DNA of 64,000 nt, from positions 192,001 through 256,000 of the forward strand of contig CAVPSB010000019.1 of assembly GCA_963708025.1 (NCBI GenBank). The letters run 5' to 3'. The position numbers and the translations under genes were made by a program. Under the pieces are notes generated by a model that saw only the letters and a program-made list of their open reading frames with translations, did no database searches and was not told the origin of the DNA. Positions 1-64,000 of the stretch are shown piece after piece (the stretch's first letter is position 1; the number at the start of each line of letters is the position of its first letter). This DNA comes from an uncultured Candidatus Rokubacteria bacterium. GTDB taxonomy: Bacteria > Methylomirabilota > Methylomirabilia > Rokubacteriales > DASRDR01.

Positions 1-555
1 GAGACTCCCGACCAGGCTCGAGCGCGGTCCGCCCCGGCAGACCAGCGCGATCGGCCGGTCCTTCGGTAGCTCGCCGGCCCGTCCGGGCACCTCGCGCATC
101 GGGATGTGGAGGGCGCCGGCGATGTGCCCCTCCTCCCACTCGAAGGGCTCGCGGACGTCGAGCACCACGAGGTCCCCGCCGGCCTGGAGCCGCCGGGCCA
201 GCTCGGGGGCCGTGACGTTGGGCAGCTCCGCCACCGGCAGGCCCGAGGCCCCCACGGCGGCGCTCCCGACCGCGTAGGCCTGGGTCTCGTCCAGGCCGAT
301 GCGGGCGAGCGACGACAGCGCCCGGGCCACCTCGCCCTCGGTCTCGGCGAGGAGGACGAGCGGCCGGTCGGGCGGCACGAACCAGCTCACCCGCTCGGCG
401 AACTGCGGGCCGTCGATCCACACGTTCAGGCTCCCGGCGACGTGGCCGGCCCCGAAGGCCCGCGGGTCCCGGATGTCCACCAGCGTCGCGCCGGCGGCGA
501 GGCGGGCCGCGAGGTCGGCGGGCTGGAGCCGCTCCGGCGTCGGGCGCCTGGTCAT
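1..555 (-). CDS. Tandem rhodanese-domain protein (runs off the window edge)
   Basis: Hand translation from ATG 555 (GAGGGG upstream): MTRRPTPERL..LVDIRDPRAFGAGHVAGSLNV..LVVLDVREPFEWEEGHIAGALHIP..IALVCRGGPRS. Two rhodanese folds, catalytic-loop Cys in the second. Absent from the ORF track because there is no stop in the window. Confidence 0.85.
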   Translation of the reverse strand, partial: MTRRPTPERLQPADLAARLAAGATLVDIRDPRAFGAGHVAGSLNVWIDGPQFAERVSWFVPPDRPLVLLAETEGEVARALSSLARIGLDETQAYAVGSAAVGASGLPVAELPNVTAPELARRLQAGGDLVVLDVREPFEWEEGHIAGALHIPMREVPGRAGELPKDRPIALVCRGGPRSSLVGSL

Positions 556-586
556 GACCACCCCTCGTGGGGCGGCGGCTCGAAGA

Positions 587-1075
587 TCACGGGTCGCCGT
601 CGCTCTCCAGGTGATGGTAGCCGCCCTGGAAGTAGAGGAGCGGCGGGCCCCCGGCGATCGAGACGCCCTCCACCCGGCCCACGAAGATGGTGTGGTCGCC
701 CCCGGCGTACTGGTGGACCACCCGGCACTCGAGCGCCGCCACCACGCCGTCGAGGAGGGGCAGCCGCTCGCGGCCTTCGCGGTAGGCGACCCCCGCGAAC
801 TTGTCGGCTCCGGTCGTCGAGAAGAGGCGGGACAGGTGCTCCTGGCTCTTGCCGAGCATGTTCACCGCGAACCAGCCGTACTCCCGGAGGGCGGGGTAGG
901 CCGTCGCCGCGTGGTCGACGCACACCAGGACCAGCGGCGGGTGCAGGGACACGGCGGTGAACGCGCTGGCGGTCAGCCCGGCGGGGTGACCGTCGCCGTC
1001 CCGCGTGGTGATCACCGTGACGCCGGCCGGGAACTGGCGGAGCGCGGCCCGGAACTCGCTCGCGGTGACGGCCAT
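587..1075 (-). CDS. Flavin reductase family protein (HpaC/RutF-like)
   Basis: FRAALRQFPAGVTVIT, SAFTAVSLHPPLVLVC and GDHTIFVG motifs. Confidence 0.92.
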   Translation of the reverse strand: MAVTASEFRAALRQFPAGVTVITTRDGDGHPAGLTASAFTAVSLHPPLVLVCVDHAATAYPALREYGWFAVNMLGKSQEHLSRLFSTTGADKFAGVAYREGRERLPLLDGVVAALECRVVHQYAGGDHTIFVGRVEGVSIAGGPPLLYFQGGYHHLESDGDP

Positions 1076-1086
1076 GGCCTGCTTCA

Positions 1087-1115
1087 GTTGTAGCAAAGCC
1101 GAAACGCCATTTCAA
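1087..1115 (-). promoter_or_regulatory. Putative sigma70 promoter for flavin reductase/rhodanese
   Basis: Minus strand TTGAAA-N17-TACAAC upstream of ATG 1075. Confidence 0.35.
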
Positions 1116-1151
1116 CGGCTGCGACAACGAGCCCGCGCCTCCTGGCGTGCC

Positions 1152-1181
1152 TTGACAAGGGGTTGGGCGTCTGGCTACCTT
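1152..1181 (+). promoter_or_regulatory. Putative sigma70 promoter for the ABC operon
   Basis: TTGACA-N18-TACCTT. Confidence 0.35.
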
Positions 1182-1267
1182 GAGCGTGCCTTCACCGTGC
1201 CTTCCGCAGCGCCGCGGAATCCCATGAACCCCCCGGGCGGGACCGCCCAGCCGACAGGAGGTCGACG

Positions 1268-2891
1268 ATGCAGCGAGACGATGGGAGGGTCGAGACGCCG
1301 AACGTGGACGCGCTGGTCAACGCCTGGCAGGCCGGCGCCGTGTCGCGCCGCGAGTTCCTGCACCGGGCGGGCAGCCTGGGCCTCGGGGCGGCCGCCGCCG
1401 GGGCCCTGCTGGCGGCGGCGCCCCGGCCGCTGGCCGCCCAGACGACGCAGAAGCGCGAGCTGGTGGTCGGGCAGGGCGGCGACATCTCGAAGTTCGACCC
1501 GCACTTCTCGACGTCCGCCAACGACATCCGGATCTCCTTCAACATCTTCGACAACCTGACCAGCCGCCATCCGGACGGCAAGCTCTACCCCGGGCTGGCC
1601 ACCGAGTGGAAGACAACGGGCCCCACGACCTGGCAGTTCAAGCTCCGCCCGGGGGTGAAGTGGCACAACGGCGATCCCTTCAGCGCGGCGGACGCCAAGT
1701 TCAGTATCGAGCGCACCTACGACCCCAACGTGAAGACGATGGTCGCGACGGTGTTCACGACGATCGATCGGATCGAGGCGCCGGACGGCGCCACGCTCGT
1801 GATCCACACCAAGAAGCCCGATCCTCTCCTGCCCGCGCGGCTGGCCTTCTACGGCGGGCAGATCGTGCCCAAGAAGTACGTGGAGCAGGTCGGCGCCGAC
1901 ACGTTCAACCTGAAGCCGGTCGGCACCGGGCCCGTCCAGCTCGGGTCGTGGACGAAGGACGACAAGACGGTGCTGGAGGCCAACTCCGACTACTGGGGCG
2001 GGAAGATCGACGTGGACCGCGTCATCTCCCGGCCCATCCCCGAGAACGCGGCACGGGTGGCTGCGCTCCTGAAGGGTGAGATCGACGCGATGGTGCTCCT
2101 GACGCCCGACCACTTCGATCGGGTCAACCAGAGCCCGACCACGAGGGCGGCGGGCGCCCTCTACGCGGGACTCTACGTGCTGGCGGTGAACTCCAAGGTC
2201 AAGCCGCTCGACAACCCGCTGGTCAAGCAGGCGCTCTCGCTGGCGATCGACCGCGAGGCCATCGTCAAGGAGCTGTGGCGCGGCCACGGCATCGTCCCCA
2301 ACAGCCCGATCGCGAAGGGTGACAACCACTACGACGCGCTCGCTGCCGCCGCTGGCGTACGACCCGAAGGAGGCCAAGGAGCGCCTGAAGAAGGCGGGGT
2401 ACCGGAACGAGCCGATCTACATCGAGACCACCGCGGGCTACACCGCCAACGACAAGCCCATGTCCGAGGCCATCGCCGGGATGTGGAAGGACGTCGGGAT
2501 CAACGTGGTGGTCGAGGTGATCGAGTACTCGGTCCGCGCGCAGAAGAACCGCGAGAAGAGCTTCAAGGGCATGTTCTGGTCGGATCCGACCTCGACCCTC
2601 GCCGATCCCGACGGCATGATGTGGCGGCTGCTCGGTCCCGGCGGCCCCCAGGACTACTGGCGCCACCCGGAGTGGGACGAGCTGGGGAACGCAGCCCGGT
2701 TCAGCCTCGACGAGAAGTTCCGGGGGGAGGCCTACCGGAAGATGACGAAGATCTTCCTGGAGTACAACCCGTGGCTGGTCGTCATCCAGCCCACCGAGGA
2801 CTACGGGTTCCAGAAGTACGTCGAGTTCACGCCGAACCCGAACCAGCAGTTCGAGGTCCGGCGCTTCAACTTCCGGATGCGGCGCGCCTAG
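1268..2891 (+). CDS. Peptide/nickel ABC substrate-binding protein (family 5), Tat-exported; frameshift near 2340
   Basis: SRREFL Tat motif, LRPGVKWHNGDPFSAADAKFS, PVGTGP; C-terminal half continues in ORF 2319..2891; AGGAGGT RBS. Confidence 0.9.
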
Positions 2892-2899
2892 CACCGATC

Positions 2900-2942
2900 G
2901 CGGCGCCCGGCCCCGCCCGCCGGCGGCGGGGCCGGGCGCCGC
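2900..2942 (+). terminator. 18-bp perfect GC stem-loop between the SBP and permease genes (mRNA stabiliser or attenuator)
   Basis: GCGGCGCCCGGCCCCGCC (2900-2917) pairs with GGCGGGGCCGGGCGCCGC (2925-2942); no U-tract. Confidence 0.55.
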
Positions 2943-2947
2943 TCCCG

Positions 2948-3871
2948 ATGCGCGGATTCGGCGGCTTCCTCGCCTATCGGTTCTTCCGCACCCTCGTCGC
3001 CCTCTGGCTGGTCTCCACGGTCGTGTTCGTGGTGATGCGCCTGTCGGGCGATCCGGTGCCGCTCCTCTTGCCGCCCGACGCCCCCATCGCCGAGATGGAG
3101 CGGGTGCGGCGCGACCTCGGCCTGGACCGGTCGCTGCCGGTGCAGTACGCGGTGTTCATCGGGAACGTCGTCCGGGGCGACTTCGGTCGATCCATCCACT
3201 TCCGCCAGCCGGCCATGCAGGTCGCCCTCGGCTACCTGTCGGCCACGTTCGAGCTGGGCCTGGCCGCGTTCCTGATCGCGGTCGTGGTCGCCTTCCCGGT
3301 CGGCGTGTTCTCCGCCGTCCGCCGGAACTCGCCGCTCGACCACGCCGCGATGGGCCTGGCCCTGGTCGGCCAGTCGGCCCCGACCTTCTTCCTCGGCATC
3401 CTCTTCATCCTGGTCCTGGCCCTCCGCCTCGACCTCTTCCCGACCTCCGGCCGCGGCGACTGGCGGCACCTGGTCCTGCCCGCGCTCACCCTCGGCGCCT
3501 TCACCATGGCGTCGATCGCGCGCATCACGCGCTCGGCGGTGCTCGAGGTCCAGCGGGCCGACTTCATCCGGACGGCCCGCGCCAAGGGGCTGTCGGAGGT
3601 GTGGGTGGTCGGCAAGCACACCCTGAAGAACGCGGCGCTCCCGATCCTGACGATCACCGGGCTCCAGTTCGGAACGCTGCTGGGCGGCGCCGTGGTGACC
3701 GAGACCGTGTTCGCCTGGCCCGGGATGGGTCGCCTGGCCATCCAGTCGATCTACAACCGCGACTACCCGGTGGTGCAGTCCACCGTCTTCATCGCCGCGG
3801 CGCTGTTCATCGTGATCAACCTGGCGCTGGACGTGCTGTATGGCGTCCTGGACCCGCGGGCCCGGACGTGA
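2948..3871 (+). CDS. Peptide ABC permease (DppB-like)
   Basis: LGLDRSLPVQY, GDFGRS, FIRTARAKGLSE, RDYPVVQ. Confidence 0.93.
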   Translation: MRGFGGFLAYRFFRTLVALWLVSTVVFVVMRLSGDPVPLLLPPDAPIAEMERVRRDLGLDRSLPVQYAVFIGNVVRGDFGRSIHFRQPAMQVALGYLSATFELGLAAFLIAVVVAFPVGVFSAVRRNSPLDHAAMGLALVGQSAPTFFLGILFILVLALRLDLFPTSGRGDWRHLVLPALTLGAFTMASIARITRSAVLEVQRADFIRTARAKGLSEVWVVGKHTLKNAALPILTITGLQFGTLLGGAVVTETVFAWPGMGRLAIQSIYNRDYPVVQSTVFIAAALFIVINLALDVLYGVLDPRART

Positions 3872-3919
3872 GCGGTAGCCGGGCCGATACCCGTCGCCGC
3901 GGGTCGTCCTCCATCCCGA

Positions 3920-4110
3920 CCGGGACGTGCTCGGCCTCTGGCCTCGCGTTCGTCCCGGTCTCGGGGGGCCTCGCCGGTCCTCAGCGTATGCGGCATACGC
4001 TTCCGGCCGGCTCGACTGTCATCCCGGCCGCGACGCGCTCGGCCTGCGGCCGCGCGTCCGTCCCGGCCTCTGGGCGTCCTACCGCGGCTCGGGTCTCGGC
4101 CCGGCTCAGA
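3920..4110. repeat. Composite palindromic intergenic repeat, family D (copy 1)
   Basis: Two GACG(T/C)GCTCGGCCT..GGCC.CGCGT.CGTCCCGG units flank the hairpin CCTCAGCGTATG-CGG-CATACGC; related to 62262-62420. Confidence 0.7.
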
Positions 4111-4152
4111 TTTGTGACCGTCGCTGGTCCCGGGTAAGCCCGTGAGCTACGA

Positions 4153-5058
4153 GTGAGCCAGGTCCTCGCCCGCCCCGCGCCGCCCCCCGCGGTCACGGTC
4201 GCGAGCGCCGTCGCGGCCCGACGGCGCCGCCGGTGGCCGGTCCCGATCCTGGCCGCGGCCGGCTTCGTGGGCGCGCTGGTCGTCGTGGCGGTGGCCGCAC
4301 CCTTCCTGGCCCCGCACGACCCCGAGCGCGGCTCGCTCCGCGCCCGCCTGGCCGGGCCGACGTGGCAGGCCGCGGACGGCAAGGCCCACGCCCTCGGCAC
4401 TGACCACCTCGGACGGGACGTCCTCTCCCGCGTGATCTTCGGGACCCGGGTCTCCCTGACGGTGGGCTTCGCGGCGGTCGCCATCGGCGGCCTGATCGGG
4501 GGGCTGCTCGGGCTCGTGGCCGGGTACCGCGCCGGCTGGCTCGACGAGGTGATCATGACGGTGGCCGACGCCCAGCTCGCGTTCCCCTTCATCCTGCTGG
4601 CGATCGGGATCATCGCGGTCCTCGGCCCCTCGTTCCCGAACCTCATCGTCGTGGTGGGACTGTCGGGGTGGGTGACCTATGCCCGTGTCCTGCGCTCGCA
4701 GGTGCTGTCGCTGCGCCGGCGGGAGTTCGTGGACGCGATCCTCGGGCTCGGCGGCTCCGTCCCTCGCGTGCTGCTCCGCCACATCCTGCCGAACGTGGGG
4801 TCCACCCTGATGGTCATCGCCACGCTGGAGCTGGCGCGCGCCATCGTGCTGGAGGCCACGCTCTCCTTCCTGGGACTCGGCATCCAGCCGCCCACCCCGT
4901 CCTGGGGGGGAATGATCCAGGAGGGCCGGGAGTACCTGGACACCGCCTGGTGGATCTCGATCTTCCCGGGCGCCGTGCTGATGCTGACCTCGCTCGTGGT
5001 CAGCCGGACCGGCGACTGGCTGCGCGACGTCCTCGACCCCACGCTGCGCGGCGAGTAG
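4153..5058 (+). CDS. Peptide ABC permease (DppC-like)
   Basis: HALGTDHLGRDVLSRVIFG, LRHILPN, SFLGLGIQPPTPSWG. Confidence 0.93.
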   Translation: MSQVLARPAPPPAVTVASAVAARRRRRWPVPILAAAGFVGALVVVAVAAPFLAPHDPERGSLRARLAGPTWQAADGKAHALGTDHLGRDVLSRVIFGTRVSLTVGFAAVAIGGLIGGLLGLVAGYRAGWLDEVIMTVADAQLAFPFILLAIGIIAVLGPSFPNLIVVVGLSGWVTYARVLRSQVLSLRRREFVDAILGLGGSVPRVLLRHILPNVGSTLMVIATLELARAIVLEATLSFLGLGIQPPTPSWGGMIQEGREYLDTAWWISIFPGAVLMLTSLVVSRTGDWLRDVLDPTLRGE

Positions 5059-5062
5059 CCGG

Positions 5063-6310
5063 ATGGCGGAGGTGGTCGTGATCGGCGCGGGCGTCATCGG
5101 CGTCTGCGCCGCCTGGTACCTGGTCCGCGACGGCCACACCGTCACGCTCCTCGACCGGGACGACGTCTGCGCCGGCAGCTCCTACGGCAACGCCGGATTG
5201 ATCGTGCCGAGCCACAGCATCCCGCTGGCCGCCCCCGGAATCCTGTGGAAGGGCCTCCGGTGGATGCTCGACCCGGAGAGCCCGTTCTACATCAAGCCTC
5301 GCCTCGACCGGGAGCTCCTGGCCTGGCTCTGGAAGTTCCGGGGGGCCTGCACCGCCGGTCACGTGGCGCGGGCCGTCCCGGTGTTGCGCGACCTCGGCCT
5401 GGCGAGCCTCGGCCTCTACCGGGAGCTGGCCGCGATCGACGGCCTGCACTCGGGCTTCGAGCAGCGGGGGGTGCTGGCGGTGTTCCGGACCGCGCCCGGC
5501 TTCGAGGAGGCGCGACACGAGGCCGACCTTCTCCGGGCGAACGGGCTCCGCGTCGAGATGCTGGACGCCGCCGCCGCGCGCGCGGCCGAGCCGAGCCTCG
5601 GTCCCGCGGTGGTCGGGGCCCTCCGCTTCCCGGACGACGCCCAGCTCGTGCCCGACGCCTTCGTGACCGGGCTCGCCCGCGCCGCCGCCTCCCTCGGCGT
5701 CCGCATCCGTCGGGAGACGGAGGTGCTCGGCTTCGAGACCAGCGGCCGCCGGATCGGGGCGGTGGAGACCACGCGGGGGCGGCTCCGGGCCGACGAGGTG
5801 GTCCTCGCCGCCGGGGCCTGGTCGGCCTCGCTCGCGCGCGAGCTCGGCCTGCGGCTGCCGATCCAGCCGGCCAAGGGCTACAGCGTGACCTGCGAGCGGC
5901 CGGCCGATGGCCCGGCGGTGCCGCTCTTGCTCGGCGAGGCGAAGATGGCGATCACCCCGATGGGCAACCGGCTGCGCTTCGCCGGGACGCTGGAGCTGGC
6001 CGGGCTCGACCTGTCGATCGACCGCCGCCGGGTCGAGGCCGTCCGGCGGTCGGCCGGCGCCTTCCTGGGCGCCGGCGTGGACGGCTTGCCGCTGGTCGAG
6101 ATCTGGCGCGGCCTCCGCCCGTGCACGCCCGACGGGCTGCCGATCATCGGCCGGCCGGCGCGGCTCGACAACCTCATCCTGGCCACCGGTCACGCCATGA
6201 TCGGCGTGTCCCTGGGGCCGGTCACCGGGAAGCTCGTCGCCCAGCTCGCCGCCGGCGCCACGCCGCTGATCGACCTCGAGCCGCTGCGGGCCGAGCGCTT
6301 CTCGAGCTGA
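5063..6310 (+). CDS. FAD-dependent D-amino acid dehydrogenase (DadA-like)
   Basis: VIGAGVIG, SSYGNAG, IQPAKGYS, WRGLRPCTPDGLPIIG, ATGH. Confidence 0.9.
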   Translation: MAEVVVIGAGVIGVCAAWYLVRDGHTVTLLDRDDVCAGSSYGNAGLIVPSHSIPLAAPGILWKGLRWMLDPESPFYIKPRLDRELLAWLWKFRGACTAGHVARAVPVLRDLGLASLGLYRELAAIDGLHSGFEQRGVLAVFRTAPGFEEARHEADLLRANGLRVEMLDAAAARAAEPSLGPAVVGALRFPDDAQLVPDAFVTGLARAAASLGVRIRRETEVLGFETSGRRIGAVETTRGRLRADEVVLAAGAWSASLARELGLRLPIQPAKGYSVTCERPADGPAVPLLLGEAKMAITPMGNRLRFAGTLELAGLDLSIDRRRVEAVRRSAGAFLGAGVDGLPLVEIWRGLRPCTPDGLPIIGRPARLDNLILATGHAMIGVSLGPVTGKLVAQLAAGATPLIDLEPLRAERFSS

Positions 6311-6407
6311 GCCCCGCGCCGCCGCCGCCCGCGCGTCTCGCGGCGATGAGGCCGATGTGGTACGGTTGGGGCACCACCTGGCCGGTCAACCCGAAGGAGG
6401 GTCTCGA

Positions 6408-7656
6408 ATGAAGGCCTCCCGCGCTCTCCCGGCACTCGCGGTCGTCCTGGTCCTCGCGGTCTTGGCTGGCGGGGCCCGCCGCCGCCCAGGGCCCGATCAA
6501 GATCGGCGAGATCAACTCCTACTCCGGGGTCGGCGCCGCCTTCACGGCCCCGTACCGGGCCGCCCTCGAGATGGCCCTGGAGGAGATCAACGGCAAGGGC
6601 GGGGTGCTCGGCCGGAAGATCGAGGTCGTCTTCCGGGACGACAAGCTGCGGCCGGACGAGGGGATCAAGCACGCCCAGGAGCTGGTCTTCCAGGAGAACG
6701 TGGACTTCCTGATGGGCACCTTCTCCTCCGCGGTCGGGCTGGCGGTGTCCGACTTCGCGCTGAAGAACAAGAAGCTCTTCCTGGCGGCGGAGCCGCTCAC
6801 CGACGCGCTCACCTGGCAGAAGGGCCATCGCTACGTGTTCCGGGTGCGCCCCAACACCTGGGAGCAGGGCCGGATGCTGGCCGACCGGGCGGCGAAGATC
6901 CCGGCCGCCAAGTGGGCCAACATCGGACCCGACTACGAGTACGGGCACAGCGCCTGGGAGAACTACTGGAAGCGGCTGACGGAGCTGAAGCCGGGCGTGA
7001 GCGAGGTCTCCTCCTCGTTCCCCAAGCTCGGCGCCGGCCAGTACCTGGACCACATCAACAAGCTGATCGCCGCCGGCCCCGACGCCCTCTTCACCTCGCT
7101 CTTCGGCGGCGACTGGATCGCCTTCGTCAAGCAGGCCGCCCCGTTCGGGCTCTTCACCGGCGACAAGAAGAAGTTCATCGTCGGCATCCTGCTCGGGGAG
7201 CCGGAGTACATCGATCCCCTCGGGAAGGACGCGCCGGAGGGGATGCTGGTGACCGGCTATCCCTGGTACGGGATCGACACGCCGGCCCACAAGGCCTTCG
7301 TCGAGCGCTACGGGCGATTCGTGAGCCAGAAGTACCCGAACCTCGCGAAGTACCCGTACCAGGGCTCGCTGGTCGGGTACATCACCATGGTGTCGATGGC
7401 CGAGGCCATCCGGAAGGCGGGCACCACCGACACCGAGAACGTCGTGAAGGCGCTGGAGGGGCTCCGGGTGGACACCCCGGTCGGCGCGATCACGTTCCGG
7501 CCCTCCGACCACCAGTCGACGATGGGGGCCTGGGTGGGCACCACCCGGTTCGACCCCCAGCGCGGCGTCGGGATCATGGTGGACTGGGAATACGTGGCGG
7601 GCGAGAAGATCCTGCCCTCGGACGAGGAGGTGCGGAAGCTTCGCCCAGGTAGCTGA
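6408..7656 (+). CDS. Branched-chain-type ABC substrate-binding protein; frameshift in a G run near 6472
   Basis: AAGGAGG RBS, signal peptide MKASRALPALAVVLVLAVLAG, then in the next frame AQGPIKIGEINSYS..EEINGKGGVLGRKIEV..VTGYPWY..FRPSDHQSTMG. Confidence 0.88.
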
Positions 7657-7690
7657 CCCTGCGCCGCCACGCCCACGAACCCCGCTCCGA

Positions 7691-7733
7691 CACCCTCTCC
7701 CCCCACGGGGGAGCGGGTCGGGGTGAGGGGGCC
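7691..7733. repeat. CCCTCTCCC..GGGAG palindromic REP-like element, family E
   Basis: CACCCTCTCCCCCCACGGGGGAGCGGGTCGGGGTGAGGGG; inverse-orientation relative of 50590-50630. Confidence 0.65.
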
Positions 7734-7735
7734 CG

Positions 7736-9577
7736 ATGACCCTCAGCCAGTTCGCGTTGCAGAGCCTGGCCGGCCTGGCCAACGCGATGTTCCTCTTCCT
7801 GGTCGCCTCCGGCCTCTCGCTGATCTTCGGCGTCTCCCGCATCGTCAACTTCGCCCACGGCTCCTTCTACATGCTGGCGGCCTACCTCACCCACACGCTC
7901 CTGTCGGTCCTGCCCGCCTCGCCGTGGCGCTTCTGGCTCGCGCTCCTCCTGGCGCCGGTGGCGGTGGCCCTCCTCGGCGGCCTCGTCGAGGTCGCCCTGC
8001 TGCGGCGCATCTATCGCGCGCCGGAGCTCTACCAGCTCCTCCTCACCTTCGGCCTCGTCCTGATCGCCGGCGATGCCGTCCGCTACCTGTGGGGGACCGA
8101 GAACCGGAGCGTGCCGCTCCCGCCCGGGCTCGCCGGCTCGGTCTCGGTGCTCGGACAGCCGTTTCCGGCGTACTACGGGCTGGTCGTCCTCCTGGGCCCG
8201 CTGGTGACGGCATGGCTCTGGTGGCTCCTCTACCGCACGCGCTGGGGCGTCCTGCTCCGCGCGGCCACGGCCGACCGGGAGATGGTGGCGGCACTCGGCG
8301 TGGACCAGCGGCGGCTCTTCACGGCCGTCTTCGTGTTCGGCTCGTGGCTGGCCGGGCTCGGCGGCGCCCTGGCCGCCCCGCTGGTCGCGCTGACCCCCGG
8401 GATGGACACGGCGATCATCGTGGAGGCCTTCGTCGTGGTGGTCGTGGGCGGCATGGGGAGCCTCGGCGGGAGCCTGCTGGCCGCCGTCCTGATCGGACAG
8501 CTCCAGTCGTTCGGGATCCTGGTCCACGAGCGGGCGTCGCTCATCCTGGTCTTTCTCCTGATGGCGCTGGTCCTCGTCGTGCGACCGTGGGGTCTGCTTG
8601 GCCGGCCGCCGGCCGGCGGCGCCGCCGCGGCCCGGGAGGGCGGGGCCGACGTGTGGCGGGGTCCCCTCGGGCGCCCCCTCGGCTGGGGCGCCGCTGGAGT
8701 CGTCGGGCTGGCCCTGGCGGCCTCGGTCCTGCCGGCCTTCTCGCTGCTGATCGGCGCCGAGGTCCTGGCCTTCGTCCTCTTCGCCGCCAGCCTCCACCTC
8801 CTCTGGGGCTACGGCGGCATGGTCTCGTTCGGGCACGCGGCCTACTTCGGCCTCGGGGCCTACGGCGCCGCGCTCGGGCTCGTCAAGGCGCAGCTCGCGA
8901 TGCCGCTGGCGTTCCTGCTCGGCCCGCTCGTCGCCGCGGCGGCGGCCGCCGTCTTCGGCGTCTTCTGCGTGCGCCTCACCAGCATCTACTTCGCGATGCT
9001 CACGCTGGCGTTCGCCCAGATCGCCTACACGGTGGTCTTCCAGTGGTACGGCTTCACCGGCGGCGACAACGGCCTCCTCGGCGTGTGGCCGCCGCCGTGG
9101 CTCGCGGGGCCGGCGCGCTACTACCTCTTCGCCCTCGGGGTGGCGGCGGCCGGCGTCGCCCTGCTCTTCTGGGTGACCCAGAGCCCCCTCGGGCTGGCGC
9201 TCCGCGCGATCCGGGAGAATCCGCGCCGGGCGGAGGCGGTGGGGATCGACGTCCGGCTGCACCAGTGGGTGGCCTTCGTCCTGGCCGGGCTCGTCGCCGG
9301 GCTGGCCGGGGCCGTCTACGTCTTCCAGAAGGGGAGCGCGTTTCCCAACTACCTCTCCGTCGAGCGGTCGATCGAGCCGCTGGTCATGATCCTGCTCGGC
9401 GGCGTCGCCAGCTTCCTGGGCCCGGTGCTGGGCGCCGCCGCCTTCACGCTGCTCGACACGGTGGTCACGAAGTACCTCCACTACTGGGGCGCCGTCCTCG
9501 GAGTGGTGCTGACCGGCCTGGTCGTGCTCTTCCCGCACGGCCTCCTCGGCGCGCGGCGCTCGAGGAGTGCCTCGTGA
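7736..9577 (+). CDS. Fused LivH-LivM branched-chain amino acid ABC permease
   Basis: GLSLIFGVSRIVNFAHGSFYM (LivH) and GYGGMVSFGHAAYFGLGAY, TGGDNG (LivM) in one 613-aa ORF. Confidence 0.92.
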   Translation: MTLSQFALQSLAGLANAMFLFLVASGLSLIFGVSRIVNFAHGSFYMLAAYLTHTLLSVLPASPWRFWLALLLAPVAVALLGGLVEVALLRRIYRAPELYQLLLTFGLVLIAGDAVRYLWGTENRSVPLPPGLAGSVSVLGQPFPAYYGLVVLLGPLVTAWLWWLLYRTRWGVLLRAATADREMVAALGVDQRRLFTAVFVFGSWLAGLGGALAAPLVALTPGMDTAIIVEAFVVVVVGGMGSLGGSLLAAVLIGQLQSFGILVHERASLILVFLLMALVLVVRPWGLLGRPPAGGAAAAREGGADVWRGPLGRPLGWGAAGVVGLALAASVLPAFSLLIGAEVLAFVLFAASLHLLWGYGGMVSFGHAAYFGLGAYGAALGLVKAQLAMPLAFLLGPLVAAAAAAVFGVFCVRLTSIYFAMLTLAFAQIAYTVVFQWYGFTGGDNGLLGVWPPPWLAGPARYYLFALGVAAAGVALLFWVTQSPLGLALRAIRENPRRAEAVGIDVRLHQWVAFVLAGLVAGLAGAVYVFQKGSAFPNYLSVERSIEPLVMILLGGVASFLGPVLGAAAFTLLDTVVTKYLHYWGAVLGVVLTGLVVLFPHGLLGARRSRSAS

Positions 9578-10424
9578 CGCTCGGGGAGACGCGCGGCGGA
9601 GACCCCTTGGCGCGCGGCCGAGACCCCCAGGCGCGCGGTCGAGACCCCCAGGTGGGGGGTCCAGGGGGGAGCGGTTGGGACTCCCCCCCTGTTGGAAGTC
9701 CGGGGGCTCCGGAAGCGCTTCGGCGGCATCGCCGCGGTGGACGGGGTCGACCTCACGCTGGCCCCCGGCGAGGTGCGCGCGCTCATCGGGCCGAACGGCG
9801 CCGGGAAGACCACCTTCTTCAACCTGCTGACCGGCCACCTCGTCCCCGACGCCGGGACCGTGCGCTTCCGCGGCGAGGCGCTGGACGGCCTGGCGCCCCA
9901 CCGGATCTGGCGCCGGCGTCTCGCCCGGACGTTCCAGATCCCGGCGGTCTTTCCCGACCTCACGGTCGTCGAGAACGTGCAGGTGGCGCTGGTCTCCTGG
10001 GCCGGGCGGACCCTGTCGCTGGTCGGCCGGGCCGTCGGCCTCGAGCGCGAGCGCGCGGAGGCGCTGCTCGAGCGGGTCGGGCTCGCCGACGCAGGCCGGC
10101 CGCCGCGCCGGCGTCCTGCCCTACGGCGACCTGAAGAAGCTCGAGGTGGCCATCGCGCTGGCCAACGACCCCGAGCTCCTGCTCCTCGACGAGCCGACGG
10201 CGGGGATGGCGCCGGCCGAGCGGCGGGCGCTGATGGGCCTGGTGGAGACGATCGGCCGCGCCGGCGGGCTGACGCTCCTCTTCACCGAGCACGACATGGA
10301 CGTGGTCTTCGCGGTGGCCGATCGGATCACGGTGCTCCACCAGGGGCGGGTCATCGCCGAGGGGACGCCCGCGGACGTCCGCGCCGACGCGGAGGTGCAG
10401 CGCGTCTACCTGGGGGAGCTGTGA
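9574..10424 (+). CDS. livG: LivG-like ABC ATPase; frameshift near 10095; start GTG 9574 (needs one more homopolymer correction) or TTG 9692
   Basis: LEVRGLRKRFGG, IGPNGAGKTT, LPYGDLKKLE, LLLLDEPTAG, TEHDMDVV, VQRVYLG. Confidence 0.85.
9591..9689 (+). repeat. Three ~21-bp tandem units plus a G/C-rich palindrome
   Basis: GCGCGGCGGAGACCCCTTGGC / GCGCGGCCGAGACCCCCAGGC / GCGCGGTCGAGACCCCCAGGT, then GGGGGGAG..CTCCCCCC. Confidence 0.7.
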
Positions 10425-10494
10425 GTCGGCGAGGCCGGGCCCGACTACCCCCGGCCGGCTCGCGCCTGGCGTTCCCGGTGGGCATTCGCGGCTC

Positions 10495-11005
10495 ATGCTG
10501 TACCCGGAGCCTCACCGGCTCCCAGTGTCGTTCGCGCTGATCGGCCTGAGCGCCGCTGGGGCCTGGGCGCTGCTTCGAGGCGGTCCGGCTGGCTGCGTTG
10601 GTGCTCCGGGGTCGGGCTGCTCCTGGGGTGCGCGCTGCTCGTCGCCTGGGCCACCTACGGGCCGTTCGCCGACTGCCGCCTGGCGTGACGCCCGCCGCGA
10701 TCCGCGCGGTCGCCGCCGGCATGACCGAGGGAGAGGTGGTCGCCATCCTGGGGCCGCCGGTCGAGACGCGACGCTGGGACGGGAGCGAGGCGCTCCTCGT
10801 CTATGCGCGCTCGCATCTCCTCGGGCCGTGGGCGCCGAGGCTGTGGGTCCACCTGCGCGACGGGCGAGTCACGGTGATGGCGGGGCACCTGGACCCGTTG
10901 CTGTTCGACAAGCGGCTCGTCTACTACCTGCAGATCGACGACGAGCGTACCGAGACGGCAGACTTCGCGTCCACCTTTCGCCCCTGGTGGGGGGTGGGGA
11001 GGTGA
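10495..11005 (+). CDS. Hypothetical membrane-anchored protein with a BamE/SmpA-OmlA-like motif; probably frameshifted
   Basis: GMTEGEVVAILGPP motif in ORF 10598..11005; hydrophobic segments upstream in two other frames; stop overlaps the livF start (GTGA). Confidence 0.5.
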
Positions 11006-11719
11006 GCGGCGCGATCCTGGAGGTGGAGGGTCTCGACGCGTACTACGGACTCTCGCACGTCCTCTTCGGCGTCACGCTCGAGGCGGCGCCGGGCGAGGTG
11101 GTCGCCCTGCTCGGCCGGAACGGCGCCGGCAAGTCCACGACCCTCCGGAGCGTCATGGGGCTCCTGCCGCCGCGGGCCGGCCGGGTCGTGTTCCGGGGCC
11201 AGGACGATCACGGGGTGGCCGCCCCACCGGGTCTGCCGGCTCGGGGTGGGGTTCGTGCCGGAGGATCGGCGCATCTTCCCGGACCTGACCGTGCGCGAGA
11301 ACCTGGAGGTGGGCCGCCGGCGGGGCCGCGGAGACGTCGGTACGTCCTGGACCGAAGAGGGGATCTACGAGTTCTTCCCGGTCCTCGGGGACCGGCGGGA
11401 GCAGAAGGGGGGGACCCTCTCGGGCGGGGAGCAGCAGATGCTGGCGATCGCGCGGACGCTCATGGGGAACCCGGAGATCCTGCTGCTCGACGAGCCCTCG
11501 GAGGGTCTGGCCCCGGTGGTGGTCCGGGCCCTCCTCGACCGGCTGATCGCCCTCAAGGGACGCGGGCAGACCATCCTGCTGTCGGAGCAGAACCTGAGAT
11601 TCGCCACGCGGCTGGCCGACCGCGCCTACATCCTGGAGCAGGGGCACGTGCGCTACGCGGGGACCATCGCCGATCTCATGGCGAACGAGCCGGTCCGCCG
11701 CGCCCACCTGATGGTGTAG
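11002..11719 (+). CDS. livF: LivF-like ABC ATPase; frameshift near 11205
   Basis: LEVEGLDAYYG, LGRNGAGKST, VPEDRRIFPDLTVRENL, LSGGEQQMLAIAR, LLDEPSEGLAP. Confidence 0.9.
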
Positions 11720-11734
11720 GGTGGAGCGACGCTC

Positions 11735-12610
11735 ATGACCTACCGGGTCGCGCGGTCGCTGGCCGAGGTCGAGGCGACGCTGTCCCGGCCGGGCGCGCCC
11801 CCGCTCATCCTGGCCGGCGCGACGGACCTGATGGTCCGGGCCCGGGAGCGCGTCGCGAGCGAGGACGTCCTGGACGTGGCGGCGGTACCGGAGCTGCGGC
11901 GCGTCGCGCTCGAGGGCGAGACCCTGGTGCTCGGGGCCGGCGTCACCTACACCGACTGCCTGACCGACCCGCTCATCGCCCGGGTCTGCCCCCTGCTGGT
12001 CCGGGTCGCCGAGCGGTTCGCCTCGCCGCAGATCCGCCACGCGGCCACCCTCGGCGGCAACGTCGCGAACGCGTCCCCGGCCGCGGACGGCGTGGCCGCC
12101 CTCTGGGCGCTGGACGCCCAGGTGGACGCCTTCACGCCCGGCGGCCTCGTCTCGCGTCCGATCGCGGAGGTCGTCCAGGGCCCGGGACGGCTCGGGCTGC
12201 CGGCCGGGAGCCTCCTGACCGCCTTCCGGGTGTCGGTCGCCGTCCCCGGCGAGGGAGCGGCGTTCTACAAGCTGGTGAACCGCGCGTGGCCCGGGCATCC
12301 GATGGCCATCTCGGTCGCCAGCGTGGCCGCCCGGCTCCGCCTGGACCCCGAGGGCCGGGTGGTGCTCGCCCGGGTCGTCATCGGCGCGGTTGCGCCGACG
12401 CCGGCGCGGGTGCCCGCGGCCGAGGCGGAGCTTCTCGGGCATGCGCCCGACCCCGACCGGATCGCCGGCGCCGCGCGCCGGACCACGGACGCCGCCCTCC
12501 CGATCGCGGACGTCCGCGCCTCGGCGGACTACCGCCGCGACGTGCTGCCGGCGCTGGCCCGGGCCGCGCTCGACTCGGCCGTGCGGGCGGCCCGGTCTGG
12601 CATCCGGTAG
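11735..12610 (+). CDS. Xanthine-dehydrogenase-family FAD subunit (NdhF/CoxM-like)
   Basis: LAGATDL, FASPQIRHAATLGGNVANASPAAD, PIADVRASADYR. Confidence 0.9.
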   Translation: MTYRVARSLAEVEATLSRPGAPPLILAGATDLMVRARERVASEDVLDVAAVPELRRVALEGETLVLGAGVTYTDCLTDPLIARVCPLLVRVAERFASPQIRHAATLGGNVANASPAADGVAALWALDAQVDAFTPGGLVSRPIAEVVQGPGRLGLPAGSLLTAFRVSVAVPGEGAAFYKLVNRAWPGHPMAISVASVAARLRLDPEGRVVLARVVIGAVAPTPARVPAAEAELLGHAPDPDRIAGAARRTTDAALPIADVRASADYRRDVLPALARAALDSAVRAARSGIR

Positions 12611-12763
12611 CCGGCCCGCGACTCACGGCCTGCCGGTCGCCCTTCCGCGCGGCCCGGGGAAGCGCCGGCGCGGGTCGGCCCACGTGCCATAATGGGACGT
12701 CGAGCGACCTCATCGCCTGTCCTCGAAACGGTGCGCGCGCGCGGGTCCAGCGGCGAGCGAGAG

Positions 12764-15527
12764 ATGTCGGAGATCTGCCTCACGGTGAACGACGCGGAGG
12801 TCTGCATCCCGCTGCGTCCGGGGGTGAGCCTCCTCGACCTGCTTCGCGAGGACCTCGGGCTGACCGGGACCAAGTCGGGCTGCCTCGAAGGCGAGTGCGG
12901 CGCGTGCGCGGTCCGGCTCGACGGGCGCGTCGTCAATAGCTGCCTGGTCCCGGCCGCCAGGGCCGGCGGGGCGACGGTCACGACGATCGAAGGGCTTGGC
13001 CCGGGGCCCGGCGCGAGCCGGGACGCCGGCGCCGGACTGCACCCCGTGCAGGAGGCCTTCGTCCAGGCCGGCGCCGTCCAGTGCGGGATCTGCATCCCCG
13101 GCATGGTGATGGGGGTCGCCGCCCTGCTCGAGGTGAACCCGGACCCCACCCGCGCCGAGGCGCAGGCCTGGCTCTGCGGCCACCTCTGCCGCTGCACCGG
13201 CTACACGAAGATCCTGGACGCGGTCGAGCTGGCGGCGCGCCTGATCCGCGACGGCGCCGCGCCGGCGCGCGACACCGGCGCGGTCGGCCGGCCGGCGGCG
13301 CGCGTGGACGCCGAGGCCAAGGTGCGGGGGACGGCGCTCTACGCGGACGACTACCAGCCGCCCGGCTGCCTCCACCTCCAGGTCGTGCGGAGCCCGCACG
13401 CCTACGCGGAGGTGCTCGGCGTGGACCCGGCGCCGGCCCTCGCGCTGCCGGGGGTCGCGGCCGTCCTCACGGCGGCGCGACGTGTCGGGTCGGAACGCCT
13501 ACGGGATCATCGTCGAGGACCAGCCGGTCTTCTGCGACAGTGTCGTCCGCTACGTCGGCGATGCGGTGACGGCAGTCGTCGCCGAGAGCCGGGAGGCGGC
13601 GGAGGCCGGCGCCCGCGCGGTGCGGGTGGAGTACCGGCCGCTCGAGCCCGTCCTCTCGGTGGAGGCCGCCCGGGCGCCGGAGGCGCCGCGGCTCCACCCC
13701 GACGGCAACCTCCTCGCGCGGCCGGCCGTGCGGAAGGGCGACGTCGGCCGCGGCTTCGCCGACGCGGCAGCGGTCGTGGAAGGAACGTGGCAGACCCAGT
13801 GGATCGAGCACGCCTACATCGAGCCGGAGGCGGGGGTCGCGGAGCCCCAGGCGGACGGGAGCGTCAGCCTGATCGTGTCCACGCAGACCCCGTACATGGA
13901 CCGTGACGCGACGGCCCGGGTCCTCGGGATCCCGCCCGAGCGCGTCCGCGTGATCCAGGCCGTGACCGGCGGCGGCTTCGGTGGGAAGCTCGACCTCTCG
14001 GTCCAGCCGTACCTGGCCCTGGCCGCCCTGAAGCTCGGGCGGCCGGTCAAGTGCGCCTTCGGCCGCGAAGAGTCGGTGCTGGCGACGGTGAAGCGCCATC
14101 CCTACCGGACGCGGGTGCGGCTCGGCGCCGATGCGGCCGGCCGCTTCACCGCGGTCGAGGTCGAGATCGAGGGCGACACCGGCGCCTACGCGTCGTGGGG
14201 GCCGACCGTGATCACCCGGGCCTGCATCCACGCCAGCGGGCCGTACGTCGTGCCCCACGTGGAGGCCCGAGGGCAGCTCTGGTACACGAACCACCCGCCG
14301 GCCGGCGCCATGCGGGGCTTCTCGACGCCGCAGGTGGCGGTGGCGACGGAGGGCGCCATCGACCTGCTGGCGCTCGAGCTGGGCGTGGATCCGATCGAGC
14401 TGCGGCTGCGGAACGCGCTGCGGCGGGGGAGCGTGACCGGGACCGGGCAGGTCCTCGAGGGGAGCGTCGGCCTCGTCGAGACGCTGGAGGCCGTGCGGGA
14501 GACACGGCGCCGGCTCGATCCGCTCCCGGTGGAGGACGGCCCGTGGGTCCTGGGCGAGGGCGTGGCCTCGATGTGGTACGGGATCGGCAACACCGCGCTC
14601 TCGAACCCGGCGGAGGTGCGGGTCGAGCTGGAGGCCGACGGCCGGGTGCACCTCTACAGCTCGGCGGCCGACATCGGGCAGGGCTCCTCCACGATCCTCG
14701 CCCAGATCCTGGCCGAGACGCTGGCGTGCGAGCTCGACGCGATCCGGCTCACCATGGCCGACACCCGGCTCACGCCGGACTCGGGGAAGACCTCGGCGAG
14801 CCGGGTCGCGTTCATCGTGGGGAACGCCGTGCGGGACGCCGGCCAGGCCCTGGTCAAGAGCGTGGCCGCCGAGGGCGCGGCGCTGCTCGGGGTGGCGCCG
14901 GACCGCGTGCGGGTGCGCGGCGGCCGGGTGGAGCGGACGGACGGGCGGAGCGCGGTCGGCCTCGACGCGGTGGCCCGGGCGATCCGCGAGCGGGACGGAC
15001 AGGTGGCCTTCCGCGGCTGGTTCGATCCCCAGACGACCCCGCTCGACGCCGACGGCCAGGGGGTGCCGTACCAGACGTACGCCTTCGCCACCCAGCTCGC
15101 CCAGCTCCACGTCAACCGGGGGACCGGCGAGGTCCGCGTGCGCCGGGTCATCGCCGCCCACGACCTCGGCCGGGCCATCAACCCCCAGGCCGCCGAGGGG
15201 CAGATCGAGGGCGGCGTGGTCATGGGGCTCGGCTTCGCCCTGACCGAGGAGTACGTGCCGGGCCGGACGCTGAACTTCTCGACGTACCTGATCCCCACCG
15301 CGCTCGAGGTGCCGGAGATCGTCCCGATCCTGGTCGAGCCCGGCGACCCCTTCGGGCCGTTCGGGGCCAAGGGGGTCGGCGAGCCGGCGATGATCGCGAC
15401 GGCGCCGGCCGTGCTCAACGCGATCTCGCGGGCGATCGGCCACCGGATCTGGCGGCTGCCGGCGACCCCCGAGCGCGTCTTCCGGGCGATGCGCGGCGGG
15501 CGGTCGATCCAGGGAGATTCCCGATGA
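12764..15527 (+). CDS. Fused [2Fe-2S] + molybdopterin subunit, nicotinate dehydrogenase-like (NdhS-L-M); frameshift near 13480
   Basis: GCLEGECGAC, QCGICIPG, LCRCTGY; GGGFGGK, AMRGF, SMWYGIGNT, ADIGQG, GAKGVGE. Confidence 0.88.
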
Positions 15528-16702
15528 GCACCGTCATCCACAACATCGGCCAGATCGTCTCCGGGGACATCGCCGGCCCGCTGCTGGACGGCGACACCAT
15601 CGTCTGCGCGGACGGCAAGATCACCTGGATCGGGAGGTCGGCGGCCGTGGACGACGACGCCACGACGATCGACGCCATGGGGTCAACCGTCATCCCCGGG
15701 CTGATCGACTCCCACATCCACCCGGTCTTCGGCGACTTCACCCCGCGCCAGCGGGCGGTGGATTTCCTCGACTCGGAGCTGAACGGCGGCGTGACCACCA
15801 TGATCTCGGCCGGCGAGGTCCACCTGCCCGGCCGGCCGAAGGACATCGTGGGGCTCAAGGCCCTGGCGATCGTGGCCGCCCGGGCCTACCAGAACTTTCG
15901 CCCGGGCGGCGCCAAGGTCCACGCCGGCGCGCCGATCCTCGAGCTGGGGCTGACGGAGGCCGACTTCGCCGAGATGGCGCGCGCGGGCGTGAAGCTGGTC
16001 GGCGAGATCGGCCTCGGCTCGGTCAAGACGGGGCGCGACGCGGCGCCCATGGTCAAGTGGGCCAGGCAGCACGGCATGACGGTGACCATCCACACCGGGG
16101 GCCCCTCCATCGCCGGCTCGAGCCCGATCAACGCCGAGACCGTCCTGGAGGCGGATCCCCACGTCGTCGGCCACATCAACGGGGGCACGACGTCGATGAG
16201 CCCGCGCGAGATCGAGACGCTGGTCTCCGGTTCCCGGATGGCCCTCGAGATCGTCCACTGCGGCAATCCCCGCACCGCGCTGCACACCCTCCGGGTGGCC
16301 GGCGAGGCGCGGGCCTGGGACCGCGTCATCCTCGGCAACGACGCGCCGTCGGGGACGGGGGTGGTGCCACTCGGGATCCTCCGGACCCTCGCCCTGCTGG
16401 TGGCCCTCGGCGACTGCCCGGCGGAGATCGCGATCGCGATGGCGACCGGGAACACCGCCCGGGTCTACGGGCTCGACGTGGGCGTGATCGCCCCCGGCCG
16501 CGCCGCCGACCTGGTGATCTGCGACGCCCCGGTCGGATCGGTCGGCCAGACCGCCCTGGAGGCGCTCCGGGCCGGCGATCTGCCCGGCATCTCGATGATC
16601 ATCATCGACGGCGTGCCGCGCGTGGGTCGCAGCCGGAACACCGCGCCGGCGGCCCGGGCCGCCCAGGTGACGCACGGCCACGCCCCGGGCGGCGGCCACT
16701 GA
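15524..16702 (+). CDS. ena: Enamidase-like amidohydrolase
   Basis: NIGQIVSGDI, DSHIHP, TPRQ, GGVTTMISAGEVHLPGRPKD, HTGG, HINGG, GNDAPSGTG, SRNT; closely resembles Eubacterium barkeri enamidase as recalled; ATGA overlap with the Mo subunit. Confidence 0.88.
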   Translation: MSTVIHNIGQIVSGDIAGPLLDGDTIVCADGKITWIGRSAAVDDDATTIDAMGSTVIPGLIDSHIHPVFGDFTPRQRAVDFLDSELNGGVTTMISAGEVHLPGRPKDIVGLKALAIVAARAYQNFRPGGAKVHAGAPILELGLTEADFAEMARAGVKLVGEIGLGSVKTGRDAAPMVKWARQHGMTVTIHTGGPSIAGSSPINAETVLEADPHVVGHINGGTTSMSPREIETLVSGSRMALEIVHCGNPRTALHTLRVAGEARAWDRVILGNDAPSGTGVVPLGILRTLALLVALGDCPAEIAIAMATGNTARVYGLDVGVIAPGRAADLVICDAPVGSVGQTALEALRAGDLPGISMIIIDGVPRVGRSRNTAPAARAAQVTHGHAPGGGH

Positions 16703-19329
16703 GTGAGCCAGGAGGCGAAGGAATGGGCTCCTCCGGCCCCCCCTCCCCCCGGTGGGTGGGGGAGGGGGGTTGGCGGGTGGGCGGGAGGTCCCCAACTGAA
16801 GCAGACGCCGAGGCGCGTGATCCCCCGGCCGGAGCCCGGCCGGCTGGACGTCGAGGGCATCGTGGAGACCTTCGCCACCCGCATGATGTACTCGGTGGCC
16901 AAGGACGAGTACACCGCCACGCGACTTCGACGTCTACCAGGCGCTGGCCTACGCGGTGCGCGACCGGCTGATGGAGCGCTGGTTCCGCGACCCAGAGCGC
17001 CTACTACCAGGCCGACGCCAAGCGGGTCTACTACCTGTCGCTCGAGTTCCTGCATGGGCCGCGCGCTCGTCCACAACGTCATCAACCTCGGGGCCCGCGA
17101 CGCCTACCGCGAAGCGCTGCGCCGAGCTGGGCTACGACCTCGAGGCGCTCGCAGGAGCAGGAGTGGGACGCCGGCCTCGGCAACGGCGGCCTCGGCCGCC
17201 TGGCCGCCTGCTTCCTCGACTCGGTGGCCACCCTGGCGCTGCCCGTTCTACGGCTACGGCATCCGCTACGAGTACGGCATCTTCCAGCAGCGCATCCAGG
17301 ACGGCTTCCAGGTCGAGGCGCCCGACAACTGGCTGCGCTACGGCAACCCGTGGGAGATCCCGCGGCCCGACGCGCTCTTCCCGGTGCAGCTTCTACGGGC
17401 GCACCGAGCACTACCGCGACGAGCAGGGCCGGACCTGCGCGCGCGCTGGGTCGACACCGAGGACGTCATGGCGATGGCCTACGACACCCCGGTCGCCGGC
17501 TTCCGGCAACGACACCGTGAACACCCTGCGGCTGTGGGCGGCCAAGTCGAGCCGCGAGTTCGACCTCGCCGAGCTTCAACGCCGGCGAGTACGTGCGGGC
17601 GGTCGAGGACAAGACCCGGAGCGAGAACATCTCCAAGGTCCTCTACCCGCCCGACGACCAGTACGCGGGCAAGGAGCTGCGGCTCAAGCAGCAGTACTTC
17701 TTCGTCTCCGCCACGCTGCAGGACGTCCTGCGCCGCTTCCGCAAGTTCGGCCCGCGCCGCTGGGAGCGAGCTGCCCGACAAGGTGGCCGATCCAGCTCAA
17801 CGACACGCACCCGGCGCTCGCGATCCCCGAGCTGATGCGCGTGCTGGTGGACGAGGAGCGGCTCGACTGGGACGAGGCCTGGTCGATCTGACCGAGCGGG
17901 TCTTCGCCTACACCAACCACACGGTCCTGCCCGAGGCGCTCGAGCGCTGGCCGGCCGAGCTGCTCGGCCGCCTGCTGCCGCGCCACCTCGAGATCATCGA
18001 GGAGATCGACCGGCGCTTCCGCGCTGGCGGTGGCGCGCGCTACCCGGGCGACGAGGCCGCGGCTCGGCCGCATGGCGATCCTCGACGACGGCGGCCACGT
18101 GCGCATGGCCCACCTCGCCATCGTGGGCAGCCACTCCGTGAACGGCGTCGCCGCGCTCCACACGCGGATCCTGCGCGAGTCGACCTTCGCCGAGCTTCGA
18201 CGCGCTCTGCCCCGGCCGCTTCAACAACAAGACCAACGGCATCACGCCGCGGCGCTGGCTGCTGCAAGTGCAACCCCGGGCCTGGCCGCGCTGATCAGCG
18301 AGGCCATCGGCGACGGCTGGATCACGGACCTCGACGAGCTGCGCGGGCTCGCGCCCTTCGCCGAGGACGCCGGCTTCCGCGCCGCAGTGGGCGGCGGTGA
18401 AGCGGGCCAACAAGGCCGTGCTCGCCGACCGCGTGCGCGAAGCGACCACGGCCTCGAGCTCGACCCCGACACGCTGTTCGACTGCCAGGTCAAGCGGATC
18501 CACGAGTACAAGCGCCAGCTCCTGAACGTGCTGCACGTGATCGCGCTCTACCACCGGCTCGCGCGACGGGCGGCGGACGACGGCGTGCCGCGCACGGTGA
18601 TCTTCGCCGGCAAGGCGGCGCCCGGCTACGCCATGGCCAAGCTGATCATCAAGCTGATCCACGCCGTGCGCCGATCGGGTGAACGGCGACCCGGCGGCGC
18701 GCGGCCGGCTGCGCGTCGCGTTCCTCCCCAACTACTCGCGTCTCGCTCGCCGAGCGGATCTTCCCGGCCTGCGAGCTGTCCGAGCAGATCTCGACCGGCG
18801 GGCACGGAGGCCTCCGGCACCGGCAACATGAAGGCCGCGCTCAACGGGGCCCTGACCATCGGCACCCTGGACGGCGCCAACGTCGAGATCCGCGAGGAGG
18901 TGGGGCCGGAGAACATCTTCATCTTCGGGCACACCGCGGCCGAGATCGACGGCCCTGCGCGCCGCGCGGCTACGACCCGCGGGCCTGGGTCGACGGCAAC
19001 CCCGAGCTGGCGCCGGGTGGTCGACGCCATCGCCGAGGGCGAGCTCGAGGGGCACGCCGGCCTCTTCCGGCCCGTCGTGGACGCGCTGCTGGGTGCGCGA
19101 TCGCTACTTCCTGTGCGCCGACTTCGCCGCGCTACGTGGACTGCCAGACCCGGGTGGGCGACGACCTACGGCCGTCCCGACGACTGGCTGGCGCATGTCG
19201 ATCCGGAACGTGGCGGGCATGGGGCCATTCTCCAGCGACCGGACCGTCTACGAGTACGCGCGCGAGGTATGGCGGGTCCTGCCGGCGCCGGTGTCGCTGA
19301 CCGCCGAGTGGGGACGGAGGGACCGCTAG
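16703..19329 (+). pseudogene. glgP: Glycogen/alpha-glucan phosphorylase, heavily frameshifted (assembly error or pseudogene)
   Basis: Across frames: [93 protein letters not shown]. Confidence 0.9.
16730..16789 (+). repeat. C-rich/G-rich palindromic repeat, family B (copy 1), in frame at the glgP 5' end
   Basis: CCTCCGGCCCCCCCTCCCCCC-GGTGGGT-GGGGGAGGGGGGTTGGCGGGTGGGCGGGAGGT. Confidence 0.8.
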
Positions 19330-19347
19330 GAACATCGGGGAGGTCTC

Positions 19348-19462
19348 GGTGGGGGAGGGGGGCTGGGGGGGGGTAGGCGGGAGGGTCCGAAGGAAGGTGA
19401 CCCTCCGGCTCCCCCCTCCCCCAGTGGGTGGGGGAGGGGGGCTGGGGGGGTAGGAGGGAGGT
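19348..19462 (+). repeat. Family B repeat: half copy (19348-19386) plus full copy (19402-19462)
   Basis: Same consensus as 16730; the terminal GGAGGT lies 6 nt before ATG 19469. Confidence 0.8.
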
Positions 19463-19468
19463 GTCGCA

Positions 19469-20018
19469 ATGAAGATCCGCAAGCTCGTCACCATCGTCGA
19501 GGAGATCCGGGCCGATGGCCGGAAGGAGGCCGTGCGCCCGGTGCGGAAGGCGGCGGCGGTCGCCGTCATCGAGAACCCGTTCGCCGGGCGATTCGTCGAG
19601 GATCTCCAGCCGCTCGTCCAGGTGGGCGAGGAGCTGGGCGGGCTGCTCGGCAAGCAAGCGGTGGAGGCGCTCGGCGGGGCGGTCGAGAGCTACGGGAAGG
19701 CGGCCATCGTGGGGCTCGCCGGCGAGTACGAGCACGCGGCGGCTATCCTGCACCCGACCCTCGGCACGCCGTTCCGGGCCGCGGTGGGCGGGGGCAAGGC
19801 GATCATCCCGTCGGCGAAGAAGCTGGGGACGGCGGGGACGGCCATCGACGTGCCGCTCCACTACAAGGACGCGGCGTTCGTCCGGACCCACTTCGATGCG
19901 ATGGAGGTGCGGGTCCCCGACGCGCCGATGCCGGACGAGATCGTGGTGGCGCTGGTGGTCACCGACGGCGGCCGGCCCCACCCGGGTCGGCGGCGACGGG
20001 GCGAGGCGGGCCTGGTAA
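19469..20018 (+). CDS. Amino acid synthesis family (DUF1185) protein; probable frameshift near 19983
   Basis: IRKLVTIVEE, AVIENPFAGRFVEDL, ESYGKAAIVG, IDVPL, RTHFDAMEV, DGGRPHP(RVGG). Confidence 0.85.
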
Positions 20019-20019
20019 C

Positions 20020-20045
20020 ACTTCGGGGGCTCGGAAGGCCTCGAG
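20020..20045 (-). repeat. Short hairpin repeat related to the 3' end of family C
   Basis: Reverse complement contains GGCCTTCCGAGCCCCCGAAG; compare 24413-24441. Confidence 0.45.
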
Positions 20046-20207
20046 GAGGCCGCGACTGTTGGACGGCCTTCGGCCTCTGGGCCGCGGCTCGGAGTGGAAC
20101 GCCGCGGCCGCGCGGCCGGGACCAGGGAGTGGCGAGAAGCCGAGGGGGATGGAAGCGGAAGCCGCAGTAGCTTTCACGACATCTGACATGAACGGGAGAA
20201 CATCGGG

Positions 20208-21194
20208 ATGAAGTTCGGCCTCCGACTGCCGACGTTCGCGCTCGGCCCTCGCACCGCGACACTCGCCGAGATGGGCCGCTACCTCCGCCGGGCGGAGGCG
20301 CTCGGCTTCGAGGCCGCGGTCACCATCGATCACCTCCTGACCACCCCGCCGGCCTACGCGTGCACCTGGCTCGAGCCCATCGCGCTGCTCTCGGCGCTGG
20401 CCGGCGTCACCGAGCGGATCCGGCTGGGGACGATGGTCCTCGTCCTGCCGCTCCGGAACCCGGTCTACTTCGCCAAGGAGTGGGCGACCCTGGACGTGCT
20501 CTCCGGCGGCCGCTCGATCCTCGGCGTCGGCGTGGGCTGGGCCGACGACGAGTTCGCCCTCATGGGCGTGCCCCGGAACGAGCGGGGTCGCCGGATGGAG
20601 GAGGGGCTCGAGCTGGTCCAGGCCCTGTGGGCGGGGGACGACGTCACCTACCAGGGGCGCATCTACCGGGTGCGGAACCTGACCATCGACCCGAAGCCCG
20701 TCCAGAAACCCCACCCGCCCATCTGGATCGGCGGCGGCAGCCAGCCCTTCGAGGTGGTCTACGGCCAGCCGACTCCCGACGTCACGCCCGTCCTCCGGCG
20801 GGTGGCCCGCTACGCGGACGCCTGGGTTCCGCACTCCTCCGCGACGCCGGAGATGGTGGAGCGAGACTGGGCCGTGATCGAGCGGGCGGCGCCGGAGTTC
20901 GGGCGGAAGGCGGCCGACATCCGGGTGGTCTACTCGAACTTCGTCCACCTGCTGCGGCCCGGCGAGCGGCCCGAGAGCGCCGTGCCGCGGCTCAAGACGT
21001 TCTCGGGGATGGACCTCGCCTACTGGCGCGAGCACTACCTCCTCGGCGAAGCCGGTGAGGTCGTCGAGCGGATCAACCGGCGCATCGCTGCCGTCGGCGG
21101 CCGGATGGACTGGGTGGTGCTCAACCCGGTCGACTGGGATCTCGAGCAGCTCGAGCGCCTGGCCGCCGAGGTCCTGCCCCGGGTCGCGGCCTGA
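20208..21194 (+). CDS. LLM-class flavin-dependent oxidoreductase
   Basis: IDH, TERIRLGT, LRNPV, TLDVLSGGR, PKPVQKPHPPIWIGG. Confidence 0.9.
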   Translation: MKFGLRLPTFALGPRTATLAEMGRYLRRAEALGFEAAVTIDHLLTTPPAYACTWLEPIALLSALAGVTERIRLGTMVLVLPLRNPVYFAKEWATLDVLSGGRSILGVGVGWADDEFALMGVPRNERGRRMEEGLELVQALWAGDDVTYQGRIYRVRNLTIDPKPVQKPHPPIWIGGGSQPFEVVYGQPTPDVTPVLRRVARYADAWVPHSSATPEMVERDWAVIERAAPEFGRKAADIRVVYSNFVHLLRPGERPESAVPRLKTFSGMDLAYWREHYLLGEAGEVVERINRRIAAVGGRMDWVVLNPVDWDLEQLERLAAEVLPRVAA

Positions 21195-21223
21195 CCCGCC
21201 CCCCGTCGGTCCTCGCCTGGACC

Positions 21224-21850
21224 CTACTTGAAGAACGCGCTGAACCCGATGGTGAAGACTGCCGAGTTCAGGCCGGGGTTCAGGTTGCAGACCGAGCCGT
21301 TCGAGAGGTGGTGGAAGCGGGTGCCCAGGTTCACCGCATAGTTGTCCGACCAGAAGAGCAGGACGCCGCCGCCGCCCTGCAGGATGAAGGTCGGATTGCA
21401 GACCGTCTGGGGGACGCCCGACTCGCCGACGATCATGCCGGCTCCCACCTCGAGGTACCAGCGCACCCGGCTCTCTCCGGCAAAGACCCAGCGGCCCAGC
21501 GCCGACAGGCCGACGTGATTGTCGGACTCCTTCGCGTCGAGGTGAATGAAGGTCGGCTCCGCCAGCAGCTCGAGGCTGCCGCGCAGCCACTTGGGTCCGT
21601 GCTCGTCCGTCACGAACAGACCGACGTGCGGCAGCAGCTGGAAGCCGCTGATTCCCCCCCGGCTGCCGGAGACGGCGAAGGCTTCGGAGTGGCCGCCGGC
21701 GAGCGTGAACTCGGCGGTGCCCGCGGTCAGTCGCGGCTCGGCGCCGACCGGCGCGGCGACGGCGAGCAGGAGGACGGCGAGCAGCGCGCGCCCGACGCGG
21801 CCTCGGTTGCTTGACCCGGTCAGACCGGTCCCGTATAGTGAAGGCGCCAT
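21224..21850 (-). CDS. Acyloxyacyl hydrolase / PagL-like outer-membrane beta-barrel (start uncertain)
   Basis: Signal-like RALLAVLLLAVAAPVGA, amphipathic strands, FHHLSNG..NPGLNS motif, aromatic C-terminus. Confidence 0.75.
   Translation of the reverse strand: MAPSLYGTGLTGSSNRGRVGRALLAVLLLAVAAPVGAEPRLTAGTAEFTLAGGHSEAFAVSGSRGGISGFQLLPHVGLFVTDEHGPKWLRGSLELLAEPTFIHLDAKESDNHVGLSALGRWVFAGESRVRWYLEVGAGMIVGESGVPQTVCNPTFILQGGGGVLLFWSDNYAVNLGTRFHHLSNGSVCNLNPGLNSAVFTIGFSAFFK
21811..21839 (+). promoter_or_regulatory. sigma70 promoter for mrp
   Basis: TTGACC-N17-TATAGT ending 9 nt before ATG 21849; spacer contains GACCCGGTC and GACCGGTC palindromes. Confidence 0.6.
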
Positions 21851-22973
21851 GGGTCTTTTCGGCGGCCGATCTTCGAGCGGCGTGACGGAAGACGCGATCC
21901 TGAAAGCGCTCCGGACCGTGCGGGATCCCGAGAGCGGGCAGGACATCGTGAGCCTGGGGCTGGTGCAGGGCCTGGCCATCGAGGGAGGCCGGGTCGGGTT
22001 CACCCTCGAGTTCACCACCCAGCCGGCGCTGGCGAAGGTGGAGATCCACAGCCAGGCGCGCAAGATCGTCGCCGCCCTGCCGGGCGTGACCGAGGCGAAG
22101 GTTGCCATGGCGGCCTCCAAGCCCCGGTCAGGCGCCCAGCACGCCCACGGCCAGCACCCGGCGGCCGGCGGGGGCAAGGCGGAGCTCATCCCGGAGGTCA
22201 AGCACACGGTCGCGGTCTCTTCCGGGAAGGGTGGCGTCGGAAAGTCGACTGTCGCCGTCAACCTGGCCCTGGCGCTCCGGGAATCGGGCGCCACGGTGGG
22301 TCTCGTCGACGCCGACGTCTACGGGCCCAACATCCCGCTGATGATGGGCGCCCGCGGGCGGCCCGGGATGTTCAACGACCGCATGATCCCCGTGCAGGCG
22401 TACGACGTCAAGATCATGTCCATCGGGTTCTTCGTGAAGGAGGGCGATCCGGTGGTCTGGCGGGGGCCGATGATCCACACGGCCATCCAGCAGTTCCTCA
22501 AGGACGTCGAGTGGGGCGAGCTGGATTACCTGATCTTCGACATGCCGCCGGGCACGGGTGACGCCCAGCTCTCGCTCTCCCAGGTCATCCCGCTCTCCGG
22601 GGCGGTGATGGTCACGACGCCCCAGGACGTGTCGCTGCTCGACGTCCGGAAGGGCCTGGCCATGTTCCGGAAGATGAACGTGCCCCTGCTCGGCGTCGTG
22701 GAGAACATGGCGGGGTTCGAGTGTCCTCACTGCCGGCACACCACGCCGATCTTCGGGGAAGGCGGTGGCCAGACGCTGGCCGACGAGTTCGGGATTCCGG
22801 TCCTCGGCTCGATTCCCATCGACCTCGAGACGCGGGTGGGCGGAGACACCGGCGCGCCGATCGTCGTCGCCCGGCCCCGGTCGGCGCAGGCCGACGCCTT
22901 CCGGCGGATGGCGAAGGCCGTCGCCGAGCGCGTGTCGAGCCTGTCGGTCCTCAAGCTGCCCACCATCTCGTAG
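21849..22973 (+). CDS. mrp: Mrp/NBP35 (ApbC) Fe-S cluster carrier ATPase
   Basis: N-terminal VRDPE domain, SSGKGGVGKST, DADVYGP, WRGPM, DMPPGTGD, VENM, CPHC. Confidence 0.95.
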   Translation: MGLFGGRSSSGVTEDAILKALRTVRDPESGQDIVSLGLVQGLAIEGGRVGFTLEFTTQPALAKVEIHSQARKIVAALPGVTEAKVAMAASKPRSGAQHAHGQHPAAGGGKAELIPEVKHTVAVSSGKGGVGKSTVAVNLALALRESGATVGLVDADVYGPNIPLMMGARGRPGMFNDRMIPVQAYDVKIMSIGFFVKEGDPVVWRGPMIHTAIQQFLKDVEWGELDYLIFDMPPGTGDAQLSLSQVIPLSGAVMVTTPQDVSLLDVRKGLAMFRKMNVPLLGVVENMAGFECPHCRHTTPIFGEGGGQTLADEFGIPVLGSIPIDLETRVGGDTGAPIVVARPRSAQADAFRRMAKAVAERVSSLSVLKLPTIS

Positions 22974-22978
22974 GCTGC

Positions 22979-23654
22979 GTGGCCGAGATCCTCGAGATCC
23001 CGGTCTTCCCCCTCCCGGAGGTCGTCTTCTTCCCGGAGACGGTCCTGCCGCTGCACGTCTTCGAGCCCCGATACCGGGCCATGGTCGCCGACTGCCTCGC
23101 CGGCGACCGGCGCCTGGCGGTGGCGATGCTCCGCCCCGGCTGGGAGCGCGACTATTACGGCCGGCCGCCGCTCCACGCCGTGGCGGGGGTCGGGGAGATC
23201 ATGCAAGCGGAGAAGCTGGCCGACGGCCGGTACAACGTCCTCCTCGACGGGCTCTGCGCGCGTGCGCATCGAGGAGGAGCTCGGGACGGATCGACCGTAT
23301 CGCGTCGTGCGGGCTCGCTCGCTCGGCGACGTGGTCCGGGACGCGGACCGGGCGACCTTCCCCGAGCGGATGCGGACGCTCCGTGCTTCGTACGCGAAGC
23401 TGCTCGACACCCTGGGCCAGTCCCACGCGGACCTCGTCGCCCGGCTGACCGTGGCCGGGGCGCGCCCGGGCGCCGTCATCGACCGGATCGTGTCGGCGGT
23501 GGTGCCCGACGCCGCGGTGCGGCAGCGGATCCTGGAGGCCGTGGACGTGAGCGATCGGCTGGACCTGGCCTCGGCGGCCCTGCTCGACCTCCTCACCCTC
23601 GTCGCCGGCTCGGAAGGGGAGGAGGAAGAGGAAGACGCGGGTGGCGGTGCCTGA
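22979..23654 (+). CDS. Lon peptidase substrate-binding (N-terminal) domain protein; frameshift near 23257
   Basis: IPVFPLPEVVFFPETVLPLHVFEPRYRAMV, LADGRYNVLL, RPYRV. Confidence 0.88.
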
Positions 23655-23687
23655 CGCCGGAGTCGGCGGCACCGGCCGCCTGTCACC

Positions 23688-24386
23688 ATGCGCCGCGGGC
23701 TGATCGCCGCCCTGCTGCTCGTGACCGCCGCCGCCCCGGCGCTGGCCGCGGAGGGGTATGGCTGGCTCGGCGTCCGCATCCGCGACCTGTCGGAGAGCGA
23801 GGCGGAGGACCTCTCCGTCAAGCTCGGGATCCGGGAAGGGTACGGCGTGGTGATCGCCGAGATCCTCAAGGACACGCCGGCCGAGACGTCCGGGCTGAGG
23901 GCCGGAGACCTCATCGTCGCCATCGACGGCCGGCCGGTGGTGGAGACCCGGGTGCTGCAGCGGCTGGTCGGCGCCACGCCGGCGGGTCAGGAGCTGAGGC
24001 TGGTCGTCCTGCGCGAGGGACGGCGGCGCGAGCTGCGGATCCGGGTGGGCGCGATGCCGGCCGACGCGGTGGCCGAGCGGGTGGCGGCGGAGTTCGGCTT
24101 CCTGGTGCGGGACACGGCGCCCGACGAGACGGCCGCGTCGGCGACGGCGATCCGGCTCGCCGTCGTCGCCGCCGTGCTCGAGCGAAGCGCGGCCGAGCGC
24201 GGAGGCCTCAAGGCCGGCGACCGGCTGCTGGCAGTCAACGGCGTGGCGACCAGCTCCGTCGAGGCGGTTCGCCAGCGGCTGCGGGAGGTCGAGCTGCGCA
24301 GCGAGCTCCGGCTCCGCGTGGAGCGGCGCGGGGAGCCGCTCGACCTCGCGCTTCCCCCCGTCCAGCCCTCTCTCCCGTCTCAGTAG
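23688..24386 (+). CDS. Exported tandem-PDZ-domain protein without a protease domain
   Basis: Signal peptide, GWLGV, PAETSGLRAGDLI, AAERGGLKAGDRLLAVNG. Confidence 0.85.
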   Translation: MRRGLIAALLLVTAAAPALAAEGYGWLGVRIRDLSESEAEDLSVKLGIREGYGVVIAEILKDTPAETSGLRAGDLIVAIDGRPVVETRVLQRLVGATPAGQELRLVVLREGRRRELRIRVGAMPADAVAERVAAEFGFLVRDTAPDETAASATAIRLAVVAAVLERSAAERGGLKAGDRLLAVNGVATSSVEAVRQRLREVELRSELRLRVERRGEPLDLALPPVQPSLPSQ

Positions 24387-24412
24387 GTTCTCCACCGGTC
24401 GCGCCGAGGGCC

Positions 24413-24441
24413 TCGGGGGCGGCCTTCCGAGACCCCCGAAG
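24413..24441 (+). repeat. Hairpin between convergent genes (family C 3' hairpin type; possible terminator)
   Basis: TCGGGGGCGGCCTTCCGAGACCCCCGAAG. Confidence 0.5.
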
Positions 24442-24445
24442 GGGG

Positions 24446-25793
24446 TCAGTCCGCCTCGACCCGGGCCACGAGCCAGCGCGCGGTCCGCAGCAGGCGGGCA
24501 TCGCCGTGCCGCGGGCCCGACCAGCTGGACGCCCAGCGGGAGACCGTTGGCGCCCTGCATGAGCGGCACGCTGAGCGCCGGCATGCCGCACAGGGTCCAC
24601 AGGGTGCAGAAGGCCGGGTCCCCGGTCGAGGCGAGGCCCCGCGGGCGCGGTGCCGGCGGCGGCGGGAGTCAGGATGGCGTCATAGCGCTGCGCGAACAGC
24701 TCGGCGAAGCTCTCGTCGAGCTGGGGTATGCGGGCCAGCGCGCCGCAGGTAGTCGAGCGCGCGCACCTCCCGGCCGCGCTCGAGCCGGGCGCGCAGCGAC
24801 GCGGACAGGCGGGCGCGCCCGGTGGTCCCACTCCCGGGCGAGGTTCGCGGCCATCTCCGCTTCCATGACGAGCCGGTGCCACGCGGCCGCCTCCTCGGCC
24901 GCCGCGGACAGCTCCAGCTCCTCCACGCGATCGCCGAGGAGATCGGTCAGCTCGCGCGAACGCCTCCCGGGCGTCCGGGTCGACCCGGTCCCAGCGCGCC
25001 GTCTTCACGAACGCGAACATCGGCGCCAGCGGCGGCTCCTCGGCCGCCACCTGCCGGTAGCGGGATGCGCGCGCGCGGCCGCGAGTCGGGGTCGCGCTCG
25101 TCGTAGCCCACGAGCTGCTCCAGCGAGGAGCGCCAGGTCCTCGACGGTGCGCGCGAACAGCCCGACGTGGTCGAGCGTGCGGGAGAGCTGGAACATTCCG
25201 GGGCGCGGGATCAGCCCGTGCGTCGGCTTGAGGCCGTAGACGCCGCAGAACGACGCCGGCCGGATGGTCGAGCCGCCGGTCTGGCTGCCGAGCGCGAGCG
25301 GCACCATGCCGGCGGCGACCGCGGCCGCCGAGCCGCTCGACGAGCCGCCGGGGGTGTGCGCGGGGTTGTGCGGGTTGCGCGTCTTGCCGGGCGCGCGGCT
25401 GGCGAACTCGGTGGTCACGGTCTTGCCCATGATCACCGCGCCCGCCGCCCGCAGCATCGCGACCACGGCGGCGTCGCGGGAGGGCGTGCGGCCGGCGTGC
25501 AGCACGGAGCCGTTCTCGGTCGGCATGTCGGCGGTGTCGATGATGTCCTTGATGCCCACCGGCACGCCGTGCAGCGGCCCGATCGGCTGCCCGGAGAGCC
25601 GCCGCTCGTCGGCGGCGCGCGCCTGGGCCAGCGCGTGATCGGGATCGAGGAACGCCCAGGCCTGCACCTGAGCGTCCGTCTCGCGCACCCGCGCCAGGCA
25701 GGCCTCGACCAGCTGCGCCGAGCCGATGACGCCGTCGCGGATGAGGCGCGCCGCGTCCGACGCCGAGAGCGCGTGGAGGTTGGTCAGGTCCAT
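24446..25793 (-). CDS. Amidase (amidase signature family); multiple frameshifts
   Basis: GPLHGVPVGIKD, TPGGSSSGSAAAVA, GSQTGGSTIRPASFCG, GLPLGVQLVG. Confidence 0.9.
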
Positions 25794-25821
25794 CGGGCGG
25801 CGCGCCGGCACGACCGGCGCC

Positions 25822-27880
25822 TCACTTGCCGTACAGGAACTCCGGCAGCCAGAGCGTCATGCCCGGCCAGATGTACATGAACACGAGGCAGATGCAGACG
25901 ATGATCATGTACGGCATCATGCCCGCGAAGATCTGGTTGAGGGTCACGTGCTTCGGCGCCACGCCCTTGAGGTAGAACGCCGACATCGCCACCGGCGGCG
26001 ACAGGAAGGCGGCCTGGAGGTTCACCGCGACCATGGTGCCGAACAGGATCGGGTCGACCTGGAAGTGGCTCAGCAGCGGGATGAAGATCGGGCAGAAGAT
26101 GACGATGATCTCGGTCCACTCCAGCGGCCAGCCGAGCAGGAAGATGATGAGCTGGGCCATGAACATGAAGCCCAGCGGCGACAGGTTCATGCTCAGCACC
26201 CAGCGCTCGATCAGCCCCTGGCCGCCGTGCAGCGCGAACACGGCGGAGAACAGCGCCGAGCCGACGAAGAGCCAGCACACCATCGCGGTCGTCTTGGCGG
26301 TGAGGAAGGTCGCTTGCTTCATGTTCTGCCGGAGCTCCGGTGAGGTCCGCAGGTACCAGAGGCCGGGCACGACGGTGCCCACGAGCGTCCCGCCGATCGA
26401 GCCCGCCACGAGCAGCGACGCGAAGTCTCTCGCCCTCGTACCATCCGAGCGCGATGCCGATGATCGACGCCGACCAGGCTCCACCACAAGACCGGACCGC
26501 AGATAGCGGCGCCATCACGGCCAGGTACATCGCGCCCAGGGCGCCGATCGCCGCCGACTCGGTGGCGGTGCAGATGCCGAACAGGATCACCGCGAGCACG
26601 ACGACGGTGAGCACGCCGAGCGGCACCACCGACGCGCACAGCTCCTTCAGGATCTCGAGCTGCTCGCCGTCCATGCGCCAGAAGTAGATCAGGAGCAGCA
26701 GACCCGGAGAACGCCGCCAACCCCCAGAACCACGCGTAGAAGTGCGCGGGGATCTTCCCGCGTCGCCGACGTCGCCGTGGGCTCCCTGAGCGACGTCATC
26801 TCCTCGGGCGGCCCCTCGGCCTTCGTCGTCCTGGCCGCCTCGGCCGGACTGCCGGCCGCCGCCCAGCTCCTGCGGCTTTTCCTCCTCGGTCGCCGCCCCC
26901 AGCTCCTGCGGCTTCTCTTCCTTGGCGGCGGCCGGCGCGGCGGGCCCCGTCGTGCCGGCCGCCGGGGCGGGCGTCGCCACCGGCGCGGTCGCCGCCGCGG
27001 CCGGCGCGTTGTAGATGACGACGTACCACCACGTCGCGGCGAACGTGCCGACGCGTCAGCACGATCGGCACCGACAGGACGAGCAGGTTCTTGGCGATCG
27101 CCGTAGCCGACACGCCGCGCCGAGCCCCGGCCGGAACGCGGCCGCGATGAGGCCAGGGACGACGCTTCGGGACCGCCCGCGCTCGAGGCGGCCGAGCCAC
27201 TCCGGCACGGCGACGCGGTACTGGTCGGGCGGCAGCTTGGGCGCGATCTTCGGATTGATGATCGCCCAGCCGAGGATGTAGACGAGGTAGAGGAACGTGA
27301 GGAAGAAGCCCGGCAGCATCGCCGCCGCGTAGAGCTTGACGATGGACTGGCCGGCCACCGCCGCGTAGACGATCAGCATCACCGACGGCGGGATCAGGAT
27401 GCCGAGCGTGCCGCCGGCGGTGATCGCCCCGGAGGCCAGCTTCACGTCGTAGCCCGCGTTCAGCATCGGCCGCATCGCGATCACGCCCATCAGCACGACC
27501 ACGGCGCCCACGATGCCGGACGCGATCCCCCAGAACGCGCAGACCAGGAGCGTGGTCACCGCCAGCGAGGCGGGGACGCGGCGGAACGCGAGCTGGACGC
27601 TGTGGAACATCCGGTCCACCAGCGCCGCCCGCTCCATGATGTAGCCCATGAAGACGAACAGCGGGACCGACAGCAGGGTGTCGTTGGTCATGACCCCGTA
27701 CGTCCGCTGCACGATCAGATCGAAGACGCGGTTCTGGTACCAGTGCCCGGCCGGGTTCCAGAACGCGATGTAGCCGAAGACCATCCCGAGGCCCATCAGC
27801 GTGAACGCGGTCGGGAAGCCCATCATGATCGCGACCACGATGAGCCCCAGCATGGTGAGGCCGAGGGAGGGATCGCTCAC
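25822..27880 (-). CDS. TRAP transporter large permease (DctM) with an internal hydrophilic insertion; multiple frameshifts
   Basis: GFPTAFTL, LSVPLFVFMG, GGTLGILIPPSVMLIVY, TATESAAIG, LEWTEI, NLQAAFLSPP. Confidence 0.85.
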
Positions 27881-28547
27881 GGGTTCTTGTGCTCGACCGC
27901 GCTGCGGTGCGCGGGCGGCCTCGTCGATGGCGTGGGCGCCCTCCATGGCGATCCGTCGCGACTCCTCGTCCACGTACTCGCTGTGCGCGAGCTGCGTATC
28001 GATGACGTCGATCTCCTCGACGTCCTCGAGCCGCGCGGGCCAGGCGCCGGTCCGCAGGCACTCGATGCAGCGGACGATCTCGGCCAGCCCCTGCAGCATC
28101 ACCAGCACGCCGGCCAGCGGGATCACCGTCTTGAAGTGGTAGACGGGCGGCCCCTCGGCGGTCACCGTCGAGTGCTCCCCGATGCGCCAGGAGAGGGCGG
28201 CGTAGTCGTACCCCGCGTAGATCAGCCCGAGGATGCCTGGGACGAAGAACAGGAGGTACAGCGCCAGGTCCAGCGCCGCCTGCTGCGCGCGGACGCAGGT
28301 AGATGTACACGAAGTCGGCGCGTACGTGCCCGGCCGCCGCCAGCGTGTAGGCCCCGCACATCATGAACAGCGTGCCGTACAGCATGTTGTTGAAGTCGAA
28401 GATCCAGGCCGTCGGCGCGTTGAGGATGTACCGCTTGAAGACCTCGATGGAGACCACGAACGTCAGGGCGACGATCAGCCACGCGAAGGCCTTGCCCGAC
28501 CAGTAGCTGATCTGGTCGATGGTCCGGATCAGACGCAGGGCGCTCAT
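27877..28547 (-). CDS. TRAP transporter small permease (DctQ); frameshifted
   Basis: IDQISYWSGK, RYILNAPTAW, GHVRADF, PPVYHFKTVIP. Confidence 0.85.
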
Positions 28548-28719
28548 CACGGCCGGGAAGAGACCAGCCACCCGGCGAGCGCCGGATGGCTGGTGCGATG
28601 GTTGGCCGGGGTCACGGAACGACTGGAAGCGTCAAAGCGGTTGGGGGCGGGGCCGAGGAGCGCAGCGCCAGCACGCGGACGAGCCGGATGACCGTTGCTA
28701 CGCTCATCGGCACCGCCGG

Positions 28720-29851
28720 TTAGCCCTTCTTGCCGAAGTAGTGGTTGTAGGCCATGCGCCGGCTGACGTTGGTGTCTAGGTCCCACTTCACCGCGCGCTC
28801 GGCGAACTTGTGCTGCGAGTCGGCGATCTCCTTGAACATCGGGTTGTCGGCCGACTTCTTCGCCGCGACCTCGTCGTAGATCTCGAGCTGCTTCTGGAGG
28901 ACCGAGTCCGGGGTCTTGTAGAACCGGACCTTGTCCTTGGTCTGCAGCTCGATGTAGTCCTTCGAGTAGCGGTCGATCGCCTTCCACGACATGTCGGCCG
29001 AGCCGCCTCCACGGCGTTCTCGATGATCGCCTTCATCTTGTCCGGCAGCGCGTCGAACTTGGTCTTGTTGAAGCGTGATCTCGAACTGCTCGGCGTTCTG
29101 GTGGTAGCTCTGCAGCATGCAGACCTTGGAGACGTCGGCGAAGCCGAGGATCCGGTCGGAGGTCGCGTTGTTGAACTCGGCGGCGTCGAGGAGCCCCCGG
29201 TCCATCGCCGGCACGATCTCGCCGCCGGGCAGCGCGTTCACCGCCGCCCCCAGGCCCGTGAACACGTCGATCGAGATGCCGACGGTGCGGAACTTGAGGC
29301 CCTTGAAGTCGTCGGCCTTGGTGATCGGCTTCTTGAACCAGCCGAGCGGCTGGGTCGGCATCGGGCCGTAGGGGAAGGACACGACGTTGGCGCCGATGGA
29401 GGCGTAGAGCTTGTTCAGCAGCTCCTTGCCGCCGCCGTACTTGTGCCAGGCGAGCAGCATGTTGGCGTCCATGCCGTAGGCCGGGCCCGAGCCCCACAGC
29501 GCGAGCGCGGTCTGCTTGCCGTAGTGGTACACGAGCACGCCGTGGCCGCCGTCGAGCGTGCCCTTCGACACCGCGTCGAGCAGGCCGAAGGCCGGCACCA
29601 CCGCGCCGGCCGGCAGCACCTCGATCTTGAGGTCGCCGCCGGTCATGTCGTTGACCTTCTTGGCGAAGTCGTTCGCGTACTCGTGGAAGATGTCCTTCGG
29701 CCGGCCAGGTGCTCTGCCAGCGCATCGAGATGGGTCCCTGGGCCTTGACCACCATCGGGAAGCCCAGCGCCGCCGCGCCCGTGGCCGCTGCCGCCGCGCT
29801 CCTCAGGAACCGGCGGCGCGACGTTTCGGTGACTGCGTGTGCATCGTTCAT
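28720..29851 (-). CDS. TRAP substrate-binding protein (TakP-like), Tat signal; frameshifts near 29700, 29070 and 29005
   Basis: SRRRFL Tat motif, MRWQSTWP, MTGGDLKIEVLPAGAVV, GWFKK, DAAEFN. Confidence 0.88.
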
Positions 29852-29954
29852 GTGCACCCCCTCCTGGTCGGTGACTTGAAGTGCCCCCGCCACAGCCGAT
29901 CGTGTAGCGCCGCTGCCCCCTGGCTCGGCGGCCGGACGGTCAGACCACGCCAAG

Positions 29955-29984
29955 ACCCTAGCGAGCGAGGGCCGACCTTGTCAA
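29955..29984 (-). promoter_or_regulatory. Putative sigma70 promoter for the TRAP operon
   Basis: Minus strand TTGACA-N18-TAGGGT. Confidence 0.35.
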
Positions 29985-30074
29985 GCCGTTTACTGACGAA
30001 ACGCCGGGACCCTGCCGTCCGTTCCTGGGCACAGGCCGCCGGGCCGGGAGGCCGGGACGTGGGCGGGCCCGGCT

Positions 30075-30311
30075 TCACACCGCCTGGGCGACCGCGACCC
30101 GGAACCCGTAACGCCAGAGCGGATCCTCGTCGGCGGCGCTCGCGCGACGGTCCCGCTGCCGGCGGTCGTCGGGCGGCTCCGGTTCTCGCCGCCGCCGCCG
30201 CTCGCCGTGGCGCCGGTCCATGACGACCGTCACCTCCGGCTCCTGGAAGTGGTCCTGGAGATAGCTGAAGAGAGCCGGCTCGTCGCGCTTGACGACGACG
30301 AGGAACGCCAT
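30075..30311 (-). CDS. Small hypothetical protein with a DRRxxERR motif
   Basis: GGAGGGG RBS; MAFLVVVKRDEPALFSYLQDHF..VVMDRRHGERR; coding-like codon usage. Confidence 0.7.
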   Translation of the reverse strand: MAFLVVVKRDEPALFSYLQDHFQEPEVTVVMDRRHGERRRRREPEPPDDRRQRDRRASAADEDPLWRYGFRVAVAQAV

Positions 30312-30478
30312 GTCCCCCTCCCGCCCGGGCGTCTGGGTTGCGCGGTGACCGCACTGTAGCAGGGGGGGCCGGGGGTCGCAAGGCCGAATCCGGGCCTTGA
30401 CCGCCTCGCCTGTCCGGTGTAATCAGGGGAAGGCGCCCTTTGCAGTCCCGGCCGGACTCCTGAAGAGGAGGAGGTCTC

Positions 30479-31003
30479 ATGCAGCTCAGTGGCAGGCGGG
30501 TCGCGATCCTGGCCGAGAACCTGTACCAGGAGATGGAGCTCTGGGTGCCGTACTACCGGCTGAAGGAGGAAGGCGCGGAGGTCCACGTGGTCGGCGCCGG
30601 TGGAGCCAAGTCCTACACCTCCAAGCACGGCTACCCGGTCAACGTCGACAAGCAGGCCGAGCAGGTCAACGCGGTGGAATACGACGCCGTGGTCATCCCG
30701 GGCGGCTTCGCCCCCGACATGATGCGGCGGTCGCCGGCGATGGTGAAGCTGGTGCGCGAGGCGCACGAGCACGGCAAGCTGGTGGCGGCCATCTGCCACG
30801 CCGGCTGGATGCCGGCGTCGGCCGGCATCCTGAAGGGCAAGCGGGCGACCAGCTTCTTCTCGATCAAGGACGACATGGCCAACGCCGGCGCCACCTGGGT
30901 CGACGAGGAGGTGGTGGTGGACGGCAACCTGATCACCTCCCGCAAGCCCGACGACCTGCCGGCGTTCTGCCGGGAGATCGTGAAGGCGCTCGCCAAGAAG
31001 TAG
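30479..31003 (+). CDS. PfpI/DJ-1 family type-1 glutamine amidotransferase-like protein
   Basis: YDAVVIPGG, AAICHAG, VVVDGNLITSRKPDDLPAF; AGGAGGT RBS. Confidence 0.95.
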   Translation: MQLSGRRVAILAENLYQEMELWVPYYRLKEEGAEVHVVGAGGAKSYTSKHGYPVNVDKQAEQVNAVEYDAVVIPGGFAPDMMRRSPAMVKLVREAHEHGKLVAAICHAGWMPASAGILKGKRATSFFSIKDDMANAGATWVDEEVVVDGNLITSRKPDDLPAFCREIVKALAKK

Positions 31004-31023
31004 CGTCCCCCGGGACCTGCCGG

Positions 31024-31051
31024 AAGGGAGAGGCCCTCGCCTCTCCCTTTT
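31024..31051. terminator. Intrinsic terminator-like hairpin between convergent genes
   Basis: AAGGGAGAGGC-CCTC-GCCTCTCCCTT followed by TT. Confidence 0.65.
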
Positions 31052-31056
31052 CGCGT

Positions 31057-34000
31057 TCAGCGGCCGGGTTTTGCCGGCGCCGAGAGGGCGCGGAGGCTCG
31101 CCTCGGCGCGGCGGCGGAGCTCGCCGTTCGGCTCGACGGCGACGTAGCGCTGGAGCGCCTCCCGGGCCCGCGCGCCGTCGCGCTCGGCCTCCCAGAGGGC
31201 CGCGATCTCGAGCCAGGCGCGCGCATGGCCAGGGAAGGCGCGGCCCGTCTCCTCCCACGCCGTGATCGCCAGCCGACGCTCCCCCATCCGCTCGAGCAGG
31301 CGCGCCCGCTCCTCGTGCAGCGGGAGGCTCCACGGCATCAAGTCGCGTGCCCGCCGGAGGTCGTGCTCGGCCCAGCGCAGGTGGCCGACCGCGACGCGCA
31401 GGCGGGCCTGGCGCTGGAGGCGCTGGCCCTCGCCCTCGTCGAGCTGGGTGGCCGCCCATCGCTCCAGGCGCGCCTCGGCGGGGCGGCCGAGCCGGTCGAG
31501 CGCGGCCGCGAGGGCGACGCGCCCCCGGGTGTCGTCGCGGCGAGCCAGGGCGGCCCGCAGGAGCGCCTCGGCCCCGGCGGCGTCGCCGAGGGCGAGCTGG
31601 GTGAGCCCCGCGACCAGGGCCGCGCCCGGGTGGTCGGTCGCCAGGCCGGCCAGCCGGGCGGCCGCCTCGCGGTACGCGCCCTGCCGGTAGTCGAGCATGG
31701 CGGCCTGGATCTTCGCCTCCAGATCGCCTCGCGCCTCGGCTCGGCGGAGGAGGGCCCGGGCCTCGGCCAGCTCCCCCCGGGCCTCGAGGCGCGCCGCGAG
31801 GTCGCCAAGCGCGGCCGGATGATCGGGCTCGAGGGCGAGGGCCGCCCGCGCGCGCTGCTCGGCGGCCGCGTCCTGCCCCAGCGCTGCCGCCGCCCGGCCG
31901 GCGACCATGAGGAGGTCGGCCCGCGGCCCCTGGCGAAGCGCCGCGCCGGCGAAGGCGGCCGCCTGGTCGGGGCGGTCCCGTTCGAGGAGCCGCGTGGCCA
32001 GCCGGGTGGCGAAGCCGTCGGGGGCGGTCCGGGTGAGCCCGGTCAGCACCGCGCCGCCGCCGGCGAAGGCCGCCGTGAGCCGCTGGAGGTTCTCGGCGAC
32101 GGCGTTGACGTAGAGGGAGCGGGGCGCGGTGAACTCGAGCCGCGCGTTGTCGTCGGTGTTCAGCTCGGCGCCGCGCGCGAAGCGGGTCACGTCCTCGACG
32201 TCGAGCAGGAGCCACGCGAACAGGTCGGCCGGCTCCCGCAGCCCGACTCGGCCCAGGTCCGCGCGGACGGCGTCCGCCCCCAGGCGGCGCTCGAGGGCGG
32301 CGAAGTCCACCCCGAAGGGCGCCGGGCTACCGATCAGGAGCGTGTCCTGGTTGATCGTCTGGAACACGACCGTGTGCGGGAACACCGCCTGGAAGGTCGC
32401 GACCACGGTGCGGAGGGTCTCGGGCGTGAGCGAGTAGAGCTGGAGCCACTGCCCGAAGACGCCGCCCGGCTGGAGTCGCGCCCGGGCCAGCTCGAAGAAG
32501 TCCCGGGTGAACAGGCTGGCGGCTCCGGTCACCCAGGGGTTGGACGGCTCGGAGACGATGACGTCGAAGCGGTCGGAGGTCAGCAGGAGGAAGTTCCGCG
32601 CGTCGTTGATCACGAGCCGCGTCCGCGGATCGGCGAGCGGGCGGCCGTTCACGTGCTCGAAGAGGCGGGAGGCGGTCACCACCGCCCGCTCCAGCTCGAC
32701 GACGGTGACGCGCCGGAGCGGGTGGCGGAGGGCGGCCCCGACGCTGACCCCGCTGCCCAGGCCGATCACCAGCGCTTCCCCCGGGGCCGGGTGGAAGAGG
32801 AGCGGCAGGTGGCCGAGCAGGACCTGGGTCGGCATGTCGATGCCGCTGGAGGCGTCGGTCTTGCCGTTGACGCGCAGGAAGACGTCGCCGCGGGACTCCT
32901 CGACGGACACCGTGGTGGTCAGGCCCTCCTCGTAGAAGAGGAGCCGGGCCCGCTCCCGCCGCTCCCGGAACTCGTCGCGCGAGAGCCGGTGGTAGCGCTC
33001 CGCGTAGACGGCGACGCCGCTTACCATGGTGAGGGCCGGCCACCGGGGGGCGACCACCGGGACGGCCAGCGCGAGCAGGACGGCCGCGGCGCCGAGGGCC
33101 AGGCGGGGGACCCGGCGGCGGGCGGGGAGCGCGAGGAACAGCGCGAACGCGCAGGCGAGGTCGAGCAGCACCGCGACGAGCAGCGTTCCCCGGATGCCGG
33201 CCGTCGGGAGGAGCACGAAGCCGCCGGCGAAGGAGCCGATGATCGCCCCGACGGTGTTGACGGCGTAGAGGTTGCCCACGCTCCGGCTGGCCACGCCGAC
33301 GACCGGCGCCGTCAGCCGCACGCAGATCGGGAAGACGGCGCCTGAGCCCAGCGCGGGGGCGAGGATCACGGCGGCGCTCAGCAGGAACTGGAGGACGAGG
33401 AGGAGATCGTGGCGACCACCGCTCCATGAGAAGAGCCGGAGGAACAGGTGCGGCAGCTCGGGCAGGAGCCACACGCCGGCCAGGGCGCTGGCGCCGATCC
33501 CGAGCTGGACGACGCCGAGGGCCAGACCCGGCTCGACGAGGCGATCCACGCGGCGCGCGAGGAGGTAGCTGCCCCCGGCCAGCCCCCCCAGGAAGGTCAC
33601 CAGCATGACCGTGAACGCGTAGACGGAGGAGCCGAGCACGAGCGCGAGCGCACGCGTCCAGGCCACCTCGTACACCATCGCGAGCGCGCCCGAGACGGCG
33701 ATCGTCGCGAAGGCGGCGAGGGCTGCCCGGCGGGCGCGCGGGTCGATGGCGTCGGCCGGCTCCGCCGGCGTCTCGCCGCTCCCGGCGCCGGCGGTCGGCG
33801 GCTCGACCAGCCGGCGGCCCACCGCGATCGCGGCCACCCCCACCGCGACGTTGAGGGCCACCGCGACCTGGTTGGTGAGCGTGGTCCCGAGGGCGGGGAG
33901 GAGGGCCAGCCCGGCCGCCGCCGTGCCCAGCACTGCCCCGGCGGTGTTCACGGCATAGAGACGGCCCACCCGCCCACCGAGCTGCGGGAGCCGCGGGGTC

Positions 34001-34485
34001 GCGAACCGGGCCAGGATCGGGAGCGTGGCCCCCATGCACGCCGTCGGGAGCGCGAGCACGAGGACGGCGAGGGCGAAGCGTCCCAGCGACAGGGCCGCGT
34101 ACGACGAGGCCTCGGTCGCTCCCACGAGCTGCAACCCGGGGACGACGCCTCGGAGCAGAAGAGGCAGCGCGAGCGCGTAGGCGCCGATGGCCAGCTCCAG
34201 GAGACCGTAGGCGCGGAGCGGTCGGGTGACGGCGGCCGCCCACCGCCCGGCCAGCCAGCTGCCGAGGGCGAGCCCGGCCATGTAGGCGGTGAGGATCGTG
34301 CTGACCGCGAGCGTCGTGGCTCCGAAGAGGTGAACGAGCCACCGGAGCCACACCACTTCGTAGACGAGCGCGCTCGCGCCGGAGGCGAAGAAGCAGAGGA
34401 AGAGCAGCCGGTCGACGCGGGTCAGCGCCGGGAGGCGGCGGCCCGGCTCACGACCGTCGACGCTCGAGGAGGGATCGCTGCTCAC
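31057..34485 (-). CDS. Fused MFS-like membrane domain / spermidine synthase-like domain with C-terminal TPR repeats
   Basis: SGASALVYEVVW, YAVNTAGA, VIGLGSG, VVELE, NDARNF, FDVIVSEPSNPW, NTDDN; helical repeat tail. Confidence 0.9.
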   Translation of the reverse strand: MSSDPSSSVDGREPGRRLPALTRVDRLLFLCFFASGASALVYEVVWLRWLVHLFGATTLAVSTILTAYMAGLALGSWLAGRWAAAVTRPLRAYGLLELAIGAYALALPLLLRGVVPGLQLVGATEASSYAALSLGRFALAVLVLALPTACMGATLPILARFATPRLPQLGGRVGRLYAVNTAGAVLGTAAAGLALLPALGTTLTNQVAVALNVAVGVAAIAVGRRLVEPPTAGAGSGETPAEPADAIDPRARRAALAAFATIAVSGALAMVYEVAWTRALALVLGSSVYAFTVMLVTFLGGLAGGSYLLARRVDRLVEPGLALGVVQLGIGASALAGVWLLPELPHLFLRLFSWSGGRHDLLLVLQFLLSAAVILAPALGSGAVFPICVRLTAPVVGVASRSVGNLYAVNTVGAIIGSFAGGFVLLPTAGIRGTLLVAVLLDLACAFALFLALPARRRVPRLALGAAAVLLALAVPVVAPRWPALTMVSGVAVYAERYHRLSRDEFRERRERARLLFYEEGLTTTVSVEESRGDVFLRVNGKTDASSGIDMPTQVLLGHLPLLFHPAPGEALVIGLGSGVSVGAALRHPLRRVTVVELERAVVTASRLFEHVNGRPLADPRTRLVINDARNFLLLTSDRFDVIVSEPSNPWVTGAASLFTRDFFELARARLQPGGVFGQWLQLYSLTPETLRTVVATFQAVFPHTVVFQTINQDTLLIGSPAPFGVDFAALERRLGADAVRADLGRVGLREPADLFAWLLLDVEDVTRFARGAELNTDDNARLEFTAPRSLYVNAVAENLQRLTAAFAGGGAVLTGLTRTAPDGFATRLATRLLERDRPDQAAAFAGAALRQGPRADLLMVAGRAAAALGQDAAAEQRARAALALEPDHPAALGDLAARLEARGELAEARALLRRAEARGDLEAKIQAAMLDYRQGAYREAAARLAGLATDHPGAALVAGLTQLALGDAAGAEALLRAALARRDDTRGRVALAAALDRLGRPAEARLERWAATQLDEGEGQRLQRQARLRVAVGHLRWAEHDLRRARDLMPWSLPLHEERARLLERMGERRLAITAWEETGRAFPGHARAWLEIAALWEAERDGARAREALQRYVAVEPNGELRRRAEASLRALSAPAKPGR

Positions 34486-34533
34486 CGCCGCTCTTCCCGG
34501 GGGAGGTCCGGGCGGCCCCAGCCCGCTGCGGCC

Positions 34534-35486
34534 TCAGTAGCCCCGGCGCAGGTCTGAACTCGCCCGCGCAACGGCCGCCCCTGGAGAAAGCGCTGGAGGT
34601 TCTCGTTGAAGATCGGCGCGATCTCGGCCGGGTCGCTCGGCCCCGAGATGTGGGGCGTGACGATGACGTTGGGCAGCTCCCAGAACGGATGGGTGGGAGG
34701 CAGGGGCTCCTCGGGGAAGACGTCGAGCACCGCCCCGGCGATCCATCGCTCGCGCAGCGCCCGCACGAAGGCGTCCTCCTGGATCAGCGCGCCACGCCCG
34801 ATGTTGACGAGCCAGGCCCCCGGGCGCATCGCCCGCAGCTCCGCCTCCCCGATCATGCCGCGGGTCTCCGGCGTGAGGGGCGCCACTAGCACGACGAAGT
34901 CGGCCGCCCGCAGCAGGTCCCGGACCGCGGCCCGTCGGTAGATCCGCTCGACCTCCGGCACCCGCCGCCCGCTGCGATTCATGCCGATGGCCCGCATGTC
35001 GAAGGCGCGACCGACCCGCGCGATCCTCCGCCCGATCGAGCCGAGCCCGATCACCCCGAGCGTGCGACCACGGAGCAGGGTCGGCCACATCGGCTCCCAC
35101 CGCTGCGCCCGCTGGGCGGCGCGCAGCGGCTCCAGGTGCTGCGTCCCCCACAGGAGCCAGGCGAAGGTGTACTCCGTCATCCAGGGGCTGAAGACACCCT
35201 CGGCGCGCGTCAGGATGACCCGGGGAGGAAAGGGGGCGTCGAGGAACCGGTCCACGCCGGCGCCCATGACCTGTACCCACCGGAGCCGTCGCGCGCCGGG
35301 AAGGAGCTGACTGGGAAAGCCCCACGTGAAGAGCACGTCCATCTCCTCGATGTAGGGCAGCGCCTCGGCGGGGGAGGAGGCGACGCGGATCCGGACACGA
35401 CCGCGGGGCGCGCGGATCAGCCGCGCATAGGTCTGGGCCTCGTCCGGGTGATACACCAGGACGGACACCGGACCCTGGAACGACAT
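34534..35486 (-). CDS. D-2-hydroxyacid dehydrogenase; probable frameshift near 34556 restores the ending (V)DLRRGY*
   Basis: GAGVD, GVIGLGSIG, LVNIGRG, AVLDVFPEEPL, VTPHISG. Confidence 0.92.
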
Positions 35487-35493
35487 GGGACGC

Positions 35494-35503
35494 AATATAA
35501 CAC
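35494..35503 (-). promoter_or_regulatory. Extended -10 element, probable leaderless start
   Basis: Minus strand TG-T-TATATT ending 7 nt before ATG 35486; no SD. Confidence 0.45.
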
Positions 35504-35647
35504 AAGGGTGCGCCGAAAAAGGAATTTACCGATCGTTACGGCGTCCTGAGCCTCTGATGTCGCGGGTGCACCGTGCCGGCGGGCGGCTCCGGCGTCGGCA
35601 CCGCGCTTGCGTCGGAGGCCTTCTGCCCCCCGAAAAACTAGGAGCCG

Positions 35648-35800
35648 TGTCGGAGTATCGGCGGGTCTGCGGTGTGGCGTGCTCGGCCCGGAGCAGCGTC
35701 CGAGCGCCCACCCACGCGGAGGCGCTACGCGCCTCTGGCGGGGGTACCCGGCCGGCGCAACCGAGGGGGAGAATCGGGGGGGTCTTCCGAGACCCCCCGA
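35648..35800 (+). repeat. ~155-bp structured repeat, family C (copy 1)
   Basis: Shares TGTCGGAGTATCG, CGAGCGCCCACCCACGCGGAGGCGC and GGGTACCCGGCCGGCGCAACCGAGGGGG plus a terminal hairpin with 46481-46634. Confidence 0.85.
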
Positions 35801-35811
35801 GGAACAGGAAC

Positions 35812-36225
35812 TTAGCGCGGCAGCGTGACGCCGCCGGCGACCGCGCGGCGGCCCGCATCGTTGACGGTGACGGCGCGCGTGGTGATGTCGCGGCGGAGGG
35901 CCGTCAGGCGGGCGCGGAGCGCTTCGGCTTCCTCCCGCGTCTTCTTGCGCTCGGCGCTGTCGGTGGAGCGGTTGTGGGCGTCGACGAGCTGGTCGTGCTT
36001 CTCGAGGGTGATGTGGTAGTCGTAGAGAGACTGATTGTAGCGCTGGATCGCTTCGTTGTAGGAGCGCTTGAGGCCCACGGCCTGGGCTGTGTCGTTGCCG
36101 GTGAACTCCGCGTAGGGCAGGTAGTTGGGCTTGGCGGGCTGGGCGCCCGCCGTCGCCGCGAAGGCCAGGGCGAGCGCGGTGAGAACGCCCGCCGCCTCGC
36201 GGCCGAGCGCCGGGACGGACCTCAC
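35812..36225 (-). CDS. Hypothetical exported coiled-coil protein
   Basis: GTG overlapping the upstream stop; signal-like AAGVLTALALAFAATAGA; helical charged body. Confidence 0.65.
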   Translation of the reverse strand: MRSVPALGREAAGVLTALALAFAATAGAQPAKPNYLPYAEFTGNDTAQAVGLKRSYNEAIQRYNQSLYDYHITLEKHDQLVDAHNRSTDSAERKKTREEAEALRARLTALRRDITTRAVTVNDAGRRAVAGGVTLPR

Positions 36226-36467
36226 CCGATCGCGACCGCCAAGCACGTGGTCGTGCGGGTCACTCCGTCGATGGCCCCGATCCCGTCGGTGACCAGCTGC
36301 CCGATGTCGTCGAGCGTCGGCCCCTCGACCACGGCGATGTAGTCGAAGGGACCGGTGACGGCGTCGAGGGACTCCACCCGGCACTTCCCGGGCTTCACCT
36401 TGGTCAGGGCCTTCTTCACGGCCTTGGTCTTCCCGGCGCTAGTCTCGACGAGCACATAGGCCTTCAT
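36222..36467 (-). CDS. Stand-alone Lrp/AsnC ligand-binding domain protein
   Basis: MKAYVLV, VTGPFDYIAVVE, IDGVTRTTT; GGAGGT RBS. Confidence 0.9.
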   Translation of the reverse strand: MKAYVLVETSAGKTKAVKKALTKVKPGKCRVESLDAVTGPFDYIAVVEGPTLDDIGQLVTDGIGAIDGVTRTTTCLAVAIG

Positions 36468-36501
36468 TCCGGCACCTCCATCGCGCCCGGCGCGCCCCGC
36501 C

Positions 36502-36531
36502 ATTACAGCGTGGCGGCTCCAGGGCTGTCAA
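36502..36531 (-). promoter_or_regulatory. Putative sigma70 promoter for the Lrp-domain gene
   Basis: Minus strand TTGACA-N18-TGTAAT. Confidence 0.4.
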
Positions 36532-36553
36532 GCCTCGGTGCGTGTGTACGGAA

Positions 36554-38026
36554 TCATCCTCCGGCTCCCCCTCCCCCCCGCCAAAGGCCGAAGGCCGTCA
36601 AATGGTGGGGGAGGGGGGCTGGGGGCGGGCGGGAGGTGTGGAGCTGGCGACCGGTCGGGGCGCGCAGGAGCGACCCCAGACGGCGGAGGTCCGGCGCCCG
36701 CTCGATCCGGTTGACCAGGCGGGCGATGGCCGCGGCGCGGGCGGCGGGGACGGCGCCGGCGGCGAGGTCCCGGTACTTGGCGCGAACCTCCTCGGGCGTC
36801 AGCGGGCTCTCGGGCGTTCCCCTGGCGGCCTCGACGCGCCGGGCGAGCCGGCGGCCATCGCGGGTCACGAGCTCGACCACCGAGGTGTACCGCGCGGGGT
36901 ACCCGGCATCCAGCGCCGGGTCGTGGACGAGCCGCATCCCGGCGCCGAGGCGCGCCACCTCGGGGTGCCGGGCGCGGTCGAAGAGGATGTCGTCGATCAG
37001 CACCCGGCCGAAGACGAGGCCGACGGGCAGGATGTACTGCGCGTTGTGCGACTTGAGGGGGTTGTCGTCGATCATGTGGGCGCCGTTCCGCGGAAACCGG
37101 AGAACGATCTGCTCGACGTCGGCCGCGGTGAGCTTCTCGTCCGCCGCCAGACCCAGCAGCGCATCCAGGCCCGGGTGCGTGAAGGCGCAGGACGAGTAGC
37201 GCTTGTAGGCGAGCTCGGGCAAGTAGAAGCGGCGACCCCAGTCGGCGAGGAGGGCGTCGGGGTGCCCGGCACCCGAGAACGCCGTGAAGGCGTCGTACTT
37301 GCCCTCGAAGGGCGCCGGCGGGCCGCCGAAGCGCAGGTGGGCGAGGTACGCCGCGGTGACGCCGTTCCGGGCGGCAAGGCCGCAATTGAGCGGCCGCGAG
37401 TGTTCGGTGGGGTCATCGGCCCACGCCAGGAGCCCGCACGCCTGCTGCATGGCCAGCCCGAGGGCGACCGCCTGGCGCTGGGGCCGGAGCCGGAAGAGGA
37501 AGCCGGCGGCGGCGGCCGCGCCGAAGGCGCCGGCGATCGCGCTCGGATGGAAGCCGCGATTGTAGAGCGCGACCGGGTCGAGCGCGTACGAGACCCGGCA
37601 GGCCACCTCGATCCCGAGCACGACGGCGGCCAGGAATCGCCGGCCGTCGGCCGATTCCTTCTCCCCGACGGCGAGGCTGGCGGGGACCACCACGGCGGGC
37701 GCGTGGAGGATCGCGCCCGCGTGGTACGGCTCGATGTCGCAGTAGTAGCCCAGGGTGCCGTTGGCCAGGGCCGCGTTCACGCACGACGTGCGCCGGCCCT
37801 GCCCGACCAGCGTGGACTCCGGCGTTCCGCCCAGCCGGCGGACGAAGTCCATGACGAGCCGGCTGGCCGGGTAGCGTGGCGCCGAGGCGACCAGCATGGC
37901 GCCGAGCGTGTCTAGGAGCACCCGGCGGGCGGCGTCCACGACCTCGCGGGGGACGTCGCGGAGCTGGAAGGCGGCGATTCGTTCGGCGAATGAATGGGAG
38001 ACCGACGCGGCCGATCGGGACGCCAT
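36554..38026 (-). CDS. MmgE/PrpD family protein with a repeat-derived C-terminal tail
   Basis: LLDTLGAM, AALANG, RGFHPS, AARNGV, YKRYSSCAFTH, RGTPESPL. Confidence 0.9.
   Translation of the reverse strand: MASRSAASVSHSFAERIAAFQLRDVPREVVDAARRVLLDTLGAMLVASAPRYPASRLVMDFVRRLGGTPESTLVGQGRRTSCVNAALANGTLGYYCDIEPYHAGAILHAPAVVVPASLAVGEKESADGRRFLAAVVLGIEVACRVSYALDPVALYNRGFHPSAIAGAFGAAAAAGFLFRLRPQRQAVALGLAMQQACGLLAWADDPTEHSRPLNCGLAARNGVTAAYLAHLRFGGPPAPFEGKYDAFTAFSGAGHPDALLADWGRRFYLPELAYKRYSSCAFTHPGLDALLGLAADEKLTAADVEQIVLRFPRNGAHMIDDNPLKSHNAQYILPVGLVFGRVLIDDILFDRARHPEVARLGAGMRLVHDPALDAGYPARYTSVVELVTRDGRRLARRVEAARGTPESPLTPEEVRAKYRDLAAGAVPAARAAAIARLVNRIERAPDLRRLGSLLRAPTGRQLHTSRPPPAPLPHHLTAFGLWRGGGGAGG
36558..36637 (+). 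repeat. Family B repeat with an internal GGCC-GAA-GGCC hairpin
   Basis: CCTCCGGCTCCCCCTCCCCCCC..GGTGGGGGAGGGGGGCTGGGGGCGGGCGGGAGGT. Confidence 0.8.
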
Positions 38027-38043
38027 GGCTGACGACGAAGGCC

Positions 38044-38072
38044 AGCCTAGCGATCGCCGCCGGCCCCGTCAA
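38044..38072 (-). promoter_or_regulatory. sigma70 promoter for the MmgE/PrpD gene (divergent TACAAT at 38080-38085 for the helicase)
   Basis: Minus strand TTGACG-N17-TAGGCT. Confidence 0.45.
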
Positions 38073-38122
38073 GCGGGTGTACAATCGGAGCGGGAGGCGA
38101 TCGCTCCAAACCCGGTGACCAG

Positions 38123-40830
38123 TTGACCTACCAGCCACCGCCGCTCGTCCAGGCGGCGCTCGACCAAGGGCGCATCGGGCCGGACGCCCTCGACCTCTAC
38201 CGCAGCTTCGAACGGCGCTACGCGTTCCCTCTCGACGACTTCCAGGTCCGCGCGATCCTGGCGATCCTCGAGGGCTCCTCGGTGATCGTGTCGGCGCCCA
38301 CCGGCGCCGGCAAGACGCTGATCGCCGAGTTCGCGATCCACGAGGCCCTCCTCCGCAAGAAGCGGATCGCCTACACCACGCCGCTGAAGGCGCTCTCCAA
38401 CCAGAAGTACGGCGACTTCTGCCGCCAGTTCGGCGTAGCCGAGGTCGGCATCCTCACCGGCGACGTGAAGGTGAATCCGCGGGCCCCGATCGTCGTGATG
38501 ACCACCGAGATCCTGCGCAACATGTTCTACACCGGCACCCTCGAGGGGCTGGCCCACGTGGTCCTCGACGAGTGCCACTACATGGGGGACGAGGGCCGCG
38601 GCACGGTGTGGGAGGAGATCATCGTCAACGCGCCGAAGGACGTCACGCTGGTGGCGCTGTCGGCGACGGTGGCGAACGTCGAGCAGATCGCCGAGTGGAT
38701 CAGCCTCGTCCACCGGCCGATCGTGCCGATCCTGCATCCCCACCGGCCGGTGCCGCTCCAGTACCTGGTGGCCGATCTCGCGGCCGAGCTCCACCCGCTG
38801 GAGGCCGTGCGCACCGGGACGGCGCGGCTGGTCGGCGGTTTGGACGGGGGCGACGGGGACCGCCGCGGCCGCTTCTACGCCCGGCGGGTCGCCTCGGTCA
38901 CCGCGATGATCGAGGAGCTGGAGGCGCGGAAGTGGCTGCCGGCGATCTACTTCATCTTCAGCCGGGTGGGTTGCGAGCGGGCGCTGGAGGACGTCCTGGC
39001 GGACGGCCGGCCGCTCCTGGACCGCGCCCAGCGGCGGGAGGTGGAGCAGGCCATCGGCGAGGCGGTGGCGGAGAATCCGGTGCTGGGCGCCTCGGCGCTG
39101 AACCAGACGATCTTCCAGGCGATGGCCCTCGGCGTCGGCGTGCATCACGCCGGCATCCTGCCGAGTCTCAAGCGGCTGACCGAGGTGCTCTTCGAGCGCG
39201 GGCTGGTCCGGGTCGTCTTCGCCACCGAGACGATGAGCCTGGGGATCCACATGCCGGCCCGGAGCGTCGTGCTCCAGGGGCTCACCAAGCGCACCGATCG
39301 CGGTTTCCGTCTGCTCAGTCACAACGAGCTGACCCAGATGGCCGGGCGGGCCGGGCGCCGGGGGATCGACCCCGAGGGCAAGTGCATCATCGCGCTGGAC
39401 GCGCGCGACAGCCTCACCGACGTGCTGGCGGTCGTCGGCGGCCCGCCGGAGCCGATCGAGAGCCAGTTCCGGCTCGGCTACGGCTCGGTGGCGCTCCTGC
39501 TCGAGGTGGTCCGGGACCAGCAGGCGATCCGGCGCATCGTCGAGTCGTCCTTCGGCCAGTTCCAGAACCTGCGGCAGATCCGGCGTCTGGAAGCGGAGGT
39601 CGCGGAGACGGAGCGCGCGCTGGCCGAGGCCGAGCGCTACGCCGCCCCCTGCGGGGACTTCGGCCGCATCGGCCGCTACCGGGCGCTGCAGGCCGAGGTC
39701 GAGGCGCGACGGCGGGCTCTCGGGGCCCGGAGCCGCGCGGTGCGAACCCGGGCCTCGGTGGAGGAGGTGGAGTCGGGCCGGGTCGTCCTCCTCCGCCAGC
39801 GGGGGGGAGCGGCCTCGGCGTGGTGGTCGGGATCCACCGGCTCCGCGGGAGCCGCGTCCTGTTCGACACGCTCCTGCCGCACGGCTCGCTGATCCGGGCC
39901 AAGCCGGGGAACATCAAGCGCGTGTTCTGGGCGACCCCCCCGCTGCTCCTGCCGCCGGCGATCAAGGGCCTCGCCGCCCACCACAAAGGCTTCGGACACG
40001 ACTTCCGGGAGACGCTGGCCCGGGAGGGCGGGGCCCTGCTGGCTCGGCTCCGGGACCTCGACGTGGCGAGCCTGCTCGAGCGCGAGCGGGGCGACGCGCC
40101 CGAGGACGCCCTGGAGCGGATCGAGTGCCATGCCTGCCCGTGGGAGGCGCGTCCCCGCTGCGACCCGGCCTGGCGGCAGATCGAGAGGCTTCGGACGCGG
40201 CTCGAGCAGCGCCAGACGGCGCTGGCCGCCATCCGGAACGCGCTGTGGCAGGAGGTCCTGCGCGTCCTGGAGGTCCTCGACGCCTTCGACGCCGTCCAGA
40301 AGGGCGAGCTGCGCCCGAAGGGCCGGCTGGTGGCGGCGCTCCGCCACGATCACGAGCTGCTCGTCGCCGAGTGCGTCTTCCGCGGCATCTTCGACGAGGC
40401 GACGCCGGCCGAGGTCGCCGCGCTGGCCTCGTGTCTGACCGAGGAGGCGCGGTCGGGCGAGGAGGCGCCTTCGCGCGTCTTTCTGAAGCAGCGGCCGAAG
40501 CTCCGGCGGCGCATCCGCCAGATGGAAGAAGCCGCGGCTGCCATCTTCGCCGTCCAGCGCCGGGTCGGGCTCTTCCGTCCGGTCGGCGTGCAGCCCGGCT
40601 TCGTGGCGGCCGTCCACCGGTGGGCGTCCGGGGACGACGACTGGCCGCGGATCGTCACCGAGTCCTTCGGCGGCCACGAGGGGGATCTCATCCGCGCCAT
40701 GCGGCGGCTGATCGACGTGCTCCGGCAGCTTGCCGAGGCGCCCGAGGTGCCGGCCGCCGTCGCCGGGGGCGCCCGGGCCGCCGCCCGGACGCTCGACCGG
40801 GGCATCGTCCTCGAGTCCGCCCTCATCTGA
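38123..40830 (+). CDS. helY: HelY/Ski2-like DEAD/DEAH-box RNA helicase; frameshift in a G run near 39805
   Basis: APTGAGKT, PLKALSNQKY, DECH, LSAT, HHAG, QMAGRAGRRGID, CHACP, EGDLIRAMRRLIDVLRQ. Confidence 0.9.
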
Positions 40831-40833
40831 GCA

Positions 40834-41131
40834 GGGGTCAGGCCTTTCATTCTTGTCAATTCACCCCGATCGGCGATTGCCGGAGACCGATCGCCATACT
40901 CGGACCGCTCGGACAGCGACGTTTGGGGGATCGCATGCGTTCGAATGACGGCCACCCACGGGGCGTTGACATCCACCCGTGGAGCGAGCTTGGCGCGGCG
41001 CCAGACCTGGGGCTCGCGTGGTCGCGATCATTCGACGAATCGCCGATCGGGGTTCACCCCCTTGCCGGGCCGGGCGGGGCCGTGGCGGGGCCGTGAATGT
41101 TAAGAATGTTAAGAATGAAAGGCCTGACCCC
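40834..41131. mobile_element. 298-bp MITE/REPIN-like element with 21-bp perfect terminal inverted repeats, family A long form
   Basis: GGGGTCAGGCCTTTCATTCTT ... AAGAATGAAAGGCCTGACCCC; nested internal inverted repeats; no transposase. Confidence 0.75.
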
Positions 41132-41361
41132 GAGCCCTTGACACCGGTCGCAGAGCGGGGCCAGGATGGGGGTGCCGGGCACGCCCGCCCCGGCCTGGAG
41201 TGCCCGCCCCGGAGTGGGTTGCCTCATGACCAGCCGAGTGATGGAGGCTCGGCCCTCGCGGACGGCTCGATCATCAGTCATTCGCGACCGAGGCAGCGCC
41301 CGGTCCACGCCCGGCCTGGAGCCGGACGGAGTCCCGGGCGATGGGGAAGGAGACAAGGGCC

Positions 41362-41601
41362 ATGGCCACTGCGATCGAACGGCCCTGCGCGAATCCCGCC
41401 TGTTTCTGTCAGACCCCGGATGGGACGTGCTCCCTGTGGTGCGGCGCCCTCGACCGTCCGGCCGGCGTGCGCTGCGTCTGTCGTCACGACGGGTGCGTCC
41501 GGCCGATGGTCCGGGTCCCGCTGTGGACGGCCGGAACGCGGCCGATGATGACGGACCCGTTGCCGGCTGGACCGCGCCGGGTCCTCCCCCGGGTTTCGTA
41601 A
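41362..41601 (+). CDS. Bacterial metallothionein-like small protein (79 aa)
   Basis: AAGGAG RBS; CANPACFC..TCSLWC..CVCRHDGC, 8 Cys and 1 His in SmtA/BmtA-like spacing. Confidence 0.7.
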   Translation: MATAIERPCANPACFCQTPDGTCSLWCGALDRPAGVRCVCRHDGCVRPMVRVPLWTAGTRPMMTDPLPAGPRRVLPRVS

Positions 41602-41811
41602 GGTCACCGCCCGCCCGCATCGGCGGGCGGGTCGCGCGCCTCGCGCCCCCCCGGCCGCTGCCGGCTCCGAGAGAGCCCGTGAAGAAGTGCGGCGGCTCCC
41701 ATTCCCATCCCCCGTCGGCTTCTCGCCCCACCGGCTCCGGCCACGCGGCCGTGGCGCGGCGTAGTAAGATACGGGCCGTCGAACGCCGCTGACCGCTGCC
41801 AAGGAGGCGCC

Positions 41812-42360
41812 ATGCTCTGGGTCGTCCTCGGTGTCGTCGTGTTGCTGGGTCTGTTCGTCGTCAGCCTCTACAACAAGCTGGTCGGTCTGCGGGTACGGGT
41901 GGACGCCACGTGGTCCGACATCGACACCCAGCTCAAGCGCCGCCACGACCTGATCCCCAATCTCGTGGAGACGGTCAAGGGGTACGCGGCCCACGAGCGC
42001 GGGGTGTTCGAGCAGGTCGCCGAAGCCCGGAGCCGCGCCATGGGCGCCACCACGCCGGCCCAGTCGGCCCAGGCCGAGGGAATTCTCACCCAGGCGCTCG
42101 GCCGGCTCTTCGCCGTCGCCGAGGCGTACCCGGAGCTGAAGGCGAATCAGAACTTCCTCTCGCTCCAGCAGACGCTCGCCGGCACCGAGGACGCGATCTC
42201 CGGGTCGCGCCGCGCGTACAACGAGGTAGTCCGGGAGCTGAACACCCGGATCGAGACTGTCCCCTCCAACTTCATCGCCAGCATGTTCAACTTCCAGCGA
42301 CGCGACTTCTTCGAGATCCAGGACGCCGCCGAGCGGGCGGTTCCCCAGGTGAGGTTCTGA
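41812..42360 (+). CDS. lemA: LemA family protein
   Basis: N-terminal TM, WSDIDTQLKRRHDLIPNLVETVKGYAAHE, EAYPELKANQNF. Confidence 0.96.
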   Translation: MLWVVLGVVVLLGLFVVSLYNKLVGLRVRVDATWSDIDTQLKRRHDLIPNLVETVKGYAAHERGVFEQVAEARSRAMGATTPAQSAQAEGILTQALGRLFAVAEAYPELKANQNFLSLQQTLAGTEDAISGSRRAYNEVVRELNTRIETVPSNFIASMFNFQRRDFFEIQDAAERAVPQVRF

Positions 42361-42361
42361 C

Positions 42362-42676
42362 ATGCCCGAGGTGAAGCTGACGACCGGGTTCGGCTCGGTG
42401 CCGGCCGGCACCCAGGACGGGATCGTGCGGGTCCTCCGGGAGGCCATCGACCAGGTGGGGCTGGAGGAGGGGAGCTTCAAGAGGGCGAAGGCCGTCTTCA
42501 CCGAGTCGGACGAGCAGTGCGTGTTCACGGTGGAGCTGGACGGGATCCGCAAGGAGCCGAACCCGCTCCTGCTCGACCTGGAGATGCTCGAGGACGCCGT
42601 GACCGACTCGGGGGCGCTCTCGCTCCTCAAGGAAGAGCTGCGGACGTACTTCCGAAAAGTGCTCGGCGTCAAGTGA
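42362..42676 (+). CDS. Hypothetical protein (104 aa)
   Basis: Tightly packed between lemA and the deacetylase; strong GC3 codon bias. Confidence 0.75.
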   Translation: MPEVKLTTGFGSVPAGTQDGIVRVLREAIDQVGLEEGSFKRAKAVFTESDEQCVFTVELDGIRKEPNPLLLDLEMLEDAVTDSGALSLLKEELRTYFRKVLGVK

Positions 42677-42680
42677 GCGC

Positions 42681-43451
42681 GTGAGCGCGCCGGTCCGCTC
42701 CCTCATCGTCAACGCCGACGACTTCGGCCTCACCGCCGGCGTCAGCCGTGGCATTCTCGAGGCCCACCGGCGCGGGATCGTCACCAGCACGACGGCGCTC
42801 GCCAGCCTGCCGCCCCGGCCCGACCTGGACGCCGAGGCCGTCGGCCTCTCGACCCTGGGCCTCGGGCTCCACGTCAACCTGAGCTGGGGGACGCCGGTCT
42901 CGCCGCCGGCTACCGTCGCCTCGCTGCTCGACGAGGAAGGCCGCCTCTCCCGTGACCTGGCGCGACTCGACGCGCGGGCCGAGCCCGACCAGGTGCGCCG
43001 GGAAGTGGAGGCCCAGATCGAGGCGTTCGCCCGGCGCTTCGGCCGTCCGCCCACGCACCTGGACAGTCACCACCACGTCCACCGGCTGGCCCGGGTGGCC
43101 GAGACCGTACTCGACGTCGCGCTGGCGGCCCGGCTCCCGCTCCGCAGCCAGGATCCGGGATTCCGGGACGGGCTCCGGCGGCGTGGCGCGCGGACCGCCG
43201 ACCACTTCCTCGGCGGCGACGGCGCCGAGCCCTACTGGACGGCGGAGCGCCTCCTGGACTCCCTGGCCGGGCTCCCCGGCGGCGTCACCGAGCTGATGTG
43301 CCATCCCGGCTACTTCGACGACGCCCTCGCCTACAGCCGGTACGGCAAGCAGCGCGAGACCGAGCTGGCGGCGCTCTGCGATGCGGAGGCCCGGGCGACG
43401 GTCGAGCGGCTCAGCATCCGGCTCGCGCACTTCGGGACGCTGTTCCCCTGA
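42681..43451 (+). CDS. ChbG/HpnK (YdjC) family carbohydrate deacetylase
   Basis: LIVNADDFG, GLHVNL, PTHLDSHHHVH, ELMCHPG, RETEL. Confidence 0.93.
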   Translation: MSAPVRSLIVNADDFGLTAGVSRGILEAHRRGIVTSTTALASLPPRPDLDAEAVGLSTLGLGLHVNLSWGTPVSPPATVASLLDEEGRLSRDLARLDARAEPDQVRREVEAQIEAFARRFGRPPTHLDSHHHVHRLARVAETVLDVALAARLPLRSQDPGFRDGLRRRGARTADHFLGGDGAEPYWTAERLLDSLAGLPGGVTELMCHPGYFDDALAYSRYGKQRETELAALCDAEARATVERLSIRLAHFGTLFP

Positions 43452-43453
43452 CG

Positions 43454-43975
43454 ATGCCTCCGGATCTGCGCTCCCACCGCGAGCTGGCCGTCGCTGCCGT
43501 CATGGTCGGGCTGGGGATCGTGGTGATCCTCCTGGCCGGCCGGATCGACCCCGGCGTCCAGACCGATCCCCTGGGTCCCCGTTTCTTTCCGCTGATTCTC
43601 GGCGCGGCGATCGGGCTCTGCGGACTGCTGCTGGCGGTGACGACCCTCGCGCCCGGCCGATTCACCACGGCCACGCCCGTGTTCGTCGAGAGCGCGGAGG
43701 ACGACGAGTCGGCGGCGTCGGGGGTGTTCTCGCCGGGCCGGCTCGTGGCGGCGGTCGTGCTCACCGCCCTGTATCTCGCGGCGTTCGAGCGACTGGGCTA
43801 CCTGCTCGCCACGCCCCTCTACGTGGCGGCGCTGCTGCTCGTGTACGGGGGCGTCTCGCGGCGCGCGCTCCTGACCTCGCCGGTCCTGCTCGCCGTGGCG
43901 TTCTACGCCGCGTTCCGGTTCGGCCTGCTCATCCCGGTGCCGGACGGGATCCTGGACGGCGTGCTGCCATGGTGA
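43454..43975 (+). CDS. tctB: Tripartite tricarboxylate transporter TctB
   Basis: LGPRFFP, LGYLLAT, LIPVPDG; about four TMs; upstream of tctA. Confidence 0.85.
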   Translation: MPPDLRSHRELAVAAVMVGLGIVVILLAGRIDPGVQTDPLGPRFFPLILGAAIGLCGLLLAVTTLAPGRFTTATPVFVESAEDDESAASGVFSPGRLVAAVVLTALYLAAFERLGYLLATPLYVAALLLVYGGVSRRALLTSPVLLAVAFYAAFRFGLLIPVPDGILDGVLPW

Positions 43976-43982
43976 GCCGCCC

Positions 43983-45503
43983 GTGACCGTGCTGGCCGGC
44001 CTGGCCGCCGGGTTCGCGAGCGCGGTGGAGGGTCCGCGCCTGCTCCTGATGGTGGTGGGGGTGGCCTGGGGCGTCATCGGCGGCGCCATCCCGGGGATCA
44101 GCGGCGCCGTCGCGATGGCGCTGGCGCTCCCGTTCACCTTCGCCATGGACCCCGCGACCGCCCTCTGCATGCTGGCGGGGGTCTGGGCCGGCGCCAACTA
44201 CGGCGGCTCCATCCCCGCCATCCTCATGCGGATTCCCGGCACCCCGGCCTCGGCGGCGTGCCTGATGGACGGCTACGAGCTGACGCGGCAGGGGAAGGCG
44301 GCCAAGGCGCTCGGGGTCTCGCTGGTCTGTGGCACCATCGGCGGCCTGGCCAGCATCGTCGTGCTCATCGCGCTGGTGCTGCCGCTGGGCGAGCTGGTGC
44401 TCCACTTCCAGTCGCCCGAGACCTTCGCCCTGGCCATCTTCGCCCTCACCCTGCTGGCCGGACTCGCCGAGGCGAGCGTCCTCAAGGGGCTGGCCTCGGG
44501 GTTCTTCGGGCTGCTCCTCACGACGGTGGGCCTCGACACCCTGACCGGGTCGCTGCGCTTCACGTTCGGGCGGCCCGAAATGCTGACCGGCATCGACGTG
44601 GTGGCGGCGATGGTCGGCCTCTTCGCCGTGACCGAGATGTTCCACCGGATTGCCCACCCGGAAGGGGTGCCGGAGGTGGTGGCGGACCGCGCGCACACCG
44701 CCTTCCCGACCCTCGCCGAGCTGCGGGAGCTGTGGCCGGCCACGCTGATCGGCACCATCGTCGGGCTGATCGTCGGCGTCATGCCGGGCGCGGGCGCGAC
44801 CGCCTCCTCCTTCGTGGCCTACAACGAGGCGCGGCGCTGGTCGAAGCGACCGGAGCTGTTCGGCAAGGGCTCCATGGAGGGGGTGGCCGCGCCGGAGACC
44901 GCCAACAACGCCGTGCAGGGCGGGGACCTGGTGCCGACGCTGGCCCTCGGCATCCCGGGCTCGAACTCGGCCGCGATCATGCTGGCCGCCCTCATCCTTC
45001 ACGGCATCCAGCCGGGCCCGTTCCTGCTCTCCAAGCACGGCTCGCTCGTCTACACGCTCTTCGCCGGGCTGCTCATCGTCAACCTGCTCATGATCCCGGT
45101 CGGTCTGGTGATCCTGCGGCTCTGCCTCCTCGCCCTGCGCCTTTCGCCGCCGGTGCTGGTGGCGGCGGTCCTCGGCCTGTGCTTCATCGGCGCCTACGCC
45201 GCCGAGCTGCACATCGTCAACCCCTGGACCGCGCTCGCCTTCGGCGTGCTCGGCTACGGGATGCGACTCTACGGCTTCTCGGCGGCGGCGATGGTGCTCG
45301 GCATGGTGCTGGGCGTCATGGCGGAGAGCGAGCTGCGCCGGTCGCTCATCATCTCCCACGGCAGCTGGACGATCTTCATGACGCGCCCCATCACCGCCGG
45401 GCTCCTCGTGCTGACCCTCGGCGTCCTGGTCTACCCCCTCGTTCTCGGCGCCATCCGGCGCCGGCGCTCAAGGAGGCAAACGCAATGGGCAAGCGTCCGC
45501 TGA
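43983..45503 (+). CDS. tctA: Tripartite tricarboxylate transporter permease TctA
   Basis: [44 protein letters not shown]. Confidence 0.95.
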
Positions 45504-46471
45504 CCCTCGCCATCCTGGCCGCCCTCATGCTGGCCGCCCTCGCGGCTGGACCGTGGTCGGCCCCGGCCCAGACGCGCGACTTCCCGACCCGTCCGATCAC
45601 CTTCATCGTCGGTTTCGCCCCGGGCGGCGGGGCCGACGTCTTCGCGCGCGCGCTGGCCGAGGCGGCCAAGACGGTCCTCCCGCAGGCGATCGCCGTGGAG
45701 AATCGCCCCGGCGCCGGGGGGACGGCGGCCAACGCCTACGCCGCCTCCCGGCCGGCCGACGGGCACACCATCCTCTTCGCCCACGCCGGCTCCTCGATCA
45801 TCACCCCGATCATCACCAACCAGCCGACCCTCAAGTGGGATGCCTTCGAGCCGGTGGCTCGGATCCACGCCGAGGAGGAGTGGCTCTTCGGCCATCCCGA
45901 CGGTCCCTGGAAGACGATCGACGAGGTCGTCGCCTACGCCAAGGCGAACCCGAAGAAGGTCCGGGTCGCGGGCTCGGCCATCGGCGGCATCGACAGCTTC
46001 GTGGTGCTGTCGTGGGAGCAGGCGGCCGGGATCGACGTCGAGTACATCCCGCACGAGGGGGGCGGCCCGGCCACCCTGACGTTCCTCGGGAAGAACGCCG
46101 AGCTGCTGGTCGGCAACGTCTCGGAGGCCTTCCAGCACGTGGAGGCGAAGAAGATGGTGCCGCTCGCGGTGGCCAGCGAGAAGCGCAGCCCGATCTTCCC
46201 GGACGTCCCGACGCTGAAGGAGAAGGGCGCCGACGTGGTGATGGTGCAGTGGCGGAGCGTGCTGGCGCCCAAGGGCACCCCGGCGCCGCGCGTCGCGTTC
46301 CTGGCCGAGAGCTTCCAGAAGGCGCTCGGGGCCGATTCGTGGAAGACCTTCAACCGGAACGCCAAGGCGGTGGACGCGTTCCTGGGGCCGGCGGAGTTCC
46401 GTCAGTTCCTGGCGAGCGAGGAGGCGCGCTTCAGCAAGATCATCGACCAGCTCGGCCTCCGCAAGAAGTAG
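45485..46471 (+). CDS. tctC: Tripartite tricarboxylate transporter substrate-binding protein (TctC/Bug)
   Basis: FPTRPITFIVGFAPGGGAD, VENRPGAGG, ADGHT, PDVPTLKE; AAGGAGG RBS. Confidence 0.93.
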   Translation: MGKRPLTLAILAALMLAALAAGPWSAPAQTRDFPTRPITFIVGFAPGGGADVFARALAEAAKTVLPQAIAVENRPGAGGTAANAYAASRPADGHTILFAHAGSSIITPIITNQPTLKWDAFEPVARIHAEEEWLFGHPDGPWKTIDEVVAYAKANPKKVRVAGSAIGGIDSFVVLSWEQAAGIDVEYIPHEGGGPATLTFLGKNAELLVGNVSEAFQHVEAKKMVPLAVASEKRSPIFPDVPTLKEKGADVVMVQWRSVLAPKGTPAPRVAFLAESFQKALGADSWKTFNRNAKAVDAFLGPAEFRQFLASEEARFSKIIDQLGLRKK

Positions 46472-46480
46472 ATGGCAGCA

Positions 46481-46634
46481 TGTCGGAGTATCGAGGAGTC
46501 TGCGGCCGGCCGGGCTCGGTGAGGGAGCATCCTTCGAGCGCCCACCCACGCGGAGGCGCTGCGCGCCTCTGGCGCGGGTACCCGGCCGGCGCAACCGAGG
46601 GGGGCATCGGGGGGGTGTTCCGACACCCCCCCGA
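46481..46634 (+). repeat. ~155-bp structured repeat, family C (copy 2)
   Basis: Co-linear with 35648-35800. Confidence 0.85.
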
Positions 46635-46643
46635 AGATCCTAG

Positions 46644-47549
46644 ATGGCCGATCTCCAGCCGGGCCAGCTCGGCTTCGCCGCCTCGTCGGGGCCGGTGGAG
46701 CGGTACTTCCCGCTCGCCCGCCGCCACGGGCTGTCGTGGCTCGAGTTCTCGTGCCAGAACCCGGTGAACTTCCCCCAGACCTTCGACCGGGCCCGCATCC
46801 GCCGGGTCCGCGGGCTCGTCGAGGGCTCCGGGATCCGCTGCGGCCTCCACTCGGCCTCGTTCGTCAACACGGCGGAGATCATGCCGACCGTGCGGAAAGC
46901 CGCCGAGCAGCACCTGCGCGAGTACGTCGACCTGACAGCCGCCCTGGGCTGCGAGTACCTGGTGGTCCACTGCGGCTTCCACTTCAGCGTCTACCTGGAC
47001 CGGGTGCGGGCCGCGCTCTACGAGACCATGGCCCGCTGCGTCGACCACGCCGGACGGCGCGGGATCCCGGTGGTCATCGAGAACATGAACCGGCTGCCGG
47101 GAGATTCCGAGTTCCAGTACCTGGGGGTGACGGTCGAGGAGTACCGCGACCTCTTCCGGCGCATCCGCTCGCCCTACCTCGGTCTCGGCCTGGACGTGGC
47201 GCACTGCGAGCTGCTGCCGGGCGGCACCCTGCCGTTCGTCCGGGCGTTCGGGGACCGCATCCATTCCGTCCAGCTCTCGGACAACCGCGGGCGCGTCGAC
47301 GAGCACATGGCGATCGGGGAGGGGACGATCGATTTCCACCGGGTCCTGGGCGCGCTCCGGCGGATGGACTTCACCGGTCCGCTGATCATCGAGCTGTTCG
47401 ACGTGCCGAAGAAGCTGCTGAGCCTTCGCCGGCTGCGGGCGCTGCTGAGAGGGGACGGCCGGCGGTCGCCGGTCGGGCGAGGAAGCCGGCGGCGGCCACG
47501 AGCGTCCGCCGGACCGGGTCGGGAGCGACGCCGAGCCGCTCGCGCCTGA
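46644..47549 (+). CDS. Sugar phosphate isomerase/epimerase family TIM-barrel protein
   Basis: VVHCG, IENM, LDVAH, QLSDN, DEHMAIGEGTIDF, IIE. Confidence 0.88.
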   Translation: MADLQPGQLGFAASSGPVERYFPLARRHGLSWLEFSCQNPVNFPQTFDRARIRRVRGLVEGSGIRCGLHSASFVNTAEIMPTVRKAAEQHLREYVDLTAALGCEYLVVHCGFHFSVYLDRVRAALYETMARCVDHAGRRGIPVVIENMNRLPGDSEFQYLGVTVEEYRDLFRRIRSPYLGLGLDVAHCELLPGGTLPFVRAFGDRIHSVQLSDNRGRVDEHMAIGEGTIDFHRVLGALRRMDFTGPLIIELFDVPKKLLSLRRLRALLRGDGRRSPVGRGSRRRPRASAGPGRERRRAARA

Positions 47550-47679
47550 AGCCCGACCGTCGGAGCGCCGGCGGGATCGTCCGCGTTCGCCGGCAGGCGA
47601 GGTCCGCCGGGACGGCCACACGCGGACACGCGCCCCCGCCTGACCCTCGGCCCCCGCGGCTGTGAGACAATGGGCCGGG

Positions 47680-50577
47680 ATGAGTCGAGCCGCGGTCGTC
47701 AACGGCAAGGCGGGGAGCGACCTCGAGCGCGAGCTGCGGAAGGTAGTCGAGGGCGAGGTCCGCTTCGACGACTACTCGCGCCTCCTCTACTCGACCGACG
47801 CCTCGATGTACCAGGTCGAGCCGATCGGGGTGGTGGTGCCGCGGAGCGCCGCCGACGTCCACGCCGTCCTGGAGCTGGCCAACCGTTACAACGTTCCCGT
47901 CCTGCCGCGCGGCGGCGGAACGAGCCTGGCCGGCCAGACCGTCAACCACGCCATCGTCCTCGACTTCTCCCCGCACATGAACCGGGTGCTGGAGGTCAAC
48001 CGCGAGGAGCTGTGGTGCCGGGTCCAGCCCGGCGTGATCCAGGACGAGCTGAACGCCCACGTCCGCCCGCTGGGCCTCCTCTTCGGGCCCGACACCTCGA
48101 CCTCGAATCGGGCCACCATCGGCGGCATGTGCGGGAACAACTCGGCCGGCTCGCACTCCATCGCCTACGGCAAGACGCTCGACCACGTGCTGGAGCTCCG
48201 GTGCCTCCTGGCCGACGGCTCCGAGGTCGTGCTCCGCGACCTCTCCGCCGGCGAGCTGGAGGCCCGGTCCCGGGCCGACGGCCTCGAGGGCCAGGTCTAC
48301 CGGGAGGTCCAGCGGCTGGTGGGCCAGCACGCCGGCGAGATCCGCGCCCGCTACCCGACGATCATGCGCCGGGTGTCCGGCTACAACCTCGACGAGTTCG
48401 TGAAGCGGCAGCCGTTCGGGCTCCACCGCCTGGCCGTCGGCTCGGAGGGGACGCTGGTCGTCGTCGTCGAGATGAAGATGCGGCTGGTCCCCCGGCCGAA
48501 GCACACGGCGCTGGACGTCGTCCACTACGCCACGCTCGAGGAGGCCCTGGAGTCCTCGCCGGACCTCCTGACCACCGGGCCCTACGCGGTGGAGCTGACC
48601 GACAAGCTGATCCTGGACCTGGCGAGACAGAACATAGAGCAGCGCCAGCGGATGGGCTTCGTCCAGGGCGACCCGGCGGCGATCATGCTGGTGGAGTACG
48701 CGGGGGAGAGCGAGGCGGAGGTCCGGGCCAAGGTCGAGGCCCTGGAGAGCCTGCGGGCTCGCCGGCGGATCGGCTACGCCGCCCACCAGGCGTTCGACCC
48801 GGCCGAGCAGCAGTCGATCTGGAAGCTCCGCAAGGCGGGGCTCGGCCTGCTGCTGGGGATGAAGGGCGAGAAGAAGGCCATCGCCTTCGTCGAGGACACC
48901 GCGGTGGACCCGGCGAAGCTCCCCGAGTTCATCGCGCGCTTCCGGGCGATCCTGGGCCGCCACGACGCGGCCGCCGGCTACTACGGGCATTGCTCGGTGG
49001 GATGCCTCCACATCCGCCCGCTGATCAACCTGAAGGACGCGGCCGAGATCCGCAAGATGCAGCGGATCGCCGAGGAGATCACCGCCCTGGTCCTCGAGTT
49101 CGGCGGGGCGCTCTCCGGCGAGCACGGGGACGGCCGGGCCCGGAGCCCGTTCAACGAGACGCTCTACGGCCCGCGGCTCTACGACGCCTTCCGCCAGGTC
49201 AAGCGCGCCTTCGACCCGAAGGGCCTGCTCAACCCCGGCAACATCGTCGACGCCCCGCCGATGACCGAGTCGCTCCGGTACGGCCCGACCTACCGGACCT
49301 GGGAGCCCGACACGCTGCTGGACTTCTCGGCCCAGGGCGGCTTCGCGGCCGCCGTCGAGATGTGCAACGGGATCGGCGTCTGCCGGAAGAAGCTCGAGGG
49401 CACCATGTGCCCCTCGTACATGGCCACGCTCGACGAGGAGCACTCGACGCGCGGCCGGGCCAACGCCCTCCGGGCGGTGCTGTCGGGCCGGGCGCCGGCC
49501 GCCGACTTCACGGGCCGGCGGCTCTACGAGGTGCTGGACCTGTGCCTGGAGTGCAAGGCCTGCAAGGCCGAGTGCCCGGCCAACGTCGACATGGCGAAGC
49601 TCAAGTACGAGTTCCTCGCCCACTACTACCGGGCCAACGGCCTGCCGCTCCGGAACCGCCTGTTCGGCCAGATTCATCGCCTCGCGCGCTGGGGCTCGGC
49701 GCTGGCACCCCTGTCGAACTGGCTGGCGCGCTCGGCGCCGAACCGCTGGCTTCTCCAGCGCCTGGCCGGTATCGATTCGCGGCGGCCGCTGCCGGCCTTC
49801 GCGGGGACGCCGTTCACGATCTGGTTCGCTCGTCACCGGCCGGAGGGGACGGGGGAGCGGGGCGCCGTCGTCCTCTTCCACGACACCTTCAACACCTACC
49901 AGACCCCGGAGGTGGCCATCGCGGCGACGCGGGTCCTGGAGGCGGCGGGCTACCGCGTGGTCCTGCCGGAGCGGCGCTGCTGCGGGCGCCCGATGATCTC
50001 GAAGGGGATGCTGGGGGAGGCCCGCGCGCTGGCCGCCTACAACGTCGCGCAACTGGCGGGGCACGCGCGCCAGGGCTTGCCGATCGTCGGCCTCGAGCCC
50101 TCCTGCCTGCTGACGCTCCGGGACGAGTACGTGGACCTGCTCCGCACCGACGACGCGCGGCTGGTGGCGCGGCAGAGCCTCCTGCTCGACGAGTTCCTCC
50201 AGCGCGAGACGGCGGCCGGGCGGCCGCTGCCGTTCGCGGCGGGGAGCGGCCGGACGGCGCTGCTCCACGGCCACTGTCACCAGAAGGCGCTGGTCGGCAA
50301 CGGCCCCACCGTGGCCGTGCTGAAGGCCGCCGGCTACCAGGTCAGCGAGGTGGACGCCGGGTGCTGCGGGATGGCCGGGTCGTTCGGGTTCGAGGCCGAG
50401 CACTACGAGCTGTCACTCGCCATCGCCGGGCGGCGGCTCGTCCCCGCCGTGAAGGCGGCCGCGCCCGACGTCGCCGTTTGCGCCCCGGGCATCTCCTGCC
50501 GCCAGCAGATCGAGCACACGACCGGCCGCCACGCGCAGCACCCGGCGGAGCTCCTTGCCGAGGCCCTCGCCCGCTGA
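47680..50577 (+). CDS. FAD-binding / Fe-S oxidoreductase (YdiJ-like GlcD-GlcF fusion)
   Basis: YSTDAS, RGGGTSLAGQ, GSEGTL, SGEHGDG, CLECKACKAECP, CCG motifs. Confidence 0.93.
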   Translation: MSRAAVVNGKAGSDLERELRKVVEGEVRFDDYSRLLYSTDASMYQVEPIGVVVPRSAADVHAVLELANRYNVPVLPRGGGTSLAGQTVNHAIVLDFSPHMNRVLEVNREELWCRVQPGVIQDELNAHVRPLGLLFGPDTSTSNRATIGGMCGNNSAGSHSIAYGKTLDHVLELRCLLADGSEVVLRDLSAGELEARSRADGLEGQVYREVQRLVGQHAGEIRARYPTIMRRVSGYNLDEFVKRQPFGLHRLAVGSEGTLVVVVEMKMRLVPRPKHTALDVVHYATLEEALESSPDLLTTGPYAVELTDKLILDLARQNIEQRQRMGFVQGDPAAIMLVEYAGESEAEVRAKVEALESLRARRRIGYAAHQAFDPAEQQSIWKLRKAGLGLLLGMKGEKKAIAFVEDTAVDPAKLPEFIARFRAILGRHDAAAGYYGHCSVGCLHIRPLINLKDAAEIRKMQRIAEEITALVLEFGGALSGEHGDGRARSPFNETLYGPRLYDAFRQVKRAFDPKGLLNPGNIVDAPPMTESLRYGPTYRTWEPDTLLDFSAQGGFAAAVEMCNGIGVCRKKLEGTMCPSYMATLDEEHSTRGRANALRAVLSGRAPAADFTGRRLYEVLDLCLECKACKAECPANVDMAKLKYEFLAHYYRANGLPLRNRLFGQIHRLARWGSALAPLSNWLARSAPNRWLLQRLAGIDSRRPLPAFAGTPFTIWFARHRPEGTGERGAVVLFHDTFNTYQTPEVAIAATRVLEAAGYRVVLPERRCCGRPMISKGMLGEARALAAYNVAQLAGHARQGLPIVGLEPSCLLTLRDEYVDLLRTDDARLVARQSLLLDEFLQRETAAGRPLPFAAGSGRTALLHGHCHQKALVGNGPTVAVLKAAGYQVSEVDAGCCGMAGSFGFEAEHYELSLAIAGRRLVPAVKAAAPDVAVCAPGISCRQQIEHTTGRHAQHPAELLAEALAR

Positions 50578-50589
50578 TCCGGTCGCCGG

Positions 50590-50630
50590 CCCCCTCACCC
50601 TGACCCTCTCCCCCGAGGCGGGGAAGAGGG
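50590..50630. repeat. Family E REP-like palindrome
   Basis: CCCCCTCACCCTGACCCTCTCCCCCGAGGCGGGGAAGAGGG. Confidence 0.7.
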
Positions 50631-50639
50631 AAGCGAGCG

Positions 50640-51374
50640 ATGACCTGGATCCTCGGCCTCGCCGGCCTGCTGACCGGCGGCTTCGTCAAGGGCGCCATCG
50701 GCTTCGGCTTCCCGGCCGTCGCGACGCCCCTCCTCGCGCTGGCCACCGACGTCCGCACCGCGATCGTCGTCCTGCTGGTCCCGAACATCGTCATGGACGG
50801 GATCCAGGTCGTCCGCCGTCCGGGCGCCCTCGTCGCGGCGCGCCGGCACGCCCCGCTCATCCTGGCGGGCGTGGTGGGGACCGTCATCGGCACCCAGTTC
50901 CTGGCGTGGGTCTCGCCGCGCGGGCTGCTGGCCAGCCTCGGGAGCGTGATCCTCGTGCTGGTGGTCGTCTCGCTGGCCCGGCCGGCCTGGCAGCTCCCGC
51001 CCGGGTGGGAGCTGCCGGTGGCGCCGCTGGTGGGGCTGGCCGCGGGCGTGCTCGGCGGGCTCACCAACGTGCCGGGCCCGCCGATCCCGCTCTACTACCA
51101 GGCGCTCCGGCTGTCCAAGACCGAGTTCGTCCGCGCCGTGGCCCTGACGCTCCTCGTGCTCAAGATCGCCCAGCTCGGCGCGGTGTGGCAGGTGGGCTTG
51201 ATGGAGTCGCGTCTGCTGGCGCCGTGCCTCGGCGCGACGGTGATCGCGCTCGGGGCCTTCCGGCTGGGGCTGTGGGTCCAGGACCGGGTGCCGGCCGCGG
51301 CCTTCAACCGGGCGGTGCTGCTCTTCCTCGGCGCCGTCAGCATCGCCATGCTCCTGCGCGCGCTCCGGGGCTGA
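50640..51374 (+). CDS. TSUP (TauE/SafE) family transporter
   Basis: GFVKGAIGFGF, GVLGGLTNVPGPP; about eight TMs. Confidence 0.9.
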   Translation: MTWILGLAGLLTGGFVKGAIGFGFPAVATPLLALATDVRTAIVVLLVPNIVMDGIQVVRRPGALVAARRHAPLILAGVVGTVIGTQFLAWVSPRGLLASLGSVILVLVVVSLARPAWQLPPGWELPVAPLVGLAAGVLGGLTNVPGPPIPLYYQALRLSKTEFVRAVALTLLVLKIAQLGAVWQVGLMESRLLAPCLGATVIALGAFRLGLWVQDRVPAAAFNRAVLLFLGAVSIAMLLRALRG

Positions 51375-51406
51375 CGGGGATTGGATCTGCCGGATCACGG
51401 TGCAGA

Positions 51407-51446
51407 TTGACATCTCCAGGCATACGCAATAGCATCAGGCGTATGC
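51407..51446 (+). promoter_or_regulatory. vapBC promoter and palindromic operator
   Basis: TTGACA-N17-TAGCAT; inverted repeat GCATACGC (51420-27) / GCGTATGC (51439-46) brackets the -10 and overlaps the ATG. Confidence 0.75.
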
Positions 51447-51646
51447 GCACAACGCTCGACATTCCCGAGTCGCTCATCGAGGAAGCCCGCCGTCTGCTCG
51501 GCTTCAAGTCAAAGACGGACACCATAGTCTTCTCCCTGCAGGAGCTCGTCCGCAGGAAACGCATCGAGGCGCTCAAGGAGTCCATGGGCTCGGTCCGCCT
51601 CGAGCTGAATCTTCCCGAATCCCGCCGCCGACCGCGTCGTAGGTGA
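51443..51646 (+). CDS. vapB: VapB-type antitoxin
   Basis: MRTTLDIPESLIEEARRLLGFKSKTDTI..; GTGA overlap with the PIN gene. Confidence 0.9.
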   Translation: MRTTLDIPESLIEEARRLLGFKSKTDTIVFSLQELVRRKRIEALKESMGSVRLELNLPESRRRPRRR

Positions 51647-52032
51647 CCCTGGTCGACACGTCGGTCTGGATCAGGGCCTTCCGTGCCGGCGGAAGTCCCG
51701 AAGCCGTGCACCTCCGCTCGCTGCTCGACGCAGACGACGTGGTGCTTGCCGCGCCCGTTCGAATGGAGATCCTCCTGGGCGCGTCGTCACGGGACCGTAT
51801 TCGGCTGCGTCGTCTCCTCTCCGCTCTTCCGTACTGGGTCCCGACGGAATCGACGTGGGGACTCGTGGACTCGTGGCTCGACCCGGTGGCCACGGCCGGA
51901 GAGCGATTCGGCGTCACGGATCTGCTGATCGGCGCGCTCGCTGCCGAGCGCACCGCCACGCTCTGGTCCCTGGATCGCGACTTCGAGCGCATGGCCCGGC
52001 TCGATCTCATCAGGCTTCATCGCGTCACCTGA
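51643..52032 (+). CDS. vapC: VapC PIN-domain toxin
   Basis: LVDTSVWI, MEILLG, DLLIGA, WSLDRDF. Confidence 0.92.
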   Translation: MTLVDTSVWIRAFRAGGSPEAVHLRSLLDADDVVLAAPVRMEILLGASSRDRIRLRRLLSALPYWVPTESTWGLVDSWLDPVATAGERFGVTDLLIGALAAERTATLWSLDRDFERMARLDLIRLHRVT

Positions 52033-52116
52033 CGAGCGCGTCGCGAGAGGCAATGTCGTGCCGGGCGGATCGGGGATTGCCGGGCGTGCGCCGGGGGCGC
52101 TAAGATGGGCATCGCG

Positions 52117-52386
52117 ATGGATTCCCTATCCGACATCTACTGGGAGCTGCAGGGTGCCGAGGATCCGGTCGGCCTCGAGGAGTTCGTCGGCCGGGCGGCT
52201 GGTGGCGCCTACGGGCCCGTCACCAAGGCCGAGCTGTGCGACTTCCTCCACGAGGTCGAGGCGCGCCTCGTCCACCAGATCGAGCGGGGAGAGGGCGGCG
52301 CTCACGACGAGGCGGCGCGCGACGAGCTGATCGACGAGACCCACGGCTGGATCGAGGACCTGATCACCCGGTTCTGCGAGGAATAG
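52117..52386 (+). CDS. Small acidic hypothetical protein
   Basis: Coding-like codon bias; MDSLSDIYWEL..; TAAGAT 10 nt upstream. Confidence 0.7.
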   Translation: MDSLSDIYWELQGAEDPVGLEEFVGRAAGGAYGPVTKAELCDFLHEVEARLVHQIERGEGGAHDEAARDELIDETHGWIEDLITRFCEE

Positions 52387-52395
52387 GGGGCCGAC

Positions 52396-53946
52396 ATGCG
52401 CGAGCGCCATCTGAGCCGGCGGGCGTTTCTGACACGAAGCGGGGCGATCACGCTGGGTCTCGCGGCCGGGCTGTCCGGCCGGCGGGCGGCCGCCCAGGGG
52501 AAGCCGGGCGGCACTCTCACCTTCGCGAGCGCGGCGCTGCCGCCGAACCTCGAGCCCCACATGCAGGGGCTCGACATCTGGCAGAAGCGAAAGCCCCTGA
52601 TCTACGAGAACCTGGTCTGGATCGACCAGGCCCTCGAGCCGCAGCCCGAGCTGGCCGAGCGGTGGGAGCAGCGGTCGCCGACCGAGTACGTCTTCCACCT
52701 CCGGCGCGGCGTCCGCTTCCACGACGGCAAGGAGATGGATGCCGAGGACGTCAAGTACACGTACGACCGGGTCCGCGACCCGAAGGTCAGCCCGGGAGCG
52801 AACGACCTCCTGGCCATCAAGTCGATCGAGGTCGTCGACAAGTTGACCGTCCGGGTCACCCTCAACGGGCCCTTCGCGACGTTCCTCGTGAACGTCGCCG
52901 GCAAGTACAACGGCGTCATCCCCAAGGGCTCCGCCGGGGACGGCAAGGAGCTCCTGACCAAGGCGGTCGGGACCGGCCCGTTCACCGTCGAGGAGTTCGA
53001 CCCGAGCCGGCGGCTCGCCCTCAAGAAGAACCCGAGCTACTGGGGCGCGCAGAAGCCGCTCCTCGACGGCATCGTGTTCCAGGCGATCCCGGACGAGTCG
53101 TCGATCGTGGCCGGGCTCCGGACGGGACAGGTCACGCTGGCCGAGTTCGCCTCCGCGCTGACCTTCCAGGTGGCCCGGGGGATCGGCAGCCTGGACGCGG
53201 TCCAGGCCCCCTCGACCCGGTGGGTGGTGCTCGACCTCGCCGGTGACCAGGAGCCCACGAGCAAGCCTGAGGTGCGGCAGGCCATCGCCCTCGCCCTCGA
53301 CCGGCCCGCGATCCTCCAGATCGCCGGCTCCGGGCTGGGCCAGCGTCTCGGGGTCCTGCCGCCGGGCCTCAAGTACTGGGCGGTGCCGGCGGCGGAGCTG
53401 CCAAACCAGCAGCGCGACATCGCCCGGGCGAAGGCGCTCCTCCAGAAGGCGGGATACGCGGGCCGCGTCCCGGTGAAGATCCGGAACATCGTGGGGTACC
53501 CGGCGCTGGCCGCCGCCCTGCCGGTGATCGTGGACAACCTGCGCGAGGCCGGGATCGACGTCCAGGTGGAGACCGTGGACGGCGGGGTGTGGATCAAGGA
53601 CTGGGTCGTCCCCCAGTCGCCCCCGACCATGAACGAGTGGGGCGGCTTCGTGGACCCCGACCAGGCCTTCCACCGCCACTTCCACTCGGCCCCGGGCGGG
53701 AAGGACTTCCGGCGCTGGAACAACAAGAAGGCCGACGAGCTGCTCGATGCGGGGCGGACGACTCTCGACCGCGGCCGGCGGAAGACGATCTACGACCAGG
53801 TCCAGCGGCTGGTGGCGGAGGACCCGATCACGATCCCGCTCTACTCCCCGGACCTCCTCTACGCGATGCAGAAGACCGTCAAGGGCTTTCAGCCCCATCC
53901 CACCGGGTTCTACTACGGGCTCCGCTTCGCCTGGGTTGAGCGCTGA
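52396..53946 (+). CDS. Peptide/nickel ABC substrate-binding protein (family 5), Tat-exported
   Basis: SRRAFL, LRRGVRFHDG, DVKYT, VGTGPF, VRQAI. Confidence 0.93.
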   Translation: MRERHLSRRAFLTRSGAITLGLAAGLSGRRAAAQGKPGGTLTFASAALPPNLEPHMQGLDIWQKRKPLIYENLVWIDQALEPQPELAERWEQRSPTEYVFHLRRGVRFHDGKEMDAEDVKYTYDRVRDPKVSPGANDLLAIKSIEVVDKLTVRVTLNGPFATFLVNVAGKYNGVIPKGSAGDGKELLTKAVGTGPFTVEEFDPSRRLALKKNPSYWGAQKPLLDGIVFQAIPDESSIVAGLRTGQVTLAEFASALTFQVARGIGSLDAVQAPSTRWVVLDLAGDQEPTSKPEVRQAIALALDRPAILQIAGSGLGQRLGVLPPGLKYWAVPAAELPNQQRDIARAKALLQKAGYAGRVPVKIRNIVGYPALAAALPVIVDNLREAGIDVQVETVDGGVWIKDWVVPQSPPTMNEWGGFVDPDQAFHRHFHSAPGGKDFRRWNNKKADELLDAGRTTLDRGRRKTIYDQVQRLVAEDPITIPLYSPDLLYAMQKTVKGFQPHPTGFYYGLRFAWVER

Positions 53947-54056
53947 AGTCTTTCGGGTGGGTCTCCTGGCCGTCGGGCTGACGGGCTTCATCCTGATCGT
54001 TCGCGCCGGGCGACGCTCGCGCCCGTTGTGAAGGTCATGGCTGTAATTGCCCGCGA

Positions 54057-55007
54057 GTGCGCGCCTATCTAGGCCAGCGACTCGCCGCGATGGGGCTCAC
54101 CCTGCTCGGGGTGAGCCTCCTCGTCTTCAGCATGGTCCGCCTGATCCCGGGGACCGTGGTCGAGCAGCTCCTGGGGCAGGCGGCCATCGCCTCGCCGGAG
54201 GTGCTGGCGAGCTTCCGCCGCTTCTTCGGCCTCGACCGGCCGGTCCACGTCCAATACCTCGCCTGGCTGGGCGGCGTCTTGCGCGGCGACTTCGGCGTGT
54301 CCTGGCTGTCCGGCCGGCCGGTGCTGGGCCTCTTCCTCGAGCGGCTGCCCGTCTCGGCGGAGCTGGCGTTCCTGGCTGTCGGCTGGTCGCTCTGCCTCGG
54401 GCTCCCGCTGGGCACGGCGTCGGCGGTGTGGCGGGGCGGCCTCCGCGACGGGGCGATCCGGGTTCTCGCAACCCTGGGGCTGTCGCTTCCGGCCTTCTGG
54501 CAGGGGACGGTCCTGATCCTGCTGTTCTCGATCTACCTCGGCTGGATGCCGTCCCTCCAGTGGGTGCCGCTCCTCCGCGATCCCGGCGCCAACCTCGCGA
54601 TCATGGCGCTGCCCGCCCTGACGCTGGGCACGGCGACGGCCGCCCTGATCACCCGGATGGCGCGCTCGTCCATGCTCGACGTCCTCGGCCGCGACTACGT
54701 CCGGACCGCCCGGGCCAAGGGGCTTCCCGAGGGTCGGGTCACCTTCCGCCACGCGCTCCGGAACGCGCTCATCCCCGTCGTCACGGTGGCCGGGGTCCAG
54801 CTCGGCTACATCGTCGGGGGCATCGTGGTCGTGGAGGACGTCTTCACCTTGCCCGGCGTCGGCCGCCTCCTCCTCGACGCCATCTTCCAGCGCGACTACC
54901 CGGTGGTGCAGGGCGTCATCCTCATCCTGGCCGCCGCCTTCATGCTCTTGAACCTGGTCGTCAACCTCCTGTACGCGGCACTGGACCCGAGGCTTCGTCG
55001 TGCCTGA
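54057..55007 (+). CDS. Peptide ABC permease (DppB-like)
   Basis: FGLDRPVHVQY, GDFGVS, DYVRTARAKGL, QRDYPVVQG. Confidence 0.93.
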   Translation: MRAYLGQRLAAMGLTLLGVSLLVFSMVRLIPGTVVEQLLGQAAIASPEVLASFRRFFGLDRPVHVQYLAWLGGVLRGDFGVSWLSGRPVLGLFLERLPVSAELAFLAVGWSLCLGLPLGTASAVWRGGLRDGAIRVLATLGLSLPAFWQGTVLILLFSIYLGWMPSLQWVPLLRDPGANLAIMALPALTLGTATAALITRMARSSMLDVLGRDYVRTARAKGLPEGRVTFRHALRNALIPVVTVAGVQLGYIVGGIVVVEDVFTLPGVGRLLLDAIFQRDYPVVQGVILILAAAFMLLNLVVNLLYAALDPRLRRA

Positions 55008-55848
55008 CCGTCGGGGCGTGCCGGGACGGTGGCGGCGGGCGGCTCGGAGCCGGCTCTTCCTGGCCGCCTGTGGAGCGCTGGCGGCCCTGATCGCGGCCGG
55101 CCTCCTGGCGGACTGGATCGCGCCGTATCCCCCGACCGCGGTGGACGCGCGCGGCATGTTCAGGGGGCCGAGCGCCACGCACCCCTTCGGCACCGATCGC
55201 TTCGGTCGCGACGTGCTCTCCCGGGTCCTCTTCGGCGTACGGGTCTCCCTCGGGATCGCCGGCGCGTCGATCGCGATGGCGGTGACGACCGGGAGCCTGC
55301 TCGGGCTCCTCGCCGGCGCGGGTCGGGGCGTGGACCAGCTCCTCGGCCGCGTCATGGACGTCTTCTTCGCGTTCCCGCCCATCCTCCTCGCGATCGGCAT
55401 CGCCGCCGTCCTCGGGGCCGGCCCCGGCACCGCGGTCGTCGCCATCGCGGTGGTGTACGCGCCGTTCTTCTTCCGGGTCGTGCGGGGGAGCGTGCTGGCC
55501 GAGTCGGCGGAGGCCTACGTCGAGGCGGCGGAGGCGCTCGGCCTCGGGCGGGCGGCCATCCTCGTCCGTCACGTGCTGCCCAACGTGGTCTCGCCCATCG
55601 TGGTCCAGACGGCGGTCTGCCTCTCCTACGGCATCCTGATCGAGTCGGCCCTCTCCTACCTCGGGGTCGGCGTCCAGCCGCCGACGCCGTCGTGGGGGAC
55701 GATCCTGAACGAGGGGAAGGAGTTCCTGGCGCTCGCCCCCTGGGTGTCGCTCTTCCCGGGCGGGGTCATCATGCTGAGCGTCCTGGCGTTCAACATCATC
55801 GGCGACGGCCTGCGGGACGCGCTCGACCCGCGCAGCGGCGTGCTCTAA
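55000..55848 (+). CDS. Peptide ABC permease (DppC-like)
   Basis: HPFGTDRFGRD, RHVLPN, LGVGVQPPTPSWG. Confidence 0.93.
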   Translation: MPDRRGVPGRWRRAARSRLFLAACGALAALIAAGLLADWIAPYPPTAVDARGMFRGPSATHPFGTDRFGRDVLSRVLFGVRVSLGIAGASIAMAVTTGSLLGLLAGAGRGVDQLLGRVMDVFFAFPPILLAIGIAAVLGAGPGTAVVAIAVVYAPFFFRVVRGSVLAESAEAYVEAAEALGLGRAAILVRHVLPNVVSPIVVQTAVCLSYGILIESALSYLGVGVQPPTPSWGTILNEGKEFLALAPWVSLFPGGVIMLSVLAFNIIGDGLRDALDPRSGVL

Positions 55849-55870
55849 GGAGCGTGTGAAGGACTGGGGT

Positions 55871-55991
55871 CCTCCGGCTCCCCCTCCTCCCCGGTGGGCC
55901 ACCGGAGGGGTGGGACGTCGCGAGGGCCGCAGGCCCGAGCCGTCCCGGCGGTCCGGTCGGATGGAGGGGGGTTGGGGGGTGGGCGGGAGGT
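55871..55991 (+). repeat. Family B repeat with a ~60-bp internal insert
   Basis: CCTCCGGCTCCCCCTCCTCC..GGAGGGGGGTTGGGGGGTGGGCGGGAGGT. Confidence 0.75.
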
Positions 55992-55995
55992 CCCG

Positions 55996-56025
55996 AACAA
56001 TCACCACCGGAACAATCACCACCGG
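55996..56025 (+). repeat. Perfect 15-bp tandem duplication
   Basis: AACAATCACCACCGG x2. Confidence 0.85.
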
Positions 56026-56035
56026 AGGGTGCGAG

Positions 56036-56521
56036 ATGAGCTACGAACCGACGGAGACGATCGGTGGGCTGAGCGACGCGGAGATGCTCCGCTTCCTGCA
56101 GGAGCCGTGGAACGGGCGGATCGCCACGCTGGCGCCGGACGGCTGGCCCTACCTGACGCCGGTGTGGTACGAGTTCGACCCGGCGGCGCGGGCCTTCCTG
56201 ATCGTGGGGCGGGAGAGCGCCGAGTGGGTGGGCCACATCCGGGCGGACCCCAGGGTCGCCTTCCACGTCGCGGACGATGTCCACGCCGAGCACACCCGGG
56301 TGCTCGTCCAGGCGCGCGCCGAGATCGTCGAGGGCCCGGTGCCGCCGTCCGCCAGCCCGCGCCTCGGGGAGCTGACGCGGCGGCTGTCCATCCGGTACCT
56401 GGGGCCGAGCGGCCCGGCCTACGCGGAGAAGACCTTCGGGCGGCCCCGCGTCCTCGTCCGCCTCGGCCCGACCCGCTGGCGCACCTGGACCGGGCGCGAG
56501 TGGCACCGGCGCTACCGTTGA
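56036..56521 (+). CDS. Pyridoxamine 5'-phosphate oxidase-like (PPOX) protein
   Basis: IATLAPDGWPYLTPVWY, IRADPRVAF; GGAGGG RBS. Confidence 0.88.
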   Translation: MSYEPTETIGGLSDAEMLRFLQEPWNGRIATLAPDGWPYLTPVWYEFDPAARAFLIVGRESAEWVGHIRADPRVAFHVADDVHAEHTRVLVQARAEIVEGPVPPSASPRLGELTRRLSIRYLGPSGPAYAEKTFGRPRVLVRLGPTRWRTWTGREWHRRYR

Positions 56522-56583
56522 CAAGATCCGCCGGGGCAATGGAAGATCGCGGCGTCCCGAACCCTTTCACCAGGAGGCCGAGC

Positions 56584-57927
56584 ATGACACGCACGAAGCG
56601 GATCCTGACCGGCGCGGTGACCGCGTGGGCCTTCCTCGCCCTGGCCGGGGTGGCGGGGGCCCAGGAGAAGAAGGTCGTCCGGATCTGGCACACGGAGACC
56701 GAGTCGCAGACGGTCGCGATGCTCAACCAGATCATCGCGGACTTCGAGAAGACGCGCCCCGACATCCAGGTGAAGGCCGAGGCTCTGGCCTGGGGCGATC
56801 TCGAGACGAAGCTCACGGCGGCGCTGGCCGCCGGCGCGCCCCCCGAGGCCTCCCACGGGCAGGCCATCACGTGCGCGTCGTTCGCGGCCAAGGGGCTGCT
56901 CCGGCCCGTGGACGACCTCGTCGACTCCCTGGGCAAGGACAACCTGATCGAGGGCTTCCGCAACCTGTGCCGCGTGGACGGCAAGTACTACGGCGTGGGG
57001 CACTCCGCCGCCGCCTCGGTGTTCGTCTACCGCAAGGACCTCCTGGCCCAGAAGGGCCTCAAACCGCCCCGGACCTGGGACGAGCTGATCCAGGCGGCCG
57101 AGACGCTGAAGGAGACGAAGGACGGCCAGGTGACGCGCTGGGGGCTCACGCTGTCCGGCCAGCCGCTGTTCGTCAACATCCAGGTGGGCGAGCTGCTCCG
57201 ATCGAACGGCGGGCGGCTCTTCGACGCCGAGGGGCGGCCGACGCTCACCGAGAAGCCGGTCATCGAGCTGCTCGACTTCTACAAGCGGCTCAACGCCGTG
57301 CTCCCGCCCGGCTGGACGAGCCACAGCTACCTCGACACCTTCGCCAACCTGGCCAACGGCCGGGCTGCCATGCAGTACCAGGCGTACGGGCGGGGGACCG
57401 GGTACATCGAGAAGTACGCCGCCGCCGACATCGCCGACCCCGAGCACTTCGCGGTGACGGACAAGGTGGTCGGCCCGTCGGGCAAGATGTCGGTCGCCCA
57501 GATCGACTCCGAGCCGTGGATGGTCTTCAAGCAGGCGAAGCACCCCAACGAGGCGGTCGAGTTCCTGAAGTTCTTCTACAAGGAGGAGAACTACGTCCGC
57601 TACCTCCACACGGTGCCGATCCACCTCCTGCCCATGACCCGGTCGGTCTACCGGAGCCCGAAGTACCTGGACAACCCGACGATCAAGAAGTGGCGGTCCT
57701 GGGTGGACATGCAGGAGGCCTACTTCAAGGCGGACCGCGTGCGACCGGTGCTCGTGATGGAGTGGGACGACATGAAGAAGCCCTACCTCCTCGAGGTCAT
57801 GGGCTCCGGCATCCTGGTCGACATGGTGCTCGACTCGGTCAAGGGGATGCCCTCGGCCGAGGCGGCCGCCAAGGCCCAGAAGCGGGTCGAAGACCTCCTG
57901 ACCAGGGCCGGCTACCTCAAGAAGTAA
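56584..57927 (+). CDS. Carbohydrate-type ABC substrate-binding protein
   Basis: AGGAGG RBS, signal peptide, DGKYYGV, YRKDLL, PPRTWDEL. Confidence 0.9.
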   Translation: MTRTKRILTGAVTAWAFLALAGVAGAQEKKVVRIWHTETESQTVAMLNQIIADFEKTRPDIQVKAEALAWGDLETKLTAALAAGAPPEASHGQAITCASFAAKGLLRPVDDLVDSLGKDNLIEGFRNLCRVDGKYYGVGHSAAASVFVYRKDLLAQKGLKPPRTWDELIQAAETLKETKDGQVTRWGLTLSGQPLFVNIQVGELLRSNGGRLFDAEGRPTLTEKPVIELLDFYKRLNAVLPPGWTSHSYLDTFANLANGRAAMQYQAYGRGTGYIEKYAAADIADPEHFAVTDKVVGPSGKMSVAQIDSEPWMVFKQAKHPNEAVEFLKFFYKEENYVRYLHTVPIHLLPMTRSVYRSPKYLDNPTIKKWRSWVDMQEAYFKADRVRPVLVMEWDDMKKPYLLEVMGSGILVDMVLDSVKGMPSAEAAAKAQKRVEDLLTRAGYLKK

Positions 57928-57932
57928 GGCCG

Positions 57933-58820
57933 GTGCCGCCGCGGTGGAGGCTGTCCGGGTCGGCGCTCGGGCTCCTCGGGCTCGCCCCCGCGCTGCTCCT
58001 CATCGCGGCGCTCATCCTCTACCCGGTCGCCTACGCGGCCTGGCTGAGCCTCCACGACAAGCACTCCTTCTTCCCGACCGAGCAGTTCATCGGCCTCCGG
58101 AACTACTGGGACATCGCCCGGGACCAGGAGTTCTGGGACAGCACCTGGCGCGGCGTCGTCTACGCCGGCGGCACGACGGCGCTCCAGCTCGTCTTCGGCG
58201 TGGCGGCCGCGCTCGTCCTCCACCGGTCGTTCCGCGGCCGGACGGTGGTGCGCGCCCTCGTCCTGTTCCCGTACATGATCCCGACCATCGTGGCCGTCAT
58301 CGTCTGGCGCTGGCTCCTCAACGACACCTACGGCGTCGTGGACTACCTGCTCGTCCGCTGGGGGCTGGTCCGGCAGCCGGTCGTGTGGCTCAGCGTGGAC
58401 CACATCATGGCCTCGCTGATCGTCATGAGTGTCTGGCAGTTCGCCCCGTTCGTGGTCCTGAGCGTCCTGGCGCGGCTCCAGACCATCCCGCCGGAGCTGT
58501 ACGAGGCGGCCCGGGTGGACGGGGCCTCCGCCTGGGGACGGTTTCGCCACGTCACGCTGCCGCAGATCCAGGCGGTGCTCTTCGTGGTGATCCTGCTGCG
58601 CGGGATCTGGATGTTCACGAAGTTCGACACCGTGTGGCTGTGGGGCGAGGGGGCGGGGGCCGGGCGGGAGATCCGGACGCTCCCGATCTACGCCTACATG
58701 CGGACCTTCACCTACTACCAGGCCGGCTTCGGGTCGGCGCTGGCGGTGATCATGTTTCTCATGCTCCTATGTGCAACCGCCCTGTATTTCAGGCTCTTCT
58801 GGCGCGAGGAGGAGGCGTGA
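57933..58820 (+). CDS. Carbohydrate ABC permease 1
   Basis: FIGLRNY, LQTIPPELYEAARVDGAS, HVTLP. Confidence 0.92.
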   Translation: MPPRWRLSGSALGLLGLAPALLLIAALILYPVAYAAWLSLHDKHSFFPTEQFIGLRNYWDIARDQEFWDSTWRGVVYAGGTTALQLVFGVAAALVLHRSFRGRTVVRALVLFPYMIPTIVAVIVWRWLLNDTYGVVDYLLVRWGLVRQPVVWLSVDHIMASLIVMSVWQFAPFVVLSVLARLQTIPPELYEAARVDGASAWGRFRHVTLPQIQAVLFVVILLRGIWMFTKFDTVWLWGEGAGAGREIRTLPIYAYMRTFTYYQAGFGSALAVIMFLMLLCATALYFRLFWREEEA

Positions 58821-58887
58821 GACTGGCCCGGCGGCAGGGCGGATGAGGCGCCACCCGCGGTCGAGCGCGATCCGGGCGGGCCGAGCC

Positions 58888-59703
58888 ATGGGGCGTGTCC
58901 TGCTCTACGCGGCGGCGCTCGGGCTGGCGGCCCAGGCCATCCTGCCCCTCCTGTGGATGCTGTCCACCTCGCTCAAACCGCCGCGCGAGGTCTTCGCCGT
59001 GCCGCCGACGTTCGTCCCGGCCGCCCCCACGCTGGCGAACTTCGTCCGTCTCGCCCGCGAGACGGCCTTCCTCACCTACTTCGCCAACAGCGTGCTGGTG
59101 GCCGGGCTCACCGTCCTCCTGACGATGGCGGTGGGCGCCGTCGGCGCCTACAGCCTCACCCGCTTCCGCTTCCCGGGCCGCGAGGCCTTCGCCCGGCTGA
59201 TCCTCTGCACCTACATGTTCGCGCCCATCATGATCGTTATCCCGATCTACATCCTGGCCCGGCGGCTCGGCCTGGTGAACACGCACGCCGCGCTCGTCCT
59301 CTCCTACGCCTCGTTCTGCCTGCCGTTCTCGCTGTGGCTCCTGCGCGCCTTCTTCCGGTCGATCCCGCTCGAGCTGGAGGAGGCGGCGCTCGTCGACGGG
59401 GCCAGCCGGGGGCGGGCGGTGGTCCACGTCGTCGTCCCCCTCGCGCTGCCGGGGGTCATCGCGACGTCGATCTTCACGTTCACGCTGGCCTGGAACGACT
59501 ACATCTTCACCCGCATCCTGGTCGCCTCGGACGAGCTGAAGACGCTGCCGGTGGGCGTGCAGGACCTCTTCTCGGCGGCGGTGGTCGACTGGGGGCTCAT
59601 CATGGCGGCCGGGATGCTGATCACCATCCCCGCCCTCGCGTTCTTCATGGCGGTCCAGCGCCACCTGGTCGAAGGGTGGGGGAGCGGAGGACTCAAAGGA
59701 TGA
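58888..59703 (+). CDS. Carbohydrate ABC permease 2 (alternative start 58843)
   Basis: TSLKP, SIPLELEEAALVDGAS, AWNDY, KTLPVG, GGLKG. Confidence 0.92.
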   Translation: MGRVLLYAAALGLAAQAILPLLWMLSTSLKPPREVFAVPPTFVPAAPTLANFVRLARETAFLTYFANSVLVAGLTVLLTMAVGAVGAYSLTRFRFPGREAFARLILCTYMFAPIMIVIPIYILARRLGLVNTHAALVLSYASFCLPFSLWLLRAFFRSIPLELEEAALVDGASRGRAVVHVVVPLALPGVIATSIFTFTLAWNDYIFTRILVASDELKTLPVGVQDLFSAAVVDWGLIMAAGMLITIPALAFFMAVQRHLVEGWGSGGLKG

Positions 59704-60644
59704 CGATCCAGTTCGGCTGGTCGCTGCAGGGCCGGGGTCTCCTGGCCGGCCGGGAGGCCATCACCACGCTGGCGAAGCGGGCCGACGCCCTCGGCTACGA
59801 CTCGGTCTGGGTCACCGACCGCCTGGTCATCCCGACCGCGGGCACGACCGCGTACCCGTACTCGGCCACCGGCGGTTTCCCCATCGGCCCCGACGAGCCC
59901 TGGCTCGAGGCGCTGACCGCCGTGACCTACCTGGCCACGGTCACCGAGCGCATCCGGGTGGGGACGAGCGTGCTGGTGATTCCCTACCGGAACCCGATCC
60001 ACACCGCGCGGGCGCTGGCCACGGCGGACTACCTCTCCGGCGGCCGCGTGATCCTCGGCGCCGGCATCGGCTGGTGGCGCGAGGAGTTCGCGGCGGTCGG
60101 CGCGTCCTTCGAGGATCGGGCCGCGCGGACGGTCGAGGCACTCCGGCTGATGAAGCGGATCTGGACCGAGCCCCGGGTGACCGTGGCCGGCGCCGGGGAG
60201 GTGGGCGGCCTCCGACCCCAGCCGGTCCAGCGGCCGCACCTGCCGATCTGGATCGGCGGCCACAGCGACGCGGCGCTCCGGCGGGTGGTGGCGGTGGCCG
60301 ACGGCTGGCACCCGCTGGGTCTCCGGCCGCCGGTCGCGCTGCACCCGCCAGAGCTGGCCGCGCGGGTACGCCGGCTCGGCGAGCTGGCCGTCGCGGCCGG
60401 CCGCGATCCGGCGTCGATCACGGTCGCCTTCAAGGCCCCGGTCCGGTTCGACGACACCGCCGGCCCGGGCCGCTCCCCGCTGGCCGGGTCGCCGGCCCGG
60501 ATCGTGGAAGACCTCGAGGCGTACGTGGCGGCCGGCGTCCGGCACTTCGTGCTCGACTTCTCGGTGACGACGCTCCCCGAGATGCTCGGCGTGCTCGATC
60601 GCTTCGCCGAGGACGTTCGACCCCGTCTCGTGGGCTCACGGTGA
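59700..60644 (+). CDS. LLM-class (possibly F420-dependent) oxidoreductase
   Basis: LGYDSVWVTD, TERIRVGTSVLVIPYRNP, LSGGR, PIWIGGHS, ADGWHP. Confidence 0.9.
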   Translation: MTIQFGWSLQGRGLLAGREAITTLAKRADALGYDSVWVTDRLVIPTAGTTAYPYSATGGFPIGPDEPWLEALTAVTYLATVTERIRVGTSVLVIPYRNPIHTARALATADYLSGGRVILGAGIGWWREEFAAVGASFEDRAARTVEALRLMKRIWTEPRVTVAGAGEVGGLRPQPVQRPHLPIWIGGHSDAALRRVVAVADGWHPLGLRPPVALHPPELAARVRRLGELAVAAGRDPASITVAFKAPVRFDDTAGPGRSPLAGSPARIVEDLEAYVAAGVRHFVLDFSVTTLPEMLGVLDRFAEDVRPRLVGSR

Positions 60645-60680
60645 GAGCGCCAGAGGCCGACGGCGGCTCAGCGGCGCCCG

Positions 60681-60763
60681 GGGGTCAGGCCTTTCATTCT
60701 TTACATTCCTTGCGCGGTCCCGGCGGGGAGCCGGAGACTGTCACGAATGAAAGGCCCGACCCC
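60681..60763. repeat. 83-bp REP/MITE-like element, family A short form (copy 1)
   Basis: GGGGTCAGGCCTTTCATTC..GAATGAAAGGCCCGACCCC. Confidence 0.9.
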
Positions 60764-61392
60764 ACGCCGGGGCGATAGCCGGCCGCGATCGCGGCGACGC
60801 TGGAGCGCGGGGTGAGGACCGTGACGATCGCCTCACCGGGGCAGTCCCGGGGCGGTCCATATCCAGCGGGTGACCAGGGCCGGAGGGTGCCCTGCCACAC
60901 CAGGAGTGGATCGGCGGCGCCGGGCAGCGCGACGATCACGCCGTCCGGCAGCGTGCCGAGCGTGGCGCGGAACGTGTGCTGCCGGCCGTCGGAGCCGAGC
61001 CGATCCCGGTGGAGCTCCCGGTCGATGGCGGCGATCGGAGCGCCGGGATGGAGACCCCGATCGGGGTTCCCGGTGAGCCAGGCGGCCTTGAACCGGCGGT
61101 AGTCGGCCCGGCGGCACTCGCCGCACGGGCGGTGTCCAGCGGCCAGCGCGGTGGCCTCGTCCAGGAAGAAGAGCTCGGTGTACCGCCCGGGCGTCATCAC
61201 GGCCCGCCGGCGCCCGCGGAAATCCAGCCGACACGTCACCCAGGCGCGATAGCCGGCGGCGACCCGGCGGACGATGCGGCGGGACGCATCGTGGAGCCGC
61301 CCCCGGTTCCCCATGAGCGTGCCGCGGGTGGAGACGGCGAGAAGGTCCCCGAAGGGGTCCCCGCGGTTCTGCAGCGGGGTCAGGCCTTTCAT
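60694..61392 (-). CDS. Conserved hypothetical protein with an Ada-like metal-binding motif; both termini lie inside family A repeats
   Basis: PLQNR, MGNRG, WVTC, YTELFFLDEATALAAGHRPCGECRR, VLTP. Confidence 0.8.
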   Translation of the reverse strand: MKGLTPLQNRGDPFGDLLAVSTRGTLMGNRGRLHDASRRIVRRVAAGYRAWVTCRLDFRGRRRAVMTPGRYTELFFLDEATALAAGHRPCGECRRADYRRFKAAWLTGNPDRGLHPGAPIAAIDRELHRDRLGSDGRQHTFRATLGTLPDGVIVALPGAADPLLVWQGTLRPWSPAGYGPPRDCPGEAIVTVLTPRSSVAAIAAGYRPGVGSGLSFVTVSGSPPGPRKECKE

Positions 61393-61458
61393 TCTTTACA
61401 TTTCTTGCGCGGTCCCGGCGGGGAGCCGAAGACTGTTAAGAATGAAAGGCCTGACCCC
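61376..61458. repeat. 83-bp REP/MITE-like element, family A short form (copy 2)
   Basis: 78/83 identical to 60681-60763, same orientation. Confidence 0.9.
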
Positions 61459-61460
61459 AC

Positions 61461-62198
61461 TTACCAGATCTCGGCGGGGATCGGGAGGCTCCGGAGGTCG
61501 GCCTCGGTGAGCGGCGCGTTTGGCGTGATGCCCACGCCGCCGAGGAGGGCGTGGATCTGGCGGACGTGCTGGGCGGCGTGCCAGGTCGTGCGCTCCAGCA
61601 GGTCGTGCCCGCTCTGCGGGCCGTAGTAGGTCTCGACGAGGCCCTCCCACGCCCCGGGCCGGGCGAACCACTCGGCGAGTCGGCGGCGGACCGTCTTGCC
61701 GTAGGCCGCCACGGCGGGTCCGTCGGCCACCTCGGGCGGCGCCGCCTCGTCGAGCCACGCCTTCGGCAGGCGCCGCGCCGCCATGGCCTCGGGGAAGGCG
61801 AGCGCCAGCCGGAACACGTGGTAGCCGAGCTGCCGGATCGAGCGGTCACGGCCCGGGTGGGCCAGCTCCAAGTGCTCGGGCGGGACCTGGCGCATCGCCT
61901 GCGCGGCCAGGTCGAGGATCCGATCCAGGCGCCGGGCCAGCTCCGGCGGCGCCAGGCGGTCCGCCGCCTCGTACGGCATCCCGACCAGCGCCGCGAGCGC
62001 CTTCGGGTTCCAGCCATGGACAACGCGATCGCCAATGACGGTCGCCGGCGGCCCCGGTACGCCGAGACGGGCCAGCTCCGCGCGCGCCGCGGGCCGCGCC
62101 TCGACGTCGATCGCCTCGAACGGCACGTTCCACGACGCGAGCAACTCTCGCGTCTTGGCGCAGGAGCTTCAGCCGGGGCGGAGGTACACGGTGACCAT
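61461..62198 (-). CDS. Probable selenoprotein: glutaredoxin-like (UxxC) + DinB-like domain fusion
   Basis: GAGGTG RBS, ATG 62198, MVTVYLRPG-TGA-SSCAKTRELL in frame with ORF 61461..62144; Grx VPGPPATVIG; DinB-like RSIRQLGYH and WHAAQHVRQ. Confidence 0.85.
62130..62158 (-). promoter_or_regulatory. Bacterial SECIS-like hairpin
   Basis: mRNA: UGA-N10-CCA-A-GACGCGAG-[AGUUG]-CUCGCGUC-G-UGG. Confidence 0.7.
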
Positions 62199-62261
62199 GC
62201 GCTTCACCTCTTCCGGTTCAGTGGGCGGGGCCGATGAGCGTCGCAATCTTCATCTCGGTCG

Positions 62262-62420
62262 TGACGCGCTCGGCCTACGGCCTCGCGTCCGTCCCGACCT
62301 CTGGTCGTCGTTCGGACGGCCCTCGGCCTTTGGGGTCGTCGCCGATCCTCGGCGTACTCGGAGTACGCCTGCGGTCGGCGACTCCCTGCGTCCTAGCGCT
62401 GCTCGCTCCTCGACCCCGCC
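62262..62420. repeat. Family D composite palindromic repeat (copy 2)
   Basis: GACGCGCTCGGCCTACGGCCTCGCGTCCGTCCCG and CCTCGGCGTACT-CGG-AGTACGCC. Confidence 0.7.
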
Positions 62421-62471
62421 CCGAGAACTTGACTCACCTTGACTGGAGTCTAGACCAGGCTAGCGCCGAGC

Positions 62472-63092
62472 TCAACGCGTTGCGCGGCGGCGGGCGCACT
62501 TGGGTCGCCGGCGCGGGGGGATCGAGGCCTCCCCGACGGGGGCGGTCGCGCCGGACGCGGTTTCCCACGCCGCCGGGTCCTGGCGGAAGTAGTCGCTCAG
62601 GATGTCGTACAGCGCCCGGTGGCTCCGGCGGAGCGCGACGGGGATCCCGAAGAAGGCCTCGGCGGCGACGGCGAGGAACTCGACCCGGTTCGTCAGCGCG
62701 TACGGGCTGAGGACCGACTGCCCGCGCAGCAAACGCTTCTCCTCGCGCGGCCACAGTCGGTCCCAGGCCGCCCTCCGGGCCGAGCCAAAGCCGACCGGGA
62801 TCCCGTCCGCCTCGCCGTCCCCCATGTCCAGGAGGTGCGTGAACTCGTGGATCCCCACGTGGTAGCCGCCGGCGCGATTCTCGAAGCTCGCCTGAAGGCT
62901 CGGCGCCGACATCACCACGATGCCCCACGGGTGAGCCTGTCCCGCCAGCTCGGGGGCGTCGAAGCCGTACTCCTCGTCGAAGTCCTTCGGGTAGAGGAGG
63001 ACTTCCGACAGGCGGGTCCACGCGGACCCCGGCCAGCCCGCCGTGAGGGTCACGGCCGACGCGGCGACCAGAACCCGCAGCTCCTCGGTCAC
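62472..63092 (-). CDS. MtfA/M90-like zinc-dependent peptidase, apparently N-terminally truncated
   Basis: EVLLYP, LAGQA, VGIHEFTHLLD, DGIP, YALTNRVEFLAVAAEAFF. Confidence 0.8.
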   Translation of the reverse strand: MTEELRVLVAASAVTLTAGWPGSAWTRLSEVLLYPKDFDEEYGFDAPELAGQAHPWGIVVMSAPSLQASFENRAGGYHVGIHEFTHLLDMGDGEADGIPVGFGSARRAAWDRLWPREEKRLLRGQSVLSPYALTNRVEFLAVAAEAFFGIPVALRRSHRALYDILSDYFRQDPAAWETASGATAPVGEASIPPRRRPKCARRRATR

Positions 63093-63166
63093 GTCGATCT
63101 CGATCCCCCCCGGACGAGGTCGGGGAAGAGGTTTTGCGAAATGGGCGCCGCTCCCGGATGGGAGGG

Positions 63167-64000
63167 TCAGGCGCCGAGGGCGGGGACGGCAGCGAGCTGG
63201 CGGTGGACGAGGCGGGCGTAGAGGCCGCCGCGCTCCAGGAGCTCGGCGTGGCGGCCGATCTCCGCCACCCGGCCCTCGTCCAGCACCACGATCCGGTCGG
63301 CGTCGCGGACGGTCGACAGCCGGTGGGCGATCACGAGCGTCGTCCGCCCGCGGGAGAGCCGGTCCAGCGCGTCGTGCACCGCCTGCTCGTTGACCGCGTC
63401 GAGGTGCGAGGTGGCCTCGTCGAGCAGCAGCACCGGCGCGTCCTTGAGGAAGGCCCGGGCGATCGCCACCCGCTGGCGCTGGCCGCCCGAGAGCTGGGCA
63501 CCCCGCTCGCCCACCAGGGTGTCGAGGCCGTCGGGCAGCGAGGCCACCAGCTCGCCGAGCGCGGCCTGCTCGACGGCCGCCTGGAGGTCCGCCGGCGTGG
63601 CGTCGGGCCGGGCCAGCAGCACGTTGGCCCGCAGCGTGTCGTTGAAGAGGTAGGTGTCCTGGGCGACGAGCGCGATCCGGCGGCGGAGGTCGTCGAGCCG
63701 GTACTCGCGGAGGTCGTGGCCGAGGAGCCGCAGGCTCCCCGCGTCGGGGTCCCAGAAGCGGAGGAGCAGGTGGGCGACCGTCGTCTTCCCCGCGCCCGAG
63801 GGGCCCACCAGCGCGATCCGGCTGCCGCGGGTGACCCCGAACGAGACGCCGGCCAGGGCCGGCCGCCGCCGGCCGGGGTAAGTGAAGGTGACCTCGGCCA
63901 GCTCGAGGGCGAGCGGCGAGCGCGGCGCGCTGGCGGGCACCCCGGGGCCATCCCGGACGGGCACCGGCTCCGCGTGCACCACGTGGAGCCGCCGGGTGGC
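63167..64000 (-). CDS. ABC exporter, C-terminal ATPase domain (partial; continues beyond the window)
   Basis: VGPSGAGKTT, VAQD, LSGGQRQR, LLLDEATSHLD, IAHRLST. Confidence 0.93.
   Translation of the reverse strand, partial: ATRRLHVVHAEPVPVRDGPGVPASAPRSPLALELAEVTFTYPGRRRPALAGVSFGVTRGSRIALVGPSGAGKTTVAHLLLRFWDPDAGSLRLLGHDLREYRLDDLRRRIALVAQDTYLFNDTLRANVLLARPDATPADLQAAVEQAALGELVASLPDGLDTLVGERGAQLSGGQRQRVAIARAFLKDAPVLLLDEATSHLDAVNEQAVHDALDRLSRGRTTLVIAHRLSTVRDADRIVVLDEGRVAEIGRHAELLERGGLYARLVHRQLAAVPALGA

Follow-up and report, generated by a model that had tools for sequence, protein, structure and literature searches.

How does a gene come to lie between two copies of the same palindrome, taking its start codon from one and its stop codon from the other? 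This question is raised by a short ORF of the minus strand in the 64,000-nt stretch of DNA analysed here (the window). A preliminary description of the locus saw in it a minimal repeat-gene-repeat cassette, i.e. a gene captured by REP-like elements or a circle that had integrated at a resident repeat. We describe below the locus, the family to which the repeats belong and what relatives reveal of its history, and then weigh this proposal against other explanations. The family of repeats flanking the gene is called E and the genome that holds the window G000.

The bracketed gene and its two palindromes

The palindromes are direct repeats of 83 nt each, located at 60681-60763 (left copy) and 61376-61458 (right copy). 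As reported in the preliminary description, they have the same orientation, are identical at 78 of 83 positions and abut the ORF between them; when the trailing 'AC' is counted, the identity is 94% over 85 nt. Each copy has the inverted ends GGGGTCAGGCCTTTCATTC / GAATGAAAGGCC(C/T)GACCCC, and six occurrences of the 19-nt arm were counted in the window when up to three mismatches were allowed, against 0.01 expected from shuffled sequences. Folding as single-stranded DNA gave -34.2 kcal/mol (z -10.7) for the right copy and -25.2 kcal/mol (z -5.4) for the left copy, and the right copy folded with its flanks as RNA gave -64.5 kcal/mol (z -9.4). The arms of the right and left copies differ at three positions, at each of which it is the left copy that departs from the consensus of E. 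Both copies have GT directly before them on the minus strand.

The bracketed ORF runs from 61392 to 60694 on the minus strand (232 aa; native part approximately 60764-61375) and is abutted by both palindromes with no spacer. It starts at an ATG within the arm of the right copy, which is the only plausible ATG; the arm-borne sequence ATGAAAGGCCTGACCCC together with the next G encodes MKGLTP, and LQNR follows. At the other end the last 22 codons and the stop codon are supplied by the left copy, where the frame reads GSGLSFVTVSGSPPGPRKECKE before the stop. The coordinates of this ORF thus bear out the earlier statement that start and stop come from different copies. Equally accurate was the placement of the stop codon of the upstream gene (61461-61463) 2 nt outside the right copy. 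This co-directional gene (61461..62144, minus strand, 227 aa) encodes a protein with matches to glutaredoxin-like and DinB_2 domains (DinB/Grx hereafter). On the other side, a convergent gene for an F420-dependent luciferase-like (LLM) oxidoreductase occupies 59700..60644 of the plus strand (start approximate, stop at 60642-60644). The 36-nt spacer that separates the left copy from the LLM stop (60645..60680) holds on its minus strand a TGA (60670-60668), which is probably the stop codon that the bracketed gene used before the insertion.

Since both junctions are bridged by contigs of other public sequencing runs, the arrangement is not an artefact of one assembly. The junction between LLM and the left copy was recovered in contigs of X1 (195 nt, 4 differences) and X7 (162 nt, 1 difference), and that between the 5' end of the gene and the right copy in a contig of X2 (158 nt, 2 differences). 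This survey covered Logan contigs of the four best public runs, from which rare variants are dropped during assembly, and none of these contigs spans the whole stretch. Within that scope, none of the 15 joints listed of a total of 20 skipped the 695-bp unit. One contig of X6, diverged by about 6%, joins 61441 to 60989 in the middle of the gene, skipping 451 nt and carrying GAGA in between. The breakpoint at 61441 is situated 18 nt into the right copy, in its outer arm. The contig would be a deletion allele in a related organism with one end in E.

The bracketed protein belongs to an uncharacterised family of very large size, whose members are typically 206-235 aa long; all 8000 scored candidates of the homologue search were significant. 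The residues C54, H87, C90 and C93 are invariant, and the family has a GHRPCxxC motif. In this region an Ada-like motif had been proposed. The likeness was recovered as a match to PF02805 (Ada_Zn_binding; residues 74-94 only, E 0.0016), but with 18.8 bits against a cut-off of 23 the match was below threshold, so that the motif stands only as a weak resemblance. The protein had no match in NCBIfam and no structural match in the PDB at E ≤0.001 (Foldseek), and its matches in the ESM Atlas were exclusively clusters of 'hypothetical protein'. In the AlphaFold model (mean pLDDT 70) residues 1-73 were poor and only residues 75-210 were predicted with confidence. It is probably a small metal-binding protein. 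The gene is present in a single copy in G000. E contributes five extra residues at the N-terminus and a tail of 22 residues at the C-terminus. The core of the protein is intact, since all family-invariant residues, the last of which is P208, precede the insertion of the left copy.

A family of palindromes at the ends of genes

G000 comprises 8.17 Mb in 49 contigs (71% GC, 99.67% complete). It contained 66 arm matches at up to three mismatches, which correspond to approximately 36 copies of E: 29 paired elements (61-94 nt, one of 298 nt) and seven single or half-degenerate arms. The view that the repeats are REP-like, present in many copies and probably mobile was right. In each element a variable centre is enclosed by two conserved arms, each about 27 nt long. 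Arm positions 1-19 are almost invariant (56 arms), and the centres vary both in length (7-40 nt beyond the 27-nt arms) and in sequence. A single arm of 29 nt does not fold by itself (-0.1 kcal/mol, z 0.21; 65 of 200 shuffles folded as well). At the stem position with two common alleles the base pair is kept in 21 of 28 elements. The 298-nt variant is also found in the window, at 40834..41131, 4 nt after a stop codon; between the same arms it has a non-coding centre of 260 nt that extends the palindrome. The extra length could be ancestral, or it could stem from an insertion into the loop of an E.

Median identity over all 378 pairs of elements was 0.74 for the whole element and 0.50 for the centre, and no more than two pairs had a shared centre. 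One of them is the studied pair, with identities of 0.94 (whole) and 0.93 (centre); as had been anticipated, the two copies are closer to each other than to the rest of the family, and they are sisters. The other pair (C32:81055-81134 and C32:177168-177247; 0.93 whole, 0.92 centre) is separated by 96 kb and its contexts are unrelated: one copy follows a dienelactone hydrolase gene and the other lies between tsaD and a histidine-kinase gene. The existence of two pairs with shared centres indicates that whole E units get copied. The studied pair is one of two recent sibling pairs in G000. After it, the next-closest two copies of E are 5.7 kb apart and have unrelated centres. A check for further genes flanked by these repeats had been suggested, and the arm catalogue of G000 contained no other gene bracketed by two E copies.

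Coding frames were judged by their third-position GC, a heuristic devised for this analysis. By this criterion, 22 of the 36 elements have the stop of a long frame 0-15 nt outside one end, and in 11 of these 22 the frame abuts or overlaps the end. In four of the 36, a frame enters E and stops inside; the genes concerned encode ThiG, an MFS transporter, a class-V aminotransferase and the protein studied here. In nine cases the last base of an arm directly precedes the ATG, GTG or TTG of an ORF of 141-708 codons, in the form ...GAAAGGCCTGACCCC followed directly by ATG. In half-elements the retained arm is the one towards the downstream start codon, again ending in ...GAAAGGCCTGACCCC with the ATG directly behind. 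Because so many copies abut or hold the starts and stops of genes, the donation of start and stop codons is a habit of the family and not a peculiarity of the bracketed gene.

E has unremarkable operon genes for neighbours, for instance sdhA/sdhB, thiG/thiE, solute-binding protein/permease and tsaD/histidine kinase. Among 33 flanking proteins scanned, 29 had Pfam families and none was a transposase or recombinase. At C12:462832-462925 an E lies between sdhA and sdhB, flush with the ATG of sdhB, and at C7:45729-45800 another lies between thiG and thiE, with the thiG frame ending inside it. Essential sdh and thi operons evidently tolerate a hairpin of about 80 nt between their cistrons.

The distribution of E is narrow. 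A 17-mer arm pattern with 52 matches in G000 was without a match in a further 120 genomes of the order. Among 185,579 species genomes (one per species) there were 46 scattered single matches, about as many as chance would produce for 17 fixed bases; the exception was one unrelated MAG labelled Candidatus Binatia, in which E-type elements were paired. In this MAG, L161 and L172 carry paired-arm elements of 129 nt with the same type of arm (GGGGTCAGGCCTTTCA...), and one centre is common to both copies, unlike the situation in G000. As their flanks partly match in reverse complement, the repeated unit may be longer there, or the contigs may be redundant. The sdhA-sdhB and permease-ATPase junctions were each found without E in four sister genomes; one such junction reads TGA-tcc-ATG, and its counterpart in G000 is TAG-gt-[E]-ATG. 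Target-site duplications were not visible at any copy, neither in the flanks of 29 copies nor when filled junctions were compared with empty ones. By these comparisons E is specific to its lineage and has the behaviour of an insertion.

The preliminary description had called for a cognate Y1/HUH nuclease. No match to the Y1 transposase/RAYT family PF01797 was obtained in the 99.67% complete G000; run as a control, the same search recovered PF01797 from 6 of 14 known genomes. Tn3-type transposases (PF01526) gave no match either. Five genes of G000 belong to PF01609 (DDE_Tnp_1), none of them at a catalogued arm, and DDE_3 was represented by one fragment below threshold. An autonomous element with E ends was not found either, since no arm pair in G000 is more than 400 nt apart, with the reservation that an insertion sequence could be missing from an assembly of 49 contigs. 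The ends of Tn3-family elements begin with GGGGTC, as do the arms of E; a Tn3-type origin was rejected on the lack of a PF01526 match in G000 and of a 5-bp duplication. An IS630-type origin was likewise dismissed, with nothing but the DDE_3 fragment and no TA duplication to its credit.

Signals for transcription were sought as well. Arms contain TGTTAAGAT, which resembles an extended -10 element, and many contain TTGACA, but the spacing of these motifs was inconsistent across copies and the consensus scan was empty; a promoter within the arm was therefore rejected, and the scan for sigma-70-like consensus sequences gave no promoter-like site at the locus. A terminator with a U-tract was not convincing (one terminator-like site against 0.5 expected). 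No Rfam family matched the hairpin at threshold; the best match reached 30.6 bits where the gathering score is 110, and two matches to microRNA precursors far below threshold were discarded as chance.

Order of events at the locus

In three sister genera (represented by G002, G003 and G001) neither the bracketed gene nor E is found between the LLM and DinB/Grx genes. The two genes are convergent there, and their stop codons lie 1 nt (G002), 43 nt (G003) and 230 nt (G001) apart, compared with 816 nt in the window. The DinB/Grx fusion gene itself was present in all 21 genomes searched of the taxonomic family. In other genera of this family the homologue of the bracketed gene is located elsewhere and without E: no arm was detected at 11 loci of relatives, nor at 80 metagenome loci (the latter with identities of at most 73%).

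The closest orthologues, P0001-P0004, are metagenomic and share 82-92% identity. Their N-termini read MKGLTPLQNR, MSRAKGLTPLQNR or MLRMNGLTPSGPLQNR, corresponding to the arm-encoded peptide M(K/N)GLTP or AKGLTP; more distant homologues start with M(x)1-3PLQNR. As the arm-encoded N-terminus is common to P0001-P0004, the right copy is old and shared. For P0002 (86% identical), one frame of the window sufficed to align residues 1-252. The protein reads GYRPGVHL straight into EAAAPDRVRAGALTASPRGEVGRPRRNDRARRASRGGSAP, and the spacer and antisense 3' end of LLM in the window translate as PGAAEPPSASGALTVSPRDGVERPRRSDRARRASRGASSP. The alignment has a gap of 25 codons exactly at the position of the left copy. 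P0002 accordingly has the same locus with the right arm and without the left copy; this reading, and likewise the finding that P0001-P0004 carry the right copy, was made at the level of the protein sequence only. P0001, the closest orthologue (92%), and P0004 end in tails of the family type, GVHPGAGSA and EVHPGAEAS.

Because P0002 lacks the left copy and yet shares the right arm, the two copies arrived at different times. The gap in P0002 likewise identifies the left copy as the later daughter of the right one, placed in the last codons of the gene. Behind the left copy the bases read GRR-stop in the frame set by GT+C, so the insertion occurred about 9 nt before the stop codon, which is a typical site for E. 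Precise excision of the left copy in the lineage of P0002, instead of a later gain in the other, is formally conceivable. For the right copy the situation before insertion is less clear. When it is removed in silico the sequence becomes TAA-GTG-CTG-CAG-AAC, and the gene may originally have started with a GTG flush with the upstream stop. Caution is needed here, as P0001 carries three additional codons (SGP) where E meets the gene; remodelling has thus taken place at this junction, and how it first read is uncertain.

These observations can be arranged into the following sequence of events. An ancestor would have gained the bracketed gene between the convergent LLM and DinB/Grx-like genes. The right copy of E would then have come between the DinB/Grx stop and the start of the gene; presumably the native start was destroyed or displaced and the in-frame ATG of the E arm took over. 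The last step, confined to this lineage, would have been the arrival of a daughter copy derived from the right one, at a distance of 612 bp and some 9 nt ahead of the stop codon; a short and variable tail was thereby probably replaced by 22 E-encoded residues and an E-borne stop. E itself would be a lineage-specific, non-autonomous palindromic element working like a REPIN or MITE, which multiplies as entire units and persists almost exclusively in the narrow gaps at the ends of genes. We regard it as probable that the bracket arose in this way, by two sequential insertions of a gene-end-seeking REPIN/MITE-like palindrome with the left copy as the later daughter of the right. The family with its contexts, the empty site in the sister genera, and the differing ages and sister relationship of the two copies are direct results of the analysis. 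We infer that an enzyme copies the units by some such mechanism, that the arm ATG is used, and that the hairpin may have a role at the RNA level in a co-transcript of DinB/Grx and the bracketed gene.

Related elements and competing explanations

In anatomy REPINs come closest to E. They are REP doublets that form hairpins and are mobilised by RAYT transposases (PMC3116915, PMC3337134). As described in one of these sources, they have two highly conserved inverted ends and a less conserved spacer, the length and pairing of the spacer matter, compensatory changes occur, and single ends are decayed remnants (PMC3116915). E agrees in its conserved inverted ends, its less conserved spacer and the hairpin formed by the whole unit, in being extragenic, multi-copy and lineage-specific, in having single ends as apparent remnants and in paired changes that keep the stem. 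It fails in two defining properties of REPINs, as the single arm of E is no palindrome of the REP kind and no RAYT was found in G000. Further differences are a copy number of about 36, not hundreds, and the exactness with which E hugs stop and start codons.

With bacterial MITEs and the Tn3-derived miniature elements (TIMEs and TIME-COMP composites; PMC4133298, PMC13367494, PMC6382973) E shares its short length, lack of coding capacity, terminal inverted repeats, dispersed copies and want of a transposase of its own. Its past mobility is visible in the E-free orthologous junctions, its absence from the 120 genomes and the two sibling pairs. What E does not share with them is a target-site duplication, an autonomous partner with the same ends (or any PF01526 match) and a centre conserved between copies. 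Two copies of such elements can flank a gene. In contrast to a TIME-COMP, the gene studied here did not move as one with its two copies.

Two further comparisons concern the use of palindromes by reading frames. Rickettsia palindromic elements are repeats that are read in frame in the middle of proteins whose conserved core stays intact. E too is read as part of an ORF with the protein core kept, but it is found at the very ends of genes, supplying start and stop. Integron cassettes are bounded by imperfect palindromes (attC) with conserved ends and a variable centre, and their start and stop codons lie near or inside the repeat. The bracketed gene resembles them in both respects. Integron cassettes, however, stand in co-oriented arrays beside an integron integrase, and no array of E was seen (only one pair in G000 is closer than 5.7 kb); its ends are GGGGTC..GACCCC and not the attC core, and its neighbours are conserved housekeeping operons.

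The explanation first proposed for the bracket was that E-gene-E, or a circle of the gene with one E, moved as one piece into the spacer between LLM and DinB/Grx, driven either by a nuclease acting in trans or by recombination with an E already resident there, in the manner of TIME-COMP units. The appearance of the locus speaks for it: two copies in the same orientation, closest to each other, bracket one gene without any spacer at a site that is empty in three sister genera, and composite units with two Tn3-derived miniature elements have been described (PMC4133298, PMC13367494). The relatives contradict it. P0002 has the gene and the right arm at the same locus without the left copy, and P0001 and P0004 keep native tails, whereas in the window the tail native to the gene is truncated by the left copy, behind which a stop codon follows after 9 nt. 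The preliminary description had itself set relatives carrying the gene at this locus without the repeats against a captured gene, and P0002, which keeps MKGLTP and is without the left copy, is essentially such a relative. In addition the gene is single-copy in G000, E pairs other than this one are at least 5.7 kb apart (and the pair at that distance has unrelated centres), there is no duplication around the unit, whose flanks ..GCGCCCG and ACTTACC.. are unlike, and the homologue loci (80 from metagenomes, 11 from relatives) are devoid of the arm. A mobile cassette is not supported by these data, and we consider movement as one piece quite improbable. A local duplication would dispense with an element-specific enzyme: the left copy could have arisen from the right by a template switch during replication or by repair provoked by the hairpin. 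This would agree with the lack of a transposase partner and of target duplications, with the distance of just 612 bp, with the GT that precedes both copies on the minus strand and with the X6 rearrangement (61441/60989), which has one end in E. Such a process hardly accounts for the second sibling pair, 96 kb apart at unrelated loci, and some 36 dispersed copies at precise gene-end positions need a dispersing mechanism; we therefore think local duplication improbable too, if slightly less so than the cassette.

Another possibility is that E is no selfish mobile element but a host-selected intercistronic RNA hairpin, which would stabilise, terminate or mark for processing a transcript and have an arm that binds ribosomes; the likeness of the two copies would then result from gene conversion. 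Almost invariant arms beside drifting centres would be expected of a functional motif, as would the stem pair kept in 21 of 28 elements, the great stability of the hairpin and the preservation, in half-elements, of the arm that faces the start codon. Yet E was not found in the 120 genomes of the order, whereas the flanking operons are conserved without it, and the operons in which it sits are unrelated to each other. The left copy faces the ends of two genes and serves no start, and the U-tract, sigma-70 and Rfam searches reported above produced no terminator, promoter or RNA family. Of all the explanations considered we give this one the least credence. One feature that sits awkwardly with the two-insertion history itself is that nearly all centres are unrelated between copies. 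This would not be expected of a family that spreads by simple copying and pasting, and copies may also have originated without transposition.

A bolder version of the two-insertion history would regard E as a new kind of mobile hairpin which homes to stop/start junctions, is moved by an enzyme outside the known RAYT, IS200 and Tn3 systems and rewrites the translational ends of host genes. This is a speculative proposal that we judge unlikely to hold in full. If it were true, nine genes starting flush with E and at least four ending inside it would be the products of a homing hairpin, and a nearby pair could be mobilised together, so that a bracket might be the first step towards a cassette even though this one was not so formed.

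The striking picture of a gene between two repeats can come from two separate insertions, and this calls for caution in scans for cassette systems. The unnamed family of the bracketed protein is worth characterising in its own right. E, for which no transposase could be recognised in the genome, is a tidy example of a small palindromic DNA that donates starts, stops and peptide tails to the genes of an uncultured high-GC bacterium, and if its enzyme or its targeting to stop/start junctions were worked out, this could give insight into how REP-like sequences spread and how operons tolerate them.

Follow-up and report, generated by a model that had tools for sequence, protein, structure and literature searches.

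The gene on the minus strand at positions 61461-62198 of the window (the whole stretch of Candidatus Rokubacteria DNA analyzed here, 64,000 nucleotides long) is very probably a genuine selenoprotein gene, whose in-frame UGA would be decoded as selenocysteine (Sec) by the SelA, SelB, tRNA-Sec and SelD of its own genome to give a two-domain product. The signature of recoding, the folds of the two domains and their conserved residues are established below. The features concerned, all on the minus strand, are as follows.

62205-62210 (-): Shine-Dalgarno-like GAGGTG, 6 nt 5′ of the ATG at 62198; read from the sequence, putative in function
61461-62198 (-): predicted selenoprotein coding sequence, 245 codons plus a TAA stop (61463-61461), Sec as codon 10, translated with TGA as U
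62169-62171 (-): TGA read as Sec, residue 10, first position of U-S-S-C, on the strength of TGA conservation and of Cys in homologues
62130-62158 (-): SECIS-type hairpin, with an 8-bp core stem (62154-62147/62141-62134), loop AGUUG (62146-62142) and a 3-bp lower extension
61974-62195 (-): glutaredoxin/NrdH-like thioredoxin-fold domain, residues 2-75, with U10-S-S-C13 and the invariant Pro51 (62048-62046)
61494-61949 (-): DinB/YfiT-type four-helix-bundle domain, residues about 84-235, with His127 (61820-61818), His207 (61580-61578) and His211 (61568-61566)

Reading frame and conservation of the UGA codon

The mechanical list of open reading frames gives this gene as 61461-62144 (minus strand, 227 aa) with a TTG start. 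A first-pass annotation of the DNA had proposed instead that an ATG at 62198, preceded by GAGGTG, opens the frame upstream and that the protein begins MVTVYLRPG-UGA-SSC, and the sequence confirms both points. Read in frame on the minus strand are GAGGTG (62210-62205), ATG (62198-62196), the codons for MVTVYLRPG, TGA (62171-62169) and AGC TCC TGC, the last of which is the Cys13 codon (62162-62160). The TGA is the only one inside the 245-codon frame opened by ATG 62198.

This codon is strongly conserved. TGA occupies the same position in all 30 orthologous loci from other species of the phylum, and the peptide around it is kept in these 30 loci as xxLY[HY]R[PQ]G upstream and SSCAKT[RK]ELL downstream. 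At 80 loci outside the phylum, assigned by record title to Gamma-, Alpha- and Betaproteobacteria, SAR324 and others, the codon is TGA in 70 and TGC or TGT in 10, and the second Cys codon is TGY in every locus; the Sec form outnumbers the Cys form in the loci read here. For 251 genomes of the phylum, 150 matches are listed, of which 143 start at residue 5 or earlier. Of these 143, 142 carry a single in-frame TGA, one of them with an additional TAG at the end of a contig; the exception, which has no TGA, is a CSSC paralogue from a related genome. At greater distance (29-42% identity), a CxxC is aligned with the site in 49 of 50 full-length homologues, in the form C[ST][SGA]C in 48 and CSNC in one. 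The pairing of Cys with UGA that the first-pass annotation anticipated at this codon is thus seen in the distant homologues, at the 10 TGC/TGT loci and in the CSSC paralogue, and a tree of 111 forms requires at least five changes between Sec and Cys. What is expected of a bacterial selenoprotein, an in-frame UGA with conserved coding sequence on either side of it (30 of 30 and 70 of 80 loci) and homologues with Cys at the aligned codon, is what we find.

One alternative is that the TGA is a true stop, that the functional gene is the 227-residue frame from TTG 62144, encoding a DinB domain with a crippled glutaredoxin remnant, and that the 27 nt upstream are a leader or a decayed remnant. Such a reading would agree with the mechanical list of frames and with the 120 nearest database proteins, all of which begin past the TGA, often at a TTG or ATG within the SECIS loop, and it would sit well with a hairpin whose folding energy is unexceptional. 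However, a dead remnant would be expected to lose its frame, the LY[HY]R[PQ]G motif, the TGA and the second Cys codon, whereas all are kept in the 30 phylum loci and in 70 of 80 outside it, down to about 30% identity. Moreover, the homologues with Cys at the codon are full length, and the model predicts an intact fold, of which the 227-residue form would be missing strand 1 and the active site. We therefore regard a true stop as extremely unlikely and read the codon as Sec. Since gene callers end the frame at the UGA and begin a new one at a TTG or ATG in the SECIS loop, the public entries are 214-228 residues long and have lost the active site.

The chance that the codon is an error of sequencing or assembly, the true codon being TGC or TGT, is negligible. 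The TGA, as known from assembled contigs, recurs in 100 independent assemblies, and the same truncation is shared by the nearest database proteins, at 96%, 92% and 82% identity. In addition, Logan contigs from four public runs that cover 62144-62174 list only TGA letters at 62169-62171; over the gene, these are fragmentary assembled contigs, mostly from relatives. Pieces from an RNA library among them span 62130-62186 and are no evidence of expression, since DNA carry-over is possible. Upstream of the gene, positions 62223-62300 have very high metagenome-contig depth; we considered this stretch as a regulatory 5′ leader RNA and rejected it, as it is an interspersed repeat with 55 matches in the genome.

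The downstream hairpin and the Sec machinery

The first-pass annotation described a hairpin that begins ten nt past the UGA, with an 8-bp stem and a 5-nt loop. It is present, with a perfect 8-bp stem of GACGCGAG/CUCGCGUC (62154-62147 with 62141-62134) and the 5-nt loop AGUUG. This perfect stem starts 14 nt past the UGA; the ten-nt figure belongs to the 3-bp extension CCA/UGG, which lies beyond one unpaired A/G and starts 10 nt past the UGA. The stem-loop lies shortly 3′ of the UGA and carries G and U in its apical loop, and TTG 62144, the start chosen by ORF callers, sits in that loop. Spacing and loop rules exist for the binding of SelB to SECIS elements.

Energy alone does not set the hairpin above chance. 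The folding energy of the 66-nt stretch is -26 kcal/mol and that of its shuffles -24.1 +/- 3.2 (z = -0.59), with 53 of 200 shuffles folding as well or better; the locus around the gene is 74% G+C. The hairpin stands out from chance because the TGA, the flanking peptide and a covarying stem are conserved in other genomes. In 24 distinct sequences, all eight core pairs are paired in every cell of the alignment and the loop AGUUG is invariant, with compensatory changes in two of the eight pairs (A-U/C-G in 5 rows, G-C/A-U in 7 rows). The covariation score is 0.175, compared with 0.085 in shuffles, none of 500 of which reaches 0.175, and with at most 0.055 when partners are slid. The SECIS-type hairpin is thus not only present, as had been claimed, but covarying.

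The 80 loci outside the phylum allow Sec and Cys forms to be compared. An unbroken stem of at least 7 bp within 60 nt downstream occurs in 67 of 70 TGA forms and in 2 of 10 Cys forms, and most of the 67 stemmed TGA forms (63 of 67 as tallied) have loops of GUU, GUG or CGUGC. Mean downstream folding energy barely separates TGA forms (-14.5 kcal/mol, n = 70) from Cys forms (-13.2 kcal/mol, n = 10), so that the length of unbroken stem is a useful discriminator and energy is not. Rfam gave no match at gathering thresholds in the whole window, and only a chance match (E 0.88) for 62150-62520; this blank weighs little, since Rfam may hold no model of such a bacterial SECIS.

If the UGA is recoded, the genome should be able to make and deliver Sec. 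The four genes named for this in the first-pass annotation, selA, selB, selC and selD, were sought in the genome and all score above curated cut-offs. The tRNA-Sec gene (selC) scores 76.2 bits against a cut-off of 47 and has the anticodon TCA (ARAGORN); selA (597.8 bits) and selB (371.9 bits) adjoin it on contig 32; and selD (398.4 bits) contains an in-frame TGA of its own, in GAG-U-ACK.

It is also conceivable, if very unlikely, that near-cognate or suppressor decoding inserts Trp, Cys or Gly at the UGA and that the hairpin only slows the ribosome. This would fit some related genomes that carry the TGA form with no visible sign of Sec machinery. Taking selA-negative genomes to be those with no match at E 1e-60, we checked five, 95-99% complete and with the TGA form, all of them assemblies of 220-820 contigs. 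Two have selA fragments at contig ends, one of these also with tRNA-Sec; the other three (G170, G105 and G117) have neither selA nor tRNA-Sec above cut-off. As selC, selA and selB share one locus, a single missing contig would suffice to explain the absence in these three fragmented assemblies, and selA is found in 215 of the 251 genomes of the phylum. Against such readthrough, too, the codon falls at the nucleophile of a CxxC redox centre and is exchanged for Cys alone, which is the signature of Sec/Cys exchange, and the window's genome has a complete Sec system together with a second Sec gene, selD. Decoding as Sec is thus the reading that we retain: translation would begin at ATG 62198, the hairpin at 62158-62130, 10-14 nt past the UGA, would recruit SelB, and codon 10 would be decoded as Sec by the genome's SelA/SelB/tRNA-Sec/SelD. 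The predicted product has 245 residues, with an N-terminal U-S-S-C redoxin and a C-terminal DinB (S-transferase-like) bundle bearing a putative three-His metal site.

Glutaredoxin and DinB domains

An AlphaFold model of the full protein (pLDDT 96.6, pTM 0.90) points to one compact two-domain body. That the protein joins a glutaredoxin to a DinB-type domain with a His triad, as the first-pass annotation suggested, is backed by Pfam, by the predicted fold and by invariant residues.

For the N-terminal domain, Pfam Glutaredoxin (PF00462) matches residues 2-60 at 49.8 bits, against a gathering cut-off of 22.9. The model has a strand at residues 2-6 and a helix at residues 11-22, with U10-S-S-C13, and shows a thioredoxin fold in which the CxxC opens helix 1 and a conserved Pro precedes strand 3. 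This residue, Pro51, is invariant in an alignment of 42 sequences and is presumably the cis-Pro of the thioredoxin fold. Fold comparison gives Z scores of 11.8-13.5 to Grx, NrdH and BC3987 structures, among them BC3987 (13.5), NrdH (12.8) and cGrx1 (7c10, 12.3, rmsd 1.3). Entry 7c10, which bears the title 'Dithiol cGrx1', was deposited as 'Glutaredoxin' and is presumably clostridial Grx1, is also the best profile match of the domain among solved chains (E 9.6e-18). The best fold and sequence matches of the redoxin domain include NrdH-type redoxins, which are reduced by thioredoxin reductase and not by glutathione.

Neither the Sec form nor any of five Cys forms scores above the cut-off of an NCBIfam model. 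The UXX-star models miss the window's protein (NF041212, 34.0 against 66; NF041211, 25.8 against 100; NF047338, 27.6 against 97), and they differ in having 70-71 positions with, judging from the family name, Sec near the C terminus, whereas Sec is residue 10 of 245 here. TIGR02194 (NrdH) at 35.1 against 85.75 and TIGR02196 (YruB-type glutaredoxin-like) at 53.8 against 88.55 also fall short.

The C-terminal domain is a four-helix bundle of the DinB/YfiT type by predicted fold and lies near the limit of the sequence models. Pfam DinB_2 (PF12867) reaches 22.5 bits in the window's protein against a gathering cut-off of 24.8; in seven relatives, three pass (29.4, 32.1 and 31.7 bits), two fall below (19.2 and 20.9) and two (P0152 and P0130) have no match. 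The metal-binding family TIGR03086 is missed (37.7 against 83, covering residues 93-206 only). The best fold match of the bundle is DR0053 (Z 15.3, rmsd 2.3, 141 of 144 residues), other DinB proteins follow at ranks 2-13 with Z 12.6-14.4, including YfiT at 12.7, MST gives 11.9 and BstA 10.4, and Foldseek reports a TM-score on the target of 0.82. Besides DR0053, nine DinB-like chains fall at Z 12.7-14.4. The candidate His residues pointed out earlier in LGYH and WHAAQH are H127, H207 and H211, all three invariant in the 42-sequence alignment. From the motif pattern H ... HxxxH, they probably occupy the positions of the metal site. In the DinB superfamily, the metal is usually held at a three-His site (PMC10950700).

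Relation to known systems

Sec glutaredoxins with UxxC are listed as experimentally verified, with work on a Clostridium Grx cited, in a 2026 inventory of prokaryotic selenoproteins (PMC13188914, Table 1), and the Sargasso Sea and GOS surveys contain 'Grx' and 'Grx-like' UxxC families (PMC1088965, PMC2398784). Like them, the protein described here has a redoxin of thioredoxin fold in which Sec opens the CxxC, with a SECIS directly downstream. However, the known ones are single-domain proteins of about 80-110 residues, whereas here the redoxin, with the motif U-[ST]-[SG]-C, is fused to a DinB domain of about 160 residues. 'DinB' does not occur in the 2026 review, which covers 119 selenoprotein families (PMC13188914), and we found no curated model of, and no paper on, a Grx-DinB fusion, although the 'Grx' and 'Grx-like' classes of the two surveys may include fragments of this family.

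Members of the DinB/YfiT superfamily (the bacillithiol transferase BstA/YfiT, the mycothiol S-transferase MST, and DR0053) share with it the four-helix bundle and a metal on conserved His, and an MST chain is solved with mycothiol and Zn. In these enzymes the thiol is free and of low molecular weight, and no redoxin is fused to the bundle, whereas here a Sec/Cys redoxin is built in and transferase activity is putative. The combination of a thioredoxin-fold thiol domain with a catalytic or substrate-binding domain recurs in canonical GSTs, in a Prx5-Grx hybrid (1nm3) and in a glutaredoxin/ferredoxin-disulfide-reductase fusion (7pwe). The redoxin parts superpose on 7pwe (Z 12.0) and 1nm3 (Z 9.8), and GSTs align by the N-terminal domain only or loosely (Z about 9). 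In place of the C-terminal domain of a GST, the protein here has a DinB bundle with a predicted metal site, and no solved chain spans both domains (best query TM-score 0.51). The DinB-domain iron enzymes EgtB, OvsA and SenA, which make C-S or C-Se bonds, superpose through their three-His DinB domain (Z 10.2-11.2); since they have a large FGE-sulfatase-like domain that is missing here, and no redoxin, the likeness is that of the shared bundle only.

For the biochemical role, we infer a selenol/thiol redox centre that would work with the DinB metal site. One tentative possibility is that the enzyme supplies its own nucleophile. The DinB metal site would hold and polarize a thiol-reactive or oxidized small-molecule substrate, Sec10 would attack it to form an adduct, Cys13 would resolve the adduct to leave a selenenyl-sulfide, and a cellular thiol system would reduce this again. 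The net result would be a reductase or thiol-transferase cycle, akin to that of Cys-type GSTs but with selenium. Since the DinB domain has no conserved Cys, the redoxin is unlikely just to reduce a disulfide in its partner domain. A bolder and rather doubtful proposal is that the Sec of the built-in redoxin acts directly at the three-His metal centre, the tethered selenol replacing the free thiol cofactor of the DinB S-transferases, in an unnamed family that spans several phyla; if true, this would be a selenol-plus-metal enzyme.

The family comprises 990 cluster representatives at E <= 0.001 and is present in 157 of the 251 genomes of the window's phylum and in many Proteobacteria; to judge from these sequences, the same hidden, predicted selenoprotein is found in many soil and water bacteria. 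With a family profile, many annotations would be mended and more selenoproteins would be counted in genomes from soil, groundwater and the sea. The protein also unites Sec-redoxins with the poorly understood metal-dependent thiol transferases of the DinB group, which have hitherto been studied separately, and its natural Sec/Cys pairs, set apart by the repeated switches on the tree, allow one to ask what selenium gains the enzyme.

The first-pass annotation also saw a possibly Se-dependent molybdenum hydroxylase in the window.

about 13704-14417: molybdenum-hydroxylase large subunit (the genome has 26 such matches)

The subunit is present, but selenium dependence finds no support, given that it is one of many in the genome and that yqeB (TIGR03309), presumably a marker of the selenium-cofactor trait, has no match.

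Pfam searches of 106 flanking frames, half of those selected, at 55 of 110 loci revealed no partner gene conserved across lineages. Neighbors are local to lineages: a luciferase-like monooxygenase at 4 loci, TauE at 4, glyoxalase at 6, a CCG/FAD-oxidase at 6 and TauD at 5. A search for longer fused forms gave one match, and one family representative, of 721 residues, has MmgE/PrpD ahead of the Grx-DinB module; we set such forms aside, the cases being too few.

Reading frame and conservation of the TGA codon

In a mechanical ORF list, the frame of the glutaredoxin-DinB gene (61461..62198, minus strand) begins only at TTG 62144 and encodes 227 amino acids. Direct reading of positions 61300-62400 confirmed the statement of the first-pass annotation that a GAGGTG, an ATG and MVTVYLRPG-TGA-SSC lie in frame upstream of this start. 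The key coordinates, all verified by script, are as follows:

62210-62205, minus strand: Shine-Dalgarno-like GAGGTG
62198, minus strand: ATG start, opening the nine codons MVTVYLRPG
62171-62169, minus strand: in-frame TGA, after MVTVYLRPG and before AGC TCC TGC
61463-61461, minus strand: stop codon TAA, end of the frame

With the TGA read as selenocysteine (Sec, U), translation gives a 245-residue product. Searching 5.8 billion clustered proteins returned 1179 matches (E of 0.001 or better), the best 120 of which are 214-228 residues long, with N termini at LLASW/MLSSW or further on, past the TGA; the whole neighborhood of the family is shortened by gene callers. The only named organism among the 120 matches listed is a Candidatus Rokubacteria MAG (protein P0010, 67% identity). 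An exhaustive search of cluster representatives gave 990 matches, and among the best 150 the CxxC N terminus is intact in 51 and missing in 99. Fifty representatives (29-42% identity) were taken as full-length because their matches started at query residue 2-5; in 49 of them a CxxC aligns exactly to U-S-S-C (C[ST][SGA]C in 48, CSNC in one).

A six-frame DNA search detected the gene in 157 of the 251 genomes of the phylum, a tally that takes in the unpublished genomes G076, G217 and G218. Among the 150 matches listed, 143 extend to query residue 5 or before. Exactly one in-frame TGA is present in 142 of these (one of them has a TAG as well, where its contig ends), and the sole stop-free match, a second copy in genome G190, reads CSSC. 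At all 30 loci read from published genomes of the phylum, the TGA occupies the same codon, and both the preceding peptide, xxLY[HY]R[PQ]G, and the downstream peptide are kept. Outside the phylum, an alignment of truncated, divergent forms was used to scan species-representative genomes and gave 528 confirmed relatives; the record titles name Gamma-, Alpha- and Betaproteobacteria, SAR324 and a few further groups. At the 80 loci retained, the homologous codon is TGA in 70 and TGC or TGT in 10, and the second Cys codon is TGY throughout. TGA and Cys pair at this codon, as a Sec reading anticipates, across these loci and the distant representatives.

In a tree of 111 forms (100 with Sec, 11 with Cys), inferred by FastTree alone, at least five Sec/Cys changes are required, and well-supported branches force at least three of these; individual placements are insecure because several branches are long. 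Fragmentary contigs from four public runs carry no other letter at the TGA codon.

The hairpin and the Sec machinery

Folding recovered the hairpin described in the first-pass annotation, with stem GACGCGAG/CUCGCGUC and loop AGUUG, shortly 3′ of the TGA (GACGCGAG-AGUUG-CUCGCGUC, plus three further pairs); TTG 62144 lies within its loop. By itself, in DNA this rich in G+C, the hairpin is unremarkable (z = -0.59; 53 of 200 shuffles at least as stable), and it has zero matches in Rfam. With 30 sequences aligned without gaps (24 of them distinct), every cell of the eight core pairs is paired and the loop AGUUG is invariant. One pair alternates between A-U and C-G (5 rows), one between G-C and A-U (7 rows) and one between A-U and G-U (3 rows). 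The covariation score is 0.175 versus 0.085 ± 0.014 for shuffles, was reached by 0 of 500 shuffles and falls to 0.055 or less once partners are slid by 1-3 columns. As the compensatory changes entail amino acid swaps (Arg/Lys, Ala/Ser), the RNA structure constrains the protein here.

At the 80 loci outside the phylum, mean folding energy scarcely separates Sec from Cys forms (-14.5 versus -13.2 kcal/mol), and 67 of 70 TGA forms, versus 2 of 10 Cys forms, have an unbroken stem of at least 7 bp in the 60 nt that follow the codon. The stem starts 14-16 nt past the UGA, with loop GUU, at 38 loci, and 29 nt past it, with loops GUG, CGUGC or CGUGA, at 25.

The genome (8.17 Mb, 49 contigs, rated 99.67% complete) encodes the four Sec genes whose presence had been proposed as a check. 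tRNA-Sec (76.2 bits; anticodon TCA by ARAGORN) is adjoined on contig 32 by selA (597.8 bits) and selB (371.9 bits). selD (398.4 bits; contig 7: 91381-92304, locus L019), itself a selenoprotein gene, carries a TGA of its own in frame, within the canonical context GAG-U-ACK. Contig 23 holds a second selD-like match (270 bits), within an open frame of 833 residues that may encode a fusion protein.

Across the phylum, selA exceeds the cut-off in 215 of 251 genomes, including G034 and G076, both flagged unpublished. Five well-completed related MAGs with the TGA form have no selA match at E 1e-60; two of them contain selA fragments at contig ends, one together with tRNA-Sec. The other three (G170, G105 and G117), which belong to the same order as the genome studied here and are rated 95-99% complete, have neither selA nor tRNA-Sec above cut-off, most likely because a contig is missing.

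By all the computational tests applied, UGA recoding in the glutaredoxin-DinB gene follows the established bacterial scheme. Judged from sequence, the gene is a real and widespread selenoprotein gene, unannotated as far as could be seen.

Domain architecture and a possible catalytic cycle

In Pfam, residues 2-60 match Glutaredoxin with 49.8 bits against a cut-off of 22.9, and residues 91-215 match DinB_2 slightly below its cut-off (22.5 versus 24.8 bits); DinB_2 also matches five of seven relatives scanned, three above the cut-off and two below. No NCBIfam model reached its cut-off for this protein or the five Cys forms scanned. In a 42-sequence alignment, Pro51, His127, Gly193, His207, His211 and Pro241 are invariant, the three His following the pattern H ... 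HxxxH, and the DinB domain contains no conserved Cys. We read Pro51 as the thioredoxin fold's cis-Pro.

AlphaFold2, run on this alignment, predicted a compact two-domain model (pLDDT 96.6, pTM 0.90). Fold superposition matched its N-terminal domain to BC3987 (Z 13.5), NrdH (Z 12.8) and cGrx1 (Z 12.3), and its C-terminal domain to members of the DinB/YfiT group: DR0053 (Z 15.3), YfiT (Z 12.7), mycothiol S-transferase (Z 11.9), BstA (Z 10.4) and EgtB/OvsA/SenA (Z 10.2-11.2). No solved chain found by structure and profile searches spans both domains. Together with TGA conservation, Cys pairing, SECIS covariation and the Sec machinery, these domains support the original interpretation of a Sec-dependent redoxin fused to a DinB-type domain.

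Characterized members of the DinB fold are described as metal-dependent thiol transferases (PMC10950700). The U/CxxC redoxin, the three-His site on a thiol-transferase fold, the absence of a conserved DinB Cys, the compact body and the lack of a conserved partner gene lead us to suggest, tentatively and at rather less than even confidence, a self-contained cycle. Substrate would bind at the predicted three-His metal site, Sec10 would attack the metal-held substrate, Cys13 would resolve the product to leave a selenenyl-sulfide, and the cell would re-reduce it.

Genomic surroundings and known selenoproteins

Pfam scans of 106 flanking frames at 55 glutaredoxin-DinB loci gave no conserved partner gene. 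Features elsewhere in the window are:

62472-63092, minus strand: peptidase M90 (MtfA-like, HEFTH motif), upstream flank
62220-62439, minus strand: interspersed repeat copy of ~220 nt, 5′ intergenic region
about 61380-61455: long inverted repeat (two arms of ~21 nt, spacer of ~30 nt), just past the stop codon
60694-61392, minus strand: 232-residue ORF, downstream flank
about 13704-14417: molybdenum-hydroxylase large subunit (MoCoBD_1)

Beyond the downstream flank, the opposite strand encodes a luciferase-like monooxygenase, which is also a neighbor at the three closest related loci. Genome-wide, the ~220-nt repeat has 55 matches, about 40 of which are long copies (76-98% identity), and no Rfam family. 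It accounts for the depth of >1000 seen at 62223-62300 in contigs from soil metagenomes, and a further copy directly adjoins selB (contig 32, 201381-201558). The inverted repeat probably represents a shared terminator or else a second, small family of repeats; a stretch near 60700-60780 is much like it, to judge from two ORF translations whose peptide strings are nearly identical.

The suggestion that the molybdenum hydroxylase might be Se-dependent found no support: the genome has 26 matches of this kind, this one included, yqeB (TIGR03309) has no match there, and nothing indicates Se dependence or ties the enzyme to the selenoprotein.

UxxC Sec-glutaredoxins are listed as experimentally verified in Table 1 of a 2026 review (PMC13188914), and surveys reported 10 Sec-glutaredoxin sequences from the Sargasso Sea (PMC1088965) and 2 'Grx' and 42 'Grx-like' sequences from GOS (PMC2398784). 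The word 'DinB' appears neither in the text of the review nor in that of the GOS paper, and full-text literature searches for selenoprotein or selenocysteine with DinB returned unrelated papers only. Since such glutaredoxins are known and no DinB fusion was found in this literature, we regard the family as a variant rather than a new kind of selenoprotein. The review (PMC13188914) also mentions a Methylomirabilota MAG for which 63 selenoproteins are predicted; this family may be among them, under the name 'Grx'.

At L075:1124-2515, a Betaproteobacteria MAG locus, the neighbor of the Sec gene matches Pfam UGSC (PF24696), a further selenoprotein family. The representative P0187 (721 aa) has its glutaredoxin-DinB module, of the CSSC form, at residues 471-715, behind a pair of MmgE/PrpD domains; this reflects either a fusion that is rare or two genes joined in gene calling.
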